A stretch of DNA of 37,429 bases, taken from an uncultured archaeon (lineage in GTDB: Archaea; Asgardarchaeota; Thorarchaeia; Thorarchaeales; Thorarchaeaceae). Both the position numbers and the translations under genes were made by a program. The DNA is taken from NCBI GenBank assembly GCA_964473825.1, contig CAYYQL010000024.1, positions 1 to 37,429 on the forward strand, written 5' to 3'. How positions within the stretch are numbered: the stretch's first letter is position 1; the number at the start of each line of letters is the position of its first letter. A model generated the notes under the pieces. The model saw only the letters and a program-made list of their open reading frames with translations, did not search any database and was not told the origin of the DNA. Positions 1 to 37,429 of this stretch are shown one piece after another.

Positions 1-55
1 GTAGGTCAGAATACGTAAACGGTACGTCTATCATGAAACAGGGTTTTCGAAGTAT

Positions 56-1063
56 CTAGTCGAGATGAAGAGGAGACCTGCACTCTGGATGATCGAAGAT
101 CTTCTCGCTCTCATATTCATTGCCGAGGAATTGATTGATCATCAGTGCTGCGTAGTTGCCAGTACCGGTTGCCATTGACACTTGTTGTGTGATTGGCCTG
201 CAATCTCCTGCGGCCCAGACTCCCTCTACATTTGTCTTTCCTCTGTGGTCTGTGATAATGTTGCCTCTCTGGTCAACCTCAACGCCAATCTGCTGCGCGA
301 GTTCTGACCGTGGTTCAGCAACGAAGCCAACAAAGAACACGTTGCACCGAAGCCTCTCTCCTGATTCCAGTGTGAGGCTCTGAACCTTGCCAGGCCTCGG
401 GAATGAGATCTCCTTGATGTTCCCTCTGTACCACTCGTACGGCGAGTCGTCCAGCTTGGATAGATCTTGCTGGTCGACTGGCATGTATGCATCTTCAGTC
501 ATTAAGATTCGAACATCTTTCGTAAATCGACTGAGTGTGTGGGCGACATGAAGTGCGCTACCAACAGTTCCAGCGTTGACCACGACTACATCTTTACCTT
601 TACAGAGAGGAGCCTCGCAATCCGGACAATAGAAGGCCGCATTGCCGACATTGGCAACCGACAGCCACTTTCTCCACATTCCATCCACCTTGGGATGTTT
701 CCGAGCCGTGCCTGTTGCGAAGATGAGTGTCTTGGCTTTGTACTCTGACTTATCCGAAGTCCTGTAGCTTCTATCTGTCCGCACAGTGAATTCGGGATAC
801 TTGCCCTTGACTTCCACAACATTGCCCTCCTTGAACTCTGCCCCAGATGACTTCGCCACTCCTTGCAATTGTCTGAGGAGAGTTCTTCCCTCATAGTATG
901 TCGGACCAGCGGGGAAGTTCATGATTGTATTAGTATGGTAATGCATGGGACTTGTTCCACGATCCAAGACCAAGACAGAGCGATGATGATAGGCTAGATG
1001 AAGTGCGCCAGCGGCTCCTGCTGGTCCTCCGCCGACGATGATGGCATCGTAGAAATCAGTCAT
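56..1063 (-). CDS. Thioredoxin reductase-like FAD-dependent disulfide oxidoreductase with atypical NAD(P)H-binding motif
   Basis: N-terminal IIVGGGPAG FAD motif, FATG, redox CPDC, and C-terminal TNVEGVWAAGDC...QVSMATGTG. Confidence 0.85.
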   Translation of the reverse strand: MTDFYDAIIVGGGPAGAAGALHLAYHHRSVLVLDRGTSPMHYHTNTIMNFPAGPTYYEGRTLLRQLQGVAKSSGAEFKEGNVVEVKGKYPEFTVRTDRSYRTSDKSEYKAKTLIFATGTARKHPKVDGMWRKWLSVANVGNAAFYCPDCEAPLCKGKDVVVVNAGTVGSALHVAHTLSRFTKDVRILMTEDAYMPVDQQDLSKLDDSPYEWYRGNIKEISFPRPGKVQSLTLESGERLRCNVFFVGFVAEPRSELAQQIGVEVDQRGNIITDHRGKTNVEGVWAAGDCRPITQQVSMATGTGNYAALMINQFLGNEYESEKIFDHPECRSPLHLD

Positions 1064-1144
1064 GAGTTAATCCCGTTATGGGTGTCACTGCCCCCGTCTT
1101 AAAACTCTATGCGAGCCTCCGGGAAAGCGATAATGACTGTGACT

Positions 1145-1768
1145 CTAGCCCAAACATTCTCCTCCAGCATCTCGGCCGAGGTCAAATGCTTTGGAATTGG
1201 TGTCGCGGGTCTTAGGAGGGACGAGGTCAAGAACTGCCTTCCTTACGCTCTCAGTATCAATCGGGAAACCCCTGCAGCTGCAGATCGCCCCAATCAAAAC
1301 TGAATTCTCCGTCTTCGGATTGCCTGCCCTTTCTGCGAGGGCGAGGGAGTCCAGCATCACAATGCTCTGGGTCACCTCACGGAGCTTTTCTTCTATGGTT
1401 TCAACGGTAAGATATTCAGTATTCCCTTCTTTGTCGAGTGCCACCTCTTCGGTCTCACCGGGTGGTGGCATGATGCGGTTGCTCATGATGATTACACCGT
1501 CATCCTTCAAATACTCGATGTATCGGAGCGCCTCTGTGGCTTCCATGGCTATCATCATATCAGCCGAACCATAAGGAATGAGGGGAGAAATCGGCTTCCC
1601 CATTCTGAAGTGGACGTAGATTGAGCCTTGCCTCTGTGACAGCCCATGCTGTTCTCCTGTGACGACTTCTATACCGCTATCAACGGCCGCCCTGCCAAGG
1701 ATAGATGACAAGAGCATCAGACCCTGACCGCCAACGCCTGCAAAGATGATATCGTATCCGTCGTTCAT
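1145..1768 (-). CDS. iorB: Indolepyruvate:ferredoxin oxidoreductase beta subunit
   Basis: AGVGGQG and EQHGLSQRQGS motifs. Start moved to ATG 1768, which follows a GAGGTGA RBS overlapping the iorA stop. Confidence 0.92.
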   Translation of the reverse strand: MNDGYDIIFAGVGGQGLMLLSSILGRAAVDSGIEVVTGEQHGLSQRQGSIYVHFRMGKPISPLIPYGSADMMIAMEATEALRYIEYLKDDGVIIMSNRIMPPPGETEEVALDKEGNTEYLTVETIEEKLREVTQSIVMLDSLALAERAGNPKTENSVLIGAICSCRGFPIDTESVRKAVLDLVPPKTRDTNSKAFDLGRDAGGECLG

Positions 1769-1773
1769 TTGCT

Positions 1774-3693
1774 TCACCTCTCCACCTCTATATGATGCGG
1801 TGCATCCACGGGGCACACCTGCCTGCATTCGAGGCAGCCGTCACACAAGTCCTGCTGGATCACCATCTTCCCGTCGGCCTCATCAATGACGATTGCCGGG
1901 CAGTAGAACTCTTTAATGCAAGCGTAGATGCCTCTGCAGGTTTCCTTGTCGTTCTCACTGGGAATGATCTTCTGTCCCTGTTGTTTCTTGATGCGATCAC
2001 CATAGAGAGCGCAGGCTCGTCTCGAGATGATCACATTGAACCCATCCGCCTCTATCGCTTCCTTGATTGGGGTGATGCAGTCACGGGTTTCGTAGGGATC
2101 AATTACGGTGACGGAATCTGCACCCATAGCCTCAAGCACTTTCTGCATGTCAATCTTCTTAGCAGCATGTCCTCCTGCGTCTTTCGAACTGTTTGGATTG
2201 AACTGCTGTCCCGTCATGGCTGTCACTGCATTGTCGAGCACAAACAATGTGACATTCGCATTGTGATGGATGAGATTGATGATGCCTGGGAGCGCAGCGT
2301 GATAGAGCGTGCTGTCCCCAACCATGGCAATGATCTTGTCCTCCAATGTCATCTCCATTCCCGCAGATATGCCCACAGAGGCACCCATCGCAAGCATCGA
2401 GTCGCTGAACCTATTGGGTGGCAAGAAGGCCATGCTGTAACAGCCTATGTCGTTGTTGAAGACTATCTTATCACGTATCTTCAATCGGTCGAGTGCTTGT
2501 CGAAATGCCCAGAGAGTTCCGCGATGCGGACAACCGGGACAGAAGATGGGATACCGCTCAGGCAGGACTTCCTTCAGCCTGTTGGCCCGTTTCAGGACAG
2601 AATCATAATCAAGGCTCGAGTCTTTACCTGTGACTTCGGCAAGAACCTTCTCAACGATGGGAACGTTATATTCCAGCATCTCACTGAAGTGGCCACTTCG
2701 TTTCCCGATGATCGTGAGAGAAGGATTCGCGTCTTTAGCAATCGCTGCAATGCGGCTCTCAAGATAGGGTGTCAGTTCTTCAATTACGATGAGTACCTTG
2801 AGTGTCTTCAGATACTCTGCAATCCTACCCTCTGGGAGGGGGAACAACGTGCCAATCTTCATCACAGGTAGATGCAGACCGAGGTTTCGGAGCGCCTCCT
2901 TGGTGTGGAGATATGAAACACCTGCGGTGAGTATTCCTATGTTGCCCTCACCCGGGTCAACGTGATTGTGAATACTCCCCTCGAACTCCTCTTTCAGAGA
3001 TTCGCTCTTCTCAAGTAGTTCTCTCTTCAAGGCACGGGCCACAGCACCAACAGTGAAATACTGGTCCCTCACGTCCGTCCATTGCTTCTTCTTGAACTCC
3101 GTTCTATTGAGCTCGCCCAGCTGTACCATACCACGTTGGTGATTCACCCGAGTTGTTGTACGGATAATGATGAGGGTCTTGTGACGTTCCGATAGATCAA
3201 ATGCCCACTTGACCATCTCCAGAGATTCCTGAGGTGTTGCCGGCTCGAGCATCGGGACGTAAGCCGCTTCACCGAAGTACCGCCCATCTTGCTCTGACTG
3301 AGAGGAATGGGCATGGGGGTCATCGGCCATGACTGCAACACACCCTCCGTTGATTCCGGTATAGGCCAAAGAGAACATCGAGTCACTTGCGACGTTCATT
3401 CCCACGCTCTTCATGGAAGTCATTGAGCGGAATCCGGCCATCGAGGCGCCGGCTACTGTTTCAAGAGCCACCTTCTCGTTGACAGCAATCTGCATCCTGT
3501 AATCGCCAAAATGATCCAATAGCTCGCTGAATGTGTCCAGAATTTCCGATGTTGGACTGCCTGGGTAAGCCGCAACCACTTTCACATCTGATTCAAGTGC
3601 GCCTCTGACTATGGCTTCATTTGTGAGCATCAGTGCTCTGCCAATGTCTGTCCGCTTCACATCGTCTATGGTCAATCTGTATTCCCTCTGCAA
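1774..3693 (-). CDS. iorA: Indolepyruvate:ferredoxin oxidoreductase alpha subunit
   Basis: NEAIVRG, YPGSPTSEI, NEKVALE, DDPHAHSSQSEQD, FCPGCPHR, DIGCY, TPP motif GDST...LDNAVTAMTG, and a C-terminal ferredoxin domain (CDGCLECRQVCP). Confidence 0.95.
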   Translation of the reverse strand: MQREYRLTIDDVKRTDIGRALMLTNEAIVRGALESDVKVVAAYPGSPTSEILDTFSELLDHFGDYRMQIAVNEKVALETVAGASMAGFRSMTSMKSVGMNVASDSMFSLAYTGINGGCVAVMADDPHAHSSQSEQDGRYFGEAAYVPMLEPATPQESLEMVKWAFDLSERHKTLIIIRTTTRVNHQRGMVQLGELNRTEFKKKQWTDVRDQYFTVGAVARALKRELLEKSESLKEEFEGSIHNHVDPGEGNIGILTAGVSYLHTKEALRNLGLHLPVMKIGTLFPLPEGRIAEYLKTLKVLIVIEELTPYLESRIAAIAKDANPSLTIIGKRSGHFSEMLEYNVPIVEKVLAEVTGKDSSLDYDSVLKRANRLKEVLPERYPIFCPGCPHRGTLWAFRQALDRLKIRDKIVFNNDIGCYSMAFLPPNRFSDSMLAMGASVGISAGMEMTLEDKIIAMVGDSTLYHAALPGIINLIHHNANVTLFVLDNAVTAMTGQQFNPNSSKDAGGHAAKKIDMQKVLEAMGADSVTVIDPYETRDCITPIKEAIEADGFNVIISRRACALYGDRIKKQQGQKIIPSENDKETCRGIYACIKEFYCPAIVIDEADGKMVIQQDLCDGCLECRQVCPVDAPHHIEVER

Positions 3694-3880
3694 CGTCCGT
3701 TTCGATATTTCACTCAGCCTTCTGTCCCTGTTCAGATAAGCATTCGCTTGGCCCTTGTATGTCTATGCGTAGTACACAGGAACTATTCTTTTAAGAACAG
3801 AGAAAATGTCTGCTGATACACGCTATCAGCTACGCCAACAATTGGCCATGTCCCGTCATAGCGTGTTTGACCCGTCGGAA

Positions 3881-4177
3881 GTGATCAGAGTTAATCTTGT
3901 GTTCTTATGTCCGGAGTGTAAAGGGAAGGCCTCGATGGATATCACTGAAGAGGAAGTTGCAGATGTGAAATCTCGGATAGCCCAGGATGGTCGATCTCCC
4001 ACAGTGATTGTCAAGTGTGAGAACGGGCACGATCTGTTGGTGACACTCTATAATATGGGTGATGGACTTGGAGTTCGTGATATAGTTGTGGCTATGGCGA
4101 AGACCGAGGTTGCAGTCGACAAGACTGAGGTCTCGGAGATTGACTGGTTGAAGAAGGCTTTCGGGGGTGAACAGTGA
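3881..4177 (+). CDS. Small hypothetical protein, putative Zn-binding (CxxC...CxxxH)
   Basis: CPEC and CENGH motifs; stop overlaps the next gene (GTGA). Start uncertain (3806, 3849 or 3881). Confidence 0.7.
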   Translation: MIRVNLVFLCPECKGKASMDITEEEVADVKSRIAQDGRSPTVIVKCENGHDLLVTLYNMGDGLGVRDIVVAMAKTEVAVDKTEVSEIDWLKKAFGGEQ

Positions 4178-4179
4178 TA

Positions 4180-4551
4180 ATGCTTCATCTTGTTGCTCGT
4201 GTCAATCTGGAGAACCTTGACACTCAAGTTATCTATCCACGGGATCAAAAGGAAGAAGAGCGGATTGCGCTTCTGACTGGAATCGTCCAGCTTGTTTCAA
4301 CTGCTCTTGAACGTTCGGGTAGCCCGTCAGCCAAGGGACAGCCCATGTTCATGAAATCTGAAAGGGGAGTTATAGGCTACTGCACTGTGAAAGACGATCT
4401 ATTCATCTGTCAGGGTGATGCTGAACGGGAAACGGGTGACGCGCTTAAGATGCTGGCGAAGACACCAAAGGCATCTGACGAAGAATTATCTGATGGTATC
4501 GCTGATTTGGTATCTAAGCGCGGAAAGGAAATCGGAGATCTTTGGAGGTAG
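4180..4551 (+). CDS. Hypothetical protein, possible longin/roadblock-like fold
   Basis: About 123 aa after a GGGGGTGA RBS. Apparent beta-beta-alpha(ALLTGIVQLVSTAL)-beta-beta-beta-alpha pattern; the fold is inferred by eye. Confidence 0.6.
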   Translation: MLHLVARVNLENLDTQVIYPRDQKEEERIALLTGIVQLVSTALERSGSPSAKGQPMFMKSERGVIGYCTVKDDLFICQGDAERETGDALKMLAKTPKASDEELSDGIADLVSKRGKEIGDLWR

Positions 4552-4556
4552 AAAGA

Positions 4557-5966
4557 ATGGATTTCAGGTTAGCTTTCATTGTTGGCGGCGCTATTGCAAC
4601 ATTCATTCTAATCATTTCTTTGATAATCTTTGCTCGGGCATACATGCGACTCAGGGAGCGTCTGTCCTATCCTGTGAGAAGATCGCTCTTTCTCATGGGT
4701 GCAGCAGGTTCTATGATTGTGTTGGTGGGGTTCACTGCAGCGGTAGCAGTTATCCTGATAGATATCTGGCTTGTTATCTTCAGTTCTCTCATAATCAACT
4801 CAGAGGTTAGTCTGCTGAGCGATGATGCGGACACCCGTTTCATCGGAACTGTTTCATCTGTAGTTGTCACGTTTCTTGTTGTGTTGTTGAAATTCATAGT
4901 ACCCGAATTGGGAGCCTTACTAGCTGGTCCGCTATTGGTAGGAATGTTCGGTGTAGCTTTTCTGCTTGGCATTAAGCTGGCCCTCGCCTCTCCGTCACCG
5001 TTTAGTATTTCGCTGAACGTTCTCCTAATCTCGATGATTTCGACCTACGTGTTGGCTTCAACGGGCATTCTCGGATTTGCTCCTGAATACTTCATTATAA
5101 TAATAACCCCCGTCGTTGTTCCTGCAGCCATCTTTGCCGGGATGTCTCGGCCGTGGCGTTACATGGTTGTATTATCAATAGTGTTTCTGGCCCTGTCAGT
5201 AGGCATGTCCATGACTATTGTTTCGTATCTCTCAAATGAACCGTACATATACGCATATGTTCTTGCAGCTGCAGCAGCAGCACTTGCAGCGCTATATCCG
5301 CTGAATTACTTCTTGGAACAAGCTTCTATCACCGGCGCAAGAACCCCTGCATTTATTGCTGCTACCCAGGTAGCGATATGCCTCCTAGTTATCACTCACA
5401 GCATCGCGTGGGCTATAGCTTGGAACCACGCCATAGCTGAGGGACTGACAATCGCAGACGGTGTCTGGGATGTGCATTTCCTGTTTGTTGACTGGGTTCT
5501 TGGGGTTGCAGGCGTTTCGTGTCTCTTGCTTGCTGCGATTTCGACGAGTGGCAGCGAAAAGACCATTTCTATAACCATAGATTCTCTGATATTCATCGGC
5601 TTTGCCTTGATTGTACTCGGTCATCCGTTTGTCCGGGCTGAAAAGTACGAACTCGCTCTTCTCTATATGCCTTTGGCCGTATTGATTGTGATTGCCAGTG
5701 GAGCCTTCATTAGAGTGGCGGTCCGGATGAAGAAAGCAGGATCTACTTCAGCAGCAGCCCGCTTCATCATGTTTATCTTCGCTTCTTTGGGTGCTGGGCT
5801 GGCTGCAATGTTCTCGGATATGATGTGGATGATGTGGCCGCCTCTGGTCTTGTCAATCATGGTTGTAGTAGCTTTCATGTTGCTGGCAAGTAGCCCAACT
5901 GGCTTCAGGGCCCTGACGCGACTCCAGAGTCCGACCATTCCTTCACTAGGAGAGGATGATGCATAA
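4557..5966 (+). CDS. Polytopic membrane protein (~15 TM), paralogue A
   Basis: About 15 hydrophobic segments; GGAGGT RBS before ATG 4557. Shares SPSPF, PWR, FLEQ and C-terminal SSP motifs with the next gene. Confidence 0.8.
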   Translation: MDFRLAFIVGGAIATFILIISLIIFARAYMRLRERLSYPVRRSLFLMGAAGSMIVLVGFTAAVAVILIDIWLVIFSSLIINSEVSLLSDDADTRFIGTVSSVVVTFLVVLLKFIVPELGALLAGPLLVGMFGVAFLLGIKLALASPSPFSISLNVLLISMISTYVLASTGILGFAPEYFIIIITPVVVPAAIFAGMSRPWRYMVVLSIVFLALSVGMSMTIVSYLSNEPYIYAYVLAAAAAALAALYPLNYFLEQASITGARTPAFIAATQVAICLLVITHSIAWAIAWNHAIAEGLTIADGVWDVHFLFVDWVLGVAGVSCLLLAAISTSGSEKTISITIDSLIFIGFALIVLGHPFVRAEKYELALLYMPLAVLIVIASGAFIRVAVRMKKAGSTSAAARFIMFIFASLGAGLAAMFSDMMWMMWPPLVLSIMVVVAFMLLASSPTGFRALTRLQSPTIPSLGEDDA

Positions 5967-7348
5967 TGGATTTTACCCTGACATTGCAAATTGGGTCCAT
6001 AGTCACCGCCGGCATTCTTGTTATCTCAGCGGCTGAGTTCGGAAGGTCAATCTATGGCATTCGTGGTGATGTGTCCTCCTCAACCTTCAGGGCTCTTGTC
6101 TTCTTCGGAGCCGCTTCACTGGCCCTTGGCCTGATAGTGATCAATACGACCTTCGTGGCCGGAACCATTGGACAACGAACGTGGATTGCATTGTTCTTGG
6201 TGTTCATCATAGTTTCAGAGGTGCATGTTGCCACTGATAGCAAAAGGGCACATCGGGGCATCTACGTGGTTGCCATTTTCGCACTTTCTGCAGCAGCACT
6301 GGTCGCCATGCAGAGTCCAAGTGAAGTCTCTCCGATTCTGGCCACCGCTCTAGCCATCGCGGTTACAACCGCAATCTTGTTCGGCGCATGGTTGATCTAT
6401 GATTCTCCTTCGCCTTTCACTGTGGGTCTGCTTCTCCTTCTCGGCGCCTTTCTTGCTTCTTGGTCGATAATCACACAGGGAGTCTTTGTTCAGGAGATTG
6501 ACGTGAGTTCTTTCAATCTCTTTCTGATCCTATTCCTGCCTGGTATGGTCGCCTCGTCCATCATGATCTCGATGCTGAAGCCCTGGCGACAGATTCTCAC
6601 CAGCTTCATCGTGTTCACTTCAATCATGACCGCCACTTCAATCGGACTTGCGGCGCTTCTCACCTATTCTGCAGCGGTCGACCTTCAGATTGCGGTCTTC
6701 GTGTTCGCAACCTGCATAATAGTGGTATCTTCGACAGCTTCAGTCGACTTCTTCCTCGAGCAGTCTGCTGAAACCAATGCACGCATCCCCCTTTACATGG
6801 CGCTCACGCTTGTTTCAATTGCTGGGTTGCTAGTCTTACATATGTTGTTCTATCCGATGCTCCTGCTGACAGGCATCAACGAGGATCCTTTGCTATCTTA
6901 TATTCAATGGATTCTGGGCATGACGGGGACTGCCACCTTTGTTATCGGAGGGTTCTACTCCGTTATCACCAAGAAGACTGTTGGCTACTTGAGGCGAGGG
7001 TTGCTGATATTCATCGCCGTGATGGCGGTTCTAGCCAATCCTGTAATTCGTTCGGATTCTCTTGGTGTGACATATAGGTGGGTGTACGATGACCTCTTTC
7101 CATACCTCCTCGGAGTAATCTTGGTGGGTGTGGTCGGTTATATGCTAGTGGTTAGACGGTTGCGTCGAGTGGGCTCTCATCGAGCAGCACGAAACTTCAT
7201 GTCCTTTGCATTCTCTGCGCTGGCCACTGCGGCTGTCATATTCTTTTCTGACGACCTTCCGTACGTCGTTATTGTGGGGCTCATTGTCGTACTTGGCAGT
7301 CTAATGTTGTCAAGTAGTCCTAGAAGAATCGCTGGTGATACAAGGTAA
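5966..7348 (+). CDS. Polytopic membrane protein (~15 TM), paralogue B
   Basis: TAATG stop/start overlap with paralogue A, with collinear shared motifs. Confidence 0.8.
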   Translation: MDFTLTLQIGSIVTAGILVISAAEFGRSIYGIRGDVSSSTFRALVFFGAASLALGLIVINTTFVAGTIGQRTWIALFLVFIIVSEVHVATDSKRAHRGIYVVAIFALSAAALVAMQSPSEVSPILATALAIAVTTAILFGAWLIYDSPSPFTVGLLLLLGAFLASWSIITQGVFVQEIDVSSFNLFLILFLPGMVASSIMISMLKPWRQILTSFIVFTSIMTATSIGLAALLTYSAAVDLQIAVFVFATCIIVVSSTASVDFFLEQSAETNARIPLYMALTLVSIAGLLVLHMLFYPMLLLTGINEDPLLSYIQWILGMTGTATFVIGGFYSVITKKTVGYLRRGLLIFIAVMAVLANPVIRSDSLGVTYRWVYDDLFPYLLGVILVGVVGYMLVVRRLRRVGSHRAARNFMSFAFSALATAAVIFFSDDLPYVVIVGLIVVLGSLMLSSSPRRIAGDTR

Positions 7349-7404
7349 GATTTAATGATAGTGCTGGGTAGGTAAGGTGCGGACAGAAGTACCGAGGTGC
7401 GCAG

Positions 7405-7947
7405 ATGGCCATAATAAAAGCAGTAGTACTAGGGGAAACCGAAGTCGGGAAGACCTCGTTTACTGCTCGCTGGACAACAGGCAGTTTCCCGGACCCAAAC
7501 GCATTGAAGACCACTGTCGGTGCAAGCTTCGACACAAAGCGTGTTGAACTACCCAGCGGCACGACGGTGACCTTGAGCCTGTGGGACTTCGGGGGTCAAT
7601 TACGTTTCATCGAAGCAATGAAAGGGATGATTCGCGGAGCCAAGATAGGCGCGTTCTTCTTTGACGTTTCCAAGATGGCCACTCTGGATGCAATCTTCGG
7701 TTATTGGATTCCGACAGTGGAGCAAAACAGCTCACTCAACTTCTCAGAAGGTGCGGGTGAACGATTTATTCTGGTGGGAAACAAGATTGACCTTCTGGAT
7801 TCCCCCTTCAATAAGGTCCAAGATGAGATGGATCGCCTTGCCGAGCCTTACGGGATGAAGAGCCAGCTAATATCCGCGAAGACTGGAATCGGCATTGAGA
7901 GTCTTGATTATAAGTTCCTTGAGATTGTGAGCAGGTTTGCCGAGTGA
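7405..7947 (+). CDS. Ras-superfamily small GTPase (Rab/Roc-like)
   Basis: G1 GETEVGKTS, G2 KTTVGASF, G3 WDFGGQ, G4 NKID, G5 SAK; GAGGTG RBS; no C-terminal Cys. Confidence 0.92.
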   Translation: MAIIKAVVLGETEVGKTSFTARWTTGSFPDPNALKTTVGASFDTKRVELPSGTTVTLSLWDFGGQLRFIEAMKGMIRGAKIGAFFFDVSKMATLDAIFGYWIPTVEQNSSLNFSEGAGERFILVGNKIDLLDSPFNKVQDEMDRLAEPYGMKSQLISAKTGIGIESLDYKFLEIVSRFAE

Positions 7948-8011
7948 ATTGGCCGCCTTACTGTTATGATATGGAACGAATCCTTACGGGGCTTGCATCA
8001 TCGGGCCCCAT

Positions 8012-9925
8012 TCACCTCGCGGTACGCAAGAACACCCTAACACTGAGTCCTTTCTCTCGATGCCCCTCAATGCGGTCTTCCAGCTCAAGACGGCCGCCAT
8101 ATTTTCGTACAATCCGTCGAACGAGGTGCAGACCAACACCAGCGGAGCGTCTAGAGAGCCTGAAGAGGCGTTGTTTCTCCTTATCACTCATACCTGGTCC
8201 ATTGTCACTGAACCTGAGCTCGAAGAAATCACCATGGTCTTCTCCATGTATCCAGACTCTCTTGTCATCACTGGGATTGTGTTTGATGCTGTTCTCCATG
8301 AGATTCCAGAAGAGATGCCCAAGCGCACTGTCAGCCATCACCTTCACGCGGTCTGGAAGACCTGAGAACTCTGGCGTTACATTGTACTGGCTTGCGAACA
8401 GACGTGCTTGCGAACGCAACAGGCTCACTATCTCTGTTGGATGCAGCGGCTCGCTCTTAAATCTCTCTGCCTGCCTAATATTCTCAATAAGTTCAAGACA
8501 CCTGGTGGCCCCATCCAAGACATATTGCCGGGCATTCCTGATATGATCACTCAGGGAGTCATCATTGAGCAGGTCCGCACCCGCCACAATCAGCTGTAGC
8601 TGGTTCCCTATGTCGTGGAGCAATAAATCTAGGAGAAACTTCACCTCAGCCTCAGCATTCTTGAGTTCAGAGACGTCAGTAAAGACTGCAAAGCTGCCCT
8701 GATATTTTCCGTCAGATCCGAACACGGGTGACGCGTGAACAATTGCGGGGATTATATGACCATCTCGGTGTATCAGCTCGATTTCGTAATGGTCTGCCTC
8801 TCCTCTCCTGCGTTCTAGAATCTTTTCTTGGACTTCTTTTTCTGTCCATCCATAGGTCCACTTCGTTATAGACTCACCAATCAGGTCCTCCGGCTCGCTG
8901 TAGCCCAGCATCTTGCATAGCGCGTCATTAACAAGGAGCGTCTTGCCCTTATCATCATCGATGCAAAAGCCGGAGTCCATGGTTTCAAGGAGTGTGCGGT
9001 ATTTTTGTTCGCTCTCTCGTAATGCCCTGCGTGCTTCTTTCTCTTCAGTAATGTCTTGAATCTGTGCGACAGTCTTTACAGAGTTTTCTCCTGTCACCAT
9101 GACAGCACTGCTAATAACTACATCTCGAGATGTTCCATCACTGCGAAGGATTTTGAACTCGTATACACGAGGTACTTCTTCTCCTCTTTGACGTTTTATG
9201 TATCTCTCAGCAACCAGGCCTATGCTATCCGGGTGAAGAAACTCTCGAAAATCATGTCCGAGCACCTCACTACGAGTGAGTCCAAGCATATCAAGTAGTT
9301 TGTCGTTGGTATACTCGAATTGATAGTTATCATTGACCACGAAGATACCAGCAAAGCTTGAGTATTCTATGATGAACTGGAAGATACCCTCCCTCTCTTG
9401 GAACTTCTCCTCAATTGCCAACCGTCGAGTCATATCAAGAACATAGACGACGAAGCCAACCGGGTTTCCCTCTTCAAATACCAATTCAGCCCAGGATTCT
9501 GTGAGAATCTCGGCACCATCCTTTCGATTGACCTTCAGAGTGATTGGTGTGGGTTCTGCTCCTTCAAGAAGCGCCCTCAGACCTCTCTCCACGAGGCCCT
9601 TCTCTTCCGACGAAACTATGCTCTTGGCACTAATCCCATGTTCGAGATCAGAATCACCAATACAGAGGAGTTTCTTGGCGTTCTTGTTGGCATATATGAT
9701 TCTGTAATCGAGATCCAGTTCCACTATCGGTAGCAGAATACCTTCAACTGTGTTTCTGAAGAGAGTTCTGTTGGTCTGTTCAGCACCTTCTGATTTTGCT
9801 TGCCGGTTCATTTGTTCTAACCAACTTGAGATAGGTTCTCGACTCCACTTGCACATGCACTCCAGAATACACCGTTCTTGCTGTTGGTTCAACACTAATA
9901 TCTTTTCGTCATGTACTGTCAACAT
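8012..9925 (-). CDS. Cytoplasmic multi-PAS sensor histidine kinase
   Basis: Three PAS/PAC repeats (ending DMT, DIT, DVS), H-box LLHDIGNQLQ, N-box NLMENSIKHN, DNGPG and GVGL. Start uncertain. Confidence 0.9.
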   Translation of the reverse strand: MLTVHDEKILVLNQQQERCILECMCKWSREPISSWLEQMNRQAKSEGAEQTNRTLFRNTVEGILLPIVELDLDYRIIYANKNAKKLLCIGDSDLEHGISAKSIVSSEEKGLVERGLRALLEGAEPTPITLKVNRKDGAEILTESWAELVFEEGNPVGFVVYVLDMTRRLAIEEKFQEREGIFQFIIEYSSFAGIFVVNDNYQFEYTNDKLLDMLGLTRSEVLGHDFREFLHPDSIGLVAERYIKRQRGEEVPRVYEFKILRSDGTSRDVVISSAVMVTGENSVKTVAQIQDITEEKEARRALRESEQKYRTLLETMDSGFCIDDDKGKTLLVNDALCKMLGYSEPEDLIGESITKWTYGWTEKEVQEKILERRRGEADHYEIELIHRDGHIIPAIVHASPVFGSDGKYQGSFAVFTDVSELKNAEAEVKFLLDLLLHDIGNQLQLIVAGADLLNDDSLSDHIRNARQYVLDGATRCLELIENIRQAERFKSEPLHPTEIVSLLRSQARLFASQYNVTPEFSGLPDRVKVMADSALGHLFWNLMENSIKHNPSDDKRVWIHGEDHGDFFELRFSDNGPGMSDKEKQRLFRLSRRSAGVGLHLVRRIVRKYGGRLELEDRIEGHREKGLSVRVFLRTAR

Positions 9926-10101
9926 GAGTGGTGCATCCCTGAGCAGAACAGATATTGTCTAGGGAACAATCTATGGTCCTTCTCACATCAGCTTCTCAAG
10001 ATAGTGAATGCGTTGGCTAGACAATATGAACGTGTTTATTTGGAGTGTCTTATCTTTTCAGCATGGAAGATTCGGCATCAGGATAAGGGATCCCGCGGTC
10101 T

Positions 10102-10578
10102 CTAGCCACCTGGACTGCCTTTCCAAGGAGTATCTTTCCACATGATGTCCCATAACATGTCCTCAGTCAATGTTTCGGGCTCGACTATCATCTTATGAAG
10201 ATCTTTGAGCAATGCGTGATGTCGCAGCTCGTCTTCTCTGATAGTTAGGGCAATTGTTTTGACTTGCTTGTTATCACTGCCGTCTGCGAGTTGCTTGTAG
10301 GTGTCTATCGCATGCTGCTCCAGTTCTATGTGCTTCTCAATACCTCTCTTGATTTCATCTCTTTCGCCAGTGCTGATGAAGGGTGTAGGGCCTTTCACTG
10401 CTGTCCTGAGAGATTTCAGTAGTGCGGCATGTTTTTTCGAGTCTTGTGATATTGCAAGCAGCATATCCTTTACGAAATCGTTGCCCAATTTCGCTGTATT
10501 CTTTTCGATAATCTCGATAATCCTATTCTCAAGCTTTATCTGCTTGTCAATGAATTCCAGCGTCTCTTCCTTGTTCAT
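10102..10578 (-). CDS. Ferritin-like/rubrerythrin-type four-helix bundle protein
   Basis: Two internal repeats, IKLE...DSKKH and IELE...DELRH. Confidence 0.75.
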   Translation of the reverse strand: MNKEETLEFIDKQIKLENRIIEIIEKNTAKLGNDFVKDMLLAISQDSKKHAALLKSLRTAVKGPTPFISTGERDEIKRGIEKHIELEQHAIDTYKQLADGSDNKQVKTIALTIREDELRHHALLKDLHKMIVEPETLTEDMLWDIMWKDTPWKGSPGG

Positions 10579-10896
10579 TCGAACGAACTCCTCACAGGTC
10601 TTTGACTATTCTTATCCGTTATCTGCCCACTTAAGACTGTTCGCTAGCTTGCATCTAACAGCTCAGGTCTTGGTGGTCTTCAGAGATGATTTCTTGCCAA
10701 CCATTGTCAGTGTAATGCGAAGCAAGGCACGGGGTAGTATCTCCTCTTCAACACCCTCGATCTCGCCACCCTGTGTTCGAGATATGGCTCTATCCATGAC
10801 TGAAACCTCTTATCTTCTACCCATCGGTTTCTACCAGGTCGCAATGTATTTGAGTCATCAACGAATATTCTGCAATAAGAATCTTGAAGAAGTGGT

Positions 10897-11148
10897 GTGT
10901 CCAGCGTGGCAAAAGCAACTCTCTATATGGCTCCCAAATGTCCTCATTCTGCTCGGGTCAAGTCGTTCCTTGAAGCGGCCGGTCTCAAAGCTGAGGAGAA
11001 GTGTGTCCTTGATGGTGAACAGATTCTCCAAGAGATGATTGATGTCAGTGGTCAGAAGGCCATCCCTGTCACCGTCATCGGTGAAGATGTATTTGTCGGG
11101 TTTGATAGACGAATAGAACGGAGAATGAAGCGAAAAATGGAGGAATGA
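10897..11148 (+). CDS. Glutaredoxin/NrdH-like protein (CPHS)
   Basis: LYMAPKCPHS, SGQKAIPV and VGFD motifs; 3 nt upstream of trxB. Confidence 0.8.
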   Translation: MSSVAKATLYMAPKCPHSARVKSFLEAAGLKAEEKCVLDGEQILQEMIDVSGQKAIPVTVIGEDVFVGFDRRIERRMKRKMEE

Positions 11149-11151
11149 GTT

Positions 11152-12087
11152 ATGTACGATGTGGTTGTGATTGGTTCGGGTGTGACCGGCTATGCTGCTG
11201 CCATGTATGCTGCTCGCCTTGACCTGAGTGTCGTAGTTATAGGGAATGTTGAGGGAGGCACCATAACCGAAACCAACGAGGTCGCCAACTATCCTGGTTT
11301 CGTCATGCTGACGGGGACAGAGCTGGCAGAGAAACTCAAGCAACACGCCCTTGACTACCCGGTCGATCTCGAGACCGGCAATGTCACGAATGTGCTTCGT
11401 TGTGAACAGGATTGTTTCTATGTCGTGACGGATAAGAAGACATTCTTGGCAAAGTCCCTGATATTCGCGACAGGAATGCGGGAACGAGAGCTTGAGGTTC
11501 CCGGACACGACGAGCTTCGTAACCGGGGTGTGAGTTATTGTGCTCTATGTGATGCTCCACTCTTCAAAGACAAGACAGTGGCAGTTGTGGGCGGAAGCGA
11601 TGCGGCTGCGAAAGAGGCATTGCTGCTCGCCAAGTACTGTTCGAAGGTATATCTGATCTATCGCGGAAAGAAGATACGCCCTGAGCCAATCAACGCCGAG
11701 CGAGTGGAGAAAGACAGTCGAATAGAAGTCATCACCGAAACGAATGTCACTGAGATAGTGGGGGAGAACCGAGTCAAAGCCGTGAAGCTGGACCGACCTC
11801 ACAATGGGTCCGACACTCTTCCAGTCGACGGGGTGTTCATTGCCATTGGTGGCATTCCCCGATCTGATTTGGCCAAGAAACTGGGAGTTGAAAGGAATGA
11901 GAAAGGTGAGATTATCATTGATCGAAGCAGTCGTACGAACGTCGACGGCGTATTTGCGGCTGGGGACGTTGTCAACACTGAGTTCAAGCAGGCCATAACG
12001 GGAGTTGGCGAAGGAGTCCATGCTGCATATCAGGCCTACACGTATGTCAATGAGCACGATTTCGTGTTCACATGCCAACAAGAATAG
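11152..12087 (+). CDS. trxB: Thioredoxin-disulfide reductase
   Basis: VIGSGVTG, NYPG, RGVSYCALCD, VVGGSDAA and GVFAAGDV. Confidence 0.9.
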   Translation: MYDVVVIGSGVTGYAAAMYAARLDLSVVVIGNVEGGTITETNEVANYPGFVMLTGTELAEKLKQHALDYPVDLETGNVTNVLRCEQDCFYVVTDKKTFLAKSLIFATGMRERELEVPGHDELRNRGVSYCALCDAPLFKDKTVAVVGGSDAAAKEALLLAKYCSKVYLIYRGKKIRPEPINAERVEKDSRIEVITETNVTEIVGENRVKAVKLDRPHNGSDTLPVDGVFIAIGGIPRSDLAKKLGVERNEKGEIIIDRSSRTNVDGVFAAGDVVNTEFKQAITGVGEGVHAAYQAYTYVNEHDFVFTCQQE

Positions 12088-12110
12088 ACCTGTCTATGTG
12101 ACTTTTTCGT

Positions 12111-12755
12111 TCAGTCTATCGCATCATATAGCTTGTTGATGAACACCTCGGGAGTTGCCATTCCCTCGATGAAGGTTGTCTCATTCAACACAGTCTTGGG
12201 TACGCCGAAGACCTCGTATTCTTGGGCGAGCTCCTTGAACTCCAACGACTCTATCATGTCGGACCCGATGAGTGGATTGAGAATCGCAGCCTGATTCGCC
12301 ATGCGAACCATGTTGGGGCAATAGGGACACTGTGGCGTTGTGAAGACCTGAATACGAACTTCCCTGTCTATTGCTTGAATGTCCTCAACTATGTCTGGAG
12401 GGAGAGACGGAACGCCAGTTGAGGCATCCACAATTGTTCCTACCAAAGCCCCGAATTCGTGTCCAGCCGGAATACCATAGAACCGAATGTTGTATTTTTC
12501 TTCTCCATGCACTACAATAGCTGGGATGAATCGTACTTTGAGATTCTTGGCCAAAGAGTCGTCGAGTGACCCCATATGTATTTCAACACTGACCTTTTCT
12601 GATTGCTCTGCTATCTGCTTGGCGATTTCTTGAGTATCATTGCAGTACAGGCAATCGTGATCTTTCAGAAAGACATGAAGTGTGACATGATGCTCTAGGT
12701 CGAGAAACATCTCTTGCACTTGTTCTCTGGTTCCTTCATCCATCTCTACAACCAA
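12111..12755 (-). CDS. Protein disulfide oxidoreductase (PDO, AhpF-N-like, two thioredoxin folds)
   Basis: CLYC and CPYC motifs, RFYGIPAGHEF, VFGVPK. TTG start chosen from a GGAGGT RBS (alternative ATG 12743). Confidence 0.88.
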   Translation of the reverse strand: MVVEMDEGTREQVQEMFLDLEHHVTLHVFLKDHDCLYCNDTQEIAKQIAEQSEKVSVEIHMGSLDDSLAKNLKVRFIPAIVVHGEEKYNIRFYGIPAGHEFGALVGTIVDASTGVPSLPPDIVEDIQAIDREVRIQVFTTPQCPYCPNMVRMANQAAILNPLIGSDMIESLEFKELAQEYEVFGVPKTVLNETTFIEGMATPEVFINKLYDAID

Positions 12756-12838
12756 TTGGATACCTCCGTTTTCTTTCTCGTACACAGGGTGCTATATTGG
12801 CTTTGCTATTGCCAGTATCTCTGGCATGATTCTATGAC

Positions 12839-13912
12839 CTATTCCCATCGGATTCTGTTCTCTTCAATTAGCTCTCCGATGGCGAGTGGGAATTCATCTT
12901 GGTCCTTCAGGTCTTCGTCTGCAATGAGGTCAACATCTGCCGCGATTCCGAGGTCAACCAGCTCTTTGCATTGAAACAGGGGGCTCAGGTTCAGCTCATC
13001 GAACCGGTTCTCCTGAGGATGGTTGGAGAACAGGTAGACCTCTTCGAGATCAGTGCAATCGGCCAGAGGACTCAGATCAATGTCGGTAAGTTGATTGCCT
13101 GCAATGTCGAGGACCCTCAGTTCCTTGCAGTTCGCCAGAGAGCTTAGATCCAGTTCGCTGATACCGTTCATAGCCAAACCGATACGCTTGAGGGATTTAC
13201 ATTCACTAAGGGGCCTTAGATCGATTCCCTCTAGGTCGTTGCTTCCTAAGCGCAAGATTGTCAGCTCTGGACAGTTTGCCAGTGCGTCCAGCTCGATGCC
13301 CTGCAGTTCATTGTGATGAAGATAGAGGAATCTCAACCGCTTGCAATTACTAAGAGGCGTTAGATCGAGACGAATCAGTTGATTGTACATGAGATTGAGC
13401 TGCTCAAGATTCGTGCAATGAGACAGAGGGCTTAGATCGATGGCGGCAATTTCATTATTCTGGAGGTCAAGATCTTGGAATCCCGAGATACTCTCAAGAA
13501 AATCCAGATTCACTTCGGTAAGCAAGTTATTGAAGAGTCGTAACCTAGTCAACGAGCTACACGCTGCGAGTGGAGTGAAGTCGAGTTTCGTGAGCTTATT
13601 CCCTCCGAAACTGATTTCTCCTAGGTTGTTCAGATACGCTAGGGCGCTAAGGTCTAGTTCCTTCAGTTCGTTACGTGATAGTTCGAGGAGCCGGAGATTA
13701 ACGCACTCAGACAGAGGGCTCAGATCTAGTTCGGCGAGCTTATTTCGTCGCAAAATCAACTCCTGGAGACTCTTTGCTCCTTTGAGAGGCTCAAGATCCA
13801 TCTCGGTCATGCCTCTTCCAGTCAAATCAAGTCTGCTCCCCTCTGGTTCTAGGCGTTCTCGTGAAACAGACCCTGCTTTCGTCTTGAACTCGAGTTCGAT
13901 TGAATCTTTCAT
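12839..13912 (-). CDS. Leucine-rich repeat protein
   Basis: About 12 tandem 24-aa repeats, consensus LxxLxLxxNxLxxIDLSPLxxCx. Confidence 0.92.
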   Translation of the reverse strand: MKDSIELEFKTKAGSVSRERLEPEGSRLDLTGRGMTEMDLEPLKGAKSLQELILRRNKLAELDLSPLSECVNLRLLELSRNELKELDLSALAYLNNLGEISFGGNKLTKLDFTPLAACSSLTRLRLFNNLLTEVNLDFLESISGFQDLDLQNNEIAAIDLSPLSHCTNLEQLNLMYNQLIRLDLTPLSNCKRLRFLYLHHNELQGIELDALANCPELTILRLGSNDLEGIDLRPLSECKSLKRIGLAMNGISELDLSSLANCKELRVLDIAGNQLTDIDLSPLADCTDLEEVYLFSNHPQENRFDELNLSPLFQCKELVDLGIAADVDLIADEDLKDQDEFPLAIGELIEENRIRWE

Positions 13913-14059
13913 CCCGTGGACACCTCGAATCTAGTTACAAGATGCGGTCGGGCATTGTGTTATGAATGTTGTTGACCGTAAGCCCAACGTGGCCGCACGG
14001 GATTCTTTTTAATACACAGTTTCAGACAAATAGTGATTCAGTCTTGGATGTGTTTTGGA

Positions 14060-14419
14060 ATGACCACTCTGGGGATTCTTCTACTGACCGGTCCTTACAC
14101 TTATCAGAATAGTGAAACTCTCTATGAGCTAGCCAAGTCGGCCTTGGGCAAGGGGTATCAAGTGAGAGTCTTCCTCTTTGTGGACGCAGTCTTTAACGCG
14201 AAAAAGGGGCAAGATGTCGAACCTGAAGTCCCTCTGAGTGTCCGTTTCCAGGAGCTCGCGGATTTAGGCGTAGTCTTTCAGGCGTGTGGATTGTGCACTG
14301 CTGCACGGGGATTTGATCAACTAGGGACGGACTTCATTGAGGGTGTTGAGGTAACGGGACTCACGGAGCTCGCAGAGATAGTAGGCGAATCAGATCGATT
14401 CGTGACACTTGGATTATAG
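14060..14419 (+). CDS. dsrE: DsrE/TusD-family sulfur relay protein
   Basis: LLLTGPY, VFLFVDAV, ACGLCTAARG, GLTELAE..SDR. Confidence 0.85.
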   Translation: MTTLGILLLTGPYTYQNSETLYELAKSALGKGYQVRVFLFVDAVFNAKKGQDVEPEVPLSVRFQELADLGVVFQACGLCTAARGFDQLGTDFIEGVEVTGLTELAEIVGESDRFVTLGL

Positions 14420-14427
14420 GAGGCAGT

Positions 14428-14781
14428 TTGTTGGAGTTCAATGAAAAGAAGGTATTGATTCTTATTCGAAGGCGGCCGTTCGGCACGGTCATCAATTTCG
14501 AAGGTTGGAGAGCTGCGGTTGGCATGTTCGGTATGGATCATAGCCCAACTATTCTCCTTGTTGATGATGGGGTATATGCCGCATTGAAATCGATGGACCA
14601 GAAACCCATCAGGCTGTTCAAATCCACCTACGACAGCTTCGGCGGAAAGACATGTGTTAGCAAGGCATCAATGGATGAACGTTCAATCAGCGAAGACGAG
14701 CTTCACGAGGGAATGGATATTCTTGATTCTGATGCTGTGGGCCGAGCATTTGAGGAGAACGACATTGTACTGACATTCTAA
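14428..14781 (+). CDS. dsrF: DsrF/TusC-family protein
   Basis: RRRPFGT...EG, DDGVY, SMDERSI; GGAGG RBS before TTG. Confidence 0.75.
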   Translation: MLEFNEKKVLILIRRRPFGTVINFEGWRAAVGMFGMDHSPTILLVDDGVYAALKSMDQKPIRLFKSTYDSFGGKTCVSKASMDERSISEDELHEGMDILDSDAVGRAFEENDIVLTF

Positions 14782-14794
14782 GGAGGCTAGTAGA

Positions 14795-15094
14795 TTGAGA
14801 TTCCTGATTTGGGTATCATCGGAATGCACAAGCTCAGATGAGATTGTGAATTCTTTGCGTTCTAGGGGAAATGAAGTCAGTGCACTTCTGATTCAAGATG
14901 GAGTCTTCCTTGCAGATCGGGGATGTGTCCACTCAAGAAATCTGGCTGAGCTTGGCATTCCTGTCTATGTCAGCAAGCCTCATGCTGAGGAGCGCGGGGT
15001 TCTATCACGGATGATTTCCGGTGTTGTTTTGGTCGAGTACGAAAAGATTGTGGACCTTCTCATGGAGGAACACGATAAAATCATCAGCATGTAA
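14795..15094 (+). CDS. dsrH: DsrH/TusB-family protein
   Basis: LLIQDGVF, VYV...AEERG, VEYEKIVDL; third gene of the triad; AGGAGG RBS. Confidence 0.8.
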   Translation: MRFLIWVSSECTSSDEIVNSLRSRGNEVSALLIQDGVFLADRGCVHSRNLAELGIPVYVSKPHAEERGVLSRMISGVVLVEYEKIVDLLMEEHDKIISM

Positions 15095-15130
15095 GCATCA
15101 GCTGAGTGCTTTGTCTTTGAAGGTCTTCTG

Positions 15131-15538
15131 TTATGCAGATTGAGCCGGGACAATCATCACTTGTCCGAGCAGGTCACCCCTGAGAACAGCTGAACGAATC
15201 CTCGACTGAAACATGGCTTTCACTGCAGTCTTCTTCTCATCCAAGCGGCCGAACTCCATTGATCCGATGCAGTAGAGATGTCCCATGCCATTGACCCCCC
15301 AGAAAGAGTTCAGGACTATCGCATTTGCAGGAACCTCAATCGGACGGATATCCAAGAGTTTCACTTCTCCTGCCTCGAAGTTTGTTTTGTCAGTCGCAAC
15401 AACTGGGACCAGTCTTACTCCGTTCCAATCGAGCTTCAGCTCTCTTGCGTCAAGGCCATCTACCGCAGTCCTCACACGATCCAGTCCTATGGACGTAAGA
15501 TCCTGTGTACATGAAATGACGTATATCTTGTCGGTCAT
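15131..15538 (-). CDS. DUF22-like protein
   Basis: AGEVKLLDIRPIEVPANAIV...GH...RGDLLG resembles archaeal DUF22 as recalled from memory. Confidence 0.55.
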   Translation of the reverse strand: MTDKIYVISCTQDLTSIGLDRVRTAVDGLDARELKLDWNGVRLVPVVATDKTNFEAGEVKLLDIRPIEVPANAIVLNSFWGVNGMGHLYCIGSMEFGRLDEKKTAVKAMFQSRIRSAVLRGDLLGQVMIVPAQSA

Positions 15539-15735
15539 GAGTTGGTTCTCCGCTGGACTTGAACAGGTTCGTGTAAACTGGTATGTTTTGGCTTAAGTAG
15601 TTAGTCGTTTTCTGCAGAGCGATTCGTTGATTGCCCGATTATTCAGCTTACTTGAGCCCTTATGTCGTGACAGAGAAGGATTTACATTCTGTTTGAAAGA
15701 GCCTTTTGTTAGCGAAGAAGAATTTGGTGACAGTG

Positions 15736-16566
15736 ATGGACACAGATGAGGTACTCAATTTGGCTTTGGAGATGGCTGAACTCGAAGAGGTTCCGGGGGA
15801 CACTGCAATCCATGTTCCTGGAGAAAACCTGAAGCGTGCTCTTTTCGGGATAGACATGGCAACTGCAGAACTGCTTCTCGCTAAGCAACTTGGCTATGAC
15901 CTCGTTATAGCCCATCATCCCCCTGGTGGTCGTTCCAGGATTCACTTCGAAGAGGTTGTGCCGCGTCAGATCCATCAGATGATAGAACAAGGAGTTCCCC
16001 CGCACATAGCTGAGAAGGCCATTCAACCAAGGCTAGAACTTGTGAAGGTGGGTTCACACGTCAGCAACTATGACCGTGTCGTTTCTGCAGCCAGACTTCT
16101 CGATATGCCTTTCATGAACATACATCTTCCTTTGGATATCATCTGTCGGAGACGGTTCAGCGATGCTATTGCAGGAGTCGACAAGGGGATGGAGTGTCCG
16201 AAGGTCGGTGATGCCCTTGATGCCATGATGGAGCTACCAGAAATGCAGTTGGGTATGACTGAGCCTGAAGTATATGTCGGGTCTCCTGATAACCTTCTAG
16301 GGCGGTGGGTAGTGGCCATGGCTGGAGGGACAAATGGTGGTGCTGACGTTGCCAGGGCATATTTCGACCATGGCGTGTCTACTGTCATCTACATGCATCT
16401 CAGCTCCTCGGACAAGCAGAAACTGAAGGAATACAGTGGAGCTGGCAATCTTGTTGCCACAGGTCACATGGCCTCGGACTCTGTTGGTATTGCGCCGTTT
16501 GTGAAAGCGCTGAGAAAGAGGGGTCTTGAAGTCACACCCATGAGTGGCGTTTTCGTTCCGGAGTAA
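15736..16566 (+). CDS. NIF3-like dinuclear metal-centre protein
   Basis: ALFGID, VIAHHP, MNIHLPLD and TGHMASDSVG metal-ligand motifs. Confidence 0.75.
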   Translation: MDTDEVLNLALEMAELEEVPGDTAIHVPGENLKRALFGIDMATAELLLAKQLGYDLVIAHHPPGGRSRIHFEEVVPRQIHQMIEQGVPPHIAEKAIQPRLELVKVGSHVSNYDRVVSAARLLDMPFMNIHLPLDIICRRRFSDAIAGVDKGMECPKVGDALDAMMELPEMQLGMTEPEVYVGSPDNLLGRWVVAMAGGTNGGADVARAYFDHGVSTVIYMHLSSSDKQKLKEYSGAGNLVATGHMASDSVGIAPFVKALRKRGLEVTPMSGVFVPE

Positions 16567-16595
16567 GAGCATTTTAACACCTGTGGCGTGAGGTC

Positions 16596-17483
16596 TCAGA
16601 GCCCTCTTGCATAGCTTGGTCTGAGAAGTTGGTCATCCCTTGATTCTATTGCATTGTCCAAGGTCTGTAGCACCTTGGGCTTGTCTCTATTGAGAGTTCC
16701 ACGAACGGGTAGGTAGTTCGATGCATGATTGGTTCTGAAGATACACTCTGACAGCTCGAAGTTAGCGACTAAGACTCTGAGTTCCTTCAATATATCAAAA
16801 GGCTTCATCGGCTGGAACTCGCCTCTTTCCATCAGCTTATGCAATGGCGTTCCTTGTGGTATCATCAGTGTCAAGGCGCCGATGAACTCGGGATCAATTC
16901 GGTTCAGAGCATCTGCGGTGCAAACTGCGTGTTGTGATGATTTATCGGTTCCACCCATTCCAAGAATGACAGTAATCGAGAGAGGGATACCAGCATTTCT
17001 GATTTTGAGAGATGCCTCGACATTCTCTTGTGTAGTCACTCCCTTCCTAGCCCATCTGAGGAGTTCATCATCTCCTGTTTCGAGACCCAAGTACACTATT
17101 CCGAGTCCTGCATCCCGAAGATTCTCGAGGTCCTGCTGTGACTTGTTGCGAACATCCTTCGCGTATCCATAGGTCCCGACTCTCTCAAGCGCAGGAAGTT
17201 CGCGCTTCAAAGCTGCAAGGACTTGGAGCATTTCCTCAGAATCCATGGCGAGAGCATTTCCATCGGCTAGGAACACCCTTCTTGTTCTATTCTTGATACT
17301 CTCTGGGAGAGATTCAAGATCCTTCTCAATACCCTTTGTTCCTCTAACTCGGTAGGTCTTGTTCTTGTATGAAACACAGAATGTGCATGCATTGTGAGAG
17401 CATCCCACTGTCGCTTGGAGAATGAGACTTCTTGCTTCGCTCGGTGGTCGCCAGATGCTTCCTTCGTAGTTCAGGAACGTCAT
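16596..17483 (-). CDS. Radical SAM protein
   Basis: CSHNACTFC (CxxxCxxC), RPPSEA, FLADGNAL, YLGLETG, FRTNHASNY. Confidence 0.9.
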   Translation of the reverse strand: MTFLNYEGSIWRPPSEARSLILQATVGCSHNACTFCVSYKNKTYRVRGTKGIEKDLESLPESIKNRTRRVFLADGNALAMDSEEMLQVLAALKRELPALERVGTYGYAKDVRNKSQQDLENLRDAGLGIVYLGLETGDDELLRWARKGVTTQENVEASLKIRNAGIPLSITVILGMGGTDKSSQHAVCTADALNRIDPEFIGALTLMIPQGTPLHKLMERGEFQPMKPFDILKELRVLVANFELSECIFRTNHASNYLPVRGTLNRDKPKVLQTLDNAIESRDDQLLRPSYARGL

Positions 17484-17645
17484 GGGTGATTCCAAGAAGA
17501 CCTGTGCAATGCCATTTTTGTACGTTGCTCTCTCACCATTGAAGATGTATCAATACTACGAACTCCAGCCAAGAGCAATGGCAAAGGTGAAATGGATCTT
17601 GGTTCGATATCACAGACTCTTTTTAGTGGAGAAGCGTAGGAAGAC

Positions 17646-18218
17646 ATGGTGATCAGAGTCGTGTCTGTTCCAGCTTACAAGCTGTTACTAGTGGGCGATG
17701 CCAATGTGGGGAAGTCATCGTTGATTCGCTGGCTTCTTCTGGGAGATTTTGACCCTGACTACACGGCAACTGTAGGTGTTGACCTGAGTGCTGTTGCACT
17801 GAATGTGGACGGAAAGACTCCTGTCATCATGACCATGATCGATTTAGGGGGCCAGTCCGATTTCACGGCGCTCAGGACGCAATACTACAAGGGCGCTCAT
17901 GGTGCTGCACTTGTCTATGACATATCCTGTCACGCTTCGTTTGAGAATCTAGAGACATGGCATGATGAGCTGAAAGAACATATCGAAGAGCCAAACGGCG
18001 TGTCTCTTCAGGGTGTCGTGATTGGAAATAAGATTGACAAGGCAGGGTCAAGAGAGGTGCCGCGAATCGAAGGCAGATCCTTCGCAGATAGCATCGGTTG
18101 GCCATTTCACGAAACAAGTGCCAAGTCTGGTGAACATGTTGAGGATGTTTTTGCGGCGCTTGCTAAGAGAATGTATGTGTCCCACCCCCCTCTGAAGACC
18201 CGAGCCGCCCACACCTGA
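17646..18218 (+). CDS. Rab-like small GTPase
   Basis: GDANVGKSS, YTATVGVD, DLGGQ, YYKGAHGAALVYDIS, GNKID and ETSAK. Confidence 0.93.
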   Translation: MVIRVVSVPAYKLLLVGDANVGKSSLIRWLLLGDFDPDYTATVGVDLSAVALNVDGKTPVIMTMIDLGGQSDFTALRTQYYKGAHGAALVYDISCHASFENLETWHDELKEHIEEPNGVSLQGVVIGNKIDKAGSREVPRIEGRSFADSIGWPFHETSAKSGEHVEDVFAALAKRMYVSHPPLKTRAAHT

Positions 18219-18413
18219 CCAGCCTTGACCATGCCATTCTATGATGGTCATCGCTTTTCCAATCATCGTGTATTCAATGTTGGCAGTGATGTCGAAGTGG
18301 TACCTTGGGCAATCGAGACCCCGAGGATCGCCTTCGATGACTTCTCAGTTGTTGGCTGACTTCGGTTGGGGTCTGTGAGGGCGGATTGGCCCTCCTCCTA
18401 CCCTCTTTCATGT

Positions 18414-19355
18414 TCACTCATCGCCAAAGACGACTCTGTATCTCTCGCTGAAAGCCCCGTAATCCTCGCCGCTTGGTACAAACCTCTCTTTTCCTGAGAA
18501 TCTTATAGGAATCATTGCTTCTTTGTCGAGTCGCCATGGAATGTCTACAACAATCCTCAAGAAGTAGGAGGCATGAATAAGTGAAGAGTGGAAGGCAGCC
18601 GGCCACCTGCTTGAGAACATGAATGAGAGATTGTGCCAATGCTTACCCATCAGTTCTTCTTTCTCTGTGAAGTGTTCCAGAACCTTTCTCTGGGCCTTTT
18701 CTTTCACTCCCCGAGGTGCAACTCTCTCAATATACAGGAGTTCAGCTCTGATTCCCCTCATTTCAGGATCTCCCTGAATGTGATATCGGAAAGTGAACGG
18801 TTCGTCATAACGAACTAGGTCTTCCGGAATCTCGATTCTGACCGTATCTTGCCCGTCTTGAAAAACCTGGGCTGTTTTCGTTTTGGGTCTCAGAACCGGG
18901 ACCCGATGGCTAACATTAATGGAAATGCTCGATTTGAGGTCGAAGGCCCATGAGACCTCTGTCTTCGCATGACACTGATATTTTACGCGGCCATGGATTC
19001 CTTGATACGAACCTGGAATCTCGGCCGGGAGCCTAATCTTGAAGGGGTATTGGTGCTCACCTGGTTCTATGCGCGCGCTGCTTATCAACTCAACAAGTTG
19101 TGATACATGAGTTCTCTTCTCCCTATAGACACGCTTGTCGTCGCCTGAACCTCGAACTACGCGGCTTTTCTCTTCGCCTTGTAGCTGGATGGTGACGCGA
19201 TTGCATCTGAAATCGTCATCGCAACGCAGGAGGACATGACCCTCAACGTATTCACCTGGGTTGAATACCGGCTTCCCTGTTTCTATACACATTTCCCTCA
19301 TGGCAGGATTTCTCTTCTTGTGATTCCTATAATATCTTCTGCGAGTTTCCAACAA
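18414..19355 (-). CDS. Arrestin-fold protein (alpha-arrestin/Vps26/Spo0M-like)
   Basis: FNPGEYVEGHV, IQLQGEE and PGEHQYPFKIRLPAEIPGSYQGIHGRVKY match the arrestin N-domain. The C-half (SSLIHASYFLRIVV...IPI) resembles the arrestin C-domain. Start uncertain (19355, 19301 or 19292). Confidence 0.8.
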   Translation of the reverse strand: MLETRRRYYRNHKKRNPAMREMCIETGKPVFNPGEYVEGHVLLRCDDDFRCNRVTIQLQGEEKSRVVRGSGDDKRVYREKRTHVSQLVELISSARIEPGEHQYPFKIRLPAEIPGSYQGIHGRVKYQCHAKTEVSWAFDLKSSISINVSHRVPVLRPKTKTAQVFQDGQDTVRIEIPEDLVRYDEPFTFRYHIQGDPEMRGIRAELLYIERVAPRGVKEKAQRKVLEHFTEKEELMGKHWHNLSFMFSSRWPAAFHSSLIHASYFLRIVVDIPWRLDKEAMIPIRFSGKERFVPSGEDYGAFSERYRVVFGDE

Positions 19356-19485
19356 GTCACTACCTGGTCAACTACTCACAGCTACAACTCTTCGACCTGC
19401 GGTTTAAGACTTCATCTTATCAACTGCAAGGACGATGATGATCGACTGATGGTCCAAACCCGACAACGGTTTGCAGAATTCCACG

Positions 19486-19518
19486 AAAAAAGGAATCTCA
19501 GGGGGCTCAAAGCCCCCT
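19486..19518 (-). terminator. Hairpin plus U-tract downstream of the M32 peptidase
   Basis: AGGGGGCT-caa-AGCCCCCT inverted repeat at 19500-19518, followed on the minus strand by a T6 run. Confidence 0.55.
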
Positions 19519-19527
19519 AGCTGTTTT

Positions 19528-21039
19528 TCAGATTCCGAAGAGATCTGAGTACTTAACATTCAGGTAGTCCAAGAAGGGTTTTGCCTTGAGACTGCTGCCT
19601 GTGACATTCTTGACAAGATCTGCTGGGTCATACATGGAGGAGTGGCGATGGATGTTTTCGACAAGCCACCTCTTGATTGGCGAGAAATCTCCGCTTGGAA
19701 TGTTCCTCCTCCAGTCAGGCAAGTCTTGGCTTATCTGGTTAAACCACATACCGTCGTAGACGTTTCCCATGGCATAACTTGGGAAGTAACCGTAGTACCC
19801 GCTTGCCCAATGGGTGTCCTGAAGAACACCTTCTCCATCGTGCTCGATTTCAACACCGAGATACTCATCATACTTTTCGTTCCAGATCTGTGGAAGCTCC
19901 GAGATTGATATCTTGTCTGAGAAGAGCGCCTTCTCTATTTCGAAGCGTATAATGACATGCAGGGAATAGGTGACCTCGTCTGCCTCGATTCGTATCTTGG
20001 ACGGTTCAACAAGGTTCACAGCCTTTACCCAGTCTTCCTTTGGCACATCTGCAAAGATGTCACCGGTAAGAGTCCTGAATCTTGGATAGTAGTAGTCCCA
20101 GAACTCGGGAGAGCGACCATACAGGTTCTCGACAAAGCGGCTCATCGATTCATGGATACCCATACTGGCAGCCTCTCCTATGGGCTGGTACATCCAGTCG
20201 TGATTCAGGTTCTGCTCATACAAGGCGTGGCCTCCCTCGTGCAGAATCGCAAAGAGCATCGAGGCTACGTTGTTCACATGGTACTTGACGGTGATTCTAA
20301 CATCATCAAAATATCCTGTCGTGAATGGATGCTCTGTTTCGTCAATCCTACCACCCGCTTCTTCAGAGCTGATGTCATACTGGATTACTTCTGCCAAGTC
20401 CTTGGCAATCTTCCTTTGTGTTGCTACCAGTACTGGTCGCCTCTTGAATTCTCCATCGAAATCTGAAGTGGCCTCTACGCATTTCTTGACCAGCGGAACA
20501 AGACCATCTTTCAGTTCACTGAAGACTTTGTCTATATCGTCTTGAGTCATTCCTCTTTCAAAATCATCAAGCATCGAGTCGTAGATGTTGGAAACACCCT
20601 TGACATCCAACATATACCCATGTCTTTCTCGCTCGAGAGAAACCATCTTCTCAAGTTCTGGTTCGAATCTCTTCCAATCCTTTGCTGCCTTCGCCTTCTT
20701 CCAGGTCTCTACCGACAATGCCTGTTGTCTTGCAATCTTGGCAACAAGCTCAGAGGGTACCTTCGTTTGCTGGTCATACTCTAACCTAGCAAGGTATATG
20801 TTCCGTTTCTGTACTTCATCAAGTCCACTTGTCTTCTCAGCCTCGGATATCAACTCTCCAGTTTCAGGGGCAACGAGCATCTCGTGAGCAATCCTCGACA
20901 AATACGAGATCTGCTCGCTTCTAAGATGTACACCCTTCGGCGGCATATAGGTTTCAAGATCCCAATGAATCTGGTTTCTTGCTGTGGCCACAAGAGTTAG
21001 TTCCCTAATCCTTGTCATAAGCTTCTCATAAGCATCCAT
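19528..21039 (-). CDS. Carboxypeptidase M32 (Taq-type)
   Basis: WDLETYMP, HPF, DVRIT, HEGGHALYEQ, GIHESMS, IRIEADE, GVLQDTHW, GYFPSY. Confidence 0.95.
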   Translation of the reverse strand: MDAYEKLMTRIRELTLVATARNQIHWDLETYMPPKGVHLRSEQISYLSRIAHEMLVAPETGELISEAEKTSGLDEVQKRNIYLARLEYDQQTKVPSELVAKIARQQALSVETWKKAKAAKDWKRFEPELEKMVSLERERHGYMLDVKGVSNIYDSMLDDFERGMTQDDIDKVFSELKDGLVPLVKKCVEATSDFDGEFKRRPVLVATQRKIAKDLAEVIQYDISSEEAGGRIDETEHPFTTGYFDDVRITVKYHVNNVASMLFAILHEGGHALYEQNLNHDWMYQPIGEAASMGIHESMSRFVENLYGRSPEFWDYYYPRFRTLTGDIFADVPKEDWVKAVNLVEPSKIRIEADEVTYSLHVIIRFEIEKALFSDKISISELPQIWNEKYDEYLGVEIEHDGEGVLQDTHWASGYYGYFPSYAMGNVYDGMWFNQISQDLPDWRRNIPSGDFSPIKRWLVENIHRHSSMYDPADLVKNVTGSSLKAKPFLDYLNVKYSDLFGI

Positions 21040-21114
21040 GTCTATCACATCATAGCCTGTCTGATGTTCTGGTGAATGAGAAGACAAGTAGGTTTCGGTT
21101 AATTGTCTTTGTAT

Positions 21115-22047
21115 TCAGGTTATGGGAAGCTCGGCACCCGCTTCCTCTTGTCTGTCTTTGATTGGGTAGTTCACAATAATGATGGCAGCGGTGACACATG
21201 CAAGCCCTGCAAGAAATGTCCAGTATATGACCTCGCTCAATAGCCACGCCGATAGCAGCGTACCGAAGATTGGAACGAGGCTTAAGAAGACTCCAGAACG
21301 TGTGGCCCCGATGTTCTTCACAGCCTCGAAGTAGAGAAGATAGCTCAGAAAGGTCACTACCGCTCCCAGAAACGCAGTGTTGATCCAGAATTCAGGAACT
21401 CCGAGAGCAGGCTGCAGCCAGAAACTCTCCGCGGAGGCGGCGACGCTGAAGAGTAAGAATCCGACGAAGGATGCTCCTGCAACCAGATTCAGCGAGGACA
21501 TTCTCTCCATGATTCGTCTTCCTGCCACTGAATAGAGCGCCCAGATACAGGTAGCAATAATCAGAATCACGTTACCGAAGAGATGTTCGAAATTGAGAAC
21601 TAGCAGATATTGAACTCCGACAGCAAATACTATGCCAAGGAAACCAAGAACCAATCCCGAGTACTGCCATTTCTGCGGAAGCTGCTCTTGAAGTATGAGG
21701 CTTGCGAATATTGCGATTGTGATGGGCTGGATGCCATCGATAATAGCTCCTTGGGCAGATGTTGTGTACACCAAGCCTGTCAGTTCCATAACCTCGAAGG
21801 CAAAGATACCAAAACCACCCACAAGAATCAGGGGCTTGATATCGCTCCTCTTGAATCGCTTGTGCGCCGGTTCACCCCTAAGGGGCATGAAGATGAGAAA
21901 GGTGATGCTTGCAAAGAAGTACCTGAAGAGCCCGACAGTCATCGGTGTTGCCAGTCCAACCGCCACATCCTTGGACACCCATGAAAAGCCCCACAGCAGC
22001 ATAGCCATTACCAACATGACATAGTACTTGACATCGGGTCTCTCCAT
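21115..22047 (-). CDS. EamA/DMT-family transporter (paralogue 1)
   Basis: About 10 TM; LLWGFSW, WALYSV, IGATRSGVF...LVPIFG. Confidence 0.9.
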   Translation of the reverse strand: MERPDVKYYVMLVMAMLLWGFSWVSKDVAVGLATPMTVGLFRYFFASITFLIFMPLRGEPAHKRFKRSDIKPLILVGGFGIFAFEVMELTGLVYTTSAQGAIIDGIQPITIAIFASLILQEQLPQKWQYSGLVLGFLGIVFAVGVQYLLVLNFEHLFGNVILIIATCIWALYSVAGRRIMERMSSLNLVAGASFVGFLLFSVAASAESFWLQPALGVPEFWINTAFLGAVVTFLSYLLYFEAVKNIGATRSGVFLSLVPIFGTLLSAWLLSEVIYWTFLAGLACVTAAIIIVNYPIKDRQEEAGAELPIT

Positions 22048-22189
22048 TTGAGTTCACAACCCATCCCGGTTAATCTGAGGACCCTGTACGGGAAATAAAA
22101 ACGCATGGATTCATGGGAAGAAGTCCTACAGTACAGTCATAACAGTACATTTTTACTTATGGCTCTCATCAGCCGACTATGAGGTACCC

Positions 22190-23602
22190 ATGACAACTTG
22201 GACTTCTTCTGCAGACTATGAGCAAATCAAGGCCGCCGTGACCTATTCTGGAGGCGAAGAGGGAAAGTGGCTCACTTTCGGTCCTATTGGAGACCATCCA
22301 TTATCTGGCAAGCTATTCCCTCCTTACGACCATGAAGGTATGGTCAAAGACCTTGAGGAGCTACGACACATTCTAGAATACGCTACTAGTGCTATGGTAT
22401 TCGACATAAAGCAACTCTTGCAAGAAACACTCAATGAGTGGAAAGAGGACAAGGCCAGACTCAAGCGAGTGATTCTGGGCTGCTTCCCCGATTACGAGCA
22501 AGAGCGAATTGAGAAGATCTTTCATGATCGGTATTTGATTGATATTTCTGCAGGAGATCTCTTTGGAGAGAAATGCCCACTCTTATCGGGAGGGGCGTTC
22601 GAGTTTGGCATTCGCCCTGTCAAGGGTATTGTCAACACGCAAGATTTAGCTCATATGACAGCCGAGGGTCTGATCCTTGGACAGATGTCGTCATGGTATC
22701 GCTCACGTGAGAATCGCATCATGGATGTGGTTGTCAGAAATCACCCGCTGTTCTTGGAGAGATGTCCTTCTATCATCGCTTTAGATGATGGGCAATATCT
22801 CTCGGGCGGTGATATAGTCAACATCGATGAGAACCATATGGCGATTGGCATACGGTCATTCACAGACAGAGAGTCTGCCATCGAGATATCCAAGAGGCTT
22901 CCTGACAAGAGGATATACGCAGTGCTGAAGTTTCCGCAGGAACTTGGAAGTACATGGGTTGCTCACTACGGCAAGCATCTCGACTACATGTTCACGATGT
23001 TGGATAAGGAACGTGCGATGATACAGCCTTACATCTTCGACTATCCCAAGGGAAGCCGAAAGACTCTGCTCAAGATGCTTCAGACCCTGAGCGATGATCT
23101 CTACAAATGGGAACCAGTGAGGGAGGAGTCTGATTTTCAGAAGGACCGATGGGCTGAGATTCCTGACAGACTCAAGCCCAGAATCGAATCTCGAGTCTAC
23201 GGTGGGCTCTCACGAGAACGAGTCAATGCCTTGAAAGACGTCGGTAGCGTCGAGATATATGAGAACGGTAAGCTTGTGGAACAGAATCCGAGCTTCGTGG
23301 ATTCTCTTGTAGATGAGGGATTGCTCGACCCTGATGAGATCATCCTCGTTGGTGGCGATCCCAACAACATCGACTATCGAAACGAATACGAGCATTGGCT
23401 GACTTCTGTCAGAGAGGGGGCATGGGCGTGCTCCGCGGCTGTTCTAAAGCCTAATACAGTACTTGCGTACCATGACATGGAGAGGACCAACGAGAACCTA
23501 CGTTATCACGGCGTAGATACCTACGAGATAGATGGACGCTTTGTGAAGCTGATTCATCGAACTGGGCTCTCTAATTTCATCCTACCCCTATGGAGGGCTT
23601 GA
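22190..23602 (+). CDS. Arginine deiminase/amidinotransferase-fold protein, probably lacking the catalytic Cys
   Basis: NTQD, RSRE, LSGGD, HLDYMFTMLD and RTNENLR motifs. The C-terminus RTGLSNFILPLWR has Asn at the nucleophile position. Confidence 0.75.
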   Translation: MTTWTSSADYEQIKAAVTYSGGEEGKWLTFGPIGDHPLSGKLFPPYDHEGMVKDLEELRHILEYATSAMVFDIKQLLQETLNEWKEDKARLKRVILGCFPDYEQERIEKIFHDRYLIDISAGDLFGEKCPLLSGGAFEFGIRPVKGIVNTQDLAHMTAEGLILGQMSSWYRSRENRIMDVVVRNHPLFLERCPSIIALDDGQYLSGGDIVNIDENHMAIGIRSFTDRESAIEISKRLPDKRIYAVLKFPQELGSTWVAHYGKHLDYMFTMLDKERAMIQPYIFDYPKGSRKTLLKMLQTLSDDLYKWEPVREESDFQKDRWAEIPDRLKPRIESRVYGGLSRERVNALKDVGSVEIYENGKLVEQNPSFVDSLVDEGLLDPDEIILVGGDPNNIDYRNEYEHWLTSVREGAWACSAAVLKPNTVLAYHDMERTNENLRYHGVDTYEIDGRFVKLIHRTGLSNFILPLWRA

Positions 23603-23603
23603 T

Positions 23604-25034
23604 ATGTGGAATGTAAAGGCACGATACGACACTCTCAAAATTGCGATTGTTGAACCCGGACGAGCGGAGCGGTGGTGGGCTACACCTGTCAACGGAGAGT
23701 ACCCAATCGCTTGGGGCTGCGTTGACTTGCCCTATCACACCCACTTCACTAAACTGGAGTCTGACTTGCAGCGTCGAGACCTGCAGAACACCATGCAGAA
23801 TGCCGTGAAAGGAGAGCTCCCAGGTGTGAAACTGTTGACCTTCAGGCAGTTGCTCCAAGAAACCCTTGACGAGTACCGAGAGGATGAATCCAAGGTCAAA
23901 GACATCGTTATGAGGTGTTTCCATGAGTGGGACCGACCTCGAGTTGAGAAGCTCATAGGAGGCAACTGGAGTGATGTCACAGCGGCTCAGATAATCGGTA
24001 GCGACTCCCCTCCTCTTATCAGGGATGGAGATGACTTCAAGGTCGGGATACGGCCGACGCCCTGGGTCCAGAACATCTCAGAAGAGGGCTGGATGACAGA
24101 CCAAGGATGGGTCTACTGCAACAAGAAGACGTGGTGGCGCTCGCGAGAGGATGAGATAACACACGCGATAGTCGAGAATCATCCCGAATTCATAGAGAAC
24201 GTACAGGTGCTTCTGGATCTGAAACCTCCTGCTTACATGGAAGGTGGTGACCTGCGGGCACCAAGCGAGGACACGATTGCAGGCGGTGTGGGATGGCACA
24301 CGAATCTCGAGGCGATGAGGCAAATCTCAGAGGCTCTACCCGAAAAGACAGTCTATGCAGTCCAGAAGGCTGACATAACCGAGGAAGACTTCACTGATGA
24401 GGTCTATGACTTCGGCTGGCATTTCGAAACCTTCCATTGTGAGGTTGACAAAGGGAAGGGTTTGTTCTTACCTTACATGAATGACTACCCAAAAGGTGGT
24501 AGGAAGAAATTCATAGAGTGGCTGAAAGCACTCAAGAGGGATATCGAAGAATGGCATCCTCTTCTCAGGAGATTGCGTGAGAAAGAGATTGAAGTGCCCC
24601 CCGAAGAAGAGAAACGCATCAAGGAGAATGCCCTCAAGGACCTCACCGACGAGAAGATTGCTACTCTCAAAGATGTTGGGAAAGTCTACACCTTCAAGAA
24701 GGGTGAACTGATCTCCAAGCGAGATAGCTACTTACAGGCACTGATTGATGATGGCGTCATGGACGAGGATGGTATCATTTGGTATGGTGGCGACCCGAGC
24801 TGGTTTGAGAATCCTCTGGAGCACTTGACTTCTCTTGCCGGGGCCTTTGCGGCCAAAGCTGAGATTGCAGAATGTCTTAGCCCAGGAGTTGTGTTGGTAT
24901 TCGAAGAGGCTGAGAACACTATCAAGGCCTTGGAGGAACATGGCTGTCGTGTTGTTACATATTCAGCATTCTATCAGAGAAAGACCGGTGGGCCCGGCCC
25001 AGATTGTTCATTCTGTCCACTTCACAGGGAGTAG
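23604..25034 (+). CDS. Arginine deiminase/amidinotransferase-fold protein with catalytic Cys
   Basis: RSRE, MEGGD, WHFET and C-terminal GPGPDCSFCPLHRE; collinear with the upstream paralogue; 1-nt gap. Confidence 0.78.
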   Translation: MWNVKARYDTLKIAIVEPGRAERWWATPVNGEYPIAWGCVDLPYHTHFTKLESDLQRRDLQNTMQNAVKGELPGVKLLTFRQLLQETLDEYREDESKVKDIVMRCFHEWDRPRVEKLIGGNWSDVTAAQIIGSDSPPLIRDGDDFKVGIRPTPWVQNISEEGWMTDQGWVYCNKKTWWRSREDEITHAIVENHPEFIENVQVLLDLKPPAYMEGGDLRAPSEDTIAGGVGWHTNLEAMRQISEALPEKTVYAVQKADITEEDFTDEVYDFGWHFETFHCEVDKGKGLFLPYMNDYPKGGRKKFIEWLKALKRDIEEWHPLLRRLREKEIEVPPEEEKRIKENALKDLTDEKIATLKDVGKVYTFKKGELISKRDSYLQALIDDGVMDEDGIIWYGGDPSWFENPLEHLTSLAGAFAAKAEIAECLSPGVVLVFEEAENTIKALEEHGCRVVTYSAFYQRKTGGPGPDCSFCPLHRE

Positions 25035-25041
25035 TTCAGAT

Positions 25042-25965
25042 TCAGTCGACGTCACCATCGGACATTACCTCTTGTGCAAGGGGATAGTTGATCAAAGAGA
25101 TGCCCACAACCACCAGTATCAGACCAACAATGAATGTCCAGTAGATCGGCTCATTCAAGAGTAAAAATGACAGCAGGGTACCAAAGACTGGAACCAGATT
25201 GATGAAGCCCCCAGCTCGTGTAGCCCCTAGATTACGAATACTCTCGAAGTACAGGAAAAACGATACGAACGTGACCAACAGGCCCAAGAATAGCACGTTG
25301 AACCAGAAGACGGGGTCAGCGAGGGCAGGGAGAGTCAAGACATTCTCTGTCATGGAGCCAAAACCAAAGAGTACACATCCGACCAATGAACCGCCGAAGT
25401 TCAGTTCAGCTGCACTGACTTCCTTCATCGCCTCTTTCCCAACGGAGGAGTAGAGACCCCAGATCATCATCGCCATCAGTATGATAAGATTCCCAATGAA
25501 GTAGTCGATCTGGAAGTCCAGTAATGCTTGTACTCCGATGACAAACACTACGCCCGTAAAGCTCAGGACAAGACCGGTGTACTGCCATCTTCTGGCTAGC
25601 TTCTCTCCATGAATGAAGTGAGCAAATATAGTGATGCTTGTTGGATTAAACCCAGCAATGATTGCACCCTGAGCTGCAGTGGTCAGACGCATGCCGAAGA
25701 GGAACAGGACTCCGTAACCGAAGACGCCTGTCAGTCCGGCGAGAGAAACAAGTTTCAGACTTCTTCCAGTGAACAATCTACGAAAAGAACCGCCAGTAGC
25801 CTTGACTAACACAAGGAAGGGCAAAGTAGCAATCAAGAACCGGAAGAAACCGACGGTGAATGGTGGGGCAATCTCAACGATGATGTCTGCAGAGACCCAC
25901 GAACCGCCCCAGAAGAACATGGCTAGAATCAACGTGAGGAAGTAGAATCTGTCTGACTTTGCCAC
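25042..25965 (-). CDS. EamA/DMT-family transporter (paralogue 2)
   Basis: FWGGSW, AQGAII, WQYTGLVL, LGATRAGGFINLVPVFG. Start set at GTG 25965 by alignment with paralogue 1. Confidence 0.88.
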   Translation of the reverse strand: MAKSDRFYFLTLILAMFFWGGSWVSADIIVEIAPPFTVGFFRFLIATLPFLVLVKATGGSFRRLFTGRSLKLVSLAGLTGVFGYGVLFLFGMRLTTAAQGAIIAGFNPTSITIFAHFIHGEKLARRWQYTGLVLSFTGVVFVIGVQALLDFQIDYFIGNLIILMAMMIWGLYSSVGKEAMKEVSAAELNFGGSLVGCVLFGFGSMTENVLTLPALADPVFWFNVLFLGLLVTFVSFFLYFESIRNLGATRAGGFINLVPVFGTLLSFLLLNEPIYWTFIVGLILVVVGISLINYPLAQEVMSDGDVD

Positions 25966-26136
25966 AGTTTTAACCCTCTGTTGGGCTCTCAAGTCATGGG
26001 ATGTTTCAGAATCAGGGTTGGCGTATCCCCACTCATTACACTTGAACGAGAATCTTAACACCCATAGGCTTGAGTGTTTCATTCGCGATATCCCATGCTA
26101 TATAAGCACTCCCTGAGTTAACTATAATGAATAATA

Positions 26137-26301
26137 ATGCCATACAGATTCGAATGTCAAATGTGTGACGGTGTGGTTACCGGCAAAACGAAAGAAGAAG
26201 TAGTCGAAGGAATCAAGAAGCATGGCGCTGCGGCGCACGGTCTTGATCCTATGCCTCAAGAAGAGGTCGACAAGCGCAAGCCGATGATAGAAGAGTACTA
26301 A
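26137..26301 (+). CDS. Small DUF1059-like metal-binding protein (54 aa; not in the ORF track)
   Basis: Hand translation MPYRFECQMCDGVVTGKTKEEVVEGIKKHGAAAHGLDPMPQEEVDKRKPMIEEY shows CxxC...HxxxxH. TATAA lies upstream (26101) and a terminator-like hairpin downstream. Confidence 0.85.
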   Translation: MPYRFECQMCDGVVTGKTKEEVVEGIKKHGAAAHGLDPMPQEEVDKRKPMIEEY

Positions 26302-26326
26302 TGCAATATTACTCCACACGGTCTAG

Positions 26327-26372
26327 CGTGTATTGGGTCTAGTGCTCAGTACACGTATCTCTTTTCCTTTTT
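26327..26372 (+). terminator. Hairpin plus U-rich tract after the DUF1059-like gene
   Basis: 11-bp stem CGTGTATTGGG/CTCAGTACACG with two G-U pairs on the + strand, followed by TATCTCTTTTCCTTTTT. Confidence 0.6.
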
Positions 26373-26508
26373 ATGTCTGGCAGGATGGAATCACAGACTC
26401 AGATGTGAGATACCAAATCATTTCCGTCTAGCTTCTCCCTCGTGGCGCATGTATCGAAGAGTTCATATTCAGTTGTTCGAGAGACTCGCACACTCGGCGG
26501 AGATTTGT

Positions 26509-26928
26509 ATGACTGAAGACGATGAGTTGCTAGAAATACGACGCAAGAAGATGGAAAAACTCATGAAGATGTCTCAAGAACCCAAGGTTCAAGAGCCGGT
26601 GTCAGAAGGTCATGTTGTTCCTCTCTCGGAAGCCACATTCTGGTCTACATTGAATCAGACGAAAATCGCACTCATCGACTTCTTTGGTGAGTGGTGTGGT
26701 CCTTGTAAGGCTTTGTCCCCTATCTTCGCCAAGCTCGCTGCTGACTACAAGGGAGAGGCCTTTTTCGGCAAGATTGACATCGACAAGAATCCAAGAATAG
26801 CAGCTCAGTTTGGGGTTCAGTCTGTACCGAATGTCGTAGTCTTCAGAGATGGGAAGCCCGTGGGCAATCTTCCTGGTCTTCGAGGCTATGCCGATTACTC
26901 GAACATAATCGAGAAGCTATTGTCGTAA
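26509..26928 (+). CDS. trxA: Thioredoxin
   Basis: WCGPC and FGVQSVP motifs; archaeal-type N-terminal DDELLEIRRKK extension. Confidence 0.92.
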   Translation: MTEDDELLEIRRKKMEKLMKMSQEPKVQEPVSEGHVVPLSEATFWSTLNQTKIALIDFFGEWCGPCKALSPIFAKLAADYKGEAFFGKIDIDKNPRIAAQFGVQSVPNVVVFRDGKPVGNLPGLRGYADYSNIIEKLLS

Positions 26929-26944
26929 GTGCACTGAAAGACGC

Positions 26945-27823
26945 CTATAGGTTCTTTATCTCTTCCAGCATAGCTAAGGTCCTGACAGTCTTACCCTCTC
27001 CAGAGATGATACTCATGGGCATCGCCTTAGCGTTGGTTGCTGCTCCAATGCTACCCTTCTTATCGGCCATGATTATGCCCGCCTCACTACCAGTTTTCTT
27101 CTCAAACATCTTCATTGCGCTGTCGCAGGCTTCTTGTACACTCCGCCCCTGTTCGTAGTATAGCGCACTCATTCTGGTCAGGAGGACACGCATGATGTGC
27201 TCTCCGTAGCCGGTGGCACTCGCACCACAAATCTCATCAGCATAGGCACCTGCCCCCATCACGGGACTATCTCCTACTCGACCGGGCATCTTTTTTGGGA
27301 TTCCTCCTGTGGAGGAGGTTGCCGCAATCCGTCCATCAATGTCAATGGCCACGCAGCCGACAGTATCTCCCGTATCAAGATCGAAACCGAAATCTACTGC
27401 ACCTGGCTCTCTCTGCTCACGGTACCCCTCGAGTATCATTCTGTCATAGATCCGTTTGGCATTGGGACCTGCGAAGAAATTGTAGTCCGTCTTCTCCATG
27501 ACATATCTTGCCAGTGAGATAGGGTTCTGTATTCCTGTGACAGCGGCGACAGATCCAAACTGTAGTTTGCTACCATCCACAATCATTGCATCAAGTTCCT
27601 TGATACCCTCGATATTCGCTCGGGCACCTACGCCAGCATTCAACTTGCCACAGCTCTCCATATAGGCCGTGCATTTCTCTGCAGCATCAAGGGCGCTGCC
27701 TTTCTGTTTCAGCGCATCGAATCCAATGCGGGCTGCCTTCTGAACATGCGTCTTGCCGGGAGGAATCCTCTTGTCCTTCCATTTTCCGGCGCCACCATGC
27801 ACTATGATCAATGGCAATTCCAT
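26945..27823 (-). CDS. Isoaspartyl peptidase/L-asparaginase (Ntn hydrolase)
   Basis: VHGGAG, ELDA, GD|TVG autoprocessing site, SSTGG, GRVGDSP, TGYGE. Confidence 0.92.
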   Translation of the reverse strand: MELPLIIVHGGAGKWKDKRIPPGKTHVQKAARIGFDALKQKGSALDAAEKCTAYMESCGKLNAGVGARANIEGIKELDAMIVDGSKLQFGSVAAVTGIQNPISLARYVMEKTDYNFFAGPNAKRIYDRMILEGYREQREPGAVDFGFDLDTGDTVGCVAIDIDGRIAATSSTGGIPKKMPGRVGDSPVMGAGAYADEICGASATGYGEHIMRVLLTRMSALYYEQGRSVQEACDSAMKMFEKKTGSEAGIIMADKKGSIGAATNAKAMPMSIISGEGKTVRTLAMLEEIKNL

Positions 27824-27895
27824 CTGCCTATCGTCTCCATAAGGGATGAGGCGATGTCCTACTTATCAATGTCATTACCAATGCGATTCTAGAAA

Positions 27896-28372
27896 CTAGA
27901 AGGTCCCCTTCTTGTGCATCTCAAGGCACTTCCTGATGATGAATTCCAAGAATCGGTCACAGGTATTCTTCCATCTCTGGTTCACAAGATAATCAGCGAG
28001 TTGCTCTCCATCACTGAAATCGACGTTACTCAGTGTCTTGCAGGTCGTGCTACCGAATTCGTCTAGGAAACTCCGATACAGCTCCCCCACTGCCTCAACG
28101 GCAGTTCCCCTGTCTGAAGGATGGTCCTCAGGTGTCGATTTCTTCCCGAGACCGCACTTGAATCCGATGGCTGCCGTACTCCCGATCAGCAGCCCGCAAG
28201 TGATTTCGCCAGACATGATGGCGCCCAAGTAGCCTGCTGTTGCCCAGGTCAGGCGATTATCGGATATCTCCCACAGGCTCAGAAGAGCTTGAAGCGAGGC
28301 CTCTGCACAGGTGTAGGTGTGCATTCGAGTATAGGCTTCGCTTAGTGTTTCTTCAATTCTGTCTTCGGACAT
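27896..28372 (-). CDS. C_GCAxxG_C_C family putative redox protein
   Basis: TCAEA, TCGLLIG, FGSTTCK and TC Cys pattern. Confidence 0.75.
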   Translation of the reverse strand: MSEDRIEETLSEAYTRMHTYTCAEASLQALLSLWEISDNRLTWATAGYLGAIMSGEITCGLLIGSTAAIGFKCGLGKKSTPEDHPSDRGTAVEAVGELYRSFLDEFGSTTCKTLSNVDFSDGEQLADYLVNQRWKNTCDRFLEFIIRKCLEMHKKGTF

Positions 28373-28597
28373 AGAGTCCCCTTTCATAGGCCTCCAAATA
28401 AGGTGTGTGAAGACTGTGGACATTCATCCATTTGTTTAATCAGGAAGCCTGACACTTATATGTCTAGATTCGGAGGTAATCATGGTAGAGCGGAACCCGA
28501 TTATGGAAATTATGATTGACTCTCATTCAACGCCAACCGATTTGAAACTGGGAGTTTCTTTTTTGTCCGCTCGCTTACTGACGCAACGTGATTGATA

Positions 28598-29098
28598 ATG
28601 ACCGTAGATACTGAAGAACTACAAGAAGTGAAAGTTGAAGACCTAGAACCTAAGATGAGCAAGCTGCACATCAAATTCAAGGTTATAGATAAGGGTGAGC
28701 CCCGCGTAGTTAGCTCAAGGCGGGATGGCTCCTCTCATACCGTCTTGGATGCAACCGTTGGGGACGAAACCGGCACGGTCGTTGTCCCTCTCTGGGATGA
28801 CTCCATTGATCAACTGAAGATTGGAAATGTGTATGATCTCAAGAATGGCTTCACTGGTCTCTTCCGACGTCAACTGAGGCTCAAGATTAGCAGCCGCAGT
28901 GAGGTCGAAGAGATCGAAGAGGAGATTGAAGAGGTCAACACAGACCGGAACCTGTCGGACGAAGAGCATGGCCGCCAACGAAGAGACTATGGCGGAGGAT
29001 ACGACCTGCGAAAGGGTCGATTCCGCGACAGCGGCACCAGTCGAAAGACTTACGGTGGAAAAGAGAAGGGACATTACCACGGCAAGCGCAAGTGGTAA
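28598..29098 (+). CDS. ssb: Single-OB-fold ssDNA-binding protein (crenarchaeal SSB/RPA-like) with R/G-rich tail
   Basis: VGDETGTV...LWD, NGFTGLFR..LRL; low-complexity basic tail. Confidence 0.82.
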   Translation: MTVDTEELQEVKVEDLEPKMSKLHIKFKVIDKGEPRVVSSRRDGSSHTVLDATVGDETGTVVVPLWDDSIDQLKIGNVYDLKNGFTGLFRRQLRLKISSRSEVEEIEEEIEEVNTDRNLSDEEHGRQRRDYGGGYDLRKGRFRDSGTSRKTYGGKEKGHYHGKRKW

Positions 29099-29193
29099 AC
29101 TCGACTGAATACCAGCACATACTAGTATGTCAAGGCTACCGCCTTGGCACCCTCTTTCTATTTATTGTCCTCAACTCGAAGGACAGCCAGATG

Positions 29194-29577
29194 TTATCTT
29201 CTGACCGTAATTCCCAGTTCTGTTAGCACACGAACTGTCTTCTCCAAGTCCTCCTCTTTTACAAGAATGTGGTCTGTTGAGAAAGCTGAAATCACAAATA
29301 TGCCGACTTCTGCGTCTGCAAGAGCAGTGGAGATCCTTGCCATGAATCCGACAAGCCCGAAGGGAAGGACCATGTCGAAGGTCATTATTCTCCATCCTCT
29401 CTCTATTTCTAGAGCATCTCCGGATTTGACACACTCCTCTTGGATGATTACTGTCGTTTCGTTCTTGTCTACTATCACTGCAAATGAGTCGGGGATAGCA
29501 CGGGCTGCTTTGAGCACGGCAAACCTCTCGCTCCAGACGTAGGCTTCTGCACCCTGTATGTAGCTGTCAATCTCCAT
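29194..29577 (-). CDS. ACT-domain protein (ACT_7/CASTOR-like ACT)
   Basis: DKNETTVI, GWR...LPFGLVGFMARISTALA..VGIFVISAFSTDHILVK. Confidence 0.82.
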   Translation of the reverse strand: MEIDSYIQGAEAYVWSERFAVLKAARAIPDSFAVIVDKNETTVIIQEECVKSGDALEIERGWRIMTFDMVLPFGLVGFMARISTALADAEVGIFVISAFSTDHILVKEEDLEKTVRVLTELGITVRR

Positions 29578-29701
29578 GATGCATCTGTTTCCAAGTCGCC
29601 TTTGTGCGTTAAATGTGTATAGCGAAATCTCACACTCCAAGCGATATACTTCTCTCACAATATGGGCAAATCTATTAGGGGCTCAAGGTGGATTGTCGTA
29701 T

Positions 29702-31552
29702 ATGCCTTCATCGAAGCCAGAATTCCAGAAGTATCTCGCTATAGAAACGGCTGGAGGCCCATCTTGGCATCCTAAAGACGATATGATGACCTTCGCTTAC
29801 GACTCTCCCGGAGTGTTTCAGGTCTTCTCAGTATCCGTCAAGAAGGGGTTGGCTCTCTGGCCTGCCCGGATGACTTTTGAGGAGGACCGATGCACGGATC
29901 CGCGGTACCTTCCAGATGGAAGCATTGTCTTTTCTCGGGATCGAGGCGGTGATGAGAATTTCCAGATTGGTCATATCGGCAGGGAATACGATTTGACATG
30001 GCTGACCTCGGACCTTGCTGCGAAGCATATTATCAATGCAGTTGGAGAGAAGCGACTCTACTACATGGCCAACACTGACAAGAAATCCAGGCTAGATGTT
30101 TACTTCCTCGAATATCCTGTAGTTGATAATGAACCAGCCAAGATGCTGGAGCCCACTGAGGGAGTTGTGTCGGTGGCTACGTCTTCTGAAGATGAAACTA
30201 AGATTGTCTTGCGAAAGTTCAGAGGTAACGTTGATCAAGAGTTGCTGCTGTGGGAGGATGGGGATGTTTCAAGCATCACTGCAAGGATTGACAGTAAGAG
30301 GACTGAACGATGGAACGGAATCAGGTTTGTAGATACTGAGACCCTTCTAGTTTCCACTGATCACGGCTCAGACCTCAATAGGCTAGCCCTTGTAGACCTG
30401 AACGGAGACTTCCGTCCAATCGATTCAATCGAAGAGAACCTCAAGTATCCTTTTGAGGAGGCCATATACAACGAAGAAGGCTCAACGACCTTCTTCTTCA
30501 ACAACAGGGAGGGGTATAGCTCTCTCTTTGCTGGCGATTTCAATGCTGAGGGTGTTGACGATTTCAGAGAGATTGAGATGCCCATCGATTGCACCATCGT
30601 TTCGGGCGATACACGGTCCTTTAGCATCTCGGGGGGCCTCTCTCCGGATCATACTCGTCTTGCAGTGACCCTCTCGTCCCCTACCGAGGCGACCAATATC
30701 TGGGTCTACGATATGGAGGATGACGAGTGGTGGAGAGCAACAGATGTAGGCCTTGCTGGTCTGAACCCCGAGAGCTTTGTTGATGCGAGCCACCATCGGT
30801 TTGAGAGCTTCGATGGTTTGAGTGTTCCGTATTTCAAGTATGTACCCAAGGGAAATCGGCCCGGTGAAGGGTGGCCGACCCTTTTCGTGATTCACGGTGG
30901 ACCAGAAGCACAGATGCGTCCTTTCTTCTACCCGGTAATCCAGTTCTTTCTGTCGGCAGGATTCGCAGTGATTGCGCCAAACATTCGTGGGTCGACAGGC
31001 TATGGGCGAAGGTATATGGACCTAGACAATGTTGGCAAACGATTGGACTCTATCCACGATATCAAGTCGCTGGCTGACATGGTCAGAAGAACCGATTCTG
31101 ATATCGATGCAGACCGTCTGGTAGTGTTTGGTGGCAGCTATGGTGGGTTTGCAGTACTCTCCTCTATGACCGAGTACCCTGACCTATGGAAAGCGGGCGT
31201 TGACATTGTGGGTATATCCGATTTCGTGACATTTCTTGAGAATACAGCAGACTGGCGTCGCCCACTTAGAGAGGTAGAATACGGAAGTCTGGACGAAGAT
31301 AGAGACCTCTTGGAGAGAATCAGTCCAATACACAAGGCGGACAGAATCTCTTCCCCGCTGTTCATCATTCAGGGAGATAACGACGAGCGTGTGCCGCTGT
31401 CCGAGTCAATACAGATATTTGAAAAGGTGAAATCAAAGGGTGTTCCAGTGAAGCTATTGCGCTTCTCTGACGAGGGTCATGGCCTTGCCAAGCTTGAGAA
31501 CAGAATAGAGGCGTATTCCCAAGTCTTGGAGTGGCTTAATGAAGTGGCATGA
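29702..31552 (+). CDS. S9 family (prolyl oligopeptidase/acylaminoacyl) peptidase
   Basis: Beta-propeller N-domain, IHGGP, NIRGSTGYG, nucleophile GGSYGG, QGDNDERV, DEGH. Confidence 0.93.
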   Translation: MPSSKPEFQKYLAIETAGGPSWHPKDDMMTFAYDSPGVFQVFSVSVKKGLALWPARMTFEEDRCTDPRYLPDGSIVFSRDRGGDENFQIGHIGREYDLTWLTSDLAAKHIINAVGEKRLYYMANTDKKSRLDVYFLEYPVVDNEPAKMLEPTEGVVSVATSSEDETKIVLRKFRGNVDQELLLWEDGDVSSITARIDSKRTERWNGIRFVDTETLLVSTDHGSDLNRLALVDLNGDFRPIDSIEENLKYPFEEAIYNEEGSTTFFFNNREGYSSLFAGDFNAEGVDDFREIEMPIDCTIVSGDTRSFSISGGLSPDHTRLAVTLSSPTEATNIWVYDMEDDEWWRATDVGLAGLNPESFVDASHHRFESFDGLSVPYFKYVPKGNRPGEGWPTLFVIHGGPEAQMRPFFYPVIQFFLSAGFAVIAPNIRGSTGYGRRYMDLDNVGKRLDSIHDIKSLADMVRRTDSDIDADRLVVFGGSYGGFAVLSSMTEYPDLWKAGVDIVGISDFVTFLENTADWRRPLREVEYGSLDEDRDLLERISPIHKADRISSPLFIIQGDNDERVPLSESIQIFEKVKSKGVPVKLLRFSDEGHGLAKLENRIEAYSQVLEWLNEVA

Positions 31553-31604
31553 GCAGTCATACATAAGAGCACCGAAAAGCAGTGTAACACGAGCGTTTGT
31601 TCGA

Positions 31605-32222
31605 ATGAATCGGTATCTGTTGGCATCGTTTCTATTTGCCCTGTTAGTGTTTCCTATGACCGTTTCGGCTGTCACATATGCCCCCTCGACATTTGCGGAT
31701 GACGGTGTCCAAGTGGACGTAGAGATCGAGAGCCCTGAACGGTGGAATGCTCCCTTCGAGGAGGACGTGAATGTGACGCTTGGCATCACCCCCCAAGCTT
31801 CGGTATACGTCAACATTTCCGTGACGCAAGTTGTTGTGGCTCTTCAGGAGCAAGAAGCTGATGGATCTTATACATTGTTGGCTGCCGATTCTTACTCTCC
31901 CCCAAGTCCTGTCACGGGAATCGATCATGTTAATTTGACACACGAATTCGTCTTGACTGGCTCAGGCAATGGATTGGAATGCTACTTCTCTCTAACCGTA
32001 GTAGGGTATTACTATAACGAGACCGGGATTACACCATTCTCTGCCTCTTCGCCCAACGATCTGGTTGGTCCCCTGACAGTCATACCTGGGATTTCCTCTC
32101 CACAGTCATTGGTCGGGATTGTCGTCATTGCAGCTTTTGTCGTCGTTTTTGTTCTTGGAGCTTACGGGGTCAAGAAGTCACGGTCTACCTATCGCGGACG
32201 AGATTCCTTAACGGATCAATGA
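31605..32222 (+). CDS. Secreted, C-terminally membrane-anchored beta-rich protein
   Basis: Signal peptide MNRYLLASFLFALLVFPMTVSA, several N-x-S/T sequons, C-terminal TM followed by basic residues. Confidence 0.7.
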   Translation: MNRYLLASFLFALLVFPMTVSAVTYAPSTFADDGVQVDVEIESPERWNAPFEEDVNVTLGITPQASVYVNISVTQVVVALQEQEADGSYTLLAADSYSPPSPVTGIDHVNLTHEFVLTGSGNGLECYFSLTVVGYYYNETGITPFSASSPNDLVGPLTVIPGISSPQSLVGIVVIAAFVVVFVLGAYGVKKSRSTYRGRDSLTDQ

Positions 32223-32305
32223 TAGGAATGGACCAAGTCGGGTAGCGCGGTTTTGAGTTTCTTTCCCAAGAGGTGACTTATGGAGATAGAGACCTTTCTG
32301 ACAAG

Positions 32306-33292
32306 CTATCTCCTACGGTTTTCGATGAGTATCAGAACCAATGTAACAACACTGATACTACCAACAATCAGAGCGAGTTGCTGATAGTCGATGCCGTATC
32401 CGTTACCAGTCTCATCACCATTTCCATTTGGATCCGGACTGGGTCCTGACATTCCGACAATCGGGTCATAGAAGAGTGAGTTATTTCCGAAGTGTTCAAA
32501 GGAAAGATAGACGGATTGCCCCTCTTCTCCATCTGTCCCTGAGCCATATGACCCTCCTACGGCCACTGTGCTGGTTCCCGCGTAAGCCTCCTCGGCAAAC
32601 TCAATATAGCTAGGTCCAAACTCAAAGAGGTTGTCCTGTTGTTCGAAGCGTGATGGCGGCTCCTTGTCCCCGGCCTCCTGGTCGCTTTCAGATATCACGA
32701 ACTGAAATACGAGTATCGAGTCGTCATACCTCCATTGCCAGCCAGACAGAGAGACCCCGAATTTGAGTTCGTTTGGATTGGATGCGTTGATTGAAACGTG
32801 GATTTGAATCTCAACATCGAATTCAATCTGTGAAGGAGTGGTAGGCACCGTCGTGATTGGAGTCGTAGTAGGAATGGGTATTGAGAAACTTGCTGTGGTG
32901 CTGAGGTTGAAGTGTACGGATTTAACAATGGAGTCTTCCTCCTGTGTATAGAATCCGCTAAAGTCCCAGTTCATCCCAGGAAGGATAAACGGAATACCGA
33001 CAATCATGTCTGTGGAGGGGTCAAACAATCCATCTTCATCTAGATCCTGTACTTCAATTAGCTTGAGAAACTGTAGATGATAGTTCTTTTCTGGAGCTGA
33101 CCGATTCCACCACCAGAAGTGAGGTACCTGGTTGCTAGCGCTTATCCTGACGCCAATTTCATTCGTAGTTAATGTGGCGATGCCCGCTCCATAAGAGTAC
33201 TCGATTCCACCCATCTGGGCGGTTGTGTGGGGAAGCATCATTAGAATTAGCACTAAGACGACATACACTCCGGTCCTGCACCGCTTTTTCAT
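32306..33292 (-). CDS. Cell-surface glycoprotein-like protein, paralogue 1
   Basis: Signal peptide, DLDEDG loop, P/T-rich linker, C-terminal TM plus RRR; collinear with 33530-34534. Confidence 0.75.
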   Translation of the reverse strand: MKKRCRTGVYVVLVLILMMLPHTTAQMGGIEYSYGAGIATLTTNEIGVRISASNQVPHFWWWNRSAPEKNYHLQFLKLIEVQDLDEDGLFDPSTDMIVGIPFILPGMNWDFSGFYTQEEDSIVKSVHFNLSTTASFSIPIPTTTPITTVPTTPSQIEFDVEIQIHVSINASNPNELKFGVSLSGWQWRYDDSILVFQFVISESDQEAGDKEPPSRFEQQDNLFEFGPSYIEFAEEAYAGTSTVAVGGSYGSGTDGEEGQSVYLSFEHFGNNSLFYDPIVGMSGPSPDPNGNGDETGNGYGIDYQQLALIVGSISVVTLVLILIENRRR

Positions 33293-33447
33293 TTTCTTGT
33301 CACCCGTCCATCGTACAGTTTGTGATCATCTGTTTCTGTGTTCGTATTGTGTTGTTGAGTCTTTTAGTTACCAGTGCTTGCATATACATTCCATTCCTTT
33401 TCTTCTTTGCTGGTATCCTGTGCTGTGAATGAGGCCAAGAACCTAAC

Positions 33448-33490
33448 ATAAGAGAATAGAGAGGAGGTCCTGGCACACTGCCAGAACCTC
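33448..33490 (-). terminator. Hairpin between the two surface-protein genes
   Basis: Minus strand GAGGTTCTGGCA-gtg-TGCCAGGACCTC forms a 12-bp stem (one G-U pair that forms only on the minus strand), then a pyrimidine tract. Confidence 0.55.
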
Positions 33491-33529
33491 GTTAGACTGG
33501 CGAGTTCTACCTCTGATTTGTCAGGAGCA

Positions 33530-34534
33530 TCAGCGCTTGACCTTGATTATCACAGCCGCCAGGACTACTACGGCAACCACGCCTCCAATCAGTATGAGCT
33601 GGTCGGAGGTAACGAGATCAGGTATAATCTCTGTGCCATTCCCGTCACCATCGCCGTTATCATCGCCGTCAGCTGTTGTTCCAGATGAAACTCCAAGGAT
33701 TGGATCGTATTCGAGGGTTTCATTACCAAAGTACTCGAAAGCAAGATAGACCGATTGGCCGTCCTCGTCTCCGGTTCCCTCTCCGTGAGTACCCTTCACC
33801 TGTATAGGTGTTTCACCAGCTACTGCTTCTTCAGCGTACTCCATGTATCCTTCGCCAAACTGGAACTGGTTTTCCTCTTGAACGAACTCAGGAGGTTCAT
33901 CAGATCCCGTTTCTTCACCGTGTTCACTCTGAGTTATTGTGAACTGGAAGACCAGCATCGAGTCCTCTGAGGCCCACTTCCACCCTGATATGACAATATC
34001 GAACTTCATCTCATGAGGGTTCGATGTGTCGATGTGTACACGGATCTGGATTGTGACCTCGAAGTTGGTCGGTGCTTGGGCTGTGGTCGTAGTTGTGGTG
34101 GGTGTTGGCAGAGTGAAATTCTCTGTTTTGGTGAAGTTGAAGTGGATTTCGGTCACTACAGAGTCTTCCTCCACCGTTTCAAAGCCACTGAAATCCCACA
34201 CACCTGCCGGTAGCAGATAGGGAGCTCCTACGATGGTATCCGTTTCAGGATCAAAAGCGCCGTTGCCGTCGGTGTCGTTGACCTCCAGCAATTTCAGAAA
34301 CATAACATGGTAGTCAGTTTCATTCGACGTAGCATTCCACCAATGGAAATGAGGTACTTGGTTGTATGCCGTGACCTTGACTCCGATCTGGTCTGTCGTC
34401 AGGCTTGCCAGTCCCTCATTGAATTGGTATTGGATTCCTTGCTCTTGCGCAGCTGCCATCGGCACTAACGCTAAGAGCGCTATTGCCGCAAGGGCCGCTG
34501 CAATTCTTGAGTGATTCGCGTTCATGTTTATCAC
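33530..34534 (-). CDS. Cell-surface glycoprotein-like protein, paralogue 2
   Basis: Signal peptide ...AAAQ, NQVPHFHWWN, DTDGNG loop, poly-Thr, D/G linker, C-terminal TM plus KVKR. Confidence 0.78.
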   Translation of the reverse strand: MINMNANHSRIAAALAAIALLALVPMAAAQEQGIQYQFNEGLASLTTDQIGVKVTAYNQVPHFHWWNATSNETDYHVMFLKLLEVNDTDGNGAFDPETDTIVGAPYLLPAGVWDFSGFETVEEDSVVTEIHFNFTKTENFTLPTPTTTTTTAQAPTNFEVTIQIRVHIDTSNPHEMKFDIVISGWKWASEDSMLVFQFTITQSEHGEETGSDEPPEFVQEENQFQFGEGYMEYAEEAVAGETPIQVKGTHGEGTGDEDGQSVYLAFEYFGNETLEYDPILGVSSGTTADGDDNGDGDGNGTEIIPDLVTSDQLILIGGVVAVVVLAAVIIKVKR

Positions 34535-34554
34535 GGTATTGTTTACTCAAGAAT

Positions 34555-34587
34555 GTATATAATCTTTCCATTCGAGATTTGTGGAAA
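34555..34587 (-). promoter_or_regulatory. Putative BRE/TATA (GAAAGATTATATA) with overlapping TTTCCA-N11-TGGAAA inverted repeat
   Basis: TATA-like box about 25 nt upstream of start 34534; palindrome arms at 34565-34570 and 34582-34587. Confidence 0.45.
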
Positions 34588-34649
34588 TGGCAGCTCGAGA
34601 GTACTCGAACTCCTCTTGAGAGGCCGCAGAGGGATTTGCTGGTTAATCC

Positions 34650-35471
34650 TTAGGTCAACAAGATCAGCAACAGAAGGTTGGCGTTAGTTACGATTAGAGT
34701 TACAAGGCCGGCGCGAAGTGGTCTAACACTCCTTGCTTTAGCTAGGCACATAGTAAGGATAAAGGCACTCCATGATATTGTGCCGGTCAGTAGCAGAGTG
34801 AGGAACCACCCCGATATGCTCAATTCTAGAACCATAAGGTTCAGCAAGAGTTCCAATACGACATTGGGGATGAAGGAAATTGGAATTGACATGAACAGAG
34901 AGGGAGAGCAACAGCGGGTTCCAATGATAACCGATGATACAAGCTCAATTAGAACGTAAATCGCAATCCATGCAACGAGCGCGGATGCTATCGACAACAT
35001 GGGAGTCGTGGCGAACTCGATGAAGAATAACCCGACGGGTAACAGTCCTACCGCATATGACAGATAGCCATAAGCTCCCAAGAAGAGCAGCATCTCCAGG
35101 GTGAATCGCCAAGGGTCTGATTGTATCCGTCTTATCGCAGGCATCATTCCTACAATGCCCGACACTTGAACCCTTGGATTGCTGGTCCTTTTGAGCCAGT
35201 ACAACGTGTCCTCGCCGTGCTGGAGCATCTCGAAGGCTGAGACGCCTAGCTCAGTCAAACAATACCTCTTCTGCTGGTCGCGCTCAACTAGCGGATTGGG
35301 TCCTTTGAGCAGAACGTCGATGTGAAAATAGAGCGTTCCGGGCTCTAAGTCTAGAACCTTCATGTCTGTATATGATGTGGAGCCCTGATTCCCGATGAGT
35401 GAAACTATCTCTCGCCTAATCTCGTGAGATAGTGCACTGAACATATCGTTCAGAATTGAATCTTCATCCAC
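34650..35471 (-). CDS. Membrane-anchored ArsR-like winged-HTH regulator with Yip1-like TM domain
   Basis: FSALSHEIRREIV...GTLYFHI...YCLTELG wHTH, followed by about 5-6 TM helices. Confidence 0.75.
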   Translation of the reverse strand: MDEDSILNDMFSALSHEIRREIVSLIGNQGSTSYTDMKVLDLEPGTLYFHIDVLLKGPNPLVERDQQKRYCLTELGVSAFEMLQHGEDTLYWLKRTSNPRVQVSGIVGMMPAIRRIQSDPWRFTLEMLLFLGAYGYLSYAVGLLPVGLFFIEFATTPMLSIASALVAWIAIYVLIELVSSVIIGTRCCSPSLFMSIPISFIPNVVLELLLNLMVLELSISGWFLTLLLTGTISWSAFILTMCLAKARSVRPLRAGLVTLIVTNANLLLLILLT

Positions 35472-35750
35472 ACGGCTTCAGCTCCTATATTCACCTCGAC
35501 GAAGGTATCGAGGAATTCGTTTCACTGACCAAAGCTAGAGTCATCAAGAGAATCAGGCCGACTTGAATGATAAGCTCTTCTCTGATAAAGCTTCCAATGA
35601 TTGGAACATGAATCATAATTATCGATGCCATCTCGACTCTTGAGAATGAGAAGTCGTTGCGATTTCTGGAGTAGATATCACACGACATCTAGACGGCCTT
35701 CTTCATAGCACTCTTAAGCCATGGCGTGGCCAACGAATCCGTTGATTATC

Positions 35751-37429
35751 ATGACTGTTGAAGAGATGCGATGGGATTTGACCCAACTCGTGAAGGACTC
35801 CGACCCTGACTCAATCGTCGAGTATATGGAACGAGCGGTTGACAAGGCGCAGGAGTTTCGTGCTAGATACAGAGGCACAATTGCGCAGACTGATGCAGCT
35901 GGACTGCTCGAGATCCTAGAAACCAAGGATGAGATGGAGCTCGTGTTTGAAGGTCCATTTATGTTCAGTTTCCTGATGTATTCTGCAAACTCAACATCGG
36001 GAACAGCGAAGCGACTCAACGATGCCGCTAGGAAATCCCGAATGAAGCTTGGTCAGGCCTTGGCATTTCTCGATCTAGAGATCGGCAAGTTGCTGTCAGA
36101 GAAGCCCGATATAGTGGATGATGCTGAACTAGAGGAGTATAAGCACTATCTTGAGCGCATCAAGCGGCGCGTTCCACATATGCTCTCAGAGAAAGAGGAG
36201 CAGCTCGTCATCACGAAAGACAAGAATGGAATCAACGCTTGGCAGCAGCTCCAAGGCGACTGGCTGTCGACGAGGACTTTTGAGATTGAAATCAACGGTG
36301 AGACGAAGACCATGCCCTACGGTGAGATCATCGGCCTCTATCAACACACTGACCGGGATGTGCGTAGGCGAGCAAATCAGATTGTATACGAAGACCTGGG
36401 TACAGATGAGATCCTATGGGCAAGTGCGATACGTGCTGTCTGTTCTGACCATCTTCAAATGTGTGAGTGGAGGACCTATGAGTCGCCCATGGCCCAGAGC
36501 CTGATTGCTAATGATGTTAACAGGGAGGCCATCGATGCCCTCATGGAGACCATTGAGGCCAATGTTGACCTGTACCGTGATTATCTTCGTCTAAAAGCAA
36601 AGATGATGAATCTGAAGAGACTGGGTAACTGGGACATTCTCGCGCCGTTACCCAACGCCCCTGAGAAAAAATACGAGTGGCGAGAAACTCGTGATGAGGT
36701 CGTCGGTGCCTACACGAGCTTTGACGCAGAGGTCGGTGAATGGGTTGATGAGATGTTCGAAAAGCATCACATCGACAGCGAGGTGAGAAAGGGCAAGCGC
36801 TCCGGTGCCTTCTGCGCTGGCTGGCTTGCGGGCAAGAGTGCTTACATTCTCTCGTCATTCAACGGTCAACTGGGAGACATCTTCACCATTGCACATGAGA
36901 ATGGACACGCCATCCATGACTATCTCATGGCTCGTGCTCAGAAGCCATCAAACTGCGAGGTCGGATCGTGTATCGCAGAGTGTGGTTCTATCTTTGGAGA
37001 GCTACTGCTTACCGAACGACTCTTGAGTTCTGCAGAGTCAAAGGAGCAAAAGCAGGCGGTGCTGGCAGCGGTGCTTGATCAGTTCGGCATGGCGGCATTC
37101 CAAGTTTCGGCCCGCGTGTTCTTCGAGAAGAGCCTCTATGAGGCAATCGACGGAGGCAAGTTCCTCGATGGCGAGACCGTTGCAGACCTCTGGGCCAGGG
37201 GACGGGACAAGATCTATGGGGACGCTGTGGAATGGCTCGACGTCATGAAGTGGGAGTGGACTATGAAGGTGCACTACTACATGCCCCGACGTCGCTTCTA
37301 CAACTACCCCTACGTATTCGCCCAGCTCTTTGTCTACGCCCTGTACAGACTCTACAAAGAACAGGGCAAGGAGTTTGTTCCAAAACTCAAGAACCTTCTA
37401 GCATCTGGATCGAGCAAGCCGCCCACGGA
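35751..37429 (+). CDS. pepF: Oligoendopeptidase F (M3B), truncated by the window end; not in the ORF track
   Basis: Hand translation MTVEEMRWDLTQL..., WDILAP, KGKRSGAFC, HENGH (36894-36908, in frame), IAECGSIFGE, HYY..FYNYPY; no stop seen before the end. Confidence 0.92.
   Translation, partial: MTVEEMRWDLTQLVKDSDPDSIVEYMERAVDKAQEFRARYRGTIAQTDAAGLLEILETKDEMELVFEGPFMFSFLMYSANSTSGTAKRLNDAARKSRMKLGQALAFLDLEIGKLLSEKPDIVDDAELEEYKHYLERIKRRVPHMLSEKEEQLVITKDKNGINAWQQLQGDWLSTRTFEIEINGETKTMPYGEIIGLYQHTDRDVRRRANQIVYEDLGTDEILWASAIRAVCSDHLQMCEWRTYESPMAQSLIANDVNREAIDALMETIEANVDLYRDYLRLKAKMMNLKRLGNWDILAPLPNAPEKKYEWRETRDEVVGAYTSFDAEVGEWVDEMFEKHHIDSEVRKGKRSGAFCAGWLAGKSAYILSSFNGQLGDIFTIAHENGHAIHDYLMARAQKPSNCEVGSCIAECGSIFGELLLTERLLSSAESKEQKQAVLAAVLDQFGMAAFQVSARVFFEKSLYEAIDGGKFLDGETVADLWARGRDKIYGDAVEWLDVMKWEWTMKVHYYMPRRRFYNYPYVFAQLFVYALYRLYKEQGKEFVPKLKNLLASGSSKPPT

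Follow-up and report, generated by a model that had tools for sequence, protein, structure and literature searches.

Results

The window analysed here is a stretch of 37,429 nucleotides from an uncultured archaeon of the family Thorarchaeaceae. Positions 3881-7947 of its plus strand hold five co-oriented open reading frames (g1-g5), confirmed by the ORF map. The first, g1 (3881-4177), encodes a putative cytoplasmic zinc-ribbon protein of about 98 aa, recognized from alignments and Pfam, and g2 (4174-4551) a protein of 125 aa with a predicted longin fold. They are followed by g3 (4557-5966), a membrane protein of 469 aa with 15 transmembrane (TM) helices in its AF2 model, and by its paralogue g4 (5966-7348), 460 aa long and modelled only by homology to g3. 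The last gene, g5 (7405-7947), specifies a GTPase of 180 aa that is placed in the Ras superfamily by Pfam Ras, PDB matches and alignment. Direct reading of the sequence reproduces all of the overlapping or very short junctions given in the preliminary description of the locus: g1 and g2 overlap in GTGA (4174-4177), the TAG stop of g2 (4549-4551) lies 5 nt from the ATG of g3 (4557), which is preceded by GGAGG, and g3 and g4 overlap in TAATG (5964-5968). Between g4 and g5 there is a spacer of 56 nt (7349-7404, plus strand) with a Shine-Dalgarno-like GAGGTG (7394-7399) ending 5 nt before the ATG at 7405.

The start of g1 is ambiguous (ATG at 3806, ATG at 3848 or GTG at 3881), and the starts of its orthologues lie close to the one at 3881. 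Upstream, a divergent intergenic region (3694-3880) separates g1 from iorA on the minus strand; it contains a TATA-like TTTTAAG at about 3789-3795 and is likely to be the promoter region of the cassette. In the spacer before g5, GAGGTG is the only motif conserved across genera, and a TATA-like ATTTAATG, a candidate internal promoter, is kept only within the genus. In cassettes of four genes the distance from the TM gene to the GTPase gene is 1-26 nt, or the two overlap.

The order zinc ribbon, longin, TM protein (one or two genes) and GTPase was found in all 17 Thorarchaeaceae loci fetched, and this sharing is far beyond chance. Within the family it is kept in at least 12 genera. The same order, with unrelated flanks, surrounds the most divergent members of the TM family (~20% identity), and NCBI records place some of the TM proteins of these distant cassettes in Odinarchaeia and Asgardarchaeia MAGs. 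The comparison of gene neighbourhoods that the preliminary description had proposed thus shows that the order persists between genera and extends to other Asgard classes. A search with the peptidase gene of the Odin-labelled contig, run without a positive control, returned no close Thorarchaeaceae match, which fits an origin of that contig in another lineage. Roughly one cassette in two carries only one TM gene, which leaves a core of four genes; the heterodimeric membrane component proposed earlier is therefore not the core.

The block is one co-inherited unit of insertion or deletion, gained or lost whole. Four Thor genomes lack the module, and in these its rubrerythrin-like flank and iorA are adjacent, 150-420 nt apart. 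Tandem duplications of the whole cassette occur. Trees of the TM protein, the GTPase and the longin protein display a congruent split into A and B subtypes, and the g1 tree recovers the A type as a clade (support 0.908). The region around the block is generally collinear among Thorarchaeaceae genera, so that local synteny is a weaker argument than the empty sites, the duplicated cassettes and those of distant relatives. By the g2 profile the module is present in 39 of the 85 genomes of the family and is thus accessory. Profiles of g2 and of the distant TM proteins found no match in 315 genomes of other Asgard families, so the carriers of the distant cassettes evidently lie outside this sample. 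PADLOC reported no defence-system match, the Protein Atlas yielded no more than unnamed clusters of Thorarchaeota, and we found no published description of the module.

The product of g5 matches Pfam Ras (PF00071) with 79.8 bits (cut-off 21.6, E 2e-22). The complete G1-G5 set noticed earlier is intact (GETEVGKTS, switch I T36/T37, WDFGGQ with the catalytic Gln, NKID and SAK), and these motifs and the switch regions show little or no variation across 19 orthologues. The earlier remark that the protein has no lipidation site also stands: a C-terminal Cys for prenylation is absent from all 19 orthologues, and g5 has no Gly2. Its best PDB matches are Ypt51 and the Thorarchaeota Rab 7ezb (E about 1e-15), and it takes rank 15 of 24 among the Ras-family matches of its own genome. 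By sequence, g5 is best described as a Ras-family GTPase that appears Rab-like in its best matches, yet divergent.

For g2, neither Pfam nor NCBIfam gave a match at E <= 1, longin and roadblock families included, and searches of PDB sequences with the protein or its profile gave nothing meaningful. Its predicted structure, a five-stranded sheet in the arrangement strand-strand-helix-strand-strand-strand-helix-helix, follows the longin order. Its 50 best structural matches are without exception longin or roadblock domains, headed by the longin domains of several Rab GEFs (DENND1A, Mon1-Ccz1, TRAPP, BLOC-3 and CPLANE). The initial 'longin-like' call is borne out by fold and matches alike, and g2 models as a longin-fold protein. 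Its C-terminal motif E..LW is invariant: E119, L123 and W124 persist even in an outgroup cassette of 19-32% identity.

The alignment of g1 orthologues preserves the CPxC...C...H ligands and displays an invariant GRSPT loop and a C-terminal motif DW..AFGG, of which W89, F94 and G95 are invariant even in the same outgroup cassette. Pfam Zn_ribbon_Brz (PF23454) matches 18 of 20 orthologues at E <= 0.01 (best E 6e-7); with 23-24 bits, the g1 of the window stays below the cut-off of 27.9 bits. A PDB search with the sequence or profile of g1 found nothing meaningful. We regard g1, weakly, as a Brz-type zinc ribbon. The original statement that the four upstream genes match no family accordingly holds for the sequences of g2-g4 but not for g1, which matches one weakly. 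The invariant C-terminal Trp motif of g1 resembles the one in g2, and the two proteins may thus have a role in docking in common. A search for fused (longer) forms of g1 or g2 found none, which is weak evidence only.

Homologues of the membrane proteins were collected by exhaustive profile search; a word-index search, which found only two proteins with g3, was insufficient. The two proteins of the window align with 27% identity (E 5e-27), and g4-type proteins form a clade with support 100/99 in 7 genomes. Thus g3 and g4 are old paralogues, with g4 in a separately conserved clade of a tiny family. In the AF2 model of g3, TM1-7 and TM9-15 form two GPCR-shaped seven-helix bundles joined by TM8 as a linker helix. 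Positive-inside counts over 31 sequences (mean K+R 17.5 inside vs 3.6 outside) give an N-out/C-in topology for both bundles, which places the N-terminus of g3 outside and its C-terminal tail in the cytoplasm. Model and counts together uphold the 15 helices reported at the outset. The recognizable shape of the membrane proteins models as two GPCR-like 7TM bundles. Sequence searches found no match to any 7tm family in Pfam, where the only hit of g3 and g4 is a sub-threshold DUF6458, and no meaningful match of the g3 profile in the PDB. Conserved positions of the TM protein lean to the cytoplasmic side (33 vs 17, Fisher p 0.017) and are mostly aromatic, Pro or Gly; there are no conserved charged residues within the helices.

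Two further ideas about the TM protein gained no support. Its N-terminal and C-terminal halves have no detectable sequence similarity (hhalign probability 3%) that would point to an internal duplication. A reading as microbial rhodopsin was discarded, since neither TM7 (180-195) nor TM15 (428-445) contains any Lys to bind retinal.

Discussion

Longin and roadblock proteins regulate small GTPases; the eukaryotic longin GEFs and the GAP MglB are examples. We give somewhat better than even weight to the reading that the five genes are a co-inherited module building a membrane-attached small-GTPase switch. The 15-TM proteins would be the membrane receptor or anchor, each with two GPCR-shaped bundles and a conserved cytoplasmic face; g3 and g4 probably pair here, and a single copy would serve in other genomes. 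On that face g2 would dock, probably together with g1, and the resulting platform, both of whose members have invariant Trp tails, would either load g5 with GTP as a GEF or switch it off as a GAP. As g5 itself lacks a lipid anchor, its nucleotide state would follow the state of the membrane protein. We infer the mutual binding of g1-g5 and the GEF-or-GAP role of g2, and likewise the direction of the signal, its ligand and its output. The short cytoplasmic loops of the TM protein count against the model, since they leave only small docking surfaces, and so do the negative searches for a receptor family, the dissimilarity of the two halves in sequence and the accessory distribution of the module. 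A complex prediction for g1, g2, g5 and g3, with g3 as partner, reached an ipSAE of 0.15 (mark 0.32), a value that speaks neither for binding nor against it. A bolder version is improbable in our estimate: that the double-7TM proteins are true receptors signalling via a longin exchange factor to a Ras-like GTPase, an archaeal pathway from receptor to G protein, with bundles that may share descent with eukaryotic GPCR-type proteins or with a layout that may prefigure the logic of sensor, Ragulator and Rag.

The host is an Asgard archaeon, the closest structural matches of g2 are Rab-GEF longin domains and those of g5 in the PDB are Rabs, all of which would suit a module for membrane identity or trafficking. 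In such a module the TM proteins would mark a domain, g2 would be a Rab-type GEF, and GTP-bound g5 would recruit remodelling effectors for protrusions or vesicles without any external signal. We find this unlikely: no effector, coat or tether gene accompanies the cassette, the module is accessory and often lost, g5 is among the least Rab-like of the 24 Ras-family genes of the genome, and the 7TM shape is more suggestive of a protein of the receptor type. The 15-TM protein could instead move or sense a small molecule or lipid as a transceptor or regulated transporter, with the longin, zinc-ribbon and GTPase proteins reporting on it or gating it. Lysosomal SLC38A9 or LYCHOS with Ragulator and Rag GTPases, and the GTPase-coupled FeoB, are analogues of such an arrangement. 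We judge this unlikely as well. A known transporter, the identity of the membrane pair that the preliminary description held to be contrary to its proposal, is not what the sequences match in Pfam, NCBIfam or the PDB profile search; the fold matches are receptor bundles and not transporter domains, and the conserved aromatic, Pro and Gly positions, with no charged ones in the helices, speak against transport too.

The output might also lie in g1 itself, as a Brz-like regulator that binds nucleic acid and is under GTPase control in its activity or in its release from the membrane complex, which would make the cassette a membrane-to-transcription relay. Besides the family match of the g1 orthologues, a precedent favours this: in Halobacterium, Brz influences the amount of bop mRNA, and its gene immediately precedes a co-oriented gene for a 7TM protein (PMC2253796). 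The same study does not demonstrate DNA binding by Brz, the g1 of the window falls below the Pfam cut-off, small CPxC ribbons are generic binders of protein or nucleic acid, and the Trp motif shared with g2 suggests docking; we hold the relay to be quite improbable. That the genes are adjacent by descent only, with no joint function, agrees with the collinearity of Thorarchaeaceae genera around the block, but is extremely improbable given the recurrence of the four gene types with unrelated flanks in distant cassettes, the clean presence or absence of the whole block, the whole-cassette duplications and the overlapping start and stop codons.

Among known systems, the actinobacterial conservon is the closest analogue of the proposed switch, though the cassette is not a member. 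In conservons a membrane sensor is combined with a roadblock protein, a small GEF and a GTPase (PMC13343842, PMC13621833, PMC11343762). The likeness to conservons (CvnA-D; the mycobacterial Mfp operon) is one of design, not descent: a roadblock-superfamily protein, a small GTPase and a membrane protein in one operon, and a GTPase anchored via its partners, as proposed for g5. Searches of Pfam and NCBIfam found no sequence relationship for three of the four parts. CvnA is histidine-kinase-like, whereas the double-7TM protein has no kinase domain (no HATPase or HisKA match of g3 or g4 in Pfam and NCBIfam). The conservon regulator has the roadblock order and g2 the longin order; the accessory CvnC/MfpC is a DUF742 protein, in place of which the cassette has the g1 zinc ribbon, matching only Brz. 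Further differences lie in the GTPase, which here scores as Ras/Rab-like, in the order of the genes and in the Asgard host.

Other comparisons are more distant. Unlike the eukaryotic longin-domain Rab GEFs (Mon1-Ccz1, the TRAPP core, DENN, BLOC-3 and CPLANE), g2 is a free-standing single domain of 125 aa, with no sequence similarity to them. MglA-MglB of Myxococcus and Thermus and the Asgard roadblock proteins (7f8m, 7yh1, 9jue) differ in the roadblock order of MglB, a GAP, and in forming a pair without membrane protein or zinc ribbon. With GPCR-heterotrimeric G protein systems and with LYCHOS/SLC38A9-Ragulator-Rag there is no sequence similarity, and the likeness is one of predicted shape alone; here each chain has two bundles joined by an eighth helix, and the GTPase is a small Ras-like protein, not a G-alpha. 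An operon reported from most Asgard lineages encodes a LAMTOR1-like roadblock protein, a Rab-like GTPase and a DENN protein (bioRxiv 10.1101/2020.10.19.343400). It shares with the present module a conserved Asgard neighbourhood in which a Rab-like GTPase is accompanied by longin/roadblock-superfamily partners, but includes no membrane protein or zinc ribbon; the module described here is narrower in range and different in composition.

Asgard genomes encode dozens of small GTPases and many longin and roadblock proteins. According to a 2024 structural study of Asgard GTPases, such genes generally lie outside operons in MK-D1, so that the genome does not reveal which partners belong together (PMC10933270). 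The module is an exception, offering one GTPase together with its likely regulator, zinc-ribbon and membrane partners, all of expressible size, and it looks like an undescribed membrane-to-GTPase switch. Even if the membrane proteins are not receptors, the module defines a membrane protein family that is new and a set of partners not seen before with a prokaryotic small GTPase. If they are, the cassette would couple 7TM proteins to a GTPase by way of a longin platform, and this in the archaea most closely related to eukaryotes, and would bear on the origin of eukaryotic membrane signalling and of Rab/Rag regulation.

Gene organization and inheritance as one unit

The reading frames and junctions in the window agree with the five co-oriented, tightly packed genes of the preliminary description. 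These open reading frames, all on the plus strand, encode a zinc-ribbon protein (g1; start at 3806, 3848 or 3881, end at 4177), a longin-fold protein (g2; 4174-4551), a transmembrane (TM) protein (g3; 4557-5966), its paralogue (g4; 5966-7348) and a small GTPase (g5; 7405-7947). The first two genes overlap by GTGA; the TAG stop of g2 is followed by a 5-nt gap, with GGAGG ahead of the ATG at 4557; g3 and g4 overlap by TAATG; and a 56-nt spacer separates g4 from g5, with GAGGTG 5 nt upstream of the g5 start. Cross-genus conservation of this spacer is limited to the Shine-Dalgarno-like motif, which would fit translation from a common transcript. Upstream the block borders on iorA, which is divergent, and downstream on a gene for a PAS histidine kinase, which is convergent.

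The order zinc ribbon, longin, TM (one or two genes), GTPase is kept in each of the 17 related loci retrieved. Within-family synteny is weak evidence alone, because the region around the module is collinear among Thor genera. The neighbourhood is also conserved at greater distance: around the most divergent TM-family members the arrangement of four or five genes recurs among unrelated neighbours, and in the sole such cassette aligned (19-32% identity) g1 and g2 retain their invariant C-terminal residues. In four module-less Thor genomes the rubrerythrin-like gene and iorA directly adjoin, so that the block is either there in full or missing in full. Approximately half of the cassettes have just one TM gene, which makes the core a set of four genes. 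The membrane pair of the preliminary description thus stands as two paralogues in this window, but not as part of the core. In the tree, the additional TM gene of five-gene cassettes falls in an old paralogue clade (support 100/99) kept in seven genomes.

Tandem pairs of cassettes are present in some genomes, and two related loci carry whole tandem cassettes differing in subtype (L022:3697-10637 and L023:4036-9421). In subtype A the g2 tail ends in DLWR and the GTPase carries RWTTG; in subtype B the tail ends in LWG, the GTPase carries RYTTGNFP and g1 has a two-residue insertion. The split is identical in the TM, GTPase and longin trees, even for side-by-side cassettes, and the A type forms a clade in the g1 tree. 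Another locus (L025:3898-8574, on G024:C121) contains two tandem zinc ribbon-longin-TM triads followed by one GTPase gene, an arrangement pointing to the triad as the tightest unit and to a GTPase that can be shared by two triads. At L027:4292-5653 (G017:C208) there is a solitary additional TM paralogue; it has neither a zinc-ribbon nor a longin partner gene, and a full four-gene cassette follows it at a distance of about 250 nt.

In Thor genomes the flanks of the module are constant: on one side iorAB and a TrxR-like gene, on the other a 158-aa rubrerythrin-like gene with another gene of the TrxR-like type. These redox genes directly adjoin in module-less Thor genomes. The positions compared are 56-3693 and 10102-12087 in the window and G375:C2:29581-32200, G369:C79:2822-5357, G004:C39:21526-24330 and G016:C23:15589-18194 in related genomes. 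The PAS-rich histidine kinase gene (8012-9925, minus strand) separates the module from the rubrerythrin-like gene in this genus only (the window and related loci L013 and L014); its absence at this place in other genera makes it look like a later insertion.

Protein families and structure models

A longin-like protein, two paralogous 15-TM proteins and a complete G1-G5 small GTPase without a lipidation site had been proposed from the sequence, and all are upheld by the searches and models. The accompanying claim that the four upstream genes match no family holds for g2, g3 and g4 but not quite for g1, which has a weak family match: Pfam Zn_ribbon_Brz matches 18 of 20 g1 orthologues (best E 6e-7), with the window's own copy slightly below the cut-off. 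The protein retains CPxC...C...H, a GRSPT loop and a C-terminal DW..AFGG. Brz of Halobacterium, the founder of this family, is encoded immediately upstream of the 7TM gene bop in the same orientation (PMC2253796). Brz-type small ribbons may have a recurrent link with 7TM proteins, or the resemblance may be coincidence.

Sequence searches with g2 returned no matches in Pfam, NCBIfam or PDB. An AF2 model built from 20 orthologues (pLDDT 85, pTM 0.79) displays the longin order of elements, strand-strand-helix-strand-strand-strand-helix-helix, and the top 50 matches of an exhaustive structural comparison are longin and roadblock domains only. The C-terminal motif RGKEIGDLWR is strongly conserved.

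The paralogues g3 and g4 share 27% identity (E 5e-27), and no known protein family was found for either in Pfam, NCBIfam or a PDB profile search. The AF2 model of g3, from an alignment of 31 sequences, is confident (pLDDT 89.8, pTM 0.88) and has 15 TM helices. Structural searches return almost exclusively GPCR transmembrane domains, aligned over residues 1-200 or 227-460, and the predicted architecture is therefore 7+1+7. Lys and Arg counts in the TM alignment (17.5 predicted inside vs 3.6 outside) place the modelled N-terminus outside and the C-tail inside; both bundles would then have the receptor-type orientation, with TM8 returning the chain across the membrane. Conserved positions are biased toward the cytoplasmic side (33 vs 17, p 0.017). 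A retinal protein is ruled out, as TM7 and TM15 contain no Lys.

The GTPase g5 matches Pfam Ras far over the cut-off (E 2e-22), and its best hits among solved structures are Rab proteins, namely Ypt51 and 7ezb from Thorarchaeota (E about 1e-15). Its G motifs—GETEVGKTS, the switch I Thr, WDFGGQ, NKID and SAK—are complete and invariant across 19 orthologues, with near-invariant switch regions; neither a C-terminal Cys nor an N-terminal Gly is found in this alignment. Ranking 15th by score among the genome's 24 Ras-family matches, g5 is a divergent family member. A second Rab-like GTPase, at 17646-18218, is far more canonical (Pfam Ras, 140.7 bits).

Distribution and published accounts

All 32 loci found via g2 patterns belong to Thorarchaeota/Promethearchaeota MAGs. 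The g2 profile matches 39 of 85 Thorarchaeaceae genomes and none of 315 sampled genomes from other Asgard families. The TM family has 67 representatives in 1.84 billion proteins, and in its distant branch NCBI records name Odinarchaeia and Asgardarchaeia MAGs as the source. As far as searched, this distribution points to an Asgard-specific, narrow and accessory module.

No published account of the module was found in the literature searched, the coverage of which is incomplete. The Asgard operon of Liu and colleagues (LAMTOR1-like, Rab-like and DENN; bioRxiv 10.1101/2020.10.19.343400) differs in gene set, and Tran and colleagues state that small GTPase genes of MK-D1 are generally outside operons with roadblock or longin genes (PMC10933270). 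A 2026 preprint on Asgard-eukaryote structural families includes a class C GPCR-like cluster as well as 7TM proteins, and does not describe the module operon.

Proposed mechanism

Longin and roadblock proteins have established GEF and GAP roles. Together with the anatomy of the module, these roles lead us to favour, with some reserve, a GTPase switch attached to the membrane, with the double-7TM proteins as its putative receptor or anchor. The longin and zinc-ribbon proteins would dock by their Trp tails onto the conserved cytoplasmic face, and the docked platform would set the nucleotide state of g5, a GTPase without its own anchor. One complex prediction, for g1, g2, g5 and g3, scored ipSAE 0.15 against a mark of 0.32 and is neutral on the proposed docking. 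A module for trafficking or membrane identity seems unlikely, a TM protein acting as a transceptor is less probable still, and we give the least credence to a relay in which g1 is a nucleic-acid-binding output.

The nearest design to the module is the actinobacterial conservon, which puts a roadblock protein, a small GEF and a Ras-like GTPase together with a membrane sensor (PMC13343842, PMC13621833, PMC11343762). Pfam and NCBIfam searches find neither a kinase-like sensor nor a DUF742 protein in the module. Judged by domain content, which lacks these defining features, the module is not a conservon; as a membrane-attached switch, it perhaps operates like one.

Follow-up and report, generated by a model that had tools for sequence, protein, structure and literature searches.

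The window, i.e. the whole 37,429-nucleotide stretch of DNA analysed here, harbours two adjacent, co-oriented open reading frames of the arginine deiminase (ADI) family, ADI1 and ADI2 (Table 1), and their coordinates agree exactly with the two reading frames 1 nt apart described in the original prediction. A single base (T, position 23603) separates the TGA stop of ADI1 from the ATG of ADI2, and across all related loci this gap measures 1-25 nt. The placement of a GGAGGG motif inside the 3' end of ADI1 is consistent with translational coupling of ADI2, while the GAGGT motif preceding ADI1 falls within the 142-nt divergent intergenic region between ADI1 and the upstream EamA gene. The two encoded proteins are paralogues, sharing 32% identity across 485 columns (E 3e-75).

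Table 1. Coordinates of the ADI pair, its putative ribosome-binding motifs and the flanking genes in the window.
Feature	Coordinates	Strand	Description	Basis
M32 (Taq-type) carboxypeptidase	19528..21087	-	adjoins the upstream EamA gene	Peptidase_M32, E 2e-169
EamA-family transporter	21115..22047	-	divergent from ADI1; context only	Pfam EamA
GAGGT, Shine-Dalgarno-like	22181..22185	+	4 nt before the ADI1 ATG	sequence
ADI1	22190..23602	+	470 aa; arginine-deiminase-fold pseudoenzyme	ORF, Pfam ADI and residue map
GGAGGG, Shine-Dalgarno-like	23592..23597	+	inside the last ADI1 codons, 6 nt before the ADI2 ATG	sequence
ADI2	23604..25034	+	476 aa; presumed catalytic subunit	ORF, Pfam ADI and residue map
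Second EamA-family transporter	25042..26082	-	convergent; its stop lies 7 nt from that of ADI2; context only	Pfam EamA

Both proteins are recognised by the Pfam ADI model (PF02274; cut-off 22.8 bits), with 66.6 bits for ADI1 and 43.9 bits for ADI2. Against the arcA equivalog model (TIGR01078) they reach 56.9 and 47.3 bits, respectively, both below the cut-off of 489.1 bits, which the true arcA proteins used as controls exceed (P0043, 566 bits; P0057, 508 bits). The AlphaFold2 (AF2) models (pLDDT 93.5 for ADI1 and 92.8 for ADI2) predict an alpha/beta propeller with an ADI-type helical domain in each case. In Foldseek searches, the top matches of both models were the arginine deiminase structures 4bof, 1lxy, 1rxx and 4e4j (E 1e-15 to 1e-19; TM 0.72-0.78, normalised on target), the best being E 1e-19 for ADI1 (TM 0.73-0.77) and E 6e-18 for ADI2; amidinotransferases and dimethylarginine dimethylaminohydrolase (DDAH) were far weaker structural matches (E 1e-6 to 1e-9). 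An ESM Atlas look-up of ADI2 yielded only unnamed viral clusters and generic ADI clusters. At present, these proteins are annotated just as “arginine deiminase” or “dimethylargininase”.

Every motif quoted for the two genes in the original prediction is present in the sequence. ADI1 carries VNTQD, WYRSRE, LSGGD, KHLDY and RTGLSNFILPL, and retains D152 (the Asp of FTRD), R171/R173/E174, D208, H263 and D265. As had been claimed, it lacks both the nucleophilic Cys (N462) and the triad Glu (S205), and F224 occupies the position of Arg232; the Cys-His-Glu triad is thus replaced by N462, H263 and S205. The Cys position holds N, S or D in 8/8 full-length members of the ADI1 clade, i.e. none of these orthologues retains the nucleophile. 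Variation extends to the positions of Glu224 (S, A, E), His278 (H, R) and Asp280 (D, N), and the second guanidinium Asp, which is D265 here, is Asn in 7/8 clade members. At the positions binding the alpha-groups of arginine, ADI1 has G146, R171, F224 and R457, the last of which is not clade-conserved. A Cys near residue 414 (“WAC” motif) is conserved across the clade. With dN/dS values of 0.117 and 0.055, selection on ADI1 is purifying rather than relaxed, neighbouring genes ranging from 0.04 to 0.16. Since dN/dS stays at 0.06-0.12 despite loss of the Cys, ADI1 is a maintained pseudoenzyme under purifying selection.

ADI2 (motifs NISE, WWRSRE, MEGGD, WHFET and GGPGPDCSFCPL) retains the Cys468-His273-Glu213 triad along with D216 and R179/R181/E182; in its clade Cys468, His273, Glu213 and D216 are invariant and R179 is kept throughout. 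The earlier description of this gene, with MEGGD, His and Cys kept and Glu at both Asp positions, stands, with one refinement: the C-terminal motif holds two Cys residues, and the catalytic equivalent is the clade-invariant C468 (“DC”), as mapped on the solved P. aeruginosa enzyme and the arcA proteins P0043 and P0057, while C471 is not conserved. The surrounding pocket is remodelled at W154, N157, E160, H232, W272, F274, E275, G463 and D467. Glu is found at both guanidinium-Asp positions (E160 and E275; D161 and D271 in M. arginini), the aliphatic clamp Phe158/Met268 becomes Asn/Trp, Asn155 is replaced by Trp (W154) and Arg232 by His (H232), and Gly (G463) stands for P. aeruginosa Arg401, which we take to be also among the residues binding the alpha-amino and alpha-carboxylate groups of arginine. 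According to the residue roles established for canonical ADIs (PMC3474736, PMC11659421), Asn155, Arg180 and Arg232 provide side chains that bind these same groups (PMC3474736). These substitutions are well beyond what chance would give: of the 108 nearest ADI-like representatives outside the family, all (108/108) have the FTRD Asp, while 107/108 have the HLD Asp and 107/108 the Cys, and the Glu/Glu head-group site is absent from all of them. Within the relatives, the two guanidinium positions read D/D in P0013, E/D in P0012 and E/E in the rest, a pattern which suggests that the D-to-E changes arose stepwise and were then fixed, as in retuning rather than decay. Furthermore, the dN/dS of ADI2 (0.028 and 0.010-0.022) is the lowest in the neighbourhood.

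In the genomic context, the M32 carboxypeptidase hints weakly at catabolism of peptides or amino acids. In the other genus, a co-oriented S9 peptidase gene (L016:5956-7797) immediately precedes ADI1, and a radical-SAM gene borders the pair on its other side. The EamA transporters were rejected as parts of the system, as they flank the pair in the window's genus only and are absent in the other genus. The neighbours thus differ between the two genera, and therefore the context gives no substrate. Neither ornithine transcarbamylase (OTC) nor carbamate kinase nor an arginine/ornithine antiporter is encoded in the window or at the related loci. The earlier claim that OTC and carbamate kinase are missing from the window is hence borne out, with both located elsewhere in the genome: arcC, scoring above its equivalog cut-off, on contig C31 and four OTC-type genes on C6, C39 and C21, the window being on C24. 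No canonical arcA was found in the genome. A link to two tandem non-canonical carbamoyltransferases, which come closest to the N-acetylornithine carbamoyltransferase model but stay under its cut-off, was also considered and rejected: orthologues of these occur in 86/86 genomes of the family and the ADI pair in 6, so that there is no co-variation.

Across the phylum Asgardarchaeota, the ADI pair is found in 6/400 genomes. ADI1 directly precedes ADI2 in 5/5 genomes in which both are assembled, the sixth ending at a contig edge, and the same order recurs on the metagenome contigs L027 and L028. Pattern scans for related loci recovered three in genome contigs and six short ones in metagenome contigs. 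The hosts are Thorarchaeia (Asgard, sediment archaea), with relatives in Bathyarchaeia.

The heteromer put forward in the original prediction gains support from this conserved adjacency, from complex prediction and from the distribution of clade-specific residues. The three refuting conditions set out there were each checked, and none came out against it. The predicted ADI1-ADI2 heterodimer scores 0.90, as against 0.00 for the best of three controls; this mark was reached by 58/80 solved complexes and 2/110 mismatched pairs, a benchmark that is rough, since own alignments were used here. The runs share at least 88% of contacts, with partner pLDDT of at least 90. The alignments of the two chains consist largely of the same rows. 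Solved ADI homodimers and tetramers exist, and a resemblance to these may account for the score. Of the columns that are conserved within each of the two clades, 16/27 at the predicted interface differ in residue between the clades, versus 28/107 elsewhere (Fisher p = 0.002, which overstates the evidence because the sequences are related). The “REGxWAC” segment of ADI1 falls in this predicted interface.

On balance, we lean towards a heterodimeric pentein enzyme in which ADI2 is the catalytic subunit, with a non-arginine pocket, and ADI1 its non-catalytic obligate partner. Following the covalent mechanism of the family, the Cys468 thiolate of ADI2 would probably attack an amidino, guanidino or ureido carbon, His273, held by Glu213, would be the general base, and hydrolysis of a thiouronium-type intermediate would follow. 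The putative pocket would differ from that of free-L-arginine deiminases in its Glu/Glu head-group carboxylates and in the loss of two of the three Arg residues that hold the carboxylate of arginine, with Trp154, Trp272 and Phe274 probably lining the site. ADI1 is predicted to pack on ADI2 through a large interface, pseudo-symmetric and in contact with the active-site loops; because of this contact, it may stabilise, gate or activate ADI2 without turning over substrate. A more far-reaching version, which is possible though doubtful, is an obligate heterodimeric pentein with a new substrate or chemistry, whose dead subunit closes or completes the live active site across the interface. Under this version, the pair might deiminate N-blocked or peptide-bound arginine released by the neighbouring peptidases, or hydrolyse a head group of the amidino or ureido type that is smaller.

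The distribution of catalytic residues bears on two further explanations, both of which concern which subunit is active. Asp-to-Glu replacement at both guanidinium positions, unique among the 108 relatives, could cripple catalysis in ADI2 as well, and mutants of the P. aeruginosa enzyme at these Asp positions are severely impaired; the complex would then serve binding, sensing or scaffolding with two dead subunits. Nevertheless, the very residues that drift freely in ADI1 (the equivalents of Cys468, His273, Glu213 and D216) are invariant in the ADI2 clade, and the lowest dN/dS in the neighbourhood together with the apparently stepwise fixation of D-to-E also argue for a working enzyme, so that we consider two dead subunits quite improbable. 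Conversely, ADI1 might still be an enzyme acting via another nucleophile, for instance the clade-invariant Cys of “WAC”, making both subunits active. The conservation of that Cys and the several pocket residues kept in ADI1 are compatible with such an activity; however, Asn, Ser or Asp stands in place of the canonical nucleophile, its triad partners Glu and His vary among orthologues, and the location of “REGxWAC” in the predicted interface would by itself explain the conservation of the segment, which leaves an active ADI1 very improbable.

Other explanations retain a live ADI2 and a dead ADI1 and differ in the substrate or in the assembly. ADI2 could be a divergent L-arginine deiminase feeding citrulline to the OTC and carbamate kinase encoded elsewhere, i.e. 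a scattered ADI pathway. The genome does hold an arcC above cut-off and four OTC-type genes with no canonical arcA, and solved ADIs top the fold matches of ADI2. However, ADI2 is no ordinary ADI: it reaches 47 bits where the arcA cut-off is 489, Trp, His and Gly take the places of Asn155, Arg232 and Arg401, the clamp is Asn/Trp and the head-group site Glu/Glu (roles from PMC3474736), and the ADI pair fails to co-vary with the carbamoyltransferase pair (6 versus 86/86 family genomes); little probability is therefore given to a scattered pathway. It is unlikely, though somewhat less so, that there is no heteromer at all, with ADI2 a homomeric enzyme and ADI1 simply co-transcribed with it as a homomer in its own right that has no catalytic role, such as a ligand-binding regulator or a sensor of a guanidino compound. 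The ADIs solved so far form homo-oligomers (titles of 4bof, 1rxx and 1lxy), and a ligand pocket may persist in ADI1, which keeps D152, R171/R173/E174 and D208. Set against this are the heterodimer score of 0.90 versus 0.00 for the best control (which supports binding and is no proof of it), the concentration of clade-specific conserved residues at the predicted interface, the tight coupling of the reading frames and the finding of no genome with just one of the two genes.

The heterodimeric enzyme that we favour would depart from what is known of the superfamily. In textbooks, ADIs and related enzymes figure as cysteine hydrolases that form homo-oligomers. ArcA (EC 3.5.3.6; TIGR01078; 1LXY, 1RXX, 4BOF, 4E4J) belongs to the same Pfam family and provides the best structural matches; it has in common with ADI1 and ADI2 the five-module alpha/beta propeller with an inserted helical domain (predicted for the pair), and with ADI2 the Cys-His-Glu triad and the RxRE and EGGD motifs. 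Unlike ArcA, the two proteins score about 10-fold below the equivalog cut-off and are 60-65 residues longer, the guanidinium site of ADI2 is Glu/Glu where that of ArcA is Asp/Asp, Asn155, Arg232 and Arg401 are missing from ADI2 and the nucleophile from ADI1, no arcB, arcC or arcD adjoins the pair, and a heterodimer of paralogues is predicted instead of a homo-oligomer. DDAH, arginine:glycine amidinotransferase, SxtG, HsvA, the arginine dihydrolase ArgZ/AgrE and the nitrohydrolase NnhA share the superfamily fold and covalent Cys catalysis and illustrate that the scaffold accepts substrates beyond free arginine; unlike ADI1 and ADI2, they are devoid of the ADI helical domain. To our knowledge, none of these enzymes has been described as an enzyme-pseudoenzyme heteromer, and neither this family nor any heteromeric ADI came up in literature searches (ADI with Asgard, pentein pseudoenzyme, ADI heterodimer or inactive paralogue).

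Parallels exist in the prozyme paradigm, in which a dead paralogue activates an enzyme, as in the trypanosomatid AdoMetDC/prozyme pair (PMC5201418) and in deoxyhypusine synthase and its inactive duplicate (PMC3663545). As in these pairs, one duplicate has lost its catalytic residues but is still held by purifying selection, and it is predicted to form a heteromer with the active paralogue; the folds and organisms are unrelated, and activation by ADI1 is what we infer from the model. If the model is correct, the pentein superfamily would join the short list of enzymes under “prozyme” control; in the more far-reaching version, no enzyme-prozyme system would precede this one, from Asgard and related sediment archaea, in the guanidino-group-modifying superfamily. 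The pair would further indicate that uncultured sediment archaea carry out a nitrogen-compound reaction yet to be characterised, for which the Glu/Glu head-group site would serve as a concrete handle towards a new substrate specificity.

Among the strongest matches of a representative search without length restriction, no fused ADI1-ADI2 form of this family was seen. Two metagenomic fusion proteins, P0047 (1005 aa) and P0095 (1067 aa), join an N-terminal ADI domain with Cys changed to Ser to an intact C-terminal ADI domain; they thereby resemble the ADI1-ADI2 order of a Cys-less ADI followed by an intact one, but within a single polypeptide. Unlike the pair, their live domain keeps both Asp and all Arg residues, the halves being about 30% identical, and they have an independent origin within canonical-type ADIs, outside the ADI1/ADI2 family. 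This comparison suggests that dead-plus-live pairing recurs in the ADI family and has been overlooked in annotation. In addition, locus L031 carries P0012, which has the Cys, followed by a P0013-like gene cut at residue 144. Descent of ADI1 from a still-active P0013-like partner was rejected, as the AU test excludes a clade of ADI1, P0013 and L031b (p = 0.0003); the P0012/P0013-like tandem is therefore a separate duplication, and its example, which counts against the model favoured here, shows that tandem paralogues arise repeatedly in the ADI family.

The tandem pair of arginine deiminase (ADI)-fold genes proposed in the original prediction was confirmed as two ORFs, ADI1 and ADI2 (with 1 base between the ADI1 stop and the ADI2 start), both of which pass Pfam ADI and are paralogues of each other (32% identity, E 3e-75), and all the motifs cited for them were found in the translations. 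The source is an Asgard archaeon, and public records assign near homologues to Candidatus Thorarchaeota or Promethearchaeia. In AlphaFold2 models built from 125-row alignments (pLDDT 92.8 for ADI2 and 93.5 for ADI1), the nearest solved structures to both proteins by Foldseek are the arginine deiminases 4BOF, 1LXY, 1RXX and 4E4J (E 1e-15 to 1e-19, TM 0.72-0.78 on target), while matches to amidinotransferases, DDAH, ArgZ/AgrE and NnhA are far weaker (E 1e-6 to 1e-9). Because of this ranking, the predicted folds place both proteins in the ADI branch of the guanidino-group-modifying superfamily, and a DDAH-like or amidinotransferase-like identity was ruled out.

Features of the window and of other contigs of the same genome
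Feature	Position	Strand	Description
ADI1	22190-23602	+	ORF, 470 aa
ADI2	23604-25034	+	ORF, 476 aa; same direction as ADI1
GGAGGG motif	6 nt upstream of ADI2 ATG		Within final ADI1 codons; read from sequence
Adjacent ORFs	4542-5966, 5966-7348	+	474 and 460 aa; without Pfam match; in co-directional cluster
Small GTPase	17646-18218	+	Ras/Rab-like; convergent with 18414-19355
Arrestin-fold protein	18414-19355	-	Matches arrestin N- and C-domains
Two ORFs	32306-33292, 33530-34534	-	~330 aa each; without Pfam hit (E up to 0.001)
Third PF02274 gene	Contig C5, L002:1195-2148		317 aa; DDAH-like, also matches DDAH_eukar
Tandem carbamoyltransferases	Contig C21:24625-25635, 26205-27317 (locus L033)	-	Non-canonical; top NCBIfam match sub-threshold

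The canonical positions were read from a family alignment including P0043 (566 bits) and P0057 (508 bits), both above the cut-off of the NCBI equivalog for canonical arginine deiminase (arcA). The mapped states are fixed across the ADI2 clade. That ADI2 is no ordinary ADI, as had been proposed, is borne out by an arcA score of 47 bits against a cut-off of 489 (ADI1, 57 bits) and by Glu at both guanidinium-binding Asp positions. On the ADI2 side of the family these two positions read D/D in P0013, E/D in P0012 and E/E in the others, the active-site changes having arisen stepwise.

Active-site correspondence (M. arginini numbering unless indicated; roles in Mycoplasma enzymes from PMC3474736)
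Position	Role	ADI2	ADI1 of the window
Cys398	Triad, nucleophile	C468	N462
His269	Triad	H273	H263
Glu213	Triad	E213	S205
Asp161	Holds guanidinium, stabilises intermediates	E160	D152
Asp271	Holds guanidinium, stabilises intermediates	E275	D265
Arg180	Alpha-amino/alpha-carboxylate contact	R179	R171
Asn155	Alpha-amino/alpha-carboxylate contact	W154	G146
Arg232	Alpha-amino/alpha-carboxylate contact	H232	F224
Phe158	Aliphatic-chain clamp	N157	N149
Met268	Aliphatic-chain clamp	W272	K262
Arg401 (P. aeruginosa)		G463	R457
Residue preceding Cys		D467	S461

The noted loss of the ADI1 nucleophile holds throughout its clade, with N, S or D in place of Cys in 8/8 full-length members. Among these, S, A or E stands at the triad Glu (Glu224 in the alternative numbering), H or R at His278 and D or N at Asp280 (of the HLD motif), while D152, R171/R173/E174 and D208 are invariant. 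Since the 108 nearest non-family ADI-like representatives retain Asp166 (of the FTRD motif) in 108/108 and Asp280, Cys and His in 107/108 each, the Cys loss in ADI1 and the Asp-to-Glu changes in ADI2 are real departures from the norm. As a separate observation, P0087 (409 aa), a stand-alone ADI-like protein of canonical length, has Arg for His, Asn for Asp and Ser for Cys, a triple change that it shares with ADI1 of the second Thorarchaeial genus in which the pair occurs.

Relaxed selection on ADI1 was also considered, and purifying selection was found instead (Nei-Gojobori dN/dS on orthologue pairs): 0.117 in the window's genus and 0.055 in the second genus, as compared to 0.028 and 0.010-0.022 for ADI2 and 0.04-0.16 for five neighbouring genes in the window's genus. 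Although ADI1 evolves at ~1.5 to 4 times the rate of ADI2, these sequence comparisons indicate that it is clearly maintained; only its catalytic positions drift and the remainder is constrained, which is the signature of a pseudoenzyme rather than of a decaying gene.

Complex prediction for ADI2 with ADI1, a check suggested in the original prediction, scored 0.90, 0.90 and 0.89 in three runs (best of 3 controls, 0.00), with contact agreement between runs of at least 88% and partner pLDDT of at least 90. The 0.90 mark is attained by 58/80 solved complexes and 2/110 mismatched pairs, a rough calibration since author-made alignments were used. The model supports binding of ADI1 to ADI2; nevertheless, as ADI homo-oligomers are solved, the score may in part mirror likeness to them. 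The predicted interface is very large and pseudo-symmetric (~250 contacting residue pairs), comprising the N-terminal loop, helices ~295-350 and those loops that, in each of the two subunits, adjoin the RSRE, EGGD and HxD/E motifs. Among alignment columns conserved within each clade, the residue differs between clades in 16/27 interface columns versus 28/107 elsewhere (Fisher p = 0.002, overstated as the sequences are related), which fits a hetero-specific interface. Further, family-specific insertions make up 8% of residues and ~20% of the predicted interface. Thus far, the proposed reading, in which a remodelled enzyme and its non-catalytic paralogue would form a heteromer putatively acting on a substrate other than arginine, has withstood all tests run.

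The family is rare, with only 10 proteins reaching E < 1e-30 when 1.84 billion representatives were searched by profile, and the pair genes occur in 6/400 genomes of the phylum (two genera of one family). ADI1 lies directly 5' of ADI2 in 5/5 genomes with both assembled, a contig end interrupting the sixth; ADI1-ADI2 spacing is 1-25 nt across the related loci. P0007 and P0008 share one contig. Metagenome contigs carry ADI1 then ADI2 (L027), ADI2-like, ADI1-like and ADI2-like genes in series (L028:1-2234), or P0012, with its Cys kept, followed by a P0013-like paralogue (L031:587-2468), showing that tandem duplication is recurrent and that arrays differ between lineages. In the maximum-likelihood tree, the family is monophyletic (100/100) and the Cys-less ADI1 proteins form a clade within it (100/100); P0012 and P0013, whose cluster includes Bathyarchaeota names, group with the ADI2 side, and P0014, with a complete catalytic set, branches apart. 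Grouping ADI1 with P0013 and its relative L031b was rejected (AU test p = 0.0003); given this and the tree clades, the ADI1/ADI2 duplication is old.

With regard to the substrate, the mapped residues speak against canonical binding of free L-arginine and are compatible with a substrate having a blocked or absent amino-acid end, or a different head group. In the window, the pair is surrounded by genes for an M32 carboxypeptidase and for two EamA transporters that are paralogues of each other; downstream come a thioredoxin gene and one of the isoaspartyl-peptidase/asparaginase family, and an S9 peptidase gene lies at a distance of 4.5 kb. The second-genus locus has no EamA genes and has an S9 peptidase directly upstream on the same strand. 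Peptidases, the only recurring theme, are a weak hint. The noted lack of ornithine transcarbamylase (OTC) and carbamate kinase in the window stands, as the carbamate kinase and four OTC-type genes all lie on other contigs of the genome, which has no canonical arcA. Its short DDAH-like PF02274 gene retains the GGIGC Cys motif and is unlinked to the pair. The tandem non-canonical carbamoyltransferases (top NCBIfam match N-acetylornithine carbamoyltransferase, under every cut-off) were rejected as partners because their orthologues occur in 86/86 genomes of the taxonomic family and do not track the pair. Also encoded near the pair are an LRR protein and two typical Asgard eukaryote-signature proteins, the Ras/Rab-like small GTPase and the arrestin-fold protein.

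A literature search yielded no account of the ADI1/ADI2 family or of any ADI heteromer, the nearest concept being the trypanosomatid 'prozyme' systems (PMC5201418, PMC3663545). By analogy, the idea that dead-plus-live ADI pairs act together is supported by two database proteins, P0047 (1005 aa) and P0095 (1067 aa), each of which fuses an N-terminal ADI domain with Ser in place of the nucleophilic Cys (GGPRS), as well as D227N and R401H, to a fully canonical C-terminal ADI domain. The dead-first, live-second order is that of ADI1-ADI2, but within one polypeptide and of independent origin. Both fusions are apparently annotated just as 'arginine deiminase'. Other fusions join an ADI domain to an M20 peptidase domain (P0124, 1003 aa) or to a DDAH domain (P0048, 721 aa).
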